Assembly (NCBI RefSeq): GCF_000189555.1
Contig: NC_017276.1
Length of the DNA: 64,000 bases
DNA from: Saccharolobus islandicus REY15A
GTDB lineage: Archaea; Thermoproteota; Thermoprotei_A; Sulfolobales; Sulfolobaceae
Strand: one strand, 5' to 3'
The notes below the pieces were generated by a model. That model was not told the DNA's origin. It saw only the letters and a list, made by a program, of their open reading frames with translations, and made no database searches. Positions 1-64,000 of the stretch are shown here, one piece after another (positions within the stretch are counted from its first letter, which is position 1; the number at the start of each line of letters is the position of its first letter). The position numbers and the translations under genes are program-made.

Positions 1-1290
1 TACATTTTGAGTAGTATCTTTTTCTTTTTGTTTCTCCTCTATTTTACCATTATCATCTTTTCTGATAATTTTTTCAATTTCCTTTTCTATACATTCAGAT
101 ACCGTAGTACCAAATATTACGCAATCATAAATACGATTTTCGTCTATTACGTCAATATCTAATCTACTGATGAAACTCTCAATTTGCCTTAATTTGCTTT
201 CTATCTCATTATATGCCTTTAAAGCAGCAGCTAATGAGTCCCTAATATGAGGATTATCTATTTTTAGCTTATGTAGCTTAGAGTACTCGTCAATAAGTCT
301 TTGTTTTTCATCTATGCTTAGACTTTTTTCCGGGATAAATATTTTAGCGTTAAATTTACTAGCGATCTTTTTTACAGTGTCTGGCAATGGATTGACATCA
401 GTCGCTACTATTATTGCTTTTCCCTCTTTAGAGATTAAGGAGACGATTTCATCTCTGTCGATGTTTCTTCTTGATATTAATAGAATTGGTCTGCCATAAA
501 TATCAATTATTGATAGGCCAACTTCTGTACCAGGATCTATTCCAACAATTAATCTTCTTTCAGTTCTTTTGTCTTTAAATTCAATCTTATTTTTATATAT
601 TGGTTTAATATCTACTACTACGTCATGGCCTTTCATTTTTCTTATAATTCCATAGAGTCTCTCTCTAGGAGTATAAACTATGAATACTGCTCCCTCAATT
701 CCAGCCCTAGACCTCCTCACTATCATATCGTAATCAAATCCTTTCATGTCAAGTTTTTCCTTTATCTCCTTAGCTACTCGAAGAAGGGTTCCCCTTATAT
801 ATCTTTTATATCTATTTTGGCTCATTCCTCCTGGGCCTAATGCTCTTCCCCTTGACACTACTATTTTAGTACGTTTCTCTTCAATTTTTATACTAGTTCC
901 ATATCCTTTTAAAGCTAATAACGCATCTAAATATGCAGTTTTTTGTGGTGATAATTTTCCTTGCACTTCGTACCCCATTTCCCTAGCTAATTCCTTTATT
1001 TGTTTAAATTCTCCATTATGATATGTGACCTGAACGATGTTAGTATTTTGGGGTAATAGTTTCACGATATTAATGATCTCTTTATCACTTTCTCCTAATT
1101 CGTAAATATTGTCAGTCGCTAATATATCAACGTTGTATTCCCAACATAATCTAATAACTCTACTTAAACTTACGTTTTCTGCTTTATAGACTATTTTCTC
1201 GTTCTCGTCAACAATAATAACTGAGTATAGTGGCTGTGACTTAGAGGAAGGGCTTTCCATCGCCTCTATGTCAATTCCCATAATTTTCAT
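1..1290 (-). CDS. DUF460 domain protein (RNase H-like fold plus coiled coil), 3' end runs off the window
   Basis: Not in the ORF track. Manual translation from ATG 1290 gives MKIMGIDIE...KIVVSRGRALGPGGMSQNRY...LIVGIDPG...HIRDSLAAALKAY, open to the window edge. ATGA overlap with the rio2 stop. Confidence 0.8.
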   Translation of the reverse strand, partial: MKIMGIDIEAMESPSSKSQPLYSVIIVDENEKIVYKAENVSLSRVIRLCWEYNVDILATDNIYELGESDKEIINIVKLLPQNTNIVQVTYHNGEFKQIKELAREMGYEVQGKLSPQKTAYLDALLALKGYGTSIKIEEKRTKIVVSRGRALGPGGMSQNRYKRYIRGTLLRVAKEIKEKLDMKGFDYDMIVRRSRAGIEGAVFIVYTPRERLYGIIRKMKGHDVVVDIKPIYKNKIEFKDKRTERRLIVGIDPGTEVGLSIIDIYGRPILLISRRNIDRDEIVSLISKEGKAIIVATDVNPLPDTVKKIASKFNAKIFIPEKSLSIDEKQRLIDEYSKLHKLKIDNPHIRDSLAAALKAYNEIESKLRQIESFISRLDIDVIDENRIYDCVIFGTTVSECIEKEIEKIIRKDDNGKIEEKQKEKDTTQNV

Positions 1291-2150
1291 GATACCCCTC
1301 TTACATAATCGAAAATCTTATGGATATCTACATTTATTCCATATTTTCTAAAAAATATTATAAGATTTGATAGATCTTTTTCTAATCTTTCCTCAGATTT
1401 TGTTGCTTGTGGCCAATCAATAAGATACGGATTTCCATTTTTGTCTATAAGTACATTATACGGGCTTAGATCTCCATGTGTTATGTTGCAAATAGTGTAA
1501 GCTATCCTCATGGTTTGTAAAATCTTTTCAAGGATCTCATCTAAGTTTAGATCTAGATTATTAACAGGTACTTTGTAAAGCTCTATTCCATCGATATATT
1601 CCATTGTCACTGCGTTATACTCTGCTCCTAATGGCTTAGGGACATAGCCCCCTTCATTACTTAAACATGTAAGAGCTTCATACTCCCTTTTAGCATTTTC
1701 CACGGTAATTGAAAGCCAACTTTTCTTTTTCAGGCTTTTTCTAAACTTAACTTTCTTATAACTATCCGTACCAACTCGATGAAACTTAACTATTATTTTA
1801 TTATCATTAAAATCATACCCATAATATACTACGCTTTCTTTTCCTATTCCTACTATCTCTGCTAATCTATTCAAGATTTTATCCACAAATAACAGTTTTA
1901 TTCCCAAAATATCTAAGCCAGAAAAGGTTAACCTAAAAGATAAGTCTGTTGGATTTTTGAAAATAAGTCTAAGCTCAGATAATTTCATTAAAGATATTTT
2001 AAGTCCTTCATCGTCTTTAATATCTAATCTCCTTTTTAAGGAATTGAAACTAACAAATTCATTTTTATCTCTAAGACTATATATTGTTTTTAACAATATA
2101 TAATCAAAGGGTCCCACTAGTGATGCTTTCTCCGCCAGTGAAAGTCTCAT
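1287..2150 (-). CDS. rio2: RIO2-type serine/threonine kinase
   Basis: N-terminal wHTH region (FRLTFSGLDIL), IGIGKESVVY P-loop, VKFHR, HGDLSPYNVL catalytic loop, IDWPQ. Confidence 0.92.
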   Translation of the reverse strand: MRLSLAEKASLVGPFDYILLKTIYSLRDKNEFVSFNSLKRRLDIKDDEGLKISLMKLSELRLIFKNPTDLSFRLTFSGLDILGIKLLFVDKILNRLAEIVGIGKESVVYYGYDFNDNKIIVKFHRVGTDSYKKVKFRKSLKKKSWLSITVENAKREYEALTCLSNEGGYVPKPLGAEYNAVTMEYIDGIELYKVPVNNLDLNLDEILEKILQTMRIAYTICNITHGDLSPYNVLIDKNGNPYLIDWPQATKSEERLEKDLSNLIIFFRKYGINVDIHKIFDYVRGVS

Positions 2151-2169
2151 TCCTATTTTATATTAGTTT

Positions 2170-3999
2170 TTAACTATTATATGTTATACTTGTCTTAACT
2201 ATCTTACTCTTACCTGGAATTTTATCTTCAATATCTGTTTTTAATACATTTAGCCCTTTTATGTCTGGTAAAGCCCTACTAAATACTTTTATAATCTTTT
2301 GTGCTATTCTCTCTTTATCGTCATCACCTGGAGCTATGATAGCATAGTATTTAGTCTTAGCTGAAACGGTTTCTTCGCTTCCCACTATCACTGATACACT
2401 GTTTTCACTTAGTATAAGGCCTATTGCCAATTGTAGTTTAACGTTCTTTACGAAATTCTTTTTTCCATAAATCATGAATGAACCTTTATTCAGATATTCT
2501 CCACTTGGCGGTGATTTAGAGACTTGATTACCTAGAACCCAGAATACATCAACAGAGGCTAAACCTACTTTCCATGCTTTTGAGTAACTTGCAGCAATTA
2601 CTGCTGCATCATAGATATCATCTTCAAGGATTGTATTATTTTCTTGTGCTATGATAATTGTCGCTGGAGCACCTGCGATATCCGCATGGAGAAATATATC
2701 CTTATCCCTTAGGTATTTTTTAACTATACTTTCATTTTGACTTGCATCTTTTCCTGCAATTATTAAATATCCGTTTCTTGAAATGCTCCATCTGTATTTT
2801 TCATACCATTCCTTTTTCCTTAGCACCAGTTTTATCTCATTTTGCTTTTCTATTTCTTGCTTCTCGATTTTCTCTAATTTTTCTTTTAATTCATCTAAAC
2901 TTTCAAGAGCCCTTTCAATTTTTCTTTTATATTCCTTAGCTTCGTCAAAAAATCTCATTGCGTTTTTAGTAGCTGAAAGTAAAGTATCTAATTCAATTTC
3001 AACTCCATCTAGATTAAGTTTTATCTTTTTACTTTTTGGTCTATTGTCTAATAATAACTGATCTATTTCGTATGCTTTGGAAAGTATAATATTGCCTAAT
3101 TGTCTATAACTTTTTTCTTTGTTTTCATATTCTTTTATACTGTCCTCTATTTGTTTAATTGTGGTTATGATCTTCTGCTTCTCTTCTAAGATTTTTCTGG
3201 AGGATTTTTCAGATAACTCCTTTTGAGATATGGTATAGAAATAATCGTCTATTGCATCATTGAATCTTTGGTATTCCTTGCACCCATCAAGAGGAAAAGG
3301 AACTACAGTTGTATCTTCTATAAGACATGGTTTTATTTCTCCATTAATGAGTGAAATCTCTAAGTTTTTTATTTTTTCTCTTATCAAGTTAATATCTGGT
3401 GTAGTGCTTTGCAAACTAAGATAGTTTACTACTTCTTGTGGGATTCCTAAGGCTTTTGCTATGCTCCCTTTCTTAATTAACTTTTCTAATTCCTCTTTAT
3501 TAGGTTCGACCGTAGGTGGAGGTTTATATGTTTCCCCTATTCTTATGAGCCTATCTTTGAATTCTTTATATTCATTTGCAAATAATATTTTATCATTTTT
3601 ATCTAATATTACCAAAACTCCTCTAGGTAGTAGTTCTACTATTATCTTTTTCTCACCCCTTTTAAGTTCTAGAATTAATATCCTTTCTTGATTTAATATA
3701 TGTATATTTGTAATTATATCTCCCCTAATTAATCCTCTTAGTGTAGTTATTTTCGTTGAAGAAATTTTTGGATAATTATATTTCGTTATATTTATTCTTT
3801 TACCTGGCTCTATAATTAATTCTTGATCTCTTCCACCACAATATAATTTCAGAATATACGTATTTTCAGTATTTTGTACTAAGAAAACATTATCTATTAT
3901 ACATCCTTCTACCGCTTTTCTATTTTCTGTAATCCATGCTATTAAATCGAAGTATGTCATACTGTTTTTTCTCTGTAATTTTATATTCTGAGAGCTCAT
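2170..3999 (-). CDS. rqcH: NFACT/Rqc2 (RqcH, NEMF-like) ribosome quality-control protein
   Basis: FbpA-like N-terminus (IIVELLPRG), coiled coil, NFACT-R motifs WYEKYRW, GKDASQNE, FLHADIAGAP, SGEYLNKGSFMIYGKKNF. Confidence 0.9.
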   Translation of the reverse strand: MSSQNIKLQRKNSMTYFDLIAWITENRKAVEGCIIDNVFLVQNTENTYILKLYCGGRDQELIIEPGKRINITKYNYPKISSTKITTLRGLIRGDIITNIHILNQERILILELKRGEKKIIVELLPRGVLVILDKNDKILFANEYKEFKDRLIRIGETYKPPPTVEPNKEELEKLIKKGSIAKALGIPQEVVNYLSLQSTTPDINLIREKIKNLEISLINGEIKPCLIEDTTVVPFPLDGCKEYQRFNDAIDDYFYTISQKELSEKSSRKILEEKQKIITTIKQIEDSIKEYENKEKSYRQLGNIILSKAYEIDQLLLDNRPKSKKIKLNLDGVEIELDTLLSATKNAMRFFDEAKEYKRKIERALESLDELKEKLEKIEKQEIEKQNEIKLVLRKKEWYEKYRWSISRNGYLIIAGKDASQNESIVKKYLRDKDIFLHADIAGAPATIIIAQENNTILEDDIYDAAVIAASYSKAWKVGLASVDVFWVLGNQVSKSPPSGEYLNKGSFMIYGKKNFVKNVKLQLAIGLILSENSVSVIVGSEETVSAKTKYYAIIAPGDDDKERIAQKIIKVFSRALPDIKGLNVLKTDIEDKIPGKSKIVKTSITYNS

Positions 4000-4010
4000 T
4001 CATTAGACAT

Positions 4011-4262
4011 GTGGAAATAGAAGATAAAATATTAATTATGCGAGGCATTTTAGGAATCGTAGCCGGAGGTATCTCAACAATATTTTATTCATCGATTTAT
4101 ATACTTGTAGTAGTAATCTCCTTTTATGTCTTCTCAGCGATGCTTTCACTTTTCTTATTTAGGGAAAAAAAGGCAAGAAATGTCTTTGGCAAAGGTATCG
4201 GAATATATCTTTCTTCATGGTTTGTAAGTTTACTATTAATTTACAATCTCTCATTGAGATGA
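4011..4262 (+). CDS. Small membrane protein (83 aa, 2-3 TM), possibly EMC6/Rab5ip-like
   Basis: GTG at 4011 in frame with track ORF 3936..4262; the track start overlaps rqcH and is unlikely. Hydrophobic helices. Stop overlaps the next ATG (ATGA). Confidence 0.65.
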   Translation: MEIEDKILIMRGILGIVAGGISTIFYSSIYILVVVISFYVFSAMLSLFLFREKKARNVFGKGIGIYLSSWFVSLLLIYNLSLR

Positions 4263-4789
4263 GGATCATGCTAACGCAAAAATTCGTTGTAGATAGTATG
4301 CTTGGTAAAATTGCAAGATGGCTAAGAATTATGGGTTATGATACACTATACAGTAATGATCTTGAAGATTGGAAGATTCTGAAGATTGCTGAGACGCAAA
4401 AAAGAATTATTGTAACTAGAGATAGGGGTATTTATAACCGTTCTCTCAAAAGGGGATTAAATTGTATTCTACTTTCACCGGATTCCGATATAATACAAGA
4501 TTTGGCTTTTATTGCATTTAGATCTAAAATTGATTTATCTGTAAATATAAACGCCACTAGATGTCCTCAGTGCAATTCAGTTTTGAGTAAGTTGTCAGAA
4601 AGTAGGTGGACTTGCCCTAAATGTAAGAAAGAGTATTGGAAAGGTAGGCATTGGAAAACAATTGAAGAGGTAATAATTAAAGCTAATTCTGAGCTAATAA
4701 AATTGGAAGCTAAAAATGATTCAAGGGGATCTAGTACAGATACAAGAGTTAAACAACGAGATAGGACGGTTTCTAATAGAAATAGCTAG
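4259..4789 (+). CDS. Mut7-C RNase (PIN-like) domain protein with Zn ribbon
   Basis: [44 protein letters not shown]. Start moved to ATG 4259 (ATGA overlap). Confidence 0.88.
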
Positions 4790-5399
4790 AAAAGCCATTA
4801 AAGAAGAATTCAAGTTAGACAAGTTAGATTTGAGTAACTATAATAATCCCATTTTAGACAAAAAAGGCCTAGCCTTTGTAACTTTGGAGAAAATTACGTA
4901 TAACACGAGTTCCTTAAGAGGTTGCATAGGTTATGTTGAAGCAGTTGCTCCTTTAAAACAGATAGTAGCATCTGCAGCTAAAGCTGCTGCTTTTTCAGAT
5001 CCAAGATTTAATCCTCTACAAAAGGATGAATTATCAGAAATTATTATTGAGATTACAGTGTTAACAAAACCCGAAGAGATAAAGGTAAAAGATAGGTGGG
5101 ATTTACCTAAGATCATAAAAGTTGGAGAGGATGGTTTAATAGTTGAAAAAGGTATTCTCCATAGTGGCCTTTTACTACCTCAGGTTCCCATGGAATATTG
5201 TTGGGATGAAGAAACATTCTTGGCAGAAACTTGTATTAAAGCTTCTTTAGAACCAGATTGTTGGTTAGATAATTCGGTCAGAATTAAAAGATTCCATGGA
5301 ATAATATTTAGAGAGACTAGACCAGATGGAAGTGATATTATAGTAGTAAAACCAAGTGATATTAAATGTAAATTGAACGAGTTACTAAATAATTTTTGA
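4716..5399 (+). CDS. AMMECR1 domain protein (TIGR00296-like)
   Basis: [31 protein letters not shown]. Confidence 0.9.
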
Positions 5400-5591
5400 G
5401 GATATTATAAGCTAAGAAGATGAACTTCGATTATGACTTATACAATAATCCTCGAGAATAAAACTCTTTCTTCTCGAATAAATACTTAAAAAATATAATA
5501 ATTATAAAGTAGGACGAACGAGATTTAGATAAAAAGCTCAGAAATACTTTTTTATGCCAGTAATGAGATGTTGTATATACGGTGTTAAAGA

Positions 5592-6293
5592 ATGGAACAA
5601 GAATATGCCGAACTATTTAGTGATGAAGTTAAAAACGCATTACAAGACGCATTAAAAGATATGAGAAATCCCGTAGATGTTTATGTATTCGTAGACAGTG
5701 AAGACTCCAATTGCCAATATTGTAGTGTCACTACTAAATTTCTGGAATTTATAGCTAGTGCAGCACCAAAAGATGGTAATGGTAGTTTATTAAAGGTTCA
5801 TATAGTTGATAGAGTAAATCAAAATGACAGAAAGATTTTCGAAGAGTTCAACGTGGAGAGAGTTCCTACTGTGGCATTTTATAATGGATATATTAGATGG
5901 ACAGGAGCTCCGTTAGGTGAGGAAATAAGAGCATTAGTTGAGACTATAGTAAGGCTTTCACAAGGCGAGAGCGGTTTAAGTCAAGAAACTGTAGAAGCTA
6001 TAAAATCTAAACTGAACGGTAAAGTAAAGATAGAAACTGTTGTCACGCCATCTTGTCCATATTGTCCATATGCAGCGTTAATGGCACATATGGTTGCTTT
6101 TGAGGCTTGCAGAGCAGGGAAGTGTAATGTTGTATCTGATGTAGTAGAAGCTTATGAAAATCAAGATATTGCTGAGAAATATCAAGTAATGTCAGTACCA
6201 TCTATAGCTATAAATGAATCTGTAGAATTTATAGGAGTACCATACGAAGAGAACTTTATCAATGCAATTTTAGAAAAGCAAAAGATAAGCTAA
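5592..6293 (+). CDS. pdo: Protein disulfide oxidoreductase (two thioredoxin folds)
   Basis: CQYC and CPYC redox motifs, ERVPT and MSVP cis-Pro loops. Confidence 0.9.
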   Translation: MEQEYAELFSDEVKNALQDALKDMRNPVDVYVFVDSEDSNCQYCSVTTKFLEFIASAAPKDGNGSLLKVHIVDRVNQNDRKIFEEFNVERVPTVAFYNGYIRWTGAPLGEEIRALVETIVRLSQGESGLSQETVEAIKSKLNGKVKIETVVTPSCPYCPYAALMAHMVAFEACRAGKCNVVSDVVEAYENQDIAEKYQVMSVPSIAINESVEFIGVPYEENFINAILEKQKIS

Positions 6294-6337
6294 AACTCTT
6301 TTATCACAGTATCTATTAAATAGTATAGTAGAGAGTA

Positions 6338-7027
6338 ATGAGGATAATTTCAATAAAGCTAACAGAGGAGGAGTATAAGGAGTTAGAAGAACGAGCTAGA
6401 AAAGAAGGTTTCGTTTTATTAAGCGATTTCGTTAAATCACTTATTTTCTCTACTTCATCTTATTCTCATGATTCTCAAGTAGATAATACGCAAGTTGTAT
6501 CAAGAATAGAAAAAAAGATGCAAGACATGATCAATCCTTTTACTTCTCAGATTGATGAACTTAAACAAAAAATAGCAATATTAACGGAAAGAATAGAGAT
6601 ATTAGAGGAAAAATTAGGTGAAATTAAGGACACTACGAAAGATATGAATAAAAAACCAAAAAAGAGTTTTGAATCTAAATCTGTTAACATAAAATCTGAA
6701 CCTCAGCATAAGAAGACTGCAATAGATATACTAAGAGACCAAGGTGTGATATATGAATCTGAATTAAAGTTAAATAACCCAGATGCATTTTTTGATAAAT
6801 TAGAAACTCAAGGAGCAATAGTAATAACAACTGACCCCGAGAGGATAGCTATAGATTCTAATTTCTATGAGGAATTTAAGAAGAAAATAGCTAGTATTTC
6901 TACTTCAGATGAGATAGAAGTTCAAAAATATTTGACAAAACAAGAATACAAGTTGTTCCAAAAACTTAGACAATATAGTGTTATATACTTTGATGCTGAT
7001 AGTAAAAGCTGGAAATTTGTGAGTTAA
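6338..7027 (+). CDS. CopG/ribbon-helix-helix N-terminal domain protein with coiled coil
   Basis: [24 protein letters not shown]-x-LSDFVK RHH pattern followed by heptad repeats. Confidence 0.65.
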
Positions 7028-7535
7028 ATCTAGGTAATGTAACTCCTTTTTGTCCTTGGTATTTTCCTTGATATGGGTATTCCACTGGCGTAAGCGTTCT
7101 GGCAAAGATCAAGTGGATAAATCTTGTACTTCTCTTTAATTTTACAGGAAAAGACGAGCCTACAACTTCTATTGTAACTTGTCCTTTAAATCCTGCATCA
7201 ACTATTGTAGGTGGGATAAATAGACCTAATCTAGCGAACGTTGACCTTAGATTTACGAAAGCCATAACATCATTATTCAATTCTATATACTCTTCAGTTG
7301 TTAACAGCACATGTTCGTAGGGCTGGATTATAAATTCCTCTCCTTTCTCCGTTTGGAAGAATGAAGGATCGGGATTATCTGGATCAAACACTTTATCAGT
7401 TTTTTTGAATCTAGCTATTTCATTACCTACTCTTAGGTCAACTCCGTTTTCCCTTACTGTATCCTCCCTTAAGGGCTGGATTTTTATCCAGCTCTTCTCT
7501 AAATAATACTTCAAATCCCTATCAGATAGAATCAT
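6981..7535 (-). CDS. dcd: dCTP deaminase
   Basis: MILSDRDL start at 7535, [37 protein letters not shown]. Confidence 0.93.
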
Positions 7536-7598
7536 ATTAAAAATATTGTAGTTATAAAGGGTTAAAAACCAGTACCTTCCTATATTCATATTGCATAG

Positions 7599-7660
7599 GT
7601 GTTCAGAGTAACTCTGACTCTTCATCTGAAGTCGGTAATTGCCGAGTATTCATCATCCAT
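7599..7660 (-). ncRNA. Box C/D 2'-O-methylation guide sRNA
   Basis: Minus strand reads C box ATGATGA (7656-7650), 14-nt guide, D' CCGA, C' ATGAAGA, 12-nt guide GTCAGAGTTACT, D box CTGA (7606-7603). The D guide is complementary to the conserved 23S helix 69 loop sequence AGUAACUCUGAC. Confidence 0.85.
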
Positions 7661-7700
7661 GAAATGATTATAAATAACTGCAGATAATATAAATTAATCT

Positions 7701-9506
7701 ATGGAGTTTAAAGTTATTGCCGAATACTTTGATAAATTAGAGAAGATATCTTCAAGGCTCCAGCTTACAGCTTTACTGGCTGATCTTTTAAGCAAAAGTG
7801 ATAAGGCAATTATAGATAAGGTAGTTTATATTATACAAGGCAAATTATGGCCTGATTTTCTAGGTTATCCAGAGCTTGGAATTGGAGAGAAATTCTTAAT
7901 AAAAGCAATTAGTATAGCTACGAACACAGATGAAAATTCAGTGGAAAATCTCTATAAGTCAATAGGTGATCTTGGAGAAGTAGCTCGAAGGTTGAAAAGT
8001 AAGCAGCAAAGTACAGGAATTTTAGGTTTTTTGGGTACATCAAGTAAAGAGAGCTTAAAAGTGGATGAAGTTTACTCTACGTTATCTAAGGTGGCATTAA
8101 CTACGGGAGAGGGTAGTAGAGATTTAAAGATAAGATTACTGGCAGGATTGTTAAAAAAGGCAGATCCGTTAGAGGCCAAGTTCCTAGTTAGGTTTGTTGA
8201 AGGTCGACTTAGAGTTGGTATAGGAGATGCGACAGTTTTAGATGCTATGGCAATAGCTTTTGGCGGGGGGCAATCAGCATCAGAAATAGTTGAAAGAGCT
8301 TATAATCTTAGGGCGGATCTAGGAAACATTGCAAAAATTATAGTAGAGAAGGGAATTGAAGCCTTAAAGACTCTAAAACCTGAAGTTGGAATACCAATTA
8401 GACCGATGCTAGCTGAAAGGTTATCAAATCCTGAAGAAATATTAAAGAAAGTAGGTGGAAGTGCATTAGTCGATTATAAATACGATGGAGAGAGGGCCCA
8501 AATACACAAAAAAGATGACAAAATTTTTATATTTTCTCGAAGATTAGAGAACATTACTTCTCAGTATCCAGATGTAGTAGAGTATATTAGTAAATACACT
8601 GAAGGCAAAGAGTTCATTATAGAAGGAGAAATAGTGGCTGTAGATCCAGAAAGCGGTGAGATGAGATCATTTCAAGAATTAATGCACAGAAAGAGGAAGT
8701 CAGATATTTACGAAGCAATTAAAGAGTACCCAGTAAACGTATTTCTCTTTGATTTAATGTATTATGAAGATGTAGATTATACTACAAAGCCATTAGAAGT
8801 TAGGAGAAAATTGTTAGAAAGTATTGTAAAACCAAACGACTATGTAAAAATAGCTCATCATATTCAAGTTAATAATGTAGAGGATCTTAAATCGTTCTTC
8901 TATCGAGCAATATCTGAGGGTGGAGAGGGAGTAATGGTGAAGGCAATTGGAAAAGATGCAATATATCAAGCCGGTGCTAGGGGTTGGTTATGGATAAAGC
9001 TTAAACGTGATTATCAAAGCGAGATGGCTGATACAGTAGACTTAGTAGTTGTTGGTGGTTTCTATGGGAAGGGTAAAAGAGGCGGCAAGATAAGCTCACT
9101 ATTAATGGCCGCATATAATCCTAAGACTGATACTTTCGAATCTGTTTGCAAGGTGGCTAGTGGCTTCTCAGATGAGCAACTTGATGAGTTACAGAAGAAG
9201 TTAATGGAAATAAAGAGGGATATAAAACATCCTAGAGTTAATTCTAAGATGGAACCAGATATATGGGTAGAGCCAGTTTATGTAGCGGAAATAATTGGAG
9301 CGGAGATAACAATATCTCCTTTACATACTTGTTGTCAAGGCGTCGTAGAGAAGGATGCTGGTTTATCTATAAGATTTCCTCGATTTATAAGATGGAGAGA
9401 TGATAAAAGTCCAGAAGATGCTACAACTACTGATGAGATACTTGAAATGTACAACAAGCAGCCTAAGAAGAAGATCGAATCACCACCTATAGACGAGAGC
9501 GTTTAA
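7701..9506 (+). CDS. lig: ATP-dependent DNA ligase
   Basis: Motif [42 protein letters not shown]. Confidence 0.97.
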
Positions 9507-9537
9507 AATATATCGGGGCTCTACATATGGTATTAAT

Positions 9538-10524
9538 GTGCAGAATCTTGTAAAGATACTTCCTAATGGGGCTATTTTAATCGGTGAAAAATTTACTATT
9601 GATGGACATTATGAACGTCCATTCAGGGTTGTGACGCATTTTCATGCTGATCATATAATGGGTCTTGAGAAAAGTATTTCCATCTGTGATAGTATAATTG
9701 CAACACCCATTACGTTAGACATATTAAATCTAGATTATGCCATACCACCAAGAAAGGCGTTTGGTTTAAATTACGATATAAAAATGACTTTTGATGACGA
9801 GACTATTGTGCTAAAGAAGTCAGATCATGTAATAGGTTCTGCGCAAGTTCTTATTACACTTAAAAACGGTTTAGAAATAGGGTATACTGGTGATTTTAAG
9901 AATCCAGATAAAGGTACTCCTATACTCCATCCAGATATTTTAATAATTGAAGCTACATATGGCAAACCGGATTTCAGAAGGCCATTTAAAGATGATGTGG
10001 AGAGTTTATTTGCAGATTACGTTAGAGACGCGCTTATGAATAGTCCAGTGAGAATCTACGGTTATCATGGGAAATTACAAGAGATAATGCTTAGCTTGAG
10101 AAAAATGGGTATTGACGCTCCTTTTATAGTAGGTGGCAAAATTTCCAAGATGACCAATATTGCAATAAAGTACGGCTATAACATAAGCCAAGTTTTTGAT
10201 GAGAGTCAAAGTGAGGCTAGAGAAATAATGCGTGACGACTGGTATATTTCTTTTTCTCATTATAATGAATTCAAACGAAGAAATGGTAAATATTTTAATT
10301 TCTTGTTAAGTGGGTGGGAATTTAAGGATGTGGTGAAAAAGATTGATGAAAAGTCGTATGCAGTATCCTTTAGCGACCATGCTGATTTCGACGATCTCAT
10401 ATATTACGTGGAAAGAACTTCTGCTAAGTATATCATAACTGATGGCGGAAGGAGAAGCTATGGTAAAGAGCTAGCTGAATACATTTCCAAAAAATTAGGT
10501 AAAGTAGCGGTTAGTATGCCGTAG
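9538..10524 (+). CDS. Metallo-beta-lactamase/beta-CASP-like nuclease
   Basis: THFHADH, DHVIGS, YTGDF, EATYG, SFSDHAD. GTG start. Confidence 0.85.
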   Translation: MQNLVKILPNGAILIGEKFTIDGHYERPFRVVTHFHADHIMGLEKSISICDSIIATPITLDILNLDYAIPPRKAFGLNYDIKMTFDDETIVLKKSDHVIGSAQVLITLKNGLEIGYTGDFKNPDKGTPILHPDILIIEATYGKPDFRRPFKDDVESLFADYVRDALMNSPVRIYGYHGKLQEIMLSLRKMGIDAPFIVGGKISKMTNIAIKYGYNISQVFDESQSEAREIMRDDWYISFSHYNEFKRRNGKYFNFLLSGWEFKDVVKKIDEKSYAVSFSDHADFDDLIYYVERTSAKYIITDGGRRSYGKELAEYISKKLGKVAVSMP

Positions 10525-10525
10525 A

Positions 10526-11644
10526 TCAAATTACAAGTGTCTCGTTAATTAACTTATTTAACTTAAATCTGGAAGGCGAGAAAATATCTATAAATTTATT
10601 CTTGTAGTTATCTGCGATTAGATCAGCCATTATTTTTCCAGAGTAAGGAGCGAACATCATGCCGTGGCCACTATAGCCTGCGTCAATAAATAGACCTTCT
10701 GGCCAATCATCAGAATACCCCATAATTTGAGAACTGTCTGGAGTCATCTCATAATAACCTGACCATCCTCTCAATACTCCTATACCCTCTATTCCCTTTA
10801 TTAATTGTCTTATACCTTTGAGAAATTTTATGGTGTTAGATATTGATATTGTGAACTCCTCAAATTTATATTCCCTTTTATCTTCTATTCCACCTATGAT
10901 CTCTCCTTTTAATGTCTGTGAGAAATAGATTTGAAGCTTAGAGTTTATAATTAATGGTTCGATAAAATATCTTAATGGTTCTGTTATATATATCTCTTTT
11001 TTCTCTGGAAATATAGGTATTTTTATTCCGATACTGGATAGTATTTCACTACTCCACGCCCCTGCAGTAACTATAACCTTATCGCCATACAACTCTTTTC
11101 CACTACTTAGTTTTACGCCTTTTATCTTGTTATCATCTTTTATTAGCGAGACCACTTTATCATAAATCATTGAAACCCTATCCTTGATTGAATAATAGTA
11201 GCTGTACAATATGTAATCATGATGAAACGCGCCATCTTGAGGTGCCAAGTAACATTGTCCTTCAAATTTTATGTAAGAATACCGATCTTTACATTCTATA
11301 AATTTCCCTCCTATATTATATGAGCTCCAAAAACTATCTAGTTTTTTGAATGAACTATACTCTTTTTCTTCGTTAATTATCCATAGATATCCAGTTCTCA
11401 ATAGTAACGAATTATACTCAAGTTCCTTTGATTGTTTCTTTAAATAATTTATCGCATTAATGGCATACTCTACGTTTTCCTTACTGTAAAAATGATATCT
11501 ATATCTAGATGCGTTCCTACTGCTCGATCCATAACCAATTCTTTTCCACTCTATTAGTGTTAGATCTTTTTTATCATAGCCCTTTTTTACTAGATGGTAT
11601 GCTAAACTTAAACCGTGGGAACCAGCTCCAACAATAATTATCAT
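10526..11644 (-). CDS. FAD-dependent amine oxidoreductase (DAO family; sarcosine oxidase beta / proline dehydrogenase beta-like)
   Basis: IVGAGSHG, GSSSRNAS, WSGYYEMTPD, GYSGHGMMFAP. Confidence 0.85.
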   Translation of the reverse strand: MIIIVGAGSHGLSLAYHLVKKGYDKKDLTLIEWKRIGYGSSSRNASRYRYHFYSKENVEYAINAINYLKKQSKELEYNSLLLRTGYLWIINEEKEYSSFKKLDSFWSSYNIGGKFIECKDRYSYIKFEGQCYLAPQDGAFHHDYILYSYYYSIKDRVSMIYDKVVSLIKDDNKIKGVKLSSGKELYGDKVIVTAGAWSSEILSSIGIKIPIFPEKKEIYITEPLRYFIEPLIINSKLQIYFSQTLKGEIIGGIEDKREYKFEEFTISISNTIKFLKGIRQLIKGIEGIGVLRGWSGYYEMTPDSSQIMGYSDDWPEGLFIDAGYSGHGMMFAPYSGKIMADLIADNYKNKFIDIFSPSRFKLNKLINETLVI

Positions 11645-13081
11645 TCAGATCACCATTCTATACAGAGGAGTTCTAAACGTTATAAGTTGCCTATCGCCTA
11701 GAAAACTTCCTAGGGAATATGTACATAATTTTCCTTGGCAATCTCCTGTACCCAAACCTGTAGTTCGTTTTATTTCTTCTACTTTGCTAAATCCTCTACT
11801 TACTTGTATCTTAACTTCGCTTAGGGTAATATCCTCGCATTCACACACATATCCTTTACTTCCATAAATGTATGGAGAGGTATTTCTTTTGGGATTTTTT
11901 TGTTGATAATAATTATAAATATATGTATACTCTTTTAAATTATTTATGAATTCATCCAAGTATTTCTCATTAACAGCTGTTTTACCACTCAGAAATGAGG
12001 TATACTCGTCTGAAATTCCACGCATTCCTCCAACTATGTAAACGTTTTCATAAGCCTTTCCATCCATAGAGTGCATTGGCATATAAACATGGAAATACTC
12101 ATTAAAATCATATGGGATCCCAATATTATACGAGTGATCTATTTTTGGTTGCTTAATTATTGCATAAACTAAAATATTTGAACTAAATGTTCTTTCGTCA
12201 GTTGTTATCTTTAACATCCCACCTTTTTCCCTTTTTACTTGCAAGTTATTACTATTTATTATTTCAACACCTAGCTCATCTATTAGTTCCCTATAATATT
12301 TTGACAGGAACAGTATACCGTTATTGATTACAATTCTCTTTTCAACTTTAAATAGCACTTTTACTATGTCATCAGTATTCCCTAAAGCAATTACGTTCGT
12401 AAGTTGATTTCCGTATCTTAAGTAAAGATTCTTTGATATTACACCGGGTACGTCATTTCCATCGAAAATTGGTGGGATATATCTTCCGCCACTTGCTAAA
12501 AAGATTCTTTTAGTCTTTATCATTAATATCTTACTCTTCGTAAGAAATCCTATTCCTTCATCAAATTTACCTAATAAAACTCCCTCTAGAATTTTATCCT
12601 TATTTTCGTTAATGATATCCTTTAATAACTTAGAGAACTCATCTTTATTAGTTTGTGGTAATGGATAGGGTATATGAGTGTTCCATTCGATATCAGATGA
12701 TATTAAGATCGTTTTCTCTTCCTTATTTATTTCTGATAAGACTCCTAACCCAGAAGTCCCTCCTCCTATAATTATATTCTGTACTTCAAGGAATTCCAAC
12801 TCTTTTTGGTCATTATTGCTTGTTATTGAATCTGGTAAATTAATGAGGTGTTTAGAGTAGGTTTTTACTAAGCTTGGAAATATTCGTAATAATTTGCTAT
12901 GTAGGATACTGGTATCAATTGGTATCTCAATTTTCTTCACATATTTTTTAGTCTGTGTATCATGGCATAAGTCAATTCTTTTTCCGTTCTCTATTATCTC
13001 GTTATATGGTAAGCCTGGCTCACAATCTTTCATGCTTCTAGGTCTTCTATGCCTTTTGCTTAGTATTATCGGCATATCCAT
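11645..13081 (-). CDS. Pyridine nucleotide-disulfide oxidoreductase with C-terminal BFD-like [2Fe-2S] domain (sarcosine oxidase alpha / PDH alpha-like)
   Basis: IIGGGTSG, ASGGRYIPPIFDGNDVPGV, VCECEDIT...KRTTGLGTGDCQGKLC. Start uncertain (13075, 13081 or 13096). Confidence 0.8.
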   Translation of the reverse strand: MDMPIILSKRHRRPRSMKDCEPGLPYNEIIENGKRIDLCHDTQTKKYVKKIEIPIDTSILHSKLLRIFPSLVKTYSKHLINLPDSITSNNDQKELEFLEVQNIIIGGGTSGLGVLSEINKEEKTILISSDIEWNTHIPYPLPQTNKDEFSKLLKDIINENKDKILEGVLLGKFDEGIGFLTKSKILMIKTKRIFLASGGRYIPPIFDGNDVPGVISKNLYLRYGNQLTNVIALGNTDDIVKVLFKVEKRIVINNGILFLSKYYRELIDELGVEIINSNNLQVKREKGGMLKITTDERTFSSNILVYAIIKQPKIDHSYNIGIPYDFNEYFHVYMPMHSMDGKAYENVYIVGGMRGISDEYTSFLSGKTAVNEKYLDEFINNLKEYTYIYNYYQQKNPKRNTSPYIYGSKGYVCECEDITLSEVKIQVSRGFSKVEEIKRTTGLGTGDCQGKLCTYSLGSFLGDRQLITFRTPLYRMVI

Positions 13082-14693
13082 TTTTAAGGACCTCATTTAT
13101 AATTTTCCCATCAGATTTATAATTTATTCCATACAATTTCAATATTGTAGGCGTAACGTCAACTATTTTCATGTCTATTCGTTTCTTAGTGAAATTTTTG
13201 CCATATAATATTACAATCCCATTAATATCATCATTTCTATAATACCCATGATCCGCAGTAGTTGTATTATAAGGGATGACGTTTTCAAATATTGTATTTT
13301 TTTCTATATTGCTTGAGATGGAGTATTTTGGATTAACGCCATTGATTATTATATCGCCTTGTCTATCACTTGCTGGTGTCTCATTAGAATAAATCACGGT
13401 AAATATCCTTTCTCCAGTTTCGGGATCTTCTAATCTTTCTAAGTTAATAGTCAAATATTTAATTAATTTATTAAATTCCTTTTTGCTCACTATTCCAAAT
13501 TTCTCCCTCTCTTTTAGGTTAATTCTAATAATTCCTCCACCACCATAATACGCCTTAGTTCTCTTCCAATCTATTTTCTTATCATCGACTATTTTTAGTA
13601 CATTAAGCTTTTCTAAAAATTTATTAAGATACAGCCTCTTTTTTACCTTATTTATTCCATGATCTGAACAAATAATAATATTATCAGCTAATTCGACATG
13701 GGCTTTCACAAAGTTATCTGCCATCCTATATACTTGGAAGATATAATCTAATGATCTTGAATCGTCTATACCATAAAGTAGGTGTTGTATATTATCTACT
13801 ATCGGTAAGTATGTTATTGCGAAATCCCATTCTTCACGTTTAAGCAGAAATAACGAATAGTTATAGAAAAAGTCATATGCAAATTTTAAAGTTTGATAAT
13901 ATTCATTAAAACCGATTATATTAGACTTTAGAGAAACGTAATCACCATCTAGTATCATTCCGTATTTCTTAACAACGTTCTCCCATACTTCGTTTTGTAA
14001 CTCTTGATTATTTGACCAACTAGGAATTAGAAACGATATTGGTGTGAGATAAATCCCATTACTTAGGCCCTTTAATCTAAACGTTCCTTTCATTTCCTTT
14101 CCTTTACATCTCATAATTACCTCAAGTGGAGCTGTCCATTCATTTTGCTTCAAATTTAATGACAACGTATTATTCTCGATATCAGTTATTTTTATAGTAT
14201 ACTCCTCATTATTATTCTCGATACTAAAATTAACTTCATTTATAGTTGTATTGCCAATCTTAAGAAAAGCTCCCTCGCTACACTCTTTAATTTTGGATTT
14301 ATATGGATCAAACAAGATAAGATTTTTTAGTTTCCATTTATCCGGTAAGGCTTGCGGTGCTGAGGTTACTATTACTTTATATTCTTTTTTCGCTAAGAGG
14401 TACCATATTGGATCAACCTTTAATGGTATACTACTATGTGCTGATAGCGGTTTACTTAGACTATAGCCTTTTATGAAGATCTTTGTGGAAGTTATTCCAT
14501 GACTTGCTGGTAAGTATCCCGTAAATAAAGATGCCAAAGCTACTGGGGTTATTGTGGGGAAAACACTCTCTAGTTTACCAAAGCTCCCATTTTCAACAAG
14601 ATTATTCATAGTATCTAAATTATATCTAAATTGGTTAAAAACAGAATAACTAACCCCATCAATGACTATTAGTAATGTCTTCAAATCACGCAC
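13047..14693 (-). CDS. Alkaline-phosphatase superfamily protein (nucleotide pyrophosphatase/phosphodiesterase type)
   Basis: IDGVS, FPTITP (Thr nucleophile), TGYLPASHGI, DNIQH, SDHG, ADHG. Confidence 0.85.
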   Translation of the reverse strand: MRDLKTLLIVIDGVSYSVFNQFRYNLDTMNNLVENGSFGKLESVFPTITPVALASLFTGYLPASHGITSTKIFIKGYSLSKPLSAHSSIPLKVDPIWYLLAKKEYKVIVTSAPQALPDKWKLKNLILFDPYKSKIKECSEGAFLKIGNTTINEVNFSIENNNEEYTIKITDIENNTLSLNLKQNEWTAPLEVIMRCKGKEMKGTFRLKGLSNGIYLTPISFLIPSWSNNQELQNEVWENVVKKYGMILDGDYVSLKSNIIGFNEYYQTLKFAYDFFYNYSLFLLKREEWDFAITYLPIVDNIQHLLYGIDDSRSLDYIFQVYRMADNFVKAHVELADNIIICSDHGINKVKKRLYLNKFLEKLNVLKIVDDKKIDWKRTKAYYGGGGIIRINLKEREKFGIVSKKEFNKLIKYLTINLERLEDPETGERIFTVIYSNETPASDRQGDIIINGVNPKYSISSNIEKNTIFENVIPYNTTTADHGYYRNDDINGIVILYGKNFTKKRIDMKIVDVTPTILKLYGINYKSDGKIINEVLKNGYADNTKQKA

Positions 14694-14951
14694 CTATTCT
14701 TTGTATATTTTCTTTTCTAGATCTTTTCTTATATTTTTTGGAGAAATCATATTAATATGAGATCTTTTTAAATTACCCTTTTTATCAAAACTTATCGCGA
14801 ATTCATAAATACCTATTTGATTTTCATATTCACCGAACACATCGTATCTATCTTTAAAGCCTTGATAATACTTAATTTGAAGACTACTATCAACTATTGT
14901 ATTATCAATCTTTTTAAGAACTTTAAGCGTCAAATCTTTAATTTCATCCAT
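14694..14951 (-). CDS. Hypothetical protein (85 aa)
   Basis: Fills the operon gap, overlaps the hemD stop and abuts the next start. Confidence 0.7.
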   Translation of the reverse strand: MDEIKDLTLKVLKKIDNTIVDSSLQIKYYQGFKDRYDVFGEYENQIGIYEFAISFDKKGNLKRSHINMISPKNIRKDLEKKIYKE

Positions 14952-15648
14952 TTCGTTTCATCTCCACCAAAATAGTTTCTATAATGCCTTTGATAGAATG
15001 TGTCTTACTTTCTATTATTTTTACCTCATTATTAACCCGTTTCAAAGTTTCCGTCGTAATCGGACCTATGCTATATACTATAATCTTACACTTTCTACTA
15101 ATATAAGGGCCAATTAGCCTTGCCATCAATGAGCTAGTAAATGCTATGGCATCGACTTCACATTTAGCTAGGATTTTTGACACTTTATTTATATTATCTC
15201 TAATTATTTCCGAATCATATACATAGATCTCATCATATTTAATTTTGCCATTAAGAAGATTTTTCATATCTTCAGAAGCTTTTTTACTCCTTATGCTGAG
15301 CACACTATTTACCTTATCTTCCAAGATTCTTCTAGCTAGTTCTACGCTTGTAAATTTCTCTGGAGTTATTGGATTTGTATTGTACATTCTCATTAGTAAC
15401 TCTGAAGTTTCTTCTCCTATGGCGTATATCTTACGATTTTTAATGAGGAAATGTTCTTTAAAACAAATAACTGAATTTCTACTTGTAAATGCAAGGGCCT
15501 CATAATCATAGTTCGGTAATGAATACGGGATACATTTTATTTTAAAAATGGGTATGTTTAGAACCTCAATTCCATTTTTCTGAAGGAGCATAAGCTTTTC
15601 ATTGAGCTCCGTGTCTTCGTTATCGGGCCTAAGGAATAATATCCTCAT
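14944..15648 (-). CDS. hemD: Uroporphyrinogen-III synthase
   Basis: [28 protein letters not shown]; position in the hem operon. Confidence 0.88.
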
Positions 15649-16510
15649 TCTTCATCTCCTTCTTTAGTAACAAGCCTAATTCAGATCCTATAGTATATGG
15701 GTCCCCTGGCTTGCTAATGGATACAGTAATTTTTTTCTTTCCATCACTATAACTTGCAATACCATAGAACTCTTTTCCTTCTTTTTTAAATAACACCCCA
15801 ATTGGAGAATGACAACCTCCTCCAACTAAACTAATTACTGCTCTTTCTGCTAACGCCTCATCTAATGTGTCTTTATGATTAATTTCTTTGAATATCTCTT
15901 TTATCTTCTCATCTTTTTTTCTTCCCAAGGCTACTATAATACCTTGATTTGCTTCTGGAGTAAAATCATAAACATTAAGTCTATGATAGTTCATAGTCAT
16001 ATTGAGCCTTTTTAAGGAGGCCTCAGCTAAAATTAAGCCTTGATATTCTTTTGAGAGATATTTTCTTATTCTAGTATCTACGTTGCCTCTAATATCTTTC
16101 GTATTTATTTCTGGCTTGATGTATTTAAGAAAGTTTTTCCTTCTTATGCTACTAGTACCTATAGTGATATTTGAATCCAACTTATCTAGATTCTTCTCTG
16201 CAATTAATATATCATAGGGGGGATCTCTTTCCAGTACCGCAAATATTTCAAGGCTAGGATTTATTTCTGATAAGATATCTTTCATACTGTGCACTGCAAT
16301 ATCAGCTTTTCCCTCTAATACAGCCTCATTAACTTCTTTTTCAAAAACTCCTTTTCCTAATTTACTTAATGGTTCAGTTGAAAATAAGTCAGCTTTTGTC
16401 TTTATATTTATTATTTCGTACTCTATTCCAATTTTCTTTAATTTTTCTCCTAACATATCAACTTGTATTCTACTTAGTTTACTTCCTCTTGCAGCTATTC
16501 GGATTTTCAA
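15629..16510 (-). CDS. hemC: Hydroxymethylbilane synthase
   Basis: ARGSKLS, AVHSMKD, GTSSIRR, RGNVDTR, GGGCHSP. TTG start. Confidence 0.95.
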
Positions 16511-17763
16511 CTTAATTCGCCTATTACTTTTGCAAGTTTATCTATAGTATCGTTAACTACATCATCTTCATGCGCAGCTGAAGTGAAAATTGTCTCATAT
16601 TGACTTGGCGGAATGAAGACTCTCTCTTTTAATAGCCTTTCATGAAACTTTATGTAATATTCTTTATTAGCCCTTTTGGCATCTGAATAGTTTCTAACCT
16701 TGTCTATTCCGAAAAATACTTGGAACATACTCCCAATATGATTTATTGTATGTTTTATTTTTAGCAACCTTTCTAATTCCTCTACAAGAGTCTTAGAGGC
16801 TTTGTTTGCAATATTATATGGGTATTCTTTTTCAAGTTCTTCTATTGTAGCAATTCCAGCTATCATAGATATGGGGTTAGCGTTAAATGTGCCAGCATTA
16901 AATACTCTACCAGCGGGAGTAAAGTTATCAATAATTTCTGCTTTACCTGCTACTGCGCCTATAGGGAAACCACCACCTATGATTTTACCTAGTGTTGTTA
17001 TGTCTGGATAAATTTGATAGTAAGATTGCGCTCCACCTATATCGATTCTAAAACCAGTTATAACTTCATCGAAGATTAATAATGAATTGTAGGACTTTGT
17101 AAGTTCCCTTAATCCAGATAAGAAGCCCTTTTCAGGTAAGATTACACCAGCATTTCCCATAATAGGTTCTAAGAGTGCTGCGGCGATGTCCTCATTTCTT
17201 AATTTTTTATCTACACAATCAAGATCATTAAACTCGCATATTTCTATCGTTTTCATTATTTCCATTGGGATACCATCAGAAGTTGTAACGTTATATTCTG
17301 TAGCAGCACTTCCAGCTTCCACAAGTGTGTAATCGTGAGCTCCATGATAATTTCCGCTAAACTTCAGTATTTTACTCCTTTTTGAATAGCCTCTGGCTAA
17401 TCTTATAGCAGCCATTGTAGCCTCAGTTCCACTATTTACAAATCTTATTTTCTGGGCTGATGGTATATGTGAACTAATTTTTTTAGCTAATTCTATTTCT
17501 AATTTGCTAGGAGTTCCGAAAAGCCAACCTTTTTCTAATTGCTCAATTATTTTTCTCTTTACGGATTCTGGAGAGTGACCTAAAATTAGAGGTCCGTAAC
17601 CCAATACATAGTCAATGAACTTGTTACCCTCGACCGTGTAAATATAAGCTCCTTTTCCCCTTTCTACATAAAATGGGAATGGTTTTACTGCTGCTCTAAC
17701 TGGGCTATTTACTCCTCCCGCAAATAATTGCCTAGCTTGAGCCCATAGTTCCTCGCTATTCAA
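16507..17763 (-). CDS. hemL: Glutamate-1-semialdehyde 2,1-aminomutase
   Basis: [32 protein letters not shown]. Start set to TTG 17763 (TTGA overlap with the hemB stop, AAGGTG upstream). Confidence 0.95.
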
Positions 17764-18770
17764 AATGGTACACCTTCCTTTATCCATCTTACAATATCGT
17801 TAGCATAATAAGTAATAATTAAATCAGCCCCTGCTCTTTTTATTGCGGTAGTAATTTCCAATACGGCAGTCCTTTCATCTATCCATCCATTAATTGCTGC
17901 TGCTTTTATCATGCTATATTCACCACTGACATGATATGCCGCTAGGGGATATTCTGGGAAGTGATCTTTTACTAATCTTATTACATCTAAATATGTATGG
18001 GCAGGTTTAACCATCAAAATATCAGCTCCTTCCTCTATATCTAATCTAGCTTCTTTTAGTGCTTCAAATGCGTTCCTAGGATCCATCTGATACCCTCTCC
18101 TATCTCCAAACGCTGGTTTAGAGTAAGCTGCATCCCTAAAAGGACCATACATTATTGAAGCGTACTTTACACTGTATGACATTATCAATATATCATTGTA
18201 ACCAGCTCCATCTAGCGCATCTCTTATAGCCTTAACAACACCGTCCATCATGCTTGATGGGGCTATAATATCTGCTCCAGCTTCAGCTTGGCTTAATGCA
18301 ATCTTTGCATGAATCTTTAGGCTTTCATCATTATCTATTACATAACATCCGTTATTATAGTTCACAAGACCGCAATGACCATGAGACGTATACTCATCAG
18401 TACACTCGTCTGTGATTACTATAATCTTATCCTTAAAACTATCTTTTATTATTTTAACTGCCCTCTGTATTACACCATTTTTATCGTAGGCTGATGATGC
18501 TATCTCGTCTTTATAAGATGGAATTCCAAACAATATAATACTTCGAATACCATTTTCATAGCTATCTTGTACATAATTGACTAACTTATCATTTGGTGGA
18601 TATCTGTACACTCCTGGCATTGAAGTAATTTGTTCTGGCTCATTTATACTTTCCTTTATAAATATTGGAAGTACTAAATCGTCTTGAAAAAGAGTCGTTT
18701 CAGCTACTAGATCTCTTACTAATTTGTTTTTTCTTAATCTTCTTGGTCTCAAAAATGGGAATGTTACCAT
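17760..18770 (-). CDS. hemB: Porphobilinogen synthase
   Basis: [40 protein letters not shown]. Confidence 0.96.
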
Positions 18771-19980
18771 CTTTAAAAATATCGATTAGAAAGTTAATGT
18801 AGTTGATTGAATTTTCCCCGTCAAATACTAGAGATCTTACATTGTCAAAAAGGGGTTGAAACGACTTTTTTATTATTGATCTTGTCATCAAATCTAATAT
18901 TTCCTTAACTTGTTGATTGTTTATTCCAAGTTTTTCAAGTTCTTTATAGGCTCTTACTATTTCATTTTCTCTTATAGTTTCTACACGTTTCATTATCTTT
19001 GACATAAATTCACTATAAATTTCTTTTTTGTAATCATATATCAATTCGTCTATTCCATCTTCTACTAATTTATTAATTTTAACTAACTCCTCTTCTCTAG
19101 CTTTAAAGTTAAGTTTTGATATTTTTTCTAATTCTTCTAGGGTAATTACATTATTCCCAGTAAATAAGGGAGGGACAGTTATATCAACAATTAGTGTGTT
19201 CCATTTGTTTTCCAGTCTAAGATTCTCATGAGAAATTGATATAAAAGCAATATCGAAGCTACCTAACTTGTCTAAATCTAATTTCTCGTAATTGTAGCCA
19301 AATTTTAGGGCAAGTTGTTTTGCCTTTTCTACTGTTCTATTCATAATGGTAACATTCTTGACTCCTTCATTGTATAACATATTAGCTATTTTCTGTCCCA
19401 TTTCGCCAGCGCCTACTATTACAATTTTTCTATCATAGAAGTTATTAAATTGCCTTTTAGCCTCATCAATAGCAAGGGAATATATACCAACTTTCCCCTT
19501 GGAAATACTAGTCTCTTCTCTAACTTTTCTACCTACTTTAATTGCTCTTTCAAAGAGTATTTGTAGATACTTTCCACTAAATCCTAATTTTTTAAACATA
19601 TCAATAGTTGATCTAATTTGAGATAAGATTTCATACTCTCCAATAGACAGAGAATCAGCACCACTGGCTACTAGAAATAGATGTTTTATGCTATCTTTAC
19701 CGCAGATCACTCTAGCTTGATTTCCAATTGGTTCATTATGCACATTATTTAAATATTGGATCATCTTATTTATCTCACTTATTGTATTTGTATTTGAATA
19801 TAAGTATATCTCAACTCTATTACATGTTTGTAGAATAGCAAATTCTGCATTGATTAATTGCCTTAAGGACTTTATTTCCGTTTCTCTAAAATAATATAAG
19901 TGAAGATTACTTATCCCTATAGTTTTGTATGTAAATAAAATCGAACAATAGTTTTGTAGTAACTCCTCATTACTGGTCAT
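18700..19980 (-). CDS. hemA: Glutamyl-tRNA reductase
   Basis: [39 protein letters not shown]. Confidence 0.93.
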
Positions 19981-20614
19981 TAATTATCTCCTCCGCTCTA
20001 TGTAAGGCTTTTTCTATTAATCCATTAGTAGCATAATATTTGAATTTTTCATCATTATATATTTTATGATAAAAGGAATATCTAACAGATGGATCAGCTA
20101 CTTTTTTCTTTAATAGAGTTTTTACATCATACATTGCACTCAATAAATTTCTCATTTCTGGACTATTAGCAATACTAATTGTTTTCGACAAGATTTCTTT
20201 AGCTACGATACTAGATTTTCCTTTAGTAGTTATAGCTATTTCCATATCATTGTCAGAATAGAATATTGGCACTATAAAGTTGGAGTTTTCAGGATTAGTG
20301 GGATTATTACAAAGTTTTCTTAAATTTTTAGCTATATTACAAAGTTTCTCATTGAGCTCGAAATTATTCGTACAAGTCAAAATTATATCGTATTTTTCTA
20401 TTATACTAGCATCTATTTTATTTGCATCTTCCTTAATTAGTCTTATATCTGAGTTGAGAAGATCTTGGGAGAAATCTAAACTTATGACGCATACATTAGC
20501 TCCATATTTCTTAAAAGCTAGTGCTCTTTTTGTACCTACTTTGCCTCCACCGATTACAAGTACACGAAAATTAGAAAGATCAATAAAAATTGGATAATAC
20601 TCCTTTTTGACCAC
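19970..20614 (-). CDS. sirC: Precorrin-2 dehydrogenase (SirC/Met8/CysG N-terminal-like)
   Basis: [28 protein letters not shown]; upstream of hemA. Confidence 0.82.
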
Positions 20615-20660
20615 AAGGTAGTAGATATAAATAGATAACTTTAAGTTTAACTTTAAACTT

Positions 20661-21716
20661 CTAAAACCACCTATCTAATCCGGTTTGTCTAGAAGCTCCT
20701 TTAGCTTCTCTTATTGCTTTAATTAATCTTTCAATTCCATTCTTAACTCTTTCCTCACTGAAGTTATGTTCATTTACTAATATGTTAACTATATCCTTCT
20801 CATTGGGTTCATTTAAATCCAAGGTTTCTTCTGGTTTCACTACTTGTGGTTTCAAAAATAAACTTCTTATCTCATCAATATTGAAAGTAATATCTCTTTT
20901 TGAAATTTCTCCATATTCTATTGCCTTCTCTATCTTGCCGTATTTTTTAATTATCTTTAGTGCTCTTTCTGGCCCTATTCCCTTAATTCCATCAGGATTA
21001 TAATCAGTCCCAATTAATATACTTATATCAATTAATTGTTCTCTTGTTATTCCTAATTTCTTAAGTAATAATTCAGTTTCTATTAATTCTGGTTTTATAT
21101 CTATATATACGTCCTTGTTAGGAAGTTTTCTTTTACCAGTGATTGTCAAATTTCTTACTAATCTCTTAGCTCCAAAAAGAATCGAGTCGTAATCTTGGCT
21201 CGCCGCTGCCCAGCTAAATCCTAATATATTTAAATATGCAGCCTCAGCTTCTCCTTCAGAAGGTGCTTGAACTATAGGTATTCCCATAGCTCTCAACAAG
21301 TTTTTACTTTCCTCTACCATCATATTGGATAGTCTAAGTATAGCTTGCGAATATTTCCTTAGCTCTTCTATTTTCCCTTCACTCTTAGCTCTCTCTAGCT
21401 TTCTCTCAGCTTCTTCTTTTATTTTTCTCCTTCTTTCTAACTCTTCACTTTTTTGCTCTGGTGGTTTGCCGTCAAAGACGTAGATCGGTATAACACCCTC
21501 TTCTAGGATATTTATCGTTCTATAAAATAATCCACTTAGGTGGCTGGTTATCCTTCCATGGGAATCCATTAAGGGAGTTCCATCTGGTTGTCTTATCGCT
21601 GCTAAAAATTGATATAATGCATTATATCCGTCAATACTTACCTTCTTCCCTTTAAGCTCAGAAAATGAAAGTTCTCTTTTTACGTCTTTTACTAGATCTG
21701 CTAAATCTACTCCTAT
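20661..21716 (-). CDS. fen1: Flap endonuclease 1 (351 aa, predicted ATA start)
   Basis: The frame is open 49 codons upstream of the track start: (I)GVDLADLVK...SIDGYNALYQFL. EGEAEAA, SQDYD, GTDYN and C-terminal PIP box QTGLDRWF. Confidence 0.93.
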   Translation of the reverse strand: MGVDLADLVKDVKRELSFSELKGKKVSIDGYNALYQFLAAIRQPDGTPLMDSHGRITSHLSGLFYRTINILEEGVIPIYVFDGKPPEQKSEELERRRKIKEEAERKLERAKSEGKIEELRKYSQAILRLSNMMVEESKNLLRAMGIPIVQAPSEGEAEAAYLNILGFSWAAASQDYDSILFGAKRLVRNLTITGKRKLPNKDVYIDIKPELIETELLLKKLGITREQLIDISILIGTDYNPDGIKGIGPERALKIIKKYGKIEKAIEYGEISKRDITFNIDEIRSLFLKPQVVKPEETLDLNEPNEKDIVNILVNEHNFSEERVKNGIERLIKAIREAKGASRQTGLDRWF

Positions 21717-21955
21717 TCCCTATCACCTAAGTATGTTATCATTCTTACATTTTCTTTAATTAGTGAAACCGATATATAACCTCTAATCTCCAATGCCATT
21801 AACGCTTTTAAGAAATCATCATAAGATACCTCATAATTTGTTGAATTTTTCACTTCTTTAAAAAGATCATCATCTCTTATATTATTATTATTATTTTTCC
21901 TTATTTTATCCAAAATAATATTATATAATGGTACGCTTCTCCACATTGATTTCAC
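21713..21955 (-). CDS. Small hypothetical protein, winged-helix-like
   Basis: 80 aa, GTGA overlap with the cdc48 stop. [18 protein letters not shown] resembles a wHTH recognition helix and wing. Confidence 0.7.
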
Positions 21956-24261
21956 GCATATGTACTTGGTTTAACGGTAGTTTTGGGCAATTGCTGCCTA
22001 GCTTTTTCTACCCAATTTTGATAGAATTGCAGCATATCTTGCGTAACTGATGGCTTAACTTTCCTCATAGCTTCTTCGAAATGTCTCAAGGAAACCTTAA
22101 CCCCGTTAACCTTCATACACTCTTTCATAGTTTTATCTTTGCACTCAGTGTCAGTGGATTTACAACTCTCGTTGGTTTTCTCTATACATATTTTCATGCT
22201 CTCCCTTATAGCTCTCATTGTAGCTTCTCTTACCAGTGCAGCTAAATCAGCTCCGGTATAACCTTCAGTCTTTTCAGCTACATCCTCTAAGCTGATGTCC
22301 TCCCCTAACACTATGTTCCTAGTATGAACCTTTAATATTTCTATTCTTGCTCTCCTGTCTGGTGGAGGTACGTAAATTAATTTCTCAAACCTTCCTGGTC
22401 TTAATAGTGCTGGATCTAAGATATCTGGTCTATTGGTTGCAGCTATTACTACTACGTTTTCTAATTTTTCAATTCCATCCATTTCCGCTAATAGTTGATT
22501 TACTATTCTCTCCGTTACTCCAGAATCGTAAGAGATTCCTCTTATTGGAGCTATTGAATCTATTTCGTCAAAGAATATTACAGCCGGCGCGTACATTCTA
22601 GCTTTTCTAAATATTTCCCTAACTGCTTTTTCACTTTCACCTACCCATTTGGATAATATTTCTGGTCCTCTTACTGCTATGAAGTTTGCTCCGCTTTCAG
22701 TTGCAACAGCCTTTGCAAGCATCGTCTTTCCAGTTCCTGGTGGACCAAATAACAATATACCCTTAGGTGGTTCTATACCAGAATTTTGGTATAGCTCCGA
22801 GTATTTCAGAGGATATTCAACTACTTCTTTTAACTCCTCTTTTATTTCTTCGAGGCCACCTATATCTGTCCATTTAACCTCTGGAACTTCTATGTAAATT
22901 TCTCTTAAGCCACTTGGTACTATTTCTTTGAATGCGTTTATGAAATCTTCCATCTTAACTTCCATAGACTCTAATATTTCTGGAGGTATCTTATCTTGAT
23001 TCAAATCTATCTTTGGCAAGTATCTTCTTAAGGAATTCATTGCAGCTTCTCTTACTAATGCAGATAAGTCAGCACCAGTATATCCATGTGTCATATCTGC
23101 AAGCTTCTCTAGGTCAACATCTTTAGATAAAGGCATATTCCTTGTATGGATTTGTAATATTTCCAATCTTCCTTGTTTATCTGGTAACGGTATTTCTATC
23201 TCTCTATCAAATCTCCCTGGCCTTCTCAGGGCTGGATCAACAGCACTTGGTCTATTGGTTGCAGCTATTACTATTACGTTTCCTCTATTTTCAAGACCAT
23301 CCATTAGAGTGAGTAACTGTGCGACAACTCTTCTTTCTACTTCTCCTATCACTTCGTCTCTTTTCGGTGCTATTGCGTCTATTTCATCTACGAAAATAAT
23401 TGCAGGAGCATGTTTTTTAGCGTCTTCAAATATTTCCCTTAATCTTTGCTCACTCTCTCCGTAGAATTTGCTCATTATTTCCGGTCCATTAATTGAAGTA
23501 AAGTATGCATCAGTTTCATTAGCTATTGCTTTCGCTAGTAACGTCTTTCCCACTCCAGGAGGACCATATAATAATATACCCTTAGGTGGTTCTATTCCTA
23601 ATCTCTTAAATAGTTCTGGATGTCTTAAAGGCAATTCAACTAACTCTCTGACTTTTTCTATAATATTTTTCATTCCACCTATATCCTCATATGTGACTCT
23701 AGGATATCTGGAAGGTTCTACTGGCTTATCAGATATGCTTATTATCGTATCGTCATTCACTAGAACTATACCTGCTGGTTTGACTTGGACTACAGTAAAC
23801 GGTATGGCTTGCCCTAGGACAGGAATCAATACCGTATCTCCTTCAACTAGGGGGAATTCTTTTAATCGTTTCTTAACATAACTAATGAACCCTGGGTCTA
23901 CAGTAATTGAGAAGTTAGATGGTGCTAATTTTACTGTGCTAGCTGGCTTTACAACTGCTTTTCTTACTATAACCTTATCTCCAATTGAGACTCCAGCGTT
24001 TTTCCTGGTTATTCCATCCATTCTTATTATATCCTTTTCTCCAGTTGTTGTATCCTCAGGCGATAAAGGCCATGCAAGTGCAGCAGTCTTTCTGGTTCCT
24101 TCAATTTCAACAACGTCACCTGGGCTTACATCAATTTGCGATAGTAAATCAATATCAATTCGCACTTTTCCTCTTCCGACATCTTTCTGTCTAGCTTCCA
24201 TTACTCTAAGTATTAACTCCTTTCTTTGCGGTTTCTGTTCCTCACCAGAACTAGCGCTCAA
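21952..24261 (-). CDS. cdc48: CDC48/VCP AAA ATPase
   Basis: N-domain DVGRGKVR, two AAA modules ([16 protein letters not shown]), ALRRPGRFD and ALLRPGRFE. Confidence 0.97.
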
Positions 24262-24325
24262 TTTTTATCTCCAAAATATTTTAGCGTATAAAGGATATAT
24301 AAGAACTAACGTACCAAAGAGTTTA

Positions 24326-24601
24326 TTAGAATCCTAATCTTGTTATCCCTACTACTTCGGCATGACTAACTCCTTGTATATTATTTACTACTTCTTCTAA
24401 ATTGTCTGTCCCTCCTTCAGTCTGCTCAGGCATTTGAACATATAGAATCAATGCATTTAGGCCAAAAGCTATAGGTTCGGTTTCCTTTCTAATAATTCTA
24501 TATTCTTTAGGTAATTTATTGCTTATATCTGTGTACAAATTATCTAAATTAACTTCATCACTGTCCGGAAATACTTTAAGGACTACTAACACGTCTGTCA
24601 T
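24326..24601 (-). CDS. ef1b: Translation elongation factor aEF-1beta
   Basis: VLKVFPDSDEV, EPIAFGLNAL. Confidence 0.93.
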   Translation of the reverse strand: MTDVLVVLKVFPDSDEVNLDNLYTDISNKLPKEYRIIRKETEPIAFGLNALILYVQMPEQTEGGTDNLEEVVNNIQGVSHAEVVGITRLGF

Positions 24602-24614
24602 TTTAAGCTACCTC

Positions 24615-24812
24615 TTAAGGTCCCTTAAATCCGCAGTTCGGACAAATATATTCTACTCCTTGTTTTCTACACATGTGATCTCTTCTTATTATCACTTCAC
24701 CGCAGTTGGGACAGTAAAATTCCACTCCCTTCTCTCTTGGATGTATTATTTTCCCACAACTTGAACATATTGGTGGTTCCACTTCTTCCCTAATACTTAG
24801 CTTAACTGACAT
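24615..24812 (-). CDS. Zinc-finger protein (DUF1610/HVO_2753 family)
   Basis: CSSCG...FYCPNCG...CRK...YICPNCGFKGP; usual position upstream of aEF-1beta. Confidence 0.85.
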   Translation of the reverse strand: MSVKLSIREEVEPPICSSCGKIIHPREKGVEFYCPNCGEVIIRRDHMCRKQGVEYICPNCGFKGP

Positions 24813-24879
24813 ATCTATCTTCCCCTTTATTTAACCTCAATAAAAGTTTAAAAGTGTTTGTTGTTTTCCTAGTTACATT

Positions 24880-25242
24880 ATGGTTAAGATGGTTATTGTT
24901 GTAAGAAGTGATATTAAAATGGGTAAAGGTAAGATGGCTGCTCAGGTTGCACACGCTGCCGTAACTTTAGTAATAAGTATTATTAATTCTAATAACTCAC
25001 GTTGGAAGGAGTGGTTAAATGAGTGGTTACAGCAAGGACAACCAAAAATAGTCGTCAAGGCAAACTCATTAGATGAAATTATTTTACGATCTAAAAAGGC
25101 TGAAACAATGAACTTACCTTTCTCCATTATTGAAGATGCAGGAAAGACCCAATTAGAGCCTGGAACCATAACTTGTCTAGGTATTGGACCAGCTCCAGAG
25201 AATTTGATAGATCCTATCACGGGTGATCTAAAATTACTGTGA
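24880..25242 (+). CDS. pth2: Peptidyl-tRNA hydrolase Pth2
   Basis: VVRSDIKMGKGKMAAQVAHAA, QPKIV, DAGKTQ, GIGP. Confidence 0.96.
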   Translation: MVKMVIVVRSDIKMGKGKMAAQVAHAAVTLVISIINSNNSRWKEWLNEWLQQGQPKIVVKANSLDEIILRSKKAETMNLPFSIIEDAGKTQLEPGTITCLGIGPAPENLIDPITGDLKLL

Positions 25243-26372
25243 TCCCTCATGAAATAGACATTGCGTTAGGTATGGAAAGATATTACTATGAAGATTGGAA
25301 CGAGATAGACGGAACAATCGAAAGACCAAATGGATTTAAAGTTGTAGAAGAGATTGACTTTAAGCCAGCTCACGAGTGGAAAGGTGAGGAAAAAGGTAAA
25401 TATGCAGTTTACTTGCTCACAAAATGGGGAATAGATCATTTTTCCGTTTTATCTGAAATTCAGAAAGTACTACATTCGAAAGTGAATTATATGGGTATTA
25501 AGGATGCTAGCGCCATAACCTCTCAGTTAGTGTATATAACGTTAACCAAAAAACAAGAATTGATTAATGAGTATAAATCTAATAGTTTTATTCTAAAGTT
25601 TCTTGGATATTCTTCAATGAAGTTTAATCATACCGGGAATATATTTGAAATATCTTTGTCAACGTCAAATTTCGATTTAGTCGTAGAAAGAGTGAGACAA
25701 ATTGAGAAAAATCCATATCTCCCCGCTTTTATAGGTTATCAACGTTTTGGTACTCGTAGGCCTGTCACACATTTAATAGGTAAATATCTATTGAAAAGAG
25801 ACTGGGAAAAAGCATTCTATTTGATTTTGACGTATCCTTTTCTTTCTGAATCAAAAGAGATTATTGAAATTAGAAAGCTAATAATAAAAGGTGATTTTAA
25901 TGAAGCAGTTAGATTGATTCCGTCTAAGTTTAAACAAGAGAAACTATTATTGAAAAACTACATGAAATTTAATTCTTATTACCTAGCTCTTAAAAATAGT
26001 TTCATTCCAATCTCGTTATATTTAGATGCATATCAAAGTTATTTATTTAACATGTATTTATCCAGAAGGTTAGACAAGTATAAGAACTCAGATGATAAGG
26101 ATAATTTATTTATAAGAATTCCTATCTATTTTAATGACTGTGATGATATTTGCAAGGAGATTTATCTGAATGAAGAAATAGAAAAGAATTTTTTTAAATT
26201 ACCAGAATTTAAAATTTCACTAAAAAGCCTCAATAGAAAGGCATTTATGAATATAAGAAATTTAAAAATTAACGAGGAAACAAGAACAATATCTTTTGTA
26301 TTAGATAGGGGGATGTACGCTACAGTATTACTTAGGGAAATTTTAAGAGGAGATCCAAGAAAATTCACTTAA
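25239..26372 (+). CDS. truD: tRNA pseudouridine(13) synthase TruD/Pus7
   Basis: GIKDASAITSQ (catalytic Asp), GYQRFG, AYQSYLFN, GMYATVLLREI. Confidence 0.9.
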   Translation: MIPHEIDIALGMERYYYEDWNEIDGTIERPNGFKVVEEIDFKPAHEWKGEEKGKYAVYLLTKWGIDHFSVLSEIQKVLHSKVNYMGIKDASAITSQLVYITLTKKQELINEYKSNSFILKFLGYSSMKFNHTGNIFEISLSTSNFDLVVERVRQIEKNPYLPAFIGYQRFGTRRPVTHLIGKYLLKRDWEKAFYLILTYPFLSESKEIIEIRKLIIKGDFNEAVRLIPSKFKQEKLLLKNYMKFNSYYLALKNSFIPISLYLDAYQSYLFNMYLSRRLDKYKNSDDKDNLFIRIPIYFNDCDDICKEIYLNEEIEKNFFKLPEFKISLKSLNRKAFMNIRNLKINEETRTISFVLDRGMYATVLLREILRGDPRKFT

Positions 26373-26375
26373 CTT

Positions 26376-27665
26376 TTATGGTGTTAGTCTCTTCTTATCT
26401 CTAGGGAATGGTACTACTTCCTTTACGCTCTGAAGTCCAGTTAACATTAACATTACTCTTGCTAATCCCATGCCAAAACCAGCGTGTGGTGGCATCCCAT
26501 AATCAAACCATTTTAGGAAGAACTCAAAACTTTCTGGATTTAATCCTCTTACTTTAAGTGAATTCTCTAGGACTTCTTTCACATGATTTCTCGAACTTCC
26601 AGAAACAATCTCCAACCATCTGAAAATTAAATCGAAGCTTTCACTCAGCTGCGGATTGTCCTTTTTCTGCTTTGTATAAAATGGTCTACTTAGCCAAGGC
26701 CAATCAGTTACGAAGTAAAGATCTTCTTTTAATTCACTATATAATACTCTCAGTTCAGGTGTTCCTATATCATCGCCAAATTTAATATTTACGCCCTTAC
26801 TTTTCAGAATCTCTATTGCCTCTGAATAGGAAATTTTCTTCATAGGTATTTTAACATCTGGTGGAGTATAATTTAAAATTTTTAATTCATTTTCACATTC
26901 TCTCCTTACATCATTTATCATGTTATAGATTATTTGTTCGATTAGAGCCATTATATCGTTATAATCTGCAAAGGCCATTTCTACATCCATACTAATGAAC
27001 TCTGAGAGATGATACGGTGTATCTGACTCTTCTGCTCTCCATGCAGGAGCTATCTCAAATACTCTTTCTATAGCACCAGCTAATAATTCTTTGTATAATT
27101 GTGGGCTCTGAGCTAGAAATGCTTCTTTTCCAAAGTATAATACTGGAAATAATTGGGCTCCTCCCTCTGTCGCACTAGCAATTATTTTTGGAGTAAAGAC
27201 TTCTACAAATCCGTATTTATATAATGTTTCCCTAAACGATTTTACCGCTACTGACTGGATTTTCAATACTGCTTGCATTTCCAATCTTCTTAAATCTAGT
27301 AATCTTTCTCTAAGTCTAGTATCTATATCAGCTTTAACCTTGCCCGTTACGTCTAACGGCAATGGAGACTTCGCATATGAGAGTATTTCTACGTCTTTTG
27401 CGTGTACTTCAATACCATTAGGAGCTCTCGGATCAGCCTTCACTATGCCATTTACAACTAGCGTTGATTCTAATCCTATATTCATGATTTTATCATAAGC
27501 ACTATTACCTTTCTCAACTACTATCTGTCCTATTCCACTCTTATCTCTTAATAAAATAAATACCTTTCCACCTAGATTCCTTATATTATGAACCCATCCA
27601 GCTACTTTTACTTCTGCTCCATCTAATTTAGGATTTAATTCTGAAACTAGATGTGTCCTAAACAA
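26376..27665 (-). CDS. aspS: Aspartyl-tRNA synthetase, archaeal, non-discriminating type
   Basis: [27 protein letters not shown]. His in GWVH and Pro in ADPRAP match the non-discriminating AspRS signature. Confidence 0.95.
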
Positions 27666-27666
27666 C

Positions 27667-28179
27667 TTACTCGACCCTTATTCTTACTGGCGTTGAATGT
27701 ATTTTAGTTAATGCTGACTCTAAAAGTTGTGCTTCAGCTGGTAATAATCTTCTTTCTGATCTAGACACACGAATTACATATTGCACAGAACCATCCGGCA
27801 TCCATACAGTATTTACACCAAGTACTCTAGCAGGCGAGAGTAATTGTACCGCACTATTCTTTATGCTATTAGTTTTTTCTAAGACTCTAACTTTCATGTT
27901 CAATTTATCTTGCAAGATTCTTGCTATTTTGATCCACTTCTGTTGAGTCATCTCGGGTCCACTTGTAACTAATAATATTAGTAGATCGTCCACTTTGTAG
28001 GCCTTATGATATATGGAATCCTTAAGCTCTTTGAACTGCGTTTCCTCTAAATCTAATAGTACTTTTATTATTTCAACTTCATATTCAAATACCTCACCAC
28101 TATCTATAAGAGACTGGCATCTATTGCACAGAAGTCCACTTCTAACGCAAACATAATCTAGGGGGATCTTCATCTTCAT
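27667..28179 (-). CDS. Crenarchaeal NusA paralog (KH domains, N-terminal Cys motif)
   Basis: [42 protein letters not shown]. Confidence 0.75.
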
Positions 28180-28241
28180 TCACTCCGTTTACCGCAATAC
28201 TTATGAATGCGAGATAAAATAATTATAGCCGGGATAAATAA

Positions 28242-28412
28242 ATGCCGCTAACCGATCCCGCGAAATTACAGATAGTGCAACAAAGGGTATTTTTGAAAAA
28301 GGTATGCAGAAAATGCGGAGCTCTTAATCCTATAAGGGCAACCAAATGTAGGCGATGTCATAGTACAAACTTAAGATTGAAGAAGAAGGAATTACCAACT
28401 AAGAAAGGCTAA
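28242..28412 (+). CDS. rpl40e: 50S ribosomal protein eL40
   Basis: Below the track cutoff. [56 protein letters not shown]. Confidence 0.96.
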
Positions 28413-28427
28413 CATTTTTTTACTTAA

Positions 28428-28988
28428 CTAAATTTTTATTCCAATTGCTGATAAACGTTCCTTTATACTTTCACTATTTTCCTCAAATGCGTTCACATGC
28501 GTTTTCAAATATTCCTTATCGATACTGATCTTACCTTCTCCAAGTAAGTACACTAGTGTTTTTAGTTCATCTTCGTCTTCCTCTCTAAACGCGTTGGCTT
28601 TGAGCAAAATGTAATCTTCTAATCTTATGCTTTTAAACTCATAAGCTCCTATTTTTATATTAACTGCACTATCTAGAATTTCTTTAGGAACAAAGAAATC
28701 TTGTATATTTTCATACAAATCTACTTGGAGTTGGTCATCATCAACTGGAGCTAATAATCTTGGAGTATCAATTGGCGTTCTACCATAATCCCATCCTCTC
28801 TCATATGCGAAGTTTCTGATTTTATCGTCATCTACTAAGACGCTTATATCTAGAGCAAACAAGTCCACATCACTCTCAGTTCCTTTTCTCTTTAGAGAAA
28901 TATCGACTATTGTATCTCCAATTATTATGAATTTTGTAAGATCTTGTAATTCATGAAGAACTTCTCCTACCTTGCTAAAAGGTATCAA
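28428..28988 (-). CDS. Nucleotidyltransferase-fold protein (DUF2204-like)
   Basis: IIIGD...TESDVDLF Pol-beta-type motif, LEDYILLK...REEDEDE. TTG start with GGTG upstream. Confidence 0.7.
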   Translation of the reverse strand: MIPFSKVGEVLHELQDLTKFIIIGDTIVDISLKRKGTESDVDLFALDISVLVDDDKIRNFAYERGWDYGRTPIDTPRLLAPVDDDQLQVDLYENIQDFFVPKEILDSAVNIKIGAYEFKSIRLEDYILLKANAFREEDEDELKTLVYLLGEGKISIDKEYLKTHVNAFEENSESIKERLSAIGIKI

Positions 28989-29039
28989 GCATATGCACCC
29001 ATATAGTTTTTAAGTAGCTTTTAATAAGTTATTATTGTT

Positions 29040-29153
29040 GCCGGGGTGGCCGAGCGGTCTAAGGCGGCACTACCAGCCCATCGGTAGCGCTAGGGGCCGC
29101 AGTGGTATTAGTTGACACCCGTTATTTCGCGGGTTCAAATCCCGCCCCCGGCT
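29040..29153 (+). tRNA. tRNA-Cys(GCA) with two introns (29069-29093 at position 28/29; 29103-29116 at 37/38)
   Basis: Acceptor GCCGGGG/CCCCGGC plus U73; T arm GCGGG-TTCAAAT-CCCGC. The spliced anticodon arm is GCGGG-CC-GCA-GA-CCCGT. Intron 1 forms a clear BHB motif (GGCG/CGCT; CTACC/GGTAG). Confidence 0.85.
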
Positions 29154-29193
29154 TTTAGAAGATTTAAAAAGTAGTCTTAATTATAATGTTAGT

Positions 29194-30825
29194 ATGAGTC
29201 AGCCCAAAAGGAAAGAGGAGACTGTAGGCGTAGAAATGAAAGGTGAGGAAGCACTTGCATATGTTCTTAATGACATTGGGATAACCAAAGTGTTTTCGAC
29301 TTACTTCCTACCGAATATGGTTAAGGAAATGCTAAAGAAGTATAATATTGAAGTAGAATTTTCTATGGCAGTAAAAGACGCAAGTTGGTTGGCATACGCT
29401 TATGCAATGGAAAATAACTCAGTCGGAACTATAATTCAGATACCTGGTTCTAAGCTAACTGATGCGGTAAATGTCATAGCTCAAGCATATATGGAATCGG
29501 TTCCTCTTCTTATTATATCTAGCGTAAGATCACATAAGGATACGGGAAGGGCTAGAATTGGCGAATTTAGAACGATTGATGACTTATCAAATATTTTATC
29601 TCCAATAACCAAGACAAAAGAAAGAGTTATCAGTATAGAAGAAATAACTGTTACAATAGAGAAAGCCTACAAGGAAGCGGTTAGTAATAGACCAAGGCCT
29701 TCTTATGTTGAAATATCTGAAGACTTATTTAGGGCAAAAGCTTATCCGTTATCCACTGCGGGTCAAAAGCCCGAGAAGAGGACTCCAGATAAAAATACTG
29801 TGGCTAAAGTGGCTGAACTTCTGACTAATGCTAAATTACCAGTTATAATCGCGGGATATGGGATAGTTTTAAGCGATGCAGAAGACATGTTAGTTGAATT
29901 GGCTGAGTTATTAGATTCACCGGTGGTTACTACATTTAAGGCGAAAGGTTCAATACCATCTAACCATAAATTATTTGCTGGAGAAGGATTAGGCGCCTTT
30001 GGTACTGATGCTGCAAATTATTTGATAGAGAATGCCGACGTAATATTAGCTTTAGGCACTAGGTTTACTCAGTTAAGTACGGCTGGCTGGTCATTAAAGT
30101 ACAAGGGCATATTAGCACATAATAATGTTGATGGTGAAGACATAGGCAAGGTCTTCATGCCTCATGTTCCAGTAGTAGCTGATACTGGGCTATTCTTAAG
30201 GGAGCTCTTAACACAATTGAAAGCTAAGATAAAGGAGAAAGTAAATAGAGGAGCTAGTGACATTATTTATAAGAATCAGCGTGAAGTACATTCAGTTAAA
30301 TCTCATAGCGGATTATGGCCAATTGACGTAGTGAAAATGCTAAGCACAGTAGGTGGTTTTGAGAAAGTGTATGTAGATATGTCAGCTACTACAATAGATT
30401 TCGTTAGATTACCAATAAACGCTAAGAAGAGCTGGTATACTGCAGAATCTTTGCTTGAGAGGGGTATTGCAGTGGGTGGTGCTATAGCTTCTAAATACGT
30501 TGCATATGGAATTACTGACCTAGAAGGAATATTACCATATTTGTCATTACTAGAATACAAAGTGGATAAGATTAAGGGAAAAATAATTGTGTTAAACGAT
30601 GGTGGTGCAAATTATATTGAAGTTTCAAGCTCTGATTTACCGACCATTACTAGATCACAAACTAGTATCAACGTTAATTTCAATGAGATTGTAAAAAGAA
30701 CCCTAGGTGGTGTAACTGTTGAAACGCTAACTGAGTTAGAGGAGGCTTTAAAATCTGCAGATAAGAAAATCGTAAATGTAAAGATAGATCCTAATTTCGA
30801 GTCAGTTGTAGTTTCAAGAATTTAA
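29194..30825 (+). CDS. Thiamine-diphosphate enzyme family protein (acetolactate synthase large subunit-like, divergent motifs)
   Basis: PYR domain (AQAYMESVPLLIIS), middle domain (PVIIAGYG, ADVILALGTRF), degenerate GDG..N motif (TDLEG...LND). Confidence 0.8.
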   Translation: MSQPKRKEETVGVEMKGEEALAYVLNDIGITKVFSTYFLPNMVKEMLKKYNIEVEFSMAVKDASWLAYAYAMENNSVGTIIQIPGSKLTDAVNVIAQAYMESVPLLIISSVRSHKDTGRARIGEFRTIDDLSNILSPITKTKERVISIEEITVTIEKAYKEAVSNRPRPSYVEISEDLFRAKAYPLSTAGQKPEKRTPDKNTVAKVAELLTNAKLPVIIAGYGIVLSDAEDMLVELAELLDSPVVTTFKAKGSIPSNHKLFAGEGLGAFGTDAANYLIENADVILALGTRFTQLSTAGWSLKYKGILAHNNVDGEDIGKVFMPHVPVVADTGLFLRELLTQLKAKIKEKVNRGASDIIYKNQREVHSVKSHSGLWPIDVVKMLSTVGGFEKVYVDMSATTIDFVRLPINAKKSWYTAESLLERGIAVGGAIASKYVAYGITDLEGILPYLSLLEYKVDKIKGKIIVLNDGGANYIEVSSSDLPTITRSQTSINVNFNEIVKRTLGGVTVETLTELEEALKSADKKIVNVKIDPNFESVVVSRI

Positions 30826-30887
30826 TATAAAGGTAAAGTACTTATTAAGACTAAAATTTTATTTTGTCTTATTCTGAAGTTTAAAAT

Positions 30888-31442
30888 ATGAACGATAAGT
30901 CTTCAGATCAAATTTCAGTTAAGAAGGCCTTAGTTTATGCAGCAGTTTTCTCAGTGGCATCATATGTTGTTGCTGCGGGATTAGCACTATCTACTAGTCT
31001 TTTTGCTGTAAATATATTTGCGGATCCAATATTGAATCTCACTGTTCCTCTAATACTTCTTTCCATTGGCATACAAGTTATTAATAGAAAGTTAGGTCCT
31101 ATTTTTATAGGGTTAATTAACGCTGGATTGTATGCAATTAGCTTCTTACCATTTATTGCAATACCTTTAACTATTATAGCACTAATTGTAGAGGGCATAA
31201 CAAGAGTCATGGGATATAGGTCTTTGAAGGCAGTAATAACTTATACTACAATTGCGGGAGGTCTAGAGGGGATATTAAGTACTTTACTTGCTCTTTACAT
31301 GGTGAAAGTCCCTGCACCTATAATAACTTCATTATATATCTGGACTGGAGTATCAGTTGGAATGTTTGCCGAAAGTGCATTAATGGGATTGATATCTTTC
31401 TATATTGTCTCATATTTAATCAGAGCAGGGGTTATCAAATGA
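30888..31442 (+). CDS. ECF transporter substrate-binding (S) component, MptD/Trep_Strep-like
   Basis: About six TM helices, KLGPIFIGLI and GYRS motifs; first gene of an S-T-AA operon. Confidence 0.6.
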   Translation: MNDKSSDQISVKKALVYAAVFSVASYVVAAGLALSTSLFAVNIFADPILNLTVPLILLSIGIQVINRKLGPIFIGLINAGLYAISFLPFIAIPLTIIALIVEGITRVMGYRSLKAVITYTTIAGGLEGILSTLLALYMVKVPAPIITSLYIWTGVSVGMFAESALMGLISFYIVSYLIRAGVIK

Positions 31443-32020
31443 AGGTAAAGTTTCTTTATATTTTAGTTTTTTCAGTCCTAATCTATGCAAATAGTATATT
31501 TTTTAATTCTGTCATACCATTTCTAGTTACATCGACCGTATTATATAGAAGAAAATGGATTATTGTAATAGAGGCTATAATTGGTATTCTATCTTATCTT
31601 ATATTGGGTTTTCTTGGGAAAATTTTCATTTATGAGTATACGCTTAGAGCTTTCTCAATTGTTAACGTTTTCCTAATTTCAAGCGACTATACTGATAAGT
31701 CTTCAATAATTGACTTACTTGGTTCTAAGGGGGTTCCTCTTGTAATCGCTCTTACATATTATCCTAGGTTTTATGATTTAATGCAAAACGTTGCATTTTA
31801 TGCAAGAATTCGAAAAATAAATTTATTAGATCTTAAAAGATTATTAGTTCCAATAATAGTAGAAACCGTGAAAGTAGCTGATAATTTATATGTTGCATAT
31901 ACTGTTAAGTTGTTCGGTAAGTATAATTATAAGAGAAATTTAAAACCTTCAAGGGGAGATTTAATACTTCTACTTATAGGTGTAGCCGCATTATGCTTAT
32001 CAGTAGTCCTAAATATTTAA
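31439..32020 (+). CDS. ECF transporter transmembrane (T) component, CbiQ-like
   Basis: TM N-terminus, coupling helices (ALTYYPRF...ARIR; [18 protein letters not shown]); ATGA overlap. Confidence 0.6.
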
Positions 32021-33117
32021 ACGGAAAGATAGAGATTGAAAAAGGAGAAAGAGTAGGTTTAGTAGGTAAGAACGGAAGCGGAAAAACTACATTAATATTA
32101 TCCACATTATGCATAGATCAGACTACCTTTAATAACGTTATAGTTGATGATATGGACTTCTGCAAAGAGAAGGATTATTCAAGAATCTCAGCAGTTTTAC
32201 AAGACGTTTCTTCTCAAATATTGGCTTCAACATGCAAGGATGAAATCGAGTTAATGAAAAGATTCCATAGGGTAGATGATAAAATAGCTAGAAAGTTAAT
32301 GGGTAATTACTATGAGGGCGAGTTCAATAAATTGTCGGACGGATATAAAAAGAGGTACGCTATCGCTTCAGTTTTAGCTTCAAATCCCGAATATATCTTA
32401 CTGGACGAGCCATTTGCAAACTTAGATGATGAAGGAGTAAGGTTGGTTAGTGAAATAATTCCTAAAAACAGTTTGATTGCTGAACATCGTATTGACGAAT
32501 TGCGCAAATTAGTAGATAGGGTCTACATGATTAAGAATAATACGGAAATAAATGAAATATCCAAGGAAAAACTTTTCGATACGGAATTCTTGAGGAAAGA
32601 AGGATTAAGAGGATTTAGTTTACCTAAGATTAACAGTGAATTGGGTAATGAAATATTTAATGTAAATGTTGATAATTATACGATAAAAATAAGAGAAAGG
32701 GAAATTTTGTGTTTATTAGGCAGAAACGGAAGTGGTAAAACTACTATTCTCAGAAAACTATTTAGGAAAATCTTCGTAATTTTTCAAGAAGTAGACTTAC
32801 AATTCTTTGATTTTACCGTAAAGGAGATTGTAGGAAGTAAATATGCTTTATCTTTATTTAAGTTAGAAAGTTTGGCAGATAGAAGTCCCTATGCTCTAAG
32901 TTTCGGTCAAAAAATGAGGGTTCTGATAGCATCAGCCTTTTCTTCAGACTCTAAAGTAATAGGCTTAGATGAGCCTAGTATAGGAATGGATGGAGAAGCA
33001 TTACTTTCGTTTTACGAAATGGTGAAAGTTCTTAAGGAGCAAAGACGAGGCTTAATTCTCGCTACGCATGATAAAGATATAATGAATCTATGTGACACAC
33101 GCATAGTTATAGATTAA
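31993..33117 (+). CDS. Fused double ABC ATPase (ECF A-A')
   Basis: Walker A GKNGSGKT and GRNGSGKT, signatures LSDGYKKR and [19 protein letters not shown]-loops. Confidence 0.9.
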
Positions 33118-33409
33118 ATAGCTAGAAACTCCCGTTGGGGTTCAAAAACGTGAGTATAAAAGAATTGTTATAGATTAAATAGAGTGTGGACAACAATTTT
33201 GTTAATTCAGTATAAATTGTATAAAGTATAAATTTATTTTCAATTCACCACAAGATTTATCAGTTAATAAAATATAATATTGTAATTTTAACCATGTTCA
33301 AAAGTTCTATTGTAAATCAGAGAGTTTAAATGATATAACTTTAAGGAAATTTTAACCAAATTTCAAATGAACGAAATTGTTGTCCACACTCGATTAAATA
33401 GCTAGAAAC
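33106..33409. repeat. 24-bp direct repeat GTTATAGATTAAATAGCTAGAAAC flanking a 37-bp unique insert; second copy split by a MITE
   Basis: Copy 1 is 33106-33129 and the insert is 33130-33166. Copy 2 is 33167-33181 plus 33401-33409 after removing the MITE and one TSD. Confidence 0.9.
33182..33391. mobile_element. 210-bp MITE with 18-bp perfect TIRs and 9-bp TSD
   Basis: TIR GAGTGTGGACAACAATTT (33182-33199) / AAATTGTTGTCCACACTC (33374-33391). TSD GATTAAATA at 33173-33181 and 33392-33400. AT-rich non-coding interior. Confidence 0.92.
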
Positions 33410-33448
33410 CGTTTACTTTATATATTATTTATAGTAGTTTTTATTGAT

Positions 33449-33545
<97 letters not shown>

Positions 33546-33780
33546 GCACTAAATTTCCTTAAAAAGAATGATTAAGAAACATTTCAACTTTCCTCTTGGA
33601 AGGGTTATCTAATCAATTCGGAATTCAATATGTAGTGGAGAAGATTAGATAGGTCTCCAATATAAGGTTCATGATCTTAATACAATTATGGTTTTCCTCC
33701 AAAACAAACTTTTACGGCAGAAAGTCTCACTCTTCAGAACGAGATGATAAATTATTAAAAACTCCTCTTCTATAGTGCAT

Positions 33781-34122
33781 CAGCGAATGAGACATGGTGG
33801 CCACTCCTCCTCCTACGGGGAATCCACACAAAACTAGAGGACAAACAAAATTAAGTATTACAAGAGAAAACAAATAAGCAAGGAAGGAGAAAAACAAGAT
33901 AAGCTCAGGGACACTAAGGGGATAAAACCCCCATCATATAGGCTGGCTGTGAAGCCCCTAGAAAACAAGAGGGGATCAAACCCCGTGTAGGAGGTTGTAA
34001 CCAAATTATTCTAGGGGCTGAAACATTTGACACTATTCAAGGAGAACAAGGTATTATGGCCACAAGGAATATATAGGGGCACATGATTGACACCCTTAGA
34101 TTCTCGATTCCCCAGGTTTGTT
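33781..34122. mobile_element. GC-richer, hairpin-rich probable IS remnant of unclear family
   Basis: Composition shift relative to the flanks, starts with CAGCGAAT, nested inverted repeats, abuts an IS110 end. No intact ORF. Confidence 0.3.
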
Positions 34123-34510
34123 AGCTTCCGGTATAAAAACCTTTCCATGAAAAATCGAGCATAGTATATACTACTTACGCAAGCAATTTCACCTGCTTTA
34201 CTCGCTAGCATCAAAGGGCCTATTATAATACAACAAAGCCCAAATAATAACAGCAAGCTTTCTGGCACACGCAACAATCAACTTCCTACCCCTAAGCCTA
34301 CCCTTGTGCTCCTCATAAAAACGCTTAATAATAGGATTAACCTTGATAGCAGTCAAAGCTGCAAGATAGAAAGCCCTCCTCAAAACAGCATCACCCCTCC
34401 TAGATATGCCTCTCGATACAACACTCTTACCACTAGACTCAACAAGAGGATCGAGACCACAATAAGCAACAAACCTCTTCTTATCACCAAAACGCTTAAC
34501 ATCACCAACC
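34123..34510 (-). mobile_element. 5'-truncated IS110-family element (ISC1190-like): transposase C-terminus plus 3' non-coding end
   Basis: Minus frame reads VGDVKRFGDKKRFVAYCGLDPLVESSGK...RRGDAVLRRAFYLAAL...ACARKL, stop 34198. The downstream non-coding end is shared with the copy at 45831. Confidence 0.88.
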
Positions 34511-34684
34511 TATATAGGTTTGTATGAGATCAGTAAAAATGAGCAATATTAAAAAAGCAGCAAGATTGTGTGGTCGCGTCAATATAATTAGATAATAAAC
34601 TGACATTGACAATCTATCAAGGAAGTTTAGAGATAGCTCTTATATGAAAGTGCCTTACTCTGTTTAATTATATGAAACATTTTA

Positions 34685-35623
34685 TTAATAGACTGACTTG
34701 TATCCATATAACAAGTCTCTTACGGCTTGCCTAATCACTTCTCTAGAACCCATTTTAGGTGACCAACCTATTTCCTTTGAGATTTTTGAGATGTCTAATA
34801 ACATTACTCTCACGTCCCCCGGCCATCCCCTCCCCTCAGCTGTCAAATCTTTATAAATGATTCTGGGGCTTAATCTCATTTCATCTATAACGATTTTAGC
34901 AATCTCGTCTACAGAGATCCAGTCAGTATTACCTATGTTAAAAACATCATAAATTTTGTTTACTTTTTCCTCTAACATCATAAATGCCTCTATTAAATCA
35001 TTAATATACAGATAACTTTTTCTTTGTTTTCCATTTCCTAAGATTTCTAACAAGTTTGGATTATTTCTGAGTTTTTTGACAAAATCAACTACTACCCCAT
35101 GACTTACCCTACCTCCAGTTATGTTTGCCAGCCTTGCGCTTATGCTTTTTATGCCATATTGTTCTGCGTAATACTTTACCACATTTTCACACAATAGTTT
35201 AAATAATCCATAATTAGAAATTGGCTTAAGTTCTTCTGATTCCGGAGTTGGAATTTTCTTTGTCTCTCCATACACGGTAGATGAAGAAGCAAAGATTACT
35301 TTTTCTGCATCTACTTTTCTTGCAAACTCCATTACATTTAACGTAACTTTGACATCCCTTTCGAAATGTTCCTCGATATTTATCATTGATGTTCTTACGT
35401 CGGGATTTGCAGCTAGATGATAAATTATCGGTTTTTTTTCTAACTTCTCTGTAAGCTCTACTATACTGCCTTGACGTAAGTCAAACATTATAAATTTAGC
35501 CTTCTCGTTTCTGTATCTACCATAGGTCAAATCATCAATAACTATCACTTCTAAATTTTTTGAAACTAAATAATCTACCAGATGTCCACCAATGTACCCA
35601 GCACCGCCAGTAACTATATACAT
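34685..35623 (-). CDS. NAD-dependent epimerase/dehydratase (GalE-like)
   Basis: [29 protein letters not shown] (YxxxK), GWPGDV. Confidence 0.9.
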
Positions 35624-35668
35624 ATATAATGAGAATAGGATCCTTGATCTTTATTAAACTTGATGTTC

Positions 35669-35977
35669 TTAATTCTCCTTATTAGAGCTAGCTTGTTTTG
35701 TCCTCGTAAGTGCGTTGTATATTATTTTTAACGTATAATTTTTGCTCTTAATTTTCTTCACTGCTATTAAAAAATTAATCTTTCTATCTCTAGGATATTT
35801 TTTATTTTCTATAATTACTGGATCTAGACCAAGTTCTTTTAGTGTTGAGACTAATTCTTCGGTTTTTATTTTATATGGCATCCTAGCTAACCGTCTTCCT
35901 TTAGATCTAGTTGGTGAGAAAAAATATGAAGGCCAAATAACTATTCTATTTTCTTCTTTAAGATCCCTGAGACTCAT
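35669..35977 (-). CDS. srp19: Signal recognition particle protein SRP19
   Basis: VIWPSYF, RSKGRR, KKYPR. Confidence 0.9.
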   Translation of the reverse strand: MSLRDLKEENRIVIWPSYFFSPTRSKGRRLARMPYKIKTEELVSTLKELGLDPVIIENKKYPRDRKINFLIAVKKIKSKNYTLKIIYNALTRTKQASSNKEN

Positions 35978-36359
35978 TCTTTAAGAGCACCGCATTGATT
36001 ACTCCGTCTTGTCCTGGTCTCGACGTGACTACAGCTAACCCTGCCTCTGTCCTAATTTTAGCTCCTCTTATTATTATTCCTCTTCTCGCTAGTTCTTTGT
36101 TCGCTGGTGTTTCTAAGACTTCAAGAATCTTGACTTTTTTTGCAGTATTTGTTGCTGGGTCTAAGACATTAGCAGTTGTAGTATACTTTAATCTAACTTT
36201 AAAGTTCCCACCGAGCGTTCTATCTTTTATCCTTATATCTTCTGCAGACAGTGTTGTAAGCGTAGATGGATTTCCAATTTCATATTTTCTCTTATCTCTG
36301 TGTTTTCCTTTTAAACCACCAGTAATTTTCCTATTATCTGGGCCTTGGTAAAATCCCAT
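35958..36359 (-). CDS. rps8e: 30S ribosomal protein eS8
   Basis: MGFYQGPDNRKITGG, RTLGGNFKVR, VTSRPGQDGVINAVL. Confidence 0.97.
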   Translation of the reverse strand: MGFYQGPDNRKITGGLKGKHRDKRKYEIGNPSTLTTLSAEDIRIKDRTLGGNFKVRLKYTTTANVLDPATNTAKKVKILEVLETPANKELARRGIIIRGAKIRTEAGLAVVTSRPGQDGVINAVLLKNESQGS

Positions 36360-36402
36360 AACTTACGCCACTTTAAAAGTGTGTAATAAAGGATTAAAAA
36401 AC

Positions 36403-37191
36403 TTAGGCTCCAAAGTTACGTTTTCTTTTTTGAAATGACCTTATTGCTCTCCATAGGTCTATTTTTCTGAATTCTGGCCAGTAAGCTTCACAGAAGAACA
36501 ATTCAGAGTATGCTACATGCCAAAGTAAAAAGTTACTAATTCTCACTTCACCCGAAGTTCTGATTACCAAGTCAATATCATGCAACTCACTATCATAAAA
36601 GTATTTTCTGAATGTTTCCTCATTTATCTCGTTTTTACTAATTTTTCCATTTCTATAATCATCTAGAAGCCTAACGACCGCATCTAGTATTTCTTGTCTC
36701 CCCCCATAACAAATAGCTAACGTAAGTTTTCTCTTATCGTAGTTAGAGGTTTTCTCTATTACTTTATTAAGATAATCAGTAAGATCTTTGGGTAATTTAT
36801 CTAGTTTTCCAATTGCACTTACTTTAACCTCATATCTGTCTACGATGGGATCTTCTAATAATTCTTGTAGACCTCTTTTAATATATGTTGTTACTATTGA
36901 TAGTTCACTCTGTTTTCTCTTTTCACAATTTTCCGTAGAGAGTGCAAAAACTGTTATATTTTTTACACCAAGTTCCAATAACCATATTAAGACCTCTTTC
37001 AATTTTTTATAACCATAGAAATAAGCATCGTTAAGAGAAAGATTATTATTTCTAGCCCATCTTCTATTCCCATCTGGTATAATACCCACGTGATCTGGTA
37101 ATGGACCATTACGAATCTGATTCCATAATAAGATCTCATACAGTTTGTAAATAGGTTTAAAGAGAAAGTTTCTAGTCAGCTCTTTTGCCAT
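36403..37191 (-). CDS. uppS: cis-prenyltransferase (undecaprenyl diphosphate synthase family)
   Basis: [49 protein letters not shown]. Confidence 0.95.
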
Positions 37192-38216
37192 AACTCTTCT
37201 ATTGCTAACATATACGTTTTTACTCCTATATATATTTCATCCAAGGTAATTTTTTCTTGATTAGTATGTTCTAGCATGGAATTACCAGGACCGTAGGTTG
37301 CTATACTCGTTGTTATCTTCTGTAATATGTTCATATCACTTGTTCCTGCTTTTCTTACTAACCTCGGTTTTATATTTTGTTTTAATAACGCTCTAGTTAA
37401 GGACTTTACTACTGGATTATTTATACTAACTTTAACCGGTGGTGTTTCGTCAACTATTTTAAGACCACATTCTTGGAATTTATCTTTAATCTCATTGATT
37501 AAATCGTCTCTCTTATTATTTATTGCATATCTTACATCGAAATGTAGGTATAATTTAGCAGGCGTCACATTATAGGACTCTCCTGCGCGAATTATTGTTG
37601 GTACTATTGATGGCTTATCATAATTTTCAGGCTGTTTATAAACTTCAATTATCTTTTTAGAAATATCTACGATCAGATTGCTCTTAGCTGATGAAGAGTG
37701 TTCTGGAGTACTTTCGCACATTATATCTAATTGTATTGATCCTCTGTACTCTACAACTATATCTGTACCATTTGACGGTTCTCCCACAATTATATGTTTA
37801 AAATTGAAATTTTTCAATGTAAGTTCTTTAGCTCCTATGCTAGTACTTTCCTCATCTGCTAATCCACTTACCATAACTTTTATTCCTTTCTCATTAAGTA
37901 ACCATGCAGCTATTATCATACTTATTAATGGGCCTTTTGCATCCACTGCGCCTCTTCCATAGATTACTTCGTTTTCTATCTTTGGTTCAATATATCCCGG
38001 AACGGTATCTACGTGAGATGCTAATAATATTTCTCCTTCTCCGAGTATAAACGAATTTGAGTCTGGTAGGATCTCAAGTTTAAGATTAAACTCATTAGAA
38101 ATTTTTTCAAAAAATTTGGTAGCATTTGTTTCGTTCTTTGATGGTGTATATATTGATAAAAGATCAAGAAGCAACTCTTTTGCTTTCTGTTTCACTAATT
38201 CCTTTTCTTGCTGCAT
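37176..38216 (-). CDS. lysK: LysW-lysine/LysW-ornithine hydrolase
   Basis: M20 motifs [29 protein letters not shown]; position in the lys cluster. Confidence 0.92.
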
Positions 38217-39326
38217 CTGAAGCCCACTCCATATCTGATTGTGCTATTAGATATGGGGGTAAGAATCTTATTGTTGTAAGCCCTGCTTTTAATGATAATA
38301 CCTTTTCGTCTTGTAAGATTTTTATAGCCATCGAGGGATTAACCTTTAAGTCTATTCCTATCATTAAGCCAAGCCCTCTTATTTCCCTGACTATTTTGTA
38401 ATCTTCCAATTTCTCTTTTAAAATTCTCATAAATAATTCTCCTTTCTTTTGAGCTTGTTCTGCAATTTTTTCAGATTTAGCAACCTTACAAGCAGCAGTA
38501 ACTGCGGCAGCAGCTAATGGATTTCCTCCATAGGTCGAACCATGATCACCTTCCTCTATTTTCTCACCTATCCAATCTGGTAGAAATACTGCACTTACTG
38601 GAAAACCTCCACCAATTGCTTTACCTGCTGTTACTATATCTGGTTTTATATCAAAGTGTTGATGTGCCCATATTTTACCTGTTCTGCCAAATCCCGTTTG
38701 CACTTCATCCATTATTAATATAGCGTTAACCTTTTCCGTAACTTCTCTTAAGTTCTTCATAAACTCTTTTTTAGCCGGTATTACGCCTCCTTCACCTTGT
38801 ACTGGTTCTACTATTACTGCTGCTGTATCTTCCGTAATACTCTTTAGGGAATCTATATTATTATATTCTAAAAATTCTACTGGGCCAACTAATGGCTCGA
38901 AAGGTTCCCTATATTTTTTATTCCAAGTTACTGACAAAGCACCCATACTTCTTCCATGGAATGAATTTTTGAATGCAACAACTTTTCTCCTTTTCGTAAT
39001 TTTTCTTGCAATTTTTAATGCTAGTTCTACTGCTTCGGATCCACTATTTAAGAGGAATAAATTATCTAGGTTTTCCGGTTTCAATTCATCTAGTTCTTTT
39101 ATCATCTCCTCTCGTATTGGTGTATCAAAAGCTAAAGAGAGAGTAGAGATTTCCTCCATTTGCTTTTTCAAATAGTCTATAACAATTTTATTTCCATGAC
39201 CAAGAAACGCTACTCCATGTCCAGCGTGTAAATCTAAATATTTGTTATTCCTTTCATCCCATACATATTGACCTTCTCCTCTAACAATTTTAATGCCTCT
39301 ATCTTGATAGAATTTTAATAACTTTA

Positions 39327-39330
<4 letters not shown>
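38164..39330 (-). CDS. lysJ: LysW-aminoadipate semialdehyde/glutamate semialdehyde transaminase
   Basis: [41 protein letters not shown]. Start set to ATG 39330 (ATGA overlap). Confidence 0.93.
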
Positions 39331-40174
<844 letters not shown>

Positions 40175-40178
<4 letters not shown>

Positions 40179-40345
40179 TCTCCCCAATCCTCACCTATCT
40201 GCTCTGCTAATCTGAGTGACAATTTTCCGTTTTGTTTTACAACTTCTAATTGAGCTCCGCATTCGTGTTCAACAAGTTCTCCTGGTAACGCATCGTCTTC
40301 TACGGTTAATTCTCCACCACAAATAGGGCATTTTAGATTTACCAT
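40175..40345 (-). CDS. lysW: Amino-group carrier protein LysW
   Basis: Below the track cutoff. [56 protein letters not shown] with the C-terminal EDWGE motif. Confidence 0.96.
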
Positions 40346-40402
40346 TGAAGGTCAGTTAGATATTAACTTAGTTTTGTGTAGAAAAAGTTTTTAGTAATAA
40401 GT

Positions 40403-40419
40403 GGTACGATTTTAGAACC
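40403..40419 (-). promoter_or_regulatory. LysM operator upstream of the lysW promoter
   Basis: Semi-palindrome GGTTCTAAAATCGTACC overlapping the lysM stop, just upstream of an AAAAAC-TTTTTC BRE/TATA-like element; matches the recalled Sulfolobus LysM site. Confidence 0.8.
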
Positions 40420-40840
40420 AAGTTCTAAGGATAATAGTACTATTTGTTCCGACAACACCTTGAATACTTCTAATCTCATCTATTGTTCTATTGATTGATG
40501 TTATGTTTGTTCCCCTTACTATTACTAGAATATCATAATCTCCTGTAGTCTCATATACTACTTCAACCCCTGGAATTTTTGCTATCTTTTTAGAGATTTC
40601 CGGTGTTGGTATTTGCGGTGTAGATTGAACCATAACTATTGCTCTAATCTCATTTTCTAGCTCATATTCTATAGTGAATCTCTTAATTATACCTTGGCGT
40701 ATTAATTTCTCTATTCTCTTTCGTATCGCAGCCTCACTTACTTTAAGATCCTTGGCTATCAATGTATAAGGTGTCCTCGCGTTCTTTTTTAAAATCTCCA
40801 ATATTTTTAGATCACTCTCATCAACATTTGCATTACCCAT
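40412..40840 (-). CDS. lysM: Lrp/AsnC family regulator LysM
   Basis: HTH (NARTPYTLIAKDLKVSEAAIRKRI) plus RAM domain (ETTGDYD). Confidence 0.93.
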   Translation of the reverse strand: MGNANVDESDLKILEILKKNARTPYTLIAKDLKVSEAAIRKRIEKLIRQGIIKRFTIEYELENEIRAIVMVQSTPQIPTPEISKKIAKIPGVEVVYETTGDYDILVIVRGTNITSINRTIDEIRSIQGVVGTNSTIILRTWF

Positions 40841-41627
40841 TCACTATCACCGTCCCATTGAGTTCTAAAGCACTACTAACTGGTCTATCTTTAACTCCAG
40901 ACCCTATTATTACTTTATTTACACCATTTTCAACACTTTCAGCAGCCATTAATAACTTTCTGTTCATTCCAGGGCCTATTTTTTTAGAAAGCTCTTTTGC
41001 CTCTTCCGGAGTAAGTCTATCAACTACTTTTCCTTCCACTAATACTCCTTCCACATCTGAAAGAATCACTAACACGTTTACTTTAACAGCTTTACTTATT
41101 GCAAATGCTGCTTGATCTCCATCAATGTTTAGTGGTGTGCTCTCTTCAATATCTAGGGCTAAAGGTGATACTACTATTATGTCAAATAATTTCATTAAAT
41201 GATTAATAACTTCACTCCTTACTTCTTTTACCTTACCTGTATAACCACCCTCAATTATTCTTTTCTTTCCTCTTTCGTCAATTACAATTATTCTTTTCTT
41301 TCTTTCTGCAAGCAGTAAGCCTCCATCAACACCTGTAATACCTATCGCGTTTTTACCTAAGCTGCATAATTTTGAAGTTATCGTTTTATTTATAAGGCTC
41401 ATTGCCATAATGTAAACTTCTAATTCTTCTTTTGTGGTGTATCTGCTTCTTATACCTTCAGGTGATGTTACGAAAACTGGTTCAATTCCCAATCTTTTAG
41501 TATAATCGGTTACAATATCTCCTCCGCCATGCACTAAAATTACCTTATCGTTTATATTTGCTATATCTAAGATTACCTTATCTAACGAGTTTTTTACTAC
41601 TCTTCCACCTATTTTAACCACTATCAT
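40833..41627 (-). CDS. lysZ: LysW-aminoadipate/glutamate kinase
   Basis: VVKIGG, VHGGG, NIDGD, SDVEG, GPGMNRK. Confidence 0.93.
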   Translation of the reverse strand: MIVVKIGGRVVKNSLDKVILDIANINDKVILVHGGGDIVTDYTKRLGIEPVFVTSPEGIRSRYTTKEELEVYIMAMSLINKTITSKLCSLGKNAIGITGVDGGLLLAERKKRIIVIDERGKKRIIEGGYTGKVKEVRSEVINHLMKLFDIIVVSPLALDIEESTPLNIDGDQAAFAISKAVKVNVLVILSDVEGVLVEGKVVDRLTPEEAKELSKKIGPGMNRKLLMAAESVENGVNKVIIGSGVKDRPVSSALELNGTVIVNG

Positions 41628-41628
41628 T

Positions 41629-42687
41629 TTAGGCAGGCCTCAAGGGTACTAGTTTTAATCCATCATCTTCATTAAATCCCATAGAGATATTAAAGGCTTG
41701 GACAGCCTGGCCAGCCGCACCCTTCATCAAGTTATCTATAGCTGAGAATGCTGTTAGTCTTGAAATTCTTTTTTCCACAGCAAATCCTATGTCACCGAAG
41801 TTGCTTCCGATAACGAATTTTGGATCAGGATATGGGTGTATATTACCTCTAACTATTCTGATGAATCTCTTGCCTCTATAAAATTCGGCTATTTTTTTCC
41901 ATATTTCAATCTCTTCTATCTCATTAGATAGCCATGTATGTGCAGATGCTAAAGCCCCTCTGATGCTGCTCACAGCATGAGGGACAATACTTACGCTTAT
42001 ATTCGCTTTAGCTATTCTAGATAGTTCTTGTTCAGCTTCTGCTGCATGTCTGTGTCCTTCGGCTTCATAAGGTCTAATTGCATTTTGTCTCTCCGGATGA
42101 TGACTTCCTTCTGAAGGTTTAGCTCCCCCTTCACTACTGCCTACCTTTACATCACTGATAAACTTTTTCTCATCAGTTATTTTTGATGCTACAACTGGGG
42201 CTAGTGCTAGTATTGTTGCTGTGGCATTGCATCCTGGGGAAGCTATAAGTTTAGCATTTCTTAATTCCTCGAAATGCAACTCTGGTAGTCCATATACTGC
42301 TTTGTCTAATAGATCTGGGTAAGGATGTTCATAGTTATACCATATTTTATAAAGTTCGGGATTCTTGAGTCTAAAATCTGCACTCAAATCCACTACCGTT
42401 AATCCTAAATCCAGTAATTTGGGTACGTAATTTAGCGATACTCCATGTGGTAGAGCAAGAAAAATTGCGTCGGCTTTGTCTGAGATTTTATCTATCGAGA
42501 AATTTGTGAAATTAAGCGATAATAGCCCTCTTAAATTCGGATGTACCAATGATACCGGTTTTCCTGCATATTCTCTAGAAGTTATGGCTGATATTTCTGT
42601 CTTCGGATGTGTAACTAGTATTCTTAGTAACTCTCCACCCGTGTATCCTGAACCTCCCACTACGGCAACTCTAACTCTATCTTTCAT
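41629..42687 (-). CDS. lysY: LysW-aminoadipyl-phosphate reductase
   Basis: GGSGYTGGE, DLSADFRL, ASPGCNATA, DNLMKGAAGQAVQ. Confidence 0.94.
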   Translation of the reverse strand: MKDRVRVAVVGGSGYTGGELLRILVTHPKTEISAITSREYAGKPVSLVHPNLRGLLSLNFTNFSIDKISDKADAIFLALPHGVSLNYVPKLLDLGLTVVDLSADFRLKNPELYKIWYNYEHPYPDLLDKAVYGLPELHFEELRNAKLIASPGCNATATILALAPVVASKITDEKKFISDVKVGSSEGGAKPSEGSHHPERQNAIRPYEAEGHRHAAEAEQELSRIAKANISVSIVPHAVSSIRGALASAHTWLSNEIEEIEIWKKIAEFYRGKRFIRIVRGNIHPYPDPKFVIGSNFGDIGFAVEKRISRLTAFSAIDNLMKGAAGQAVQAFNISMGFNEDDGLKLVPLRPA

Positions 42688-42740
42688 TAAACTAACTATT
42701 GCAGTTTAGGTTATATATAGTTTAATGTATATAGATATTT

Positions 42741-43169
42741 GTGATGAGTGTTAACACTGATGAGCTAAAAAAATTCCTTGAGAACAAGATTGCAAGCCTG
42801 AGAAAAGAACTTGAATTTTATGAGTTTTTATTGAGTATTATAGAATCCGGCTATTTACCTACTATAAAGGGTAATAAAGGTAGTATAGAGTATATAAAGA
42901 ATAAAAGAGGTGAAATTTTAGCCGAGATCTATTTTACACCTCCCGTTGCAAAATTTGTTATAAAAAACAAGATCACATTAACCAAGTCATATTTTTCCGC
43001 ATTAAGTAAAATTCTAGAATCAGAGAAGGAGTTGAATAAAATAGATTATACTATCGAAATGGATAAAAATGATCTAAGAGAGATAATTTTAAAAAATATA
43101 AATAGCGAAATAATCTATAATAAGATAAAAACGGGTATACAAGCTATTTTAGAGCGTGCTACTGGCTAA
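42741..43169 (+). CDS. Hypothetical protein with N-terminal coiled coil
   Basis: 142-aa ORF divergent from lysY, host-like codon usage. Confidence 0.7.
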   Translation: MMSVNTDELKKFLENKIASLRKELEFYEFLLSIIESGYLPTIKGNKGSIEYIKNKRGEILAEIYFTPPVAKFVIKNKITLTKSYFSALSKILESEKELNKIDYTIEMDKNDLREIILKNINSEIIYNKIKTGIQAILERATG

Positions 43170-44951
43170 GTTGCCTAATCTTATAACTATTGGCCTAGGA
43201 TCTCCTAAAAATCTCACGAGAGCTTCTCCTCTACCCATGAACATTAAATTGTTAGATAATGTATCGTTATCAACATTAACAAACCTTCTTACCTCCTCCC
43301 AGAATTTTTTATCTCCATTATTCATAAATACCACTACTCCTATATTATCTAGATATATATTAACTAGGTCACCTAGATCTTCTAAGTTTTGCGTTGCCAT
43401 AATGATGGAAATTCCATGCCCTCTTCCTCTTTTTACTAGATCTACAACAATGGGATAATCTTCGGATTCATTTTTTAAAATAGTCCATGCTTCATCCAAT
43501 ACTAAGAATACTCTAGACATATCATATATTTTTTCTAATGAAAATTTATTATATATCTCTTGCAGAACGGAATATATTATAAGTCTTTTTACTTCTTCAC
43601 TTTTAATCAGAGTGAGATCTATTACATTTATCTCATTTTCGCTAATTCCATGTAGCAAGGGTGGCAATTCCGAATCCTCCATTGAGGATAATATGTTTAT
43701 TAACTTGCCGAGATAATACTTTAACTGAAAATCGTTTAATTCGTCTAAATATTTTTCTAAATCTTTCCACTTAATTCTATATTTTAAGTAGCCAGTGTCT
43801 ATTAGTCTATTTAGATAAGTGTATAAAATAGATGAGCTAAACTTGCTTAATCTGAATGAATTGAGAAGTATTTTCTCTATCTGAAGCAACTTAATCTTTA
43901 TAGGAATTTCATATTCATCAAGAAGTCCTAGTCTATAAAATAACGGATTTATCAATTGAAATGGCACTTTATATTTAGAAAGTCTATGTTTTATATCACC
44001 CTTTATATCAAATAGGATTATTGTACCTCCATAGATCACATTTAGCAGCGTGGATAGCCAGATTAAAAACTCGGTTTTACCTGAACCAGTAGGCCCAACA
44101 ATTAATAGATGAGTGTTCTGACTTTTGGTTATATTCCAAAATACTAGGCTATTATTATTAGGATCCTTTCCTAACAATATTCCATCAATTATAATACCAT
44201 TATTAGGCTTTTTCTCTATAGAAATTGGTGTTAAATATGGAATTTGGGTAGGTAATACAATTTTGTTAAAATTTAATTTTGAACGAAAAAAATCTTTTAA
44301 TAATTCTTGTATTTCATTTAGTGTAGCTATTCTGGTTTTTATACCAAGACCTTCTAATCCTTGCCTAATCATGGATGCGGTAGCTAGCGCTGAGTTTTTA
44401 TCTTTAGAGTTAACAATTATGTACATTTCATATTTAAATGGATTCTCACCAGATTCGATTCTTGATATTATAGTTTCCATTAGTTCGAGCTTTCTTTTAG
44501 CTTTCTCATTTGAAGGATCACTATCGATCATTATCCGGAGCGCTTGCATTTTCTGTGAAAGCGATTCTACGTATGAGTTTTTATCGAAGCTCTCTTTCTT
44601 TAATACTATGTTGATATCCTTTGCTATGTCCAAAATTTTATAGAATGACGATATGTATGATTTCAGATTCGAGTTTGTAAAATCTTTGTAATCCATTTGT
44701 ATATCATCTATTATTAAAACTGCACTAGCTTTCTTTTCACTATAGAATACTCCATCTTCGATATTATACATTTGGATTTGTCTTGTATGTCTTGATATAT
44801 AACTAAAAATCTTCTTATTACTCTGAAACATAAGTACTGCTATAATAATAAGTGGTATTAAGTATATTAATTTATATAAAAACATAATTGTTATAAATAT
44901 TGATATTATTAATAATCCAATGATTCTTGAGTTGAAGTCTTTTACGTCCAT
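43149..44951 (-). CDS. cedB: Membrane-anchored VirB4/HerA-like ATPase (Ced DNA-import ATPase CedB)
   Basis: Two N-terminal TM helices, VGPTGSGKT, LVLDEAW, KRGRGHG...ATQN. Start set to ATG 44951. The cedB name rests on recalled family and synteny. Confidence 0.75.
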   Translation of the reverse strand: MDVKDFNSRIIGLLIISIFITIMFLYKLIYLIPLIIIAVLMFQSNKKIFSYISRHTRQIQMYNIEDGVFYSEKKASAVLIIDDIQMDYKDFTNSNLKSYISSFYKILDIAKDINIVLKKESFDKNSYVESLSQKMQALRIMIDSDPSNEKAKRKLELMETIISRIESGENPFKYEMYIIVNSKDKNSALATASMIRQGLEGLGIKTRIATLNEIQELLKDFFRSKLNFNKIVLPTQIPYLTPISIEKKPNNGIIIDGILLGKDPNNNSLVFWNITKSQNTHLLIVGPTGSGKTEFLIWLSTLLNVIYGGTIILFDIKGDIKHRLSKYKVPFQLINPLFYRLGLLDEYEIPIKIKLLQIEKILLNSFRLSKFSSSILYTYLNRLIDTGYLKYRIKWKDLEKYLDELNDFQLKYYLGKLINILSSMEDSELPPLLHGISENEINVIDLTLIKSEEVKRLIIYSVLQEIYNKFSLEKIYDMSRVFLVLDEAWTILKNESEDYPIVVDLVKRGRGHGISIIMATQNLEDLGDLVNIYLDNIGVVVFMNNGDKKFWEEVRRFVNVDNDTLSNNLMFMGRGEALVRFLGDPRPIVIRLGNLASSTL

Positions 44952-44987
44952 ATTCACTATTATTAAAAAATTGTGAGTGACTGAAGA

Positions 44988-44993
44988 GAAACT
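44988..44993 (-). promoter_or_regulatory. ANTTTC DNA-damage-responsive promoter element (cedB)
   Basis: AGTTTC ending 37 nt upstream of the cedB ATG; the motif is known from UV-inducible Sulfolobus promoters. Confidence 0.55.
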
Positions 44994-45621
44994 ATAGTTC
45001 AATATTAGCGTGAACTAACCTTAAATCTTCTTCAGTCTTCTTTAACCTTATCATTAGCTCAGCTACAATTCCATCTAAGAATATTTGTGTTGTATCTTCA
45101 AATAATGTACCTAATGGTGCTAACGGTTCAGTTATTCCAAGAATTTGTCTTGCGAAGTAGTCTTCATTTTTCGAATACTTTGTTCTACCCGGGATTTCAA
45201 TTACTACATCGGATATTTTTGCTAGGGGACTATCGAAGTAACTTGTTATCGATATCAATTTAGCTCCAGCTTCTTTCGCCGCCTCTGCGGCTGTCAATAT
45301 TAATTTGGTTCTACCAGAACCGGAAATAGCAACTACTATATCGTTCTTCCCAATAGCGGGTACGATGGTTTCCCCTAAAACATAGGAGTTAAAACCTAAA
45401 TGAAGCAATCTCATAGCAAAAGCTCTTCCTACTAATCCACTTCTACCTGCTCCCATTACTAATACTTTTCCATTGCGGTTATTTTTATAGAAATTTTCCA
45501 ATTCACTTATCATTTTACTTGTTTGTTCTGGTTTTATTGCTTTGGCTGCCCTAAGTATAAATTCAGCTATATCGTACATTGTCTTTAAAGAAAGAGGATA
45601 GTCGTCGAGAGAAGATGACAA
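44992..45621 (-). CDS. hxlB: 6-phospho-3-hexuloisomerase (SIS domain)
   Basis: [34 protein letters not shown] start. Confidence 0.92.
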
Positions 45622-45830
45622 ATTCGGACCGCCAATTATTATCTTACTTTATTCATTATATAAGTATTGCTCTTTCTGCTATATCACTGCACTTATATTA
45701 TTTATACTAAAGCTAAGTCCATTTTTCTCTTTTTACATCTATACTTGTCTAATACGTAATTATGAGTCCTGTCATCAATATTACTTTCTCATTTCAACAC
45801 TACAAAGAATCGAGCTTGGACCATTTGGTG

Positions 45831-46829
45831 AGCTTCCCGTATAAAAACTTTTCCATGAAAAATCGAGCATAGCCACACTACTTATGCAAGTGATGAAACC
45901 TGCTTTACTCACTAGGGTCAAAGGACTTATTATAATACAGCACAGCCCAAGTAATAACAGCCTAGTACATGCAACAATCAGCTTCTTACCCCTAAGCCTA
46001 CCCTTGTGCTCCTCATAAAAACGCTTAATTACCGGGTTAACTCTAATAGCGACTAGAGCTGGAAGATAGAAAGCCCTCCTCAAAACAGCATCACCCCTCT
46101 TAGAAATACCTCTCAATACAACACTCTTACCACTAGACTCAACAACAAGACCACAATAAGCAACAAACCTCTTCTTGCTCTCAAAACGCTTAACATCACC
46201 AACCCTAGCCAAGATAATACAACCCAAGGTTTTACCAATACCCGGAATAGTGAAAATCAAACTATCCTTGGGGACTAACTCTCCAAGCCTCTCCAACTCC
46301 TCCAAGAGAAACCTCAGACAACACTATACTATCCCCACCCCTCAAAACCTCCTCCAAATTCCTCTTGGACAGACTATCCTTATAGCCTAAAAGTATCAAA
46401 TCCCTCCTCAACCTTAACCCTAGCAATACTCCTAGTAACAAAATCCCATTGGCTCGTTAACTTCCTAGCATCACTTACTTCAACTTATCCCCCATATTTA
46501 CAACTAATTCCGCAAGCATCATTCTTATCACTCTTCTTACCCCTAAAATCCTTGAACTTCTTGAGTACAAAGGGATTAATAATCCTAACATCATACTCAC
46601 TCATCAAGTACTTTGCTAGGTTAACGTGATAAACTCCAGTACTTTCTATACCTATCTTACAACCCTTAGGCAAGATCTTCCTTATCTCCTCAAACCCTTG
46701 CCTATCATTAGCAAACTCGTAGTATTTGTCTTGGAAATACATAATTAATTTATCTTTTGATACATCTATTCCTGCAACTGGGGCCTCCACTTTTCTCACC
46801 CTTATGTTTTATTCGGGCTTCAAGAGAGC
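45831..46829 (-). mobile_element. Degenerate IS110-family element (ISC1190-like) with frameshifted/deleted transposase
   Basis: N-terminal DEDD piece (AGIDVSK, IGIESTG, KKSDKNDA) at 46485-46790. C-terminal piece (TIPGIG, FVAYCGL-VESSGK, GDAVLRRAFY) ends at stop 45905. GCT occurs at both putative ends. Confidence 0.9.
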
Positions 46830-47163
46830 ATCCAAAGCGCAAATAATTCAATAAATCTATGTACAAGTTTACAGATAATTATTCAAAAATAGAGATAAGT
46901 TATTGAGAAATTTTGAATTTTCTCTATATTTGGTTATTTTCCCCACAATATAAGTTTAATCTTACGTTATATTAAAAGATATGATTGCATTTCATTCCTT
47001 ATAATCCATAATACTATATTCTCCCTTGCTATTTTTATTCAATTATTTGCATTCGAGACAGTCTCTCAACAATATTGTTTAATGTATACGACATGTCCTA
47101 ATAATAATTTGGAAGAAATGAGTACTTAATATTATATATTTGGCCTCCACAATTATATTACCA

Positions 47164-47457
47164 ATGTCAACGAGATGGTCACCTAAGTGGAAAGCAATAG
47201 AGATTGATCATAATAATAAAAAGGTTACAATTTGCTATGATGAAACTACTAAGCTTTACGTTTGTCCTATATGCTCACCAAATTGTGCTAAAGGTGTGTC
47301 AACCGACTATAGTACATATTTTTTTGATTTAGAAGATTTAAAAAGGCATTTAGATGCACATAAACATGGGTTATGGTTACAGAAAAAGATAAGAACTGAA
47401 GAAGAGGAAGAGGAACCTAAGCTATCAGTTGGTGAAGAAGAAATTGAAGAGGAATAA
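47164..47457 (+). CDS. Small C2H2-type zinc-finger protein with acidic tail
   Basis: YVCPIC...FFDLEDLKRHLDAH, then EEEEEEP...EEEIEEE. ATG 47164 preferred to the TTG at 47140. Confidence 0.75.
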   Translation: MSTRWSPKWKAIEIDHNNKKVTICYDETTKLYVCPICSPNCAKGVSTDYSTYFFDLEDLKRHLDAHKHGLWLQKKIRTEEEEEEPKLSVGEEEIEEE

Positions 47458-48217
47458 GATATTAATAGTAGGAGGATTTACAATAGACGAGATACAAGGG
47501 AAGATAAGACCGGGTGGACCTTTAATATATTCATCACTTGGCGTAATGAGGGGTGGTGGTATACCAAAACTGTATGGAGTAATAGGAGAGGATTTTAATT
47601 TTGAGATAGATTTTATATCTGATTTAGAGAAGCAACTGATATATGACAAATATACAATTAGGTTTAAAATTGATTTAACGAATAGTGGGAGAAGATTAAT
47701 CTTACTTAAAAAGCCTAAAAGTAAGATAAGAGTGATCGATGATAACACAGTTGATGGAATTCTGGTAAATCCAGTGTGTAAGGAAATTGACAATATTAAT
47801 ATTCAAAGCTCTGCTCCCATAGCAGTAGATATTCAAGGTTTTATTAGGAATTGTGTAGAGTCAGAAGAAATTAAATATGAAAGGGGTTTAAGTTTTCCAT
47901 TTAATAGTAATTACATGGTACTACATGGCAATATGGAGGAATTTGAATCTTCTAAACTAGAATTAAGCGATCTATTTAAATCAGGTTTTAAGGAAATCAT
48001 AATTTCAGATGGACATAATGGGTTCAACGTTTATACGTACACGCTAGCAAAATATACTTACAGACCTAGTAGAACAGGCAGAAACGAAGTAGGAACGGGT
48101 GACTTCTTGTTAGGAGCATATTTTGCGTTAAGGTTAAGTGGACTGGAGATTATTGAAGCAGCTACTATTGCAGGTAAACTTACAGAGGAATTTAGCAATT
48201 CTGAATTCTTGATATAG
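47444..48217 (+). CDS. PfkB/ribokinase family kinase
   Basis: IVGGFTID, PGGPLIYSS, VGTGD anion hole. TTG 47444 with GGTGA upstream. Confidence 0.8.
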   Translation: MKRNKILIVGGFTIDEIQGKIRPGGPLIYSSLGVMRGGGIPKLYGVIGEDFNFEIDFISDLEKQLIYDKYTIRFKIDLTNSGRRLILLKKPKSKIRVIDDNTVDGILVNPVCKEIDNINIQSSAPIAVDIQGFIRNCVESEEIKYERGLSFPFNSNYMVLHGNMEEFESSKLELSDLFKSGFKEIIISDGHNGFNVYTYTLAKYTYRPSRTGRNEVGTGDFLLGAYFALRLSGLEIIEAATIAGKLTEEFSNSEFLI

Positions 48218-49085
48218 TTTCGATAATGTCGTAATTTTTCCACTCACCTAATCTACCACAGTTTATTACATTTGGTAGCATTTTATCATTTATTTCGCCA
48301 AATAGAAGAGCTTCTGATATCAATTTACTTCTAAAGGCTACTATCTCATTGAGGGATATTATTTGTCTTCTTTTTAGATCTAGTATTATTCTATCTATAT
48401 CAATGTTCTTTTGATTCGTATCAATGAAGGAGTAAACATAATATAAGTCGAGATCTTTAATGATATTATCTAGCCTAATTATTACTGAGAAAGAATCTGC
48501 TGTATCTCCGCTCAAGTGCACATTCCAATCTCTCTCATATTCTTTCCTTGCTAATATCATTAAAGTCAGCACTGATTTGTGCTTTAGATTTGAGTTATCC
48601 AATCCTAATAATTTGCTCATTTTTTTCAAAGATCCAGTGTTATATGTCTTGGTGTATTTATACACATTTCCCTTATTAGTTATAATTTTCTTATCATCTA
48701 TCCTTATAGGATATTCCTTAACTATTCTCACATTTTTAGATAAAGTAGCTATAAAATCCGGGATATTCCGTACGACGTATAATTTTCTCATTAAATCAAA
48801 ATTCAACCATGTAGGTAACTTATCGCAAAATTTGCAAATTTTATCTTTAAAATAGTCATATTTTCTGTACAATATTTTTAAATCATACTCAATATAGCTA
48901 AGTCCTATGTTTGTCAGTTTCATAGGATTATTTATTATCGGCAACACATAAGGCAAATCTACTCCAAACACATTATCAGAAGCGAAAACACCACCAATGA
49001 CAGGCTGCTCTTCCAGTATTAAATCAGCGTTTACTCTCTTACTTAGCAACAATCCAGCTATTCCTGCACCTATTATGATAATCAT
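48192..49085 (-). CDS. FAD/NAD(P)-binding oxidoreductase
   Basis: IIGAGIAG, EEQPVIGG, C-terminal CGRLGEW. Confidence 0.75.
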   Translation of the reverse strand: MIIIIGAGIAGLLLSKRVNADLILEEQPVIGGVFASDNVFGVDLPYVLPIINNPMKLTNIGLSYIEYDLKILYRKYDYFKDKICKFCDKLPTWLNFDLMRKLYVVRNIPDFIATLSKNVRIVKEYPIRIDDKKIITNKGNVYKYTKTYNTGSLKKMSKLLGLDNSNLKHKSVLTLMILARKEYERDWNVHLSGDTADSFSVIIRLDNIIKDLDLYYVYSFIDTNQKNIDIDRIILDLKRRQIISLNEIVAFRSKLISEALLFGEINDKMLPNVINCGRLGEWKNYDIIETISRIQNC

Positions 49086-49107
49086 TAACTTATACCATAT
49101 AACAAAA

Positions 49108-49425
49108 TCAAATTAAAACTTCTGAAAAATTGGGACCCGGCGGAAAATCCTTGAACTCATTTTGATAAATATCCCCTCCGCTTTCTCTTAGCTGATCAAT
49201 CTTTCCGTGACTGGTTACTGCGCTTACTATAAGGTCTATTATCTCATCATCAGTATACTCTATAACACTTATAGTCTTATTTCCTATTTGTAACATTGGC
49301 GTAGAACATAATAAGCTAAATTCTGCTTCAGCATTCACGTTAGGATATGACATCTTTAAATTGTAAATAGTCTTTGCTAGCCCCATATCACCATTGGGTC
49401 CAAAAATTAATTTTATGTGCATCAT
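49108..49425 (-). CDS. Hypothetical protein
   Basis: 105-aa ORF co-oriented with the oxidoreductase. Confidence 0.6.
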   Translation of the reverse strand: MMHIKLIFGPNGDMGLAKTIYNLKMSYPNVNAEAEFSLLCSTPMLQIGNKTISVIEYTDDEIIDLIVSAVTSHGKIDQLRESGGDIYQNEFKDFPPGPNFSEVLI

Positions 49426-49488
49426 TTCTACTATACTGGCTCTATAAGGCTAAGTTTTATAACAGATAGGGATAAATAATACGTGGTT

Positions 49489-49743
49489 ATGCGTTCGTTT
49501 TTAGGTACCCTAGTTGCTCTACAAGAAGCAGCGGTGTACGATTATAGTAAGGATTATAAAGAAATTGAAAAAGCAATGCAAGAAGCCAAGAGAGTATACA
49601 AGGGATTAAAGGTGAAAATTCTTAATTTATCTAATATCGAAGATAGAATGGAACTCATAGATCTGGACCCCGATATGGGACAATATAAAGAAGGCTATGT
49701 AGTTGTTGTAAAAGTACCAGAAACACCATTATCTGACGAATAA
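49489..49743 (+). CDS. Hypothetical protein
   Basis: About 84 aa, divergent from the previous ORF; ATG 49489 or GTG 49483. Confidence 0.6.
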   Translation: MRSFLGTLVALQEAAVYDYSKDYKEIEKAMQEAKRVYKGLKVKILNLSNIEDRMELIDLDPDMGQYKEGYVVVVKVPETPLSDE

Positions 49744-50964
49744 TATCAAAAATAAATAAATGATAATTGCATTTGGTATTAAAATAGGTATAGTATACTT
49801 CATAAATTCTACGAAATTAAATCCTTTTCCACCTCTACTCTCAGAAGCTTCGGAAATTATCACGTTACTTGCTGCGCCTAATATGGTAAAGTTACCCGCT
49901 ATAGTACTACCAGCGGCTAATGCCAACCAGTCAACTACTGTAATATTACCATGAGAGATCATGATCGGAATGTAAATTGCAACCAATGGCACATTGCTCA
50001 ATACTTGACTCAACAAAATACTCACGATCATTATGCTAGCCACGTTATCTGGAGGTGGAAGAAAATTAGCTAAATATTGTATAATTCCAGATTTCAATAC
50101 TCCCTCAGTAAATATAAATAATCCAATAAAAAATAATATAGTTGGCCAATCCATTCTTCTTACAATATCCCTTCTATTTTCCGTTATAAGAAGTAAGAGC
50201 GATGATGTAACTAATGAGCCTAGTAAAATATCTATTTTAAAGAAACTTAAGGAAAAAAATAATATTACAGTGACTGCCAATAAGGCTAATGTAAGATATC
50301 CAAGTCTTCTATCGAAATCTATTTTTCCTTCCTCTTTTTTCATATTAAGTCCATTTGGTAAAGACAGTGATTTTCTAAATAGTCGAAAGAGTATAAAATA
50401 AGCAATTACTAGACTAATTATTGATGGTAAAGTCAAATATATTGTGAATACAATAAAAGGGTTCCTAATTCCAGATTCTAAAGCTATCAGCAAATTTTGA
50501 GGATTTCCGGTAGGCATTATAACGCTCCCAACTGTAACACCAACTGCTAGTGCATAAAGAAAGGGAACTTCAGAAACGCCTATCATTCTACTTAACTCTA
50601 GGATAACTGGAGTCCAACTTGCTGATATCCCATCATTGGTAACTAAATTAGACAACAAACCAGAATATAAAAGAATATAGAAGAGAACTTTCTTAGGTTC
50701 TTTGTACTTTTCTATAATTTCATATGCAAGAAATTTTAAAAACCCTGAAACTTCTAATGCTGATGCAAATGTAAAAAGGGTAATAAGAAATAATATCACA
50801 TCTAAATTTATTGATTGTAGAGCTTCTTCTGGAGATATTACACCTAGAATAACCATAAGGATGCCACCAAAAAACATTGAAGCCCAAGGTGGTATTTTCG
50901 TAATACCTCTAGAAATTATAAGGCCATAGGTTATCATCATCACTATTAGCGCGCTAACTAGCAT
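49729..50964 (-). CDS. ArsB/NhaD (SLC13-like) anion permease
   Basis: About 12 TM helices, NLVTNDG, PTGNPQNL, LSNVP, AGNFTILGAASN. Confidence 0.88.
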   Translation of the reverse strand: MLVSALIVMMITYGLIISRGITKIPPWASMFFGGILMVILGVISPEEALQSINLDVILFLITLFTFASALEVSGFLKFLAYEIIEKYKEPKKVLFYILLYSGLLSNLVTNDGISASWTPVILELSRMIGVSEVPFLYALAVGVTVGSVIMPTGNPQNLLIALESGIRNPFIVFTIYLTLPSIISLVIAYFILFRLFRKSLSLPNGLNMKKEEGKIDFDRRLGYLTLALLAVTVILFFSLSFFKIDILLGSLVTSSLLLLITENRRDIVRRMDWPTILFFIGLFIFTEGVLKSGIIQYLANFLPPPDNVASIMIVSILLSQVLSNVPLVAIYIPIMISHGNITVVDWLALAAGSTIAGNFTILGAASNVIISEASESRGGKGFNFVEFMKYTIPILIPNAIIIYLFLILFVR

Positions 50965-51171
50965 GTCAGCGTTAACATTTGCATCGATATAAATAAAATT
51001 AGCCTATATTTGCCACGTTAGTAGTTATTGGAAATTCTTAGCTGATTCTTTTGCAGAATCAAGATGTTAGCAAGCTACGAACTTATTGGACTTACTAGTG
51101 AAGTATAATGGATGCGGACGTAAAAAACCGAAGAAAAATTAATTAACCAAATCTCAATTAACTACATACGT

Positions 51172-51271
<100 letters not shown>

Positions 51272-51433
51272 GCAATGGTTCTTTTTGTTGATCTTTTTAT
51301 TAACATATATTCCTTCTTGCACTGTAAGCTTCTTGTTTTTATTCTTCATAATTTAAGTCTTTAATGCACTTATTTGTGATGACGAAAATTTAGTTAGAAA
51401 GATAATTAATTATTTAAAACAACGAGGTTTTAC

Positions 51434-51511
<78 letters not shown>

Positions 51512-51536
51512 TTTAGCTAGCAAATTTGAATTCTCT

Positions 51537-51720
51537 CTGGCCTCCCCACCCTAAAGGATAAGGAATCCTTCTTGGTGGTTCATAGGTTCTCCTCATCGAT
51601 TAGGGTCTACATCTCTCATCCGAGGGGCAGACGAGAGGGTCAGAGATCCCCACACTATGCATATTACTGTTCTCCCATTAATAAGCATTTCACATCCTAC
51701 CCTAAAGGGCAAGGCTTCCG
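51537..51720 (-). mobile_element. Non-autonomous IS200/IS605-type mini-element retaining the tnpB 3' end / omegaRNA region
   Basis: Two related end hairpins, GCCTTGCCCTTTAGGGTAGGAT and CCTTATCCTTTAGGGTGGGGAGG. The interior translates WGSLTLSSAPRMRDVDPNR*GEPMNH, like a Sulfolobus TnpB C-terminus. Confidence 0.75.
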
Positions 51721-51936
51721 GTTATGGCTTTTTAAAGGTTTCTGCAGAATATGGATTATCTCGTAACGTTTATGTTAAGGTATTAATAAAGTAACCAATT
51801 GTAACTTAAAGATAAACTTTGATCTTCAGATAAGGAGAGTCAGAAATTTTATAGACTGCATATCAATGTTGATTGTAATGGTGAACTTGAAACTGCATAT
51901 TACACAAGATTTATTATGTGTTATGATTATTTTAAA

Positions 51937-52007
51937 TCATGGGGTATCTAGTCCCTTGACAGCCCCGAAGAAGGGTATTGCATGAGAGGGACTTCCTGCC
52001 GTGACCA
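51937..52007 (+). ncRNA. H/ACA-like pseudouridylation guide RNA with K-turn
   Basis: Lower stem TCATGG/CCGTGA; pocket GGTATCT and TCCTG; upper stem AGTCCCTT/GAGGGACT; tandem GA K-turn with CAT bulge. The pocket matches conserved 16S GGAUUAGAUACC. No perfect ACA triplet. Confidence 0.72.
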
Positions 52008-52711
52008 TTATATATTATATTCAAGTTTTCCTTTCAATTTTAATGCTGGTTCACACTTCAGTCCTTGATCTTAAATATAGAGAAGTTGATCCAAAAGTAT
52101 GGATTTATTACTCTCCTCTATGCTTATTCATTATTTTTAATTTTCACAATTTATTCATTCCTATTTATTTGTACTCGTTTATAATCACTAATCTCCTATT
52201 TTTAGTTTTGTACAAACTTTCTTTATTAGGTGGGGCCGATTTATTTTTAAACGTAATACTCAGTCTCGCAAACTCCTCAGTTATTTCCCTAGTTCCGAGT
52301 CGTTTCTCGATTATAGGTCTAGAGCCTTTAATTATAGTATTATATTCGTCAATAACAATTTTTATATTTAGTCTAATAAATTTTATAAAGTACTATAGAT
52401 ATGTTAGAAATCTCCCCTTCTCCAAAAGAGTTCTTTTGGCATTATCCGCTAAGAGAATCAAGATAAGAGATTTCATTAACTCGAAGTTTTTATTTCCTTT
52501 GACTGAGATAAAGGAAGACGGTTCAATAACTTTGAGGGAGTATTTTTCAGTAGAGGAAGATGACAAATATTGGCGAGAGCTTTATTCAAAATTAGTTAAT
52601 GAAGGTAAAATTTCAGCAGATATGTATATATGGGTTGCTTGGGGCATCCCAGTAATTCCTTTTATGTTGATAGGATATATAATATCGCTTATTATAGGCT
52701 TCCCAATTTAA
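52001..52711 (+). CDS. pibD: Prepilin/prearchaellin peptidase
   Basis: A24 GxGD-type aspartyl protease: SVLDLKYREV and GGADL; C-terminal WVAWGIPVIPFM. Confidence 0.88.
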   Translation: MTIIYYIQVFLSILMLVHTSVLDLKYREVDPKVWIYYSPLCLFIIFNFHNLFIPIYLYSFIITNLLFLVLYKLSLLGGADLFLNVILSLANSSVISLVPSRFSIIGLEPLIIVLYSSITIFIFSLINFIKYYRYVRNLPFSKRVLLALSAKRIKIRDFINSKFLFPLTEIKEDGSITLREYFSVEEDDKYWRELYSKLVNEGKISADMYIWVAWGIPVIPFMLIGYIISLIIGFPI

Positions 52712-52752
52712 TAATTAAGATTAAAAAGGTGTTTTTAAAAATATTATACGCG

Positions 52753-53631
52753 TTGTATGTATCAAGGATTCTAGTAAACGGCATTAATAAGGATCTGGTA
52801 AAGCAAATAAAGGGATTGTTCAATGAACTTGGATATTCGATTGTCGATAACGATCCTGACATTATAATTTCTGTCAACTCCATTAATAATACTATAAGGA
52901 AATATTTCCTAAAATTTCACAATAAGATTATAATAAATGTTGTACAAGATGGCAGTTCAGTAATTCCTCTAACAAAAGAACATTTGGGTGGTTCCTTAAT
53001 ATCAAGTTTTTTGGCTGACTCCTTAGGTGCAAATTTAGTCCTAACAACGTCCACTGGAGTTAAGGGACTATATAGTGTAGAAGAGTTTAGCTGGCTTAAT
53101 GGTTTTTCAATTCATAATTATGATCACAAAATTGTGAATTCTCTTAATAAAAAGCTAGTAACTGAAGGAAAGGTTAGTGTATACTTAGACTCTTATGAAG
53201 GTAATTATATACTATATGACGGATACTCAGTAGTCGATCATAAGGCAACTGCTGATCTGGTAATTTCTAGACATGTTGATAATTTAGAAGAAAGTAGTGA
53301 TAAGCTATATTTAATGCCTGCTGGCATCTATGTTGGTATAAAGTATCTTGAATCTACCCCCCTAGATGTTCTTGTGTATTCCTTAAAGATGACCTTAAAA
53401 TCTCTTTATATTCTAAATGATAGAATAGATTATATAGTAGTATCTTCTTCATTCAAAGATGATAAGAAATTAAATCAACTTTCGAAATACTATTACTCTA
53501 ATATTATATATATTTCTGACGTGGATGAGTTGTGTTCTTGTGAAACATTGCTTAAAGAATTACAAGTTAAGGTTTTGTTAAGGGATGTGAGAAGAGCGTT
53601 TGGAGTTATAACTTGCCTTGGAGTTAAATAA
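52753..53631 (+). CDS. Divergent CbiG-like protein
   Basis: VVQDGSSVIPLTKEHLGG...LGANLVLTTST resembles CbiG_N. TTG 52753 chosen to avoid overlap with pibD. Confidence 0.65.
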   Translation: MYVSRILVNGINKDLVKQIKGLFNELGYSIVDNDPDIIISVNSINNTIRKYFLKFHNKIIINVVQDGSSVIPLTKEHLGGSLISSFLADSLGANLVLTTSTGVKGLYSVEEFSWLNGFSIHNYDHKIVNSLNKKLVTEGKVSVYLDSYEGNYILYDGYSVVDHKATADLVISRHVDNLEESSDKLYLMPAGIYVGIKYLESTPLDVLVYSLKMTLKSLYILNDRIDYIVVSSSFKDDKKLNQLSKYYYSNIIYISDVDELCSCETLLKELQVKVLLRDVRRAFGVITCLGVK

Positions 53632-53662
53632 ATATAAAGATGTATTCTGTTAATTTTAATAA

Positions 53663-54478
53663 ATGAGCATAAGAGTTTATAATCCATTACAAGATGATTA
53701 TATAAGAATTCCGAAGCCAATTACTAAAATAGTTAGTCTAGATCCAGCTTCTACAGAGATAATATTTCTTTTAGGCTTAGGAGATAAGGTTAAAGCCACA
53801 GACGCCTTTAGTTATAGACCAGAAGAGGCGAGAAGAACATTAAAGGTAGGTAGTTATACTCACGTTAATATGGATATCTTAGAGCAAATTAATCCGGATA
53901 TAATATTTACTACTGCAGGAGCACAAAAGGAGCTAACAAGAAAATTAATTGGTTTAGGTTTTAACGTATATCCCTTACCAGTTCCAACTAACATCGCAGG
54001 GATTTTGAATAACGTTTTACTTATTGGAAATGTTTTAGGAGCCTACCAAAACGCCAGAGAATTATATTATAATCTTTACACTACTATAAATGAGCTTAAA
54101 GTTGGGAGGTTTAAGAATAAGCTAAAGGTCTATGTGGAACTGGACCTAGGCGGACCTATAACAGTAGGTTTTCCAACTCATATCAGTGACGGAATATCAC
54201 TATTAGGAAGTATTAATATTTTCGATGACGTTTCTGAAGCCTATTTCACACCCAATGATGACGAAATCTTGAAAAGAAATCCAGACATTCTAATTTACGA
54301 GCCGAAAAAGCTTACAGATTACGAAAAGGAGAGATTTTATTCAATTTTACAACAAAGAGGATTATTTCAGCTGTTAAGTAAGCGTATAATCTTCACCAAG
54401 GGTGATTATTTAGCTCATATGGGACCTAGTTTCATAACTGATGCACTGATTTGGCTTAAATCAGTTGTTTTTTCTTAA
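53663..54478 (+). CDS. BtuF/iron-siderophore-type substrate-binding domain without signal peptide
   Basis: KIVSLDPASTEIIFLLG, EQINPDII, RNPDILI, HMGPS. Confidence 0.8.
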   Translation: MSIRVYNPLQDDYIRIPKPITKIVSLDPASTEIIFLLGLGDKVKATDAFSYRPEEARRTLKVGSYTHVNMDILEQINPDIIFTTAGAQKELTRKLIGLGFNVYPLPVPTNIAGILNNVLLIGNVLGAYQNARELYYNLYTTINELKVGRFKNKLKVYVELDLGGPITVGFPTHISDGISLLGSINIFDDVSEAYFTPNDDEILKRNPDILIYEPKKLTDYEKERFYSILQQRGLFQLLSKRIIFTKGDYLAHMGPSFITDALIWLKSVVFS

Positions 54479-55039
54479 CCTTAGCTTCCTAGTTATCCTA
54501 CTTCCTTTAGCTAATCCTCGGATTATTGAATACAAACCCAATATTATGCTTCCTGCCATGATCACTTCATAAATCACTTTAAGTAACGCTAAAGATGAAT
54601 AAAACGAAGAGATTAGATTATAGTTGAACACACCATAATCAAAGGTTAAATACGCAGTCTGCTGTCCAGTATTTATCAAGAATATTCTGTAGGTTCCGTT
54701 TATCAATTTCACTCCTATATATCCTTGCTGATTAATAATAGTCTTACCAATTTCATTTATGACTGAAATATTGATCGTAGAAGTGTTTGAAGTAAATGCG
54801 ATTAGCGTATTATTGAAATCGTTAATAGTAATGTTTGCAATATTTATACCTAAATTAGGTGATATTTCAATGTTTTTGAGATTGCTTTTGTAAACAAGGC
54901 TAATATATTTATAATTGGGAAAATAGTTTGGGATTTCTAAGAAAAGCGCAAATGTTATTAAAAAGATTATTAGCATTATGGTGCTAAAAATGAAATATGA
55001 TTTTTTCCCATTATCATTAAAGCTTTTAAATCTTCCCAT
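54461..55039 (-). CDS. Hypothetical membrane protein (N- and C-terminal TM helices, extracellular beta domain)
   Basis: Hydrophobic ends and an Asn-rich central region with NxT/S sequons. Confidence 0.65.
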   Translation of the reverse strand: MGRFKSFNDNGKKSYFIFSTIMLIIFLITFALFLEIPNYFPNYKYISLVYKSNLKNIEISPNLGINIANITINDFNNTLIAFTSNTSTINISVINEIGKTIINQQGYIGVKLINGTYRIFLINTGQQTAYLTFDYGVFNYNLISSFYSSLALLKVIYEVIMAGSIILGLYSIIRGLAKGSRITRKLRLRKNN

Positions 55040-55058
55040 TATTTTTCACCTATGTTCG

Positions 55059-56639
55059 GTGTCCAAGAAATCTGTTGAGGTTCTAGATACAACATTAAGA
55101 GATGGATCGCAGGGCGCGAATATATCTTTTACTCTAAATGATAAAATTAAGATAGCACTACTCTTAGATGAGCTTGGAGTAGAATATATTGAAGGAGGAT
55201 GGCCAGGATCTAATCCTAAGGATGAGGAGTTCTTTAAAGAGATAAAGAAATATAAACTATCTAAAGCTAGAATAGCTGCCTTTGGAAGTACCAAAAGAAA
55301 AGATGTTAGCGTAAAGGAAGATATTAGTCTAAATAGTATAATAAAAGCAGATGTTGATTTTGCTGTAATATTTGGTAAGTCATGGTCACTACATGCTACT
55401 GAAGTCCTAAAGGTAACTAAGCAAGATAATTTAGATATAATATATGACAGCATTAATTATTTGAGATCACATGGTCTTAAGGTGATATTTGATGCAGAGC
55501 ACTTCTATCAAGGCTTTAAAGAAGATCCAAAATATGCACTCGAAGTAGTGAAAACTGCAGAATCTGCGGGGGCAGATGTAATTGCTTTAGCAGATACTAA
55601 TGGTGGTACACCACCATTTGAGGTTTATGAGATAACAAAGAAAGTTAGAGAAGTATTACATGTTAAACTAGGTATTCATGCCCATAATGATATAGGATGT
55701 GCAGTTGCCAACTCTTTAATGGCTATAAAAGCAGGAGCTAGGCATGTCCAAGGAACAATAAATGGAATTGGCGAGAGAACTGGTAATGCTGATCTAATAC
55801 AGATAATACCCACACTAGTGTTAAAAATGGGATTTAATGTATTAAAAGGTAGAGATAGTTTAAGGAAATTGAGGGAGGTTTCAAGAATAGTATATGAAAT
55901 ACTAGGATTACCTCCTAATCCCTATCAACCTTATGTTGGTGATAATGCCTTCGCACACAAAGCTGGTGTTCATGTTGATGCTGTAATGAAGGTACCCAGA
56001 GCGTATGAACATGTTGATCCTTTATTAGTAGGTAATGACAGAAAGTTTGTAATTTCAGAATTGTCTGGAACTGCAAATCTAGTCTCATATTTACAAGGCA
56101 TAGGAATAGTTGTTGACAAGAAAGACGAAAGGCTTAAAAAAGCTTTAAATAAGATTAAGGAACTTGAGGCTAAAGGATATAGTTTTGATGTTGGTCCAGC
56201 TTCCGCAATTTTGATAACACTAAAGGAGCTAAACATGTATACGAATTATATAAATTTAGAATACTGGAAAGTAATAAACGAGAATAATGGTCTTTCAATA
56301 GGGATCGTTAAAGTTAATTCTCAGCTCGAAGTTGCTGAAGGGGTAGGTCCAGTAAACGCAATAGATAGAGCGCTAAGAATGGCACTTCAGCGGGTATATC
56401 CAGAAATAGGTGAAGTTAAGTTAATAGATTATAGGGTTATATTGCCTAGTGAAGTTAAGAACACTGAGAGTGTCGTTAGGGTTACCATAGAATTTACAGA
56501 TAATAAAATGAACTGGAGAACAGAAGGAGTATCTAAAAGCGTTGTGGAAGCTTCAGTCATGGCATTAGTAGATGGGCTTGATTATTACCTACAATTAAAG
56601 AAGACATTAAAAACAAGTGCAGATAATTATATTGCGTGA
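55059..56639 (+). CDS. cimA: Citramalate synthase (LeuA-related)
   Basis: DTTLRDGSQG, YIEGGWPGSNPKD, DAEHFYQG, HAHND, GERTGNAD, FAHKAGVH. GTG 55059. Confidence 0.82.
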   Translation: MSKKSVEVLDTTLRDGSQGANISFTLNDKIKIALLLDELGVEYIEGGWPGSNPKDEEFFKEIKKYKLSKARIAAFGSTKRKDVSVKEDISLNSIIKADVDFAVIFGKSWSLHATEVLKVTKQDNLDIIYDSINYLRSHGLKVIFDAEHFYQGFKEDPKYALEVVKTAESAGADVIALADTNGGTPPFEVYEITKKVREVLHVKLGIHAHNDIGCAVANSLMAIKAGARHVQGTINGIGERTGNADLIQIIPTLVLKMGFNVLKGRDSLRKLREVSRIVYEILGLPPNPYQPYVGDNAFAHKAGVHVDAVMKVPRAYEHVDPLLVGNDRKFVISELSGTANLVSYLQGIGIVVDKKDERLKKALNKIKELEAKGYSFDVGPASAILITLKELNMYTNYINLEYWKVINENNGLSIGIVKVNSQLEVAEGVGPVNAIDRALRMALQRVYPEIGEVKLIDYRVILPSEVKNTESVVRVTIEFTDNKMNWRTEGVSKSVVEASVMALVDGLDYYLQLKKTLKTSADNYIA

Positions 56640-57544
56640 GCTGGGATCCTGGCGGATTAAACAAGAATACTAGAAGTAAATTTTACGTAATTTTGCGATT
56701 CTTAAGGATAGAGCAGACTTTCTTTAGTTTACCTATGGCCTATTTAGGAGCTTTCGTTGCAATTAAAGGAATTCCTCCAATTTCAACATTAATATTGATT
56801 TTTTTGGCTTTATTCTTTTTAAGAACTGCTGGAATGACTAACGATAACTTAGCAGATGTCGAGATAGATGCGAAGAATCCTAGAACCAAAAATAGACCTT
56901 TAGTAACTGGTGCAATAAAAATAAGTGAAGCAAAGGCTATGATTACTACTTCTCTGATTTTATTCTTTATTACGTCATATTTTGTCAATATCTGGGCATT
57001 TATCTTATCTCCTATTGTAGCGATAATAGTAATGTCATACCCTTATATGAAAAGATATACTGCATTCGCTAACTATCATCTGGCATCAATCCAAGGATTG
57101 GCAGTATTTAGTGGTGCTGTGGCTGTATTGGGTTTGTACTATAATTCCCTAGTTCAGATTCTTTTGAAAGTCCCATGGTTTTTCGTAATTGGAACAATTT
57201 TATGGGCTGCGGGGTTCGATCTTTATAATCATATACCTGATGCCGAATTCGACAAAGAGATGGGTTTACATAGTTTCGCTGTGGTACTAGGGAGATGGGC
57301 TCTAACATTTGCTGGACTCAATCAACTATTCTCTGTAGTACTCGATCTTCTAGGTGATTTGTATTATGGATTAGGTCCAATAGCTATATTTGCAACTATT
57401 CTTCACGGTCTTATAATGGCATATGCGTACTATTTAGCATCGCAGAAAAATGATTTCGGCAGAGCATTTTATTACAATATATATTCATCTATTGTGTTAG
57501 GATTAGGTGTTGATATAGATGTTGTGCTAGGTATTCCATTTTAG
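56636..57544 (+). CDS. UbiA-family aromatic polyprenyltransferase (MqnP-like)
   Basis: RTAGMTNDNLADVEIDAKNPRTKNRPLVTG, YPYMKRYT, AGFDLYNHIPDAEFD. GTGA overlap with cimA. Confidence 0.88.
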   Translation: MSWDPGGLNKNTRSKFYVILRFLRIEQTFFSLPMAYLGAFVAIKGIPPISTLILIFLALFFLRTAGMTNDNLADVEIDAKNPRTKNRPLVTGAIKISEAKAMITTSLILFFITSYFVNIWAFILSPIVAIIVMSYPYMKRYTAFANYHLASIQGLAVFSGAVAVLGLYYNSLVQILLKVPWFFVIGTILWAAGFDLYNHIPDAEFDKEMGLHSFAVVLGRWALTFAGLNQLFSVVLDLLGDLYYGLGPIAIFATILHGLIMAYAYYLASQKNDFGRAFYYNIYSSIVLGLGVDIDVVLGIPF

Positions 57545-57590
57545 GAAAAATAGGAAAAAGTTAAAACCCCCTAATACAAAAAATAAAGTA

Positions 57591-57662
57591 GAGATATCCA
57601 GGGACCTTAGGACAGATGAGAGGAGCCCCTTGATATTTCCCCCCAGGGTCCCTGGATATCTT
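57591..57662 (+). ncRNA. Candidate K-turn hairpin ncRNA
   Basis: Perfect 14-bp stem GATATCCAGGGACC/GGTCCCTGGATATC; internal ATGAGAGG-AGCC-CCTTGA K-turn; BRE/TATA (GAAAAAG-TTAAAA, 57554-57566) about 30 nt upstream. Confidence 0.6.
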
Positions 57663-58563
57663 ATAAGTTGTAAAGTATGCCCATTTTTCCCTTTCTGATA
57701 ATGTAATACCTTTCGATAAATCTCTTCATTATTGCCCTTAGTTTTGATACTCTTACACTTTCGAAATTCCCATTCCACGGAACATTAGACCTTATATGTA
57801 TAGCCTCTCCTTTACCAGTATCTATAATGTTAATGAAAATCGGTTTAAAGCTTTCATTAATTTTTCTAGATATTAACCTGCCCACATATATACCCTCTCT
57901 CATTGCCAACTCTCCCAATTTGGGGTAATTCTTTATCATATCTCCAATTACAAACACATCGTTCTTATATTCCAATTTATCATTTATAGGTAAGAAATCT
58001 CCAATTATCTCATTAGGGTCACAAGCAGGAATTATATCATCAGATTTTTCAGATAATCGTATTCCATTCTTTTCTAATAATTCAAGAACTTTAGTACTTA
58101 CTTTTTCCCCTAACCATTTTAGGACTGGGCCGTAGTAAGAGACTTCCTTGTTTAGCTTTCTCAAATAAAAAGCCAGTTGAATACCAAGATACTCATCTAG
58201 ATGATTTTCTACACTTATGCTAACTCTATCCTTTCCTATTATCCTTCCTATAATATCTAATTGGCGTTCTCTTTTACATCCCATAGCAAGGATTAGTTTA
58301 TGACCTTGAATCTCTGTACCATTTTCAATTTTCACTGTTTTTCTTTCTAAATCGATTTCCTTTACCTTGCTCGTTATGGTTGGTTTTATGTTAGCTGTAT
58401 ATTTAATATTTTTATTAGACATGAGTTTTTGGAGATATGCAGTATAAAATACAAGTTGAGCTTTATCAGCTATTAGTGTTTTAACTACATGATTCCCTAA
58501 TTCATAATAAGCGTTAAGTCCCGAGTACCCCGCACCCACGATTACAACTTTCTCTGTTTCCAT
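57661..58563 (-). CDS. FAD-dependent pyridine nucleotide-disulfide oxidoreductase (short SQR-like)
   Basis: VIVGAGYSG, LILAMG, FVIGD, PKLGELAMREG. Confidence 0.75.
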   Translation of the reverse strand: METEKVVIVGAGYSGLNAYYELGNHVVKTLIADKAQLVFYTAYLQKLMSNKNIKYTANIKPTITSKVKEIDLERKTVKIENGTEIQGHKLILAMGCKRERQLDIIGRIIGKDRVSISVENHLDEYLGIQLAFYLRKLNKEVSYYGPVLKWLGEKVSTKVLELLEKNGIRLSEKSDDIIPACDPNEIIGDFLPINDKLEYKNDVFVIGDMIKNYPKLGELAMREGIYVGRLISRKINESFKPIFINIIDTGKGEAIHIRSNVPWNGNFESVRVSKLRAIMKRFIERYYIIRKGKMGILYNL

Positions 58564-58636
58564 TTCGGTTATTAGTAATCTAATGTTTCCTTTTAAAAGA
58601 TAAGTTAAAATAAAGGTTCAGAAAAAGTTCTACTAT

Positions 58637-59299
58637 GTGAGGCTACGTCTAGGATACGTGAGTGAAAAAGAGTTAGAGGTTATAGAACCCCTATTAAGCA
58701 ATGAAATCAATAGAAATGTTGAATTAGAGCCTATACGTGTTAAGGAAGACGAATTGAAGTTCAAACTTAAAGAATTAGACCTAGCTTTTATACCCTTACC
58801 TTTAACACTTTTTTACGAAAACATAAGATTTATAAGTAATGGTGCATTTGTGACTACTAAAATTGGATTAAAGGTTATAAATAATAGATTTGCTAGATTA
58901 TGTATTAGTAGTTCCAATTCAACAGAGTATTATTTGTTTAAAATACTTACAAATTATAAAAACCCAATAGAGGTAGTCAGAAGTGAATCATGTACCGATA
59001 CTGACGTACTAATAAGTTATGAGGATTACCATATCTCTTTAGATGAACTCTGGAGAAAGAATTGCGGTGATCTTCCTATAGTTATAAGCTTAATTGGTTC
59101 TTTACGTCTAGATGAACAAACTCTATCTAAAGTTAAAGTAATTATCAGAGAAGCAGCATCTTTACAAGAGTCTAGGAAGAAAGTCTCACAGTATAGTAAA
59201 GAATTAGGTCTTAAAGGGAGGCAAGCAGTGGAATGTTTCTTCCAACTCTGTTTAAAAAAGGGTTTATGTAGGAGTACGATTTCTCCTCAGATTCTATGA
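58637..59299 (+). CDS. MqnA/MqnD-like (periplasmic-binding-protein fold) quinone-biosynthesis family protein
   Basis: LDELWRKNCGDLPIV and ELGLKGRQAVECFFQLCLKKG resemble MqnD C-terminal motifs (judged by eye). Confidence 0.45.
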   Translation: MRLRLGYVSEKELEVIEPLLSNEINRNVELEPIRVKEDELKFKLKELDLAFIPLPLTLFYENIRFISNGAFVTTKIGLKVINNRFARLCISSSNSTEYYLFKILTNYKNPIEVVRSESCTDTDVLISYEDYHISLDELWRKNCGDLPIVISLIGSLRLDEQTLSKVKVIIREAASLQESRKKVSQYSKELGLKGRQAVECFFQLCLKKGLCRSTISPQIL

Positions 59300-59457
59300 A
59301 GGTTCTTAGTTTTTCTAGTTAATATAAACATTGCCGCTGCTATGAAAATTGAGTTAATAGTTAATGCGTATTGAAGTGCCTCATTATTAATTTTAGTTGA
59401 TAAAACCGAAATTGTTAATAAGACCAATGTTAAATAGATGAGTAATGTAGCTTTCAT
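59287..59457 (-). CDS. Small two-TM membrane protein (56 aa)
   Basis: Below the track cutoff. MKATLLIYLTLVLLTISVLSTKINNEALQYALTINSIFIAAAMFILTRKTKNLHRI. Confidence 0.55.
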   Translation of the reverse strand: MKATLLIYLTLVLLTISVLSTKINNEALQYALTINSIFIAAAMFILTRKTKNLHRI

Positions 59458-59569
59458 ATTTAGTTATTCGTGTAATCTAATATAGAGTAATCTTATGTAA
59501 GTCCTAATATTACCTTATGCCTAGATGACGATAAGAATATTAAACGCTAAAATTTGAATTACACTTAAG

Positions 59570-60676
59570 TTGAAGGATATAGTAAAGTTTTTGACTACTG
59601 TGCTATATTATGTGGAAAAGAAGAATTATCCCTTGGCGGTAGCGTTTAAACGAGCGTATCTGCACAACAAACCAAGGAAGATAGAGTCTAACCTCTTATA
59701 CGAATATAGTAAAAGGATGCTATTATCTTATTATGCATTACCTCAAAGCAAAAGGTCATTTAAGGTAAGATATTGGCTTGAAAATAAGGAAAGTATTGAG
59801 ATTAAGTTTCCTAACTGGATGGAAGAAAAACTATCCACATTATTAGATATTAATGCTCTAAAAAGAAAACTATCAGAAAGATGGATGTGGGCTCGTGTAA
59901 ATATCCTCAAGACTGATATCGATAAAATTTATAGGGAGTTAGAGAGTCAAAATATAGAATTTGAAGCGGATAAGAATTTTTATTATATGATAAAGATCAA
60001 GAAGTCACCAGTAAGATTATCTTCTTTGAGCATAGTAAAAGACTGTAAATTAGTAATTCACGATAAAGCTAGTTCCTTAGTGGTAGAAGCACTTAAGCCA
60101 GAGATAGGTGAAAAACTAGTCGATCTGTCTTCAGCTCCCGGGATTAAGGCTTCTTTATACATGATGCTAACAGAAAATAGAGCGGAAACTTTCCTAGCCG
60201 ACGTCGATTTTAAGAGGTTATCGAGGGAATATAATTTGTTAAAAAGGTGTGGAGTAGATTTACGTAAGATTCATATAATATATCAAGATTCCACAAAAAA
60301 TAGCGTAATAAAATCAGATAAGATATTATTAGATGCTCCATGTTCCTCCTCCGGAATGATAAATAATGATCCTTCTATTTTATTGAAATTAAGTGATAAT
60401 GAAAAAATAAAAAAGTTCGCTAAATTGCAGAAATCTTTACTAAATGAGTCCTTAAAGATTAGGGCCAATAAACTCGTTTATGCAGTATGTTCATTATTTC
60501 CAGAAGAGGGTGAAAGGGTAATAGAAGACTATTATGATATAGCTGAAATGCCATTTTCTAATTATCAATCTGGTTATTCTTTATACAAGGTAGGAAAGAG
60601 ATCCAATAGGACTTTCCCTCATATCGATTCTACTGAAGGGTTCTTTATATCAGTCTTGAATTTAACTAAATTATAA
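59570..60676 (+). CDS. RsmB/NOL1/NOP2 family RNA m5C methyltransferase
   Basis: DLSSAPGIK, LLDAPCSSSG (motif IV Cys), VYAVCS (motif VI Cys), TEGFFISVL. Confidence 0.88.
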   Translation: MKDIVKFLTTVLYYVEKKNYPLAVAFKRAYLHNKPRKIESNLLYEYSKRMLLSYYALPQSKRSFKVRYWLENKESIEIKFPNWMEEKLSTLLDINALKRKLSERWMWARVNILKTDIDKIYRELESQNIEFEADKNFYYMIKIKKSPVRLSSLSIVKDCKLVIHDKASSLVVEALKPEIGEKLVDLSSAPGIKASLYMMLTENRAETFLADVDFKRLSREYNLLKRCGVDLRKIHIIYQDSTKNSVIKSDKILLDAPCSSSGMINNDPSILLKLSDNEKIKKFAKLQKSLLNESLKIRANKLVYAVCSLFPEEGERVIEDYYDIAEMPFSNYQSGYSLYKVGKRSNRTFPHIDSTEGFFISVLNLTKL

Positions 60677-60724
60677 ATTCACATTACACTCCGTACTTTT
60701 TATAAAGGATTAAAAAGAGGATAT

Positions 60725-62797
60725 ATGGTGATTCCTGATTTTATACTTTACCAGAAATTAGATTTAAATTTTATCACTAAATTCAATTGCTGGCTTAAGT
60801 TGAAGGATGAAGATTCTGTACAGTTAGTATGTAACGTTTTGCGTCAACCCTCAGTTGATATTAATGAATTTGGGATAAGAATGAGTGATAATAAGTGGAT
60901 TTTCAGAAAGGGCAATTTTGTTGTTATGATTGAGGACGATAAGGAAACGATAATTAGGAAAGATGAAAATGAATATGTAGTAGATTATATTATGTATAAT
61001 AATAATGAAATTTATCCAATTTATCTAAAAGGAAGAAAATATATTTTGAATGGAGAGGAGTATGAGAAGTATCTGTCTTATTTAGATAAAAAAATTTTGA
61101 TAGGAAAAAGTAAGCTAACTATAATATTAGGAAATAAACACTTGGACGTTGATCGTGGAGACAGAGTTTACGTTTCAAGACACTCTATTTCTATAATATA
61201 TGATAATGTTACTAAAGTTATTAATAATAAAGGTATTGCGTCATATTTTAATTTTAAGGGAGATTATCTAGGTTTTATTCAATCCTATGGTAATATATAT
61301 AGATCAAGTGAGGGAATAATAGTCTCTTCTAAAAAGGGAAATATTGGAATATGTATTGATGATGCATACTTAATAGGAGAGTTTTCTGGAGGATTACTAA
61401 TTCTATGTGGTGAAAGCTTAAAGCAGTACTATAATACTGGTTGGAGGGAGATCGAGAGAAATATAGATTCGGAGTTCTTTGTTAACTCAAATAGAAACTT
61501 GTTTGGAATTCTAAAAAACGGAAAACTTTACATTTTTGACAATAATTTTAACAAGTTATTTATTTTTGATAATGTGACTTCATTCAATTTTAACTTTAAA
61601 AGGATTTATCTGGTTTCTAATGACGGAACTGTTGGAATAGCTACATTGGAAGACAACTATAAGCCGATCAAAGTTATAAATAGAAACAATAGTATTCAGA
61701 ATCCAATTATTCTGCAAGTTGACGAAAATTATTCCCACAGTTTTAATATAAAAAACGGCAAGATGCTAGATATTAAGGTTGTTGAAGATAAAAAGAAAAT
61801 CGTACTAATAGAGCCTTTTGAATATAGTAAAGATTCCCTCGAAATCTCTGCTGGAAATACGTTCTTCTCTTTTATGTACACTATTCCTTATACTTCTCAA
61901 CTCCCAAAAATTGAATTCTCAAATGCAAAGATACTTGCAGCAGATGAAGGTGGAGCGTTAATTGGTAATCCAGACAAGAACGCGTTATTAATGTTTAATA
62001 TAAAGTATTCCATTCCAACTAGATCTCAAATAACATTTACAATAGAAGCTCTAAGTCAAATATATAAGCTTACTACTATGGAAAATTATGGTAAGAAATC
62101 ACTTAAAATACCACTAACCATTAATAATTTAAAGCTTTCAGACGTTCAAGTCAATGTTTACGCTCATGTAGATGATCGATTAGTTGCGTCATTAGAATTT
62201 TTAGCACCTATGGAAATAGTTAGAAAGAAAGCTAATTTAAATAGAAATAAAATCATAATTATAAATAATAGTGTTGAGAAAGAAGTTGCCATAGTAAAAA
62301 ACGAGATTTTCGAATGGAAGGAGTTATTTGAATATCCTTTAGAATACAAAGGAATATTATTTGGAAAAGTAGGTGAAAAAATAGAAGTTGACGGTGAAAA
62401 GATAATTGTAAGAGATGGGTATGATTTGGTCAAGATTGTCAAAGATAATGGGAATTATATCAGAGAATACTTATTAATTAGCATTAAAAACCCCATTAAG
62501 TCAATCAATGCTGAGTTAAAAGGTGATCAACTGATAATAAAATTAGATATGGAACCTAATATTCCTTTCGAAATATTTTATGGGCCTCATTCATATAGAG
62601 GCATATCTAAAGAAGGAAATCACATCATTTTCCCCATAGAGCCTGTATATAATTCAATAAAAATCAGAGCCTATACGCAGGGTTTTACGTGGGAGTCACA
62701 ATATGACTTAGTTAATATTATAAAGTTATCAATCTCTATGGCTTTAAGTGAAGCAATGGCTATAAAGGAAGTTTTAAGTAATTTCGGTATTGTGTGA
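60725..62797 (+). CDS. upsX: UpsX (first gene of the UV-inducible pilus locus)
   Basis: Large beta-rich hypothetical protein directly upstream of a VirB11-type ATPase; name rests on the known Sulfolobales upsX-upsE order. Confidence 0.7.
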   Translation: MVIPDFILYQKLDLNFITKFNCWLKLKDEDSVQLVCNVLRQPSVDINEFGIRMSDNKWIFRKGNFVVMIEDDKETIIRKDENEYVVDYIMYNNNEIYPIYLKGRKYILNGEEYEKYLSYLDKKILIGKSKLTIILGNKHLDVDRGDRVYVSRHSISIIYDNVTKVINNKGIASYFNFKGDYLGFIQSYGNIYRSSEGIIVSSKKGNIGICIDDAYLIGEFSGGLLILCGESLKQYYNTGWREIERNIDSEFFVNSNRNLFGILKNGKLYIFDNNFNKLFIFDNVTSFNFNFKRIYLVSNDGTVGIATLEDNYKPIKVINRNNSIQNPIILQVDENYSHSFNIKNGKMLDIKVVEDKKKIVLIEPFEYSKDSLEISAGNTFFSFMYTIPYTSQLPKIEFSNAKILAADEGGALIGNPDKNALLMFNIKYSIPTRSQITFTIEALSQIYKLTTMENYGKKSLKIPLTINNLKLSDVQVNVYAHVDDRLVASLEFLAPMEIVRKKANLNRNKIIIINNSVEKEVAIVKNEIFEWKELFEYPLEYKGILFGKVGEKIEVDGEKIIVRDGYDLVKIVKDNGNYIREYLLISIKNPIKSINAELKGDQLIIKLDMEPNIPFEIFYGPHSYRGISKEGNHIIFPIEPVYNSIKIRAYTQGFTWESQYDLVNIIKLSISMALSEAMAIKEVLSNFGIV

Positions 62798-62819
62798 GTA
62801 TATTTTTTCTGAATACTCA
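62780..62819 (+). promoter_or_regulatory. upsE promoter region: AATTTC element and TGAGTAT-N11-ATACTCA inverted repeat
   Basis: AATTTC at 62780-62785; palindrome at 62795-62819. Confidence 0.5.
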
Positions 62820-62824
62820 GTATT

Positions 62825-64000
62825 ATGAATATTCTTCAAGAGTATTCTGTTCTAAATGCTAAAGTCATTATATATGAGGATAATGGAATTGGCTATTATA
62901 AAGTAAGCGAACCTAGCCTAGAGCAGAAGGAAATTGAACTACTTAATTCTATATTAGAGTATATTTATTCAACTCCTAGTATATCTAATATAGAAGAGAC
63001 AGTAGTCAAGATACTTAAGAATAAAGGTATTACTGATCAAGGTATTATTGAAAAAATGATCTATTATTTGAGAAAAAGGTTAGGTTATGATGAGCTAACT
63101 GTTCCCTTAGCAGATCCTTATGTTGAAGAAGTAGAATGCAAAGGATTCTCATACCCTGTAACTGTAGTTCATAGAATTGTTACGAGATTCCCAAGATTGT
63201 ATACCAATATAGTCTTTGAGCAAGAGGATCATGTTCTAAAGGTTATTGAAAAGCTTGCAAACAAGGCGGATAAGCCAGTCAGTATTGCCAAGCCATACCT
63301 TGAATTTTCCCTACCTGAGGGCCATAGAGTTGCTGCTACGGTATCTCGTGAGGTTTCATTACCTGGTTCTACATTTGATATAAGGAAATTTCCTTTAAAG
63401 CCAATAAGTCCTATATTATTGATTAAAAACGTATCGATAAGTTCGCTAATGTTAGCTTATATTTGGTTTTTATTGGATTATAAACCGTTCTTTTTAGTCA
63501 TAGGTTCTACCGGATCTGGAAAGACTACCTTACTTAACTCGATACTCAGTATGGTTAACCCTTTCTTTAAGGTAATTACGATTGAGGATACTCCAGAAAT
63601 AAACATAGTTCATGATAACTGGATAAGGTTTTTTGCTAGACAATCAATCTCTTCCCAATTTGAAGTATCGTTGATGGATTTAGCTAGACTATCATTAAGA
63701 TATAGGCCGGATTACTTAGTTATAGGTGAGATTCGAGGCAAGGAGATAGAGGCATTGGTTCATGCCTCAGCTTCTGGCCATGGTTCATTAGCCACATTTC
63801 ATGCAGGCAATCCACATGAGGCCCTAACCAGATTAATTAGTCTTTTAAATAAGGATGTTGCTAAATTGTTTTTACAAAATCTATGGGGGATTATAGTTTT
63901 AGGAACATTAAGAGATCGTAATGGGAATATAAGGCGCATTATAAGGTCGATTTATGAAATAGTTTACGTTAAAGGTAAACTAAGATTCAAGCCAGTGTTA
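62825..64000 (+). CDS. upsE: Type IV pilus assembly ATPase UpsE (VirB11/TadA family), 3' end beyond window
   Basis: Not in the track. MNILQEYSVL..., DIRKFP, GSTGSGKTT, TIEDTPE, RYRPDYLVIGEIRG, ATFHA; open to the edge. Confidence 0.88.
   Translation, partial: MNILQEYSVLNAKVIIYEDNGIGYYKVSEPSLEQKEIELLNSILEYIYSTPSISNIEETVVKILKNKGITDQGIIEKMIYYLRKRLGYDELTVPLADPYVEEVECKGFSYPVTVVHRIVTRFPRLYTNIVFEQEDHVLKVIEKLANKADKPVSIAKPYLEFSLPEGHRVAATVSREVSLPGSTFDIRKFPLKPISPILLIKNVSISSLMLAYIWFLLDYKPFFLVIGSTGSGKTTLLNSILSMVNPFFKVITIEDTPEINIVHDNWIRFFARQSISSQFEVSLMDLARLSLRYRPDYLVIGEIRGKEIEALVHASASGHGSLATFHAGNPHEALTRLISLLNKDVAKLFLQNLWGIIVLGTLRDRNGNIRRIIRSIYEIVYVKGKLRFKPVL

Follow-up and report, generated by a model that had tools for sequence, protein, structure and literature searches.

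A probable off-target Cas1-Cas2 integration at the 3' end of an ABC transporter gene in Saccharolobus islandicus, later struck by a MITE

The locus described here occupies positions 33106-33409 of the 64-kb stretch of DNA that was analysed as a whole (64,000 nucleotides, hereafter the window), at the junction between a transporter operon and a tRNA gene (Table 1). The last gene of this three-gene operon encodes a fused two-domain ABC ATPase, whose orthologues carry the name EcfA2 or cobalt ABC ATPase in the sources they come from and whose C terminus reads ...CDTRIVID. The intron-containing tRNA gene that follows bears CTT in its anticodon region, from which we read it as a tRNA-Lys gene. Farther downstream, the region past the tRNA gene differs between strains and carries IS110 insertions. 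A scan of the locus for promoters and terminators was uninformative.

Once a miniature element (MITE) is set aside, the sequence between the end of the ATPase gene and the tRNA gene is made of a 24-mer, a 37-mer, and a second, identical 24-mer. The first-pass annotation had claimed such a repeat-spacer-repeat geometry at this place, and we could establish it with exact coordinates and find the uninterrupted 24-37-24 arrangement as a real allele in three other loci (L001, L002, and L005). The same annotation had taken the first copy of the 24-mer (copy 1) for native sequence, which the open reading frame at 31993-33117 bears out: the codons opening the 24-mer, GTT ATA GAT TAA, are the three final sense codons (V I D) and the stop codon of the gene for the 374-aa ABC ATPase. 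The second copy (copy 2) is split by the MITE, which created a target duplication of 9 bp, GATTAAATA, found at 33173-33181 and at 33392-33400 (10 bp if a shared G is counted). The 5' end of the tRNA gene lies 40 nt past the end of copy 2, and the 24-mer and the tRNA gene do not overlap.

Table 1. Coordinates of the features at the locus (positions in the window).
Feature	Position	Strand	Sequence or evidence	Remark
Gene of the ECF/CbiO-like ABC ATPase (374 aa, two fused domains)	31993..33117	+	Pfam ABC_tran E=1e-33, three stretches	
Junction hairpin, 7-bp stem	33088..33106	+	CTATGTG-ACACA-CGCATAG; DNA fold	last base is +1 of the 24-mer
Copy 1 of the duplicated 24-bp target (pseudo-repeat)	33106-33129	+	GTTATAGATTAAATAGCTAGAAAC	single copy in all empty alleles
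37-bp insert (pseudo-spacer)	33130-33166	+	TCCCGTTGGGGTTCAAAAACGTGAGTATAAAAGAATT	missing from every empty allele
Left-hand 15 nt of copy 2, 5' of the MITE	33167-33181	+		joined to the right part in L001, L002, L005
MITE, 210 bp, inside copy 2	33182-33391	.	perfect 18-nt terminal inverted repeats, GAGTGTGGACAACAATTT	
Right-hand 9 nt of copy 2, 3' of the MITE and of the 9 bp that it duplicated	33401-33409	+	GCTAGAAAC	
Intron-containing tRNA gene, anticodon region CTT	33449..33545	+	ARAGORN; Rfam tRNA 60.7 bits	

No further copy of the 24-mer or of the 37-mer occurs in the window when three mismatches are tolerated, and 100 shuffles of the window, searched with up to 3 mismatches allowed, gave no match to either. 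Likewise, the 64-kb window holds no other exact repeat of at least 20 nt whose copies are spaced within 400 nt. A look-alike inside the ATPase gene (16/18 match at 32278-32295) occupies a non-homologous position and was treated as a chance match. The 85-nt unit has no notable fold, the pseudo-repeats have no notable structure, and the 37-mer has neither terminal inverted repeats nor notable structure.

To compare the locus with its relatives, orthologous loci were collected through the identical ABC protein, five other members of its 90% cluster, and the Saccharolobus tengchongensis orthologue. The ~25 loci compared fall into three states: (i) a filled allele without the MITE (24-37-24, with 163 nt from the gene end to the tRNA) in L001 (CP046616), L002 (CP003928, S. 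islandicus LAL14/1), and L005, which otherwise differ from the window by 1-2 substitutions; (ii) a filled allele with the MITE in the window and in L004; and (iii) an empty allele, with one 24-mer, no 37-mer, and 102 nt from the gene end to the tRNA. The filled allele occurs only in those loci listed under (i) and (ii). The empty allele was found in Saccharolobus shibatae (L006 and L007), in several hot-spring metagenome contigs, and in several S. islandicus (Y.N.15.51, Y.G.57.14, L.S.2.15, M.16-type [L003], M.14.25, and L.D.8.5), that is, in S. islandicus from Kamchatka, Yellowstone, and Lassen. The more distant outgroup S. tengchongensis has one diverged site in the same architecture. The closest empty allele, L003, is separated from the window by 10 substitutions over ~3.3 kb, and from the transporter operon to the tRNA gene the insertion is the sole indel among the S. 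islandicus loci compared.

All other relatives compared lack the 37-mer and have the 24-mer once. By parsimony, this empty state is ancestral and the 61-bp insertion is derived, which establishes the polarity of the change (an insertion, not a deletion) and its precision. From the aligned alleles, the insertion, with 37 new and 24 duplicated bases, reads as one event, both precise and recent, that took place in one clade. Empty alleles had been expected by the first-pass annotation if an insertion had taken place, and they are present in all outgroups and in the sister S. islandicus lineages; the MITE-free filled alleles that it had also envisaged exist in L001, L002, and L005. A simple tandem duplication is excluded, the 37-mer being missing from all empty alleles and from the rest of the window. 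The opposite polarity, with 24-37-24 as the ancestral state and the single 24-mer alleles as products of repeated recombination between direct repeats, could draw on the ease with which 24-bp direct repeats are deleted, as in the loss of CRISPR spacers, but would require the same deletion to have happened independently in S. shibatae, in S. islandicus lineages from Yellowstone, Lassen, and Kamchatka, and in the S. tengchongensis line. Moreover, the filled allele would then have survived intact in one young clade alone, and the origin of the duplication would stay unexplained; we thus regard this polarity as extremely unlikely.

The same comparison bears on the possibility that copy 2 and the codons upstream of it (AGA ATT GTT ATA GAT TAA; R I V I D stop) are the old 3' end of the ATPase gene, displaced by a replacement. 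Indeed, the 37-mer read into copy 2 ends in ...KRIVID*, which echoes the real ...TRIVID*. Nevertheless, only 3/6 bases match upstream of the repeat, the remaining frame (PVGVQKREY) is unlike the conserved ...THD.D...CD... C termini of 40 orthologues and differs from all 44 C termini compared, no homologue 3' end matching the 37-mer was found among 44 orthologues, and the segment is missing from all outgroups, so that a displaced gene end appears hardly credible.

As filled alleles without the MITE exist, the MITE arrived after the 24-37-24 insertion, an order of events that the first-pass annotation had proposed in writing of a later hit on the new repeat and that can now be considered established. 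The MITE itself had no match among plasmids.

We then consider where the 37-mer may come from. No source was found in INPHARED phages and archaeal viruses (with SIRV2 included as a control) or in PLSDB plasmids, nor in IMG/VR queried with five sub-patterns, three of 16 nt and one each of 20 and 21 nt, where the best extended match reached 27/37. Scans of one genome per prokaryotic species and of the JGI metagenomes gave no source either, these being made with a single exact 20-mer, which a source with mismatches would escape. The window and the fetched loci did not contain one either. Three partial matches, of 20 nt in a viral contig of 60% GC, of 22 nt in an Ardenticatenaceae MAG, and of 22 nt in L022, were set aside as chance, the organisms being unrelated. 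In the collections searched, the 37-mer is hence not the end of an insertion sequence, a plasmid, or a virus; had it been the end of a known insertion sequence or integrative element, this would, according to the first-pass annotation, have spoken against a spacer. The missing source is unsurprising, because only ~10% of the LAL14/1 spacers match known viruses or plasmids, perfectly or imperfectly (PMC3718332). As no source was found, no protospacer-adjacent motif (PAM) can be read; on the 5' side, the motif would be CCN for family I and [T/A]GT for family III.

The first-pass annotation had offered as an alternative that the two 24-mers are the attL and attR of a deleted integrative element. 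A plasmid or virus would have entered by site-specific recombination at a 24-bp att core and then been lost by an internal deletion sparing 37 bp. The core used by SSV-type and pNOB8-type integrases usually overlaps a tRNA gene, whereas the 24-mer stays outside it. The nearness of a tRNA gene, 40 nt downstream, nevertheless speaks for such a remnant, since tRNA genes and their surroundings are favoured integration targets in LAL14/1 (PMC3718332), as does the strain-variable, IS110-bearing region beyond the tRNA gene. Against it, a longer insert between two 24-mers, the observation that the first-pass annotation had thought could overturn its own proposal, was seen at none of the ~25 orthologous loci. 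Moreover, no attP-like copy was found, the 24-mer having no exact match in IMG/VR, and a 37-nt query spanning the empty site gave no match of note among phages and plasmids. A random deletion would furthermore have to leave exactly a spacer-sized piece together with both cores perfect. With neither a longer insert nor an attP copy found, this alternative gains no support, and we hold it to be quite improbable.

The dimensions of the insertion can be set against those of the host CRISPR arrays. In LAL14/1, the repeats of family I, GCTAATCTACTATAGAATTGAAAG, and of family III, GTAACAACACAAAGAAACTAAAAC, both measure 24 nt (PMC3718332 Table 7), and the duplicated target of 24 bp has exactly this repeat length. 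Mean spacer lengths were computed from the coordinates and spacer counts of the same Table 7 (PMC3718332): family I has a mean of ~40.7 nt, and the three family III arrays have means of 34.6, 37.1, and 35.3 nt. With its 37 nt, the insert agrees with a family III spacer size of about 35-37 nt. The 24-mer and the family III repeat are identical at 12/24 positions, which places the 24-mer in the top 2% of the window 24-mers, and they have the ends GT...AAAC in common, which 1.6e-4 of the window 24-mers possess, a match that was noticed post hoc. The identity to the family I repeat (9/24) is at background level. Altogether, the similarity of the 24-mer to the host repeats appears modest from these alignments: of the repeat-like character that the first-pass annotation had ascribed to the site, the exact repeat length and the family III end motifs stand, while identity is just 12/24 with family III and 9/24 with family I.

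The bases at the borders of the target agree with what is described for the integrase. The two positions of attack would be the A|G step at 33105/33106 and C33129, which is a G on the bottom strand, so that a G stands at +1 on both strands, with an A at -1. The same bases at these two positions are preferred by the Cas1 of Saccharolobus solfataricus (PMC4574026). By chance, ~0.9% of the window 24-mers show the full combination, with a G at +1 of each strand and an A at -1. The I-A Cas1 of S. islandicus prefers a hairpin with a 7-bp stem at the leader-proximal end, from -25 to +7 (PMC9456107), and the junction hairpin at 33088-33106 may, speculatively, have been a docking feature for Cas1. We count it as a hint only because the fold is weak (-3.8 kcal/mol at 37 C, with z between about -1.7 and -2.2).

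In the literature, LAL14/1 is described with three cas cassettes (PMC3718332), and adaptation has been reported in S. islandicus REY15A (PMC9456107). The insertion site lies near 1.678 Mb, the 3' end of the ABC gene being close to position 1,678,880 of CP003928, whereas the CRISPR/cas modules of LAL14/1 are all located at 282-890 kb, with family III at 573-599 kb, in agreement with the earlier claim that no cas genes are nearby.

The dimensions of the insertion also weigh on another integrase, a transposase, or the repair of a staggered break, any of which might have produced a 24-bp target duplication with a 37-bp filler independently of CRISPR. Target duplications measure roughly 2-14 bp for insertion sequences and 14-15 bp for casposons, and to our knowledge no archaeal insertion sequence or casposon makes one of 24 bp. 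The 37-mer is devoid of the terminal inverted repeats and structure noted above as absent, and the double coincidence with the host repeat length and the host spacer length would be left unexplained. On the other hand, in the searches made, no protospacer or PAM connects the insert to CRISPR adaptation. On balance, a non-Cas enzyme seems to us unlikely.

We propose instead that the scar is an off-target (ectopic) Cas1-Cas2 spacer integration that was later struck by a MITE, a reading that we consider probable and in which we infer the enzyme from the geometry only. In an ancestor from which the LAL14/1-like (Icelandic-type) lineage of S. islandicus descends, (i) Cas1-Cas2 loaded with a 37-bp prespacer would have attacked one G residue on each strand, at a distance of exactly 24 bp, in two staggered transesterifications, cutting the top strand between A33105 and G33106 and the bottom strand opposite C33129, (ii) repair synthesis across the two 24-nt stretches left single-stranded would have duplicated the target and resulted in 24-37-24, and (iii) later, in the sub-lineage of the window itself, the MITE would have entered copy 2. 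From the end motifs and the spacer size, we tentatively favour the adaptation module of the family III repeats as the one responsible. If the window strain has family I arrays only, this assignment requires an ancestor with the family III module. A Cas1-Cas2 integration was already the claim of the first-pass annotation, and it is supported here as an inference from geometry: the observations named beforehand as able to refute it, as far as they could be made, all came out in its favour.

Off-target spacer integration and the genesis of neo-CRISPR loci, as a kind of event, are already published. Nivala, Shipman, and Church (2018, Nat Microbiol 3:310) reportedly described off-target integration by Cas1-Cas2 and the resulting neo-CRISPR loci. 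Their abstract is said to mention Yersinia pestis and S. islandicus as bearing putative natural cases, and their direct evidence reportedly came from Escherichia coli type I-E with over-expressed Cas1-Cas2 and from IHF-like features of the sites. A preprint that cites this work (10.1101/148544) states that its authors found circumstantial evidence in two other species. The present locus resembles those neo-CRISPR loci in its spacer-sized insert, in the repeat-length duplication of native sequence, in its distance from the arrays, and in its loosely repeat-like site; in contrast to the E. coli evidence, it comes from an archaeon in nature, and many empty alleles set its polarity. It may itself have been published already, perhaps as one of the cases of Nivala et al. 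(2018). In the literature searched, to which that article did not belong, no text quoting the 24-mer, the 37-mer, or the MITE end was found.

In vitro, the Cas1-Cas2 of Pyrococcus furiosus performs full-site off-target integration at G/C pairs located exactly one repeat length apart (PMC6698737), and its off-target sites are ~43% identical to the repeat, with conserved borders consisting of G1, T2, and an A-rich 3' part (Grainy et al. 2019, PMC6698737). The present site is similar: its identity with the family III repeat is 50%, and it begins with GT and ends with AAAC. The P. furiosus work differs in its use of plasmid substrates in vitro and of a 30-bp repeat, and in concerning a euryarchaeon; fixation in a natural population was not part of it (PMC6698737).

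The scar shares with the canonical S. islandicus arrays of families I and III the repeat length of 24 nt, the spacer size range, and the duplication of the repeat on acquisition (PMC3718332). Unlike those arrays, its repeats consist of a gene end and intergenic bases that are identical to real repeats at 9-12/24 positions, and it has one spacer, no leader, and cas genes hundreds of kb away. A further comparison can be made with the mini-CRISPR arrays of Sulfolobales viruses, for which Medvedeva et al. (2019) reportedly found genuine host-type repeats and which are thought to be functional in conflict between viruses. Like these virus-borne arrays, which are Cas-less and hold one or two spacers, the present locus is Cas-less with one spacer; unlike them, it is chromosomal and its repeats are not CRISPR repeats.

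The repeats matched no CRISPR repeat family, Rfam CRISPR-DR giving no match at E up to 10, and nothing points to their processing. Of the one-spacer array created de novo that the first-pass annotation had put forward, the spacer-like insertion is therefore retained and the word "array" is overstated. With no Rfam CRISPR repeat family matched, no notable structure, a single spacer, and, in the window, a copy 2 broken by the MITE, the scar is unlikely to work as an immune locus. A nascent CRISPR locus, read through from the ABC operon, at least weakly recognised by Cas6 and the adaptation machinery of family III, and able to gain spacers, is in our view very unlikely.

The ABC gene stop lies within copy 1, and the promoter region of the tRNA gene lies beyond copy 2, untouched by the insertion; no gene product was thus altered, and a neutral scar could persist. 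Hence, the insertion event was probably neutral, and no physiological consequence of the scar for the cell is known.

Natural and well-polarised Cas1-Cas2 integrations outside arrays are rare, and they reveal a real genomic cost of adaptation and indicate where new arrays could originate. If the scar were indeed a nascent locus, it would represent the natural genesis of an archaeal array de novo from non-CRISPR sequence. Beyond this, the locus provides a defined 24-bp archaeal off-target site, whose matching empty allele is present in genetically tractable strains. The site rules of the Sulfolobales integrase, including the ruler length, the end nucleotides, and the possible role of the junction hairpin, thereby become directly testable.

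The MITE that splits the second copy of the 24-mer, the target duplicated at the 3' end of the ABC ATPase gene, is itself flanked by a target duplication of 9-10 bp. At 210 bp, it differs in length from both MITE classes reported in S. islandicus, SM3A (164 bp) and SMN1 (320 bp) (PMC3718332), and the search of plasmid records with this element returned no match. L004, another locus that carries the 37-nt insertion, has a MITE at the identical position, the left part of which is the same as in the window. Its remainder belongs to a MITE copy that has diverged and whose right end differs; unrelated DNA with a PIN-domain gene comes next. Either two MITE copies have recombined here, rearranging the chromosome, or the assembly was joined at the repeat.

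Coordinates of the mobile-element and tRNA features
Feature	Location	Strand	Remarks
MITE	window 33182-33391		perfect 18-nt inverted ends GAGTGTGGACAACAATTT
MITE of L004	L004 5190-5400		left ~80 nt as in the window MITE; Logan SRR5578746; 14 similar contigs
Intron-containing tRNA gene	window 33449-33545		anticodon region CTT
IS110-family transposase gene relic	window 34207-34503	-	
IS110-family transposase gene relic	window 45961-46778	-	

Within the ABC gene itself, GATAAAATAGCTAGAAAG (window 32278-32295, codons D K I A R K) is identical to the 3'-terminal 18 nt of the 24-mer at 16 positions, a likeness that is probably due to chance because the protein position is not homologous. The sole further exact short-range repeat of note within the window is CAATTATTCTTTTCTTTC, an 18-nt direct repeat with 33-nt spacing (41252-41302).

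The tRNA gene downstream scored 60.7 bits as tRNA in Rfam and received no tRNA name from ARAGORN; its TATA-like promoter region is kept as far as S. tengchongensis. In Sulfolobus sp. A20, the ABC ATPase orthologue (P0004, 395 aa) extends ~20 residues beyond the usual C-terminus (...NNEARARRDSNPGPTGISTSH). This extension resembles read-through into tRNA-like sequence, which points to loss of the stop codon or an erroneous call of the gene end in that genome.

Past the tRNA, the interval to the epimerase gene varies from strain to strain. In LAL14/1 (L002, CP003928), an extra 1.2-kb insertion immediately 3' of the tRNA carries an intact IS110-family transposase gene (357 aa, L002 6258-7331), to whose product both window relics show 40-56% identity.
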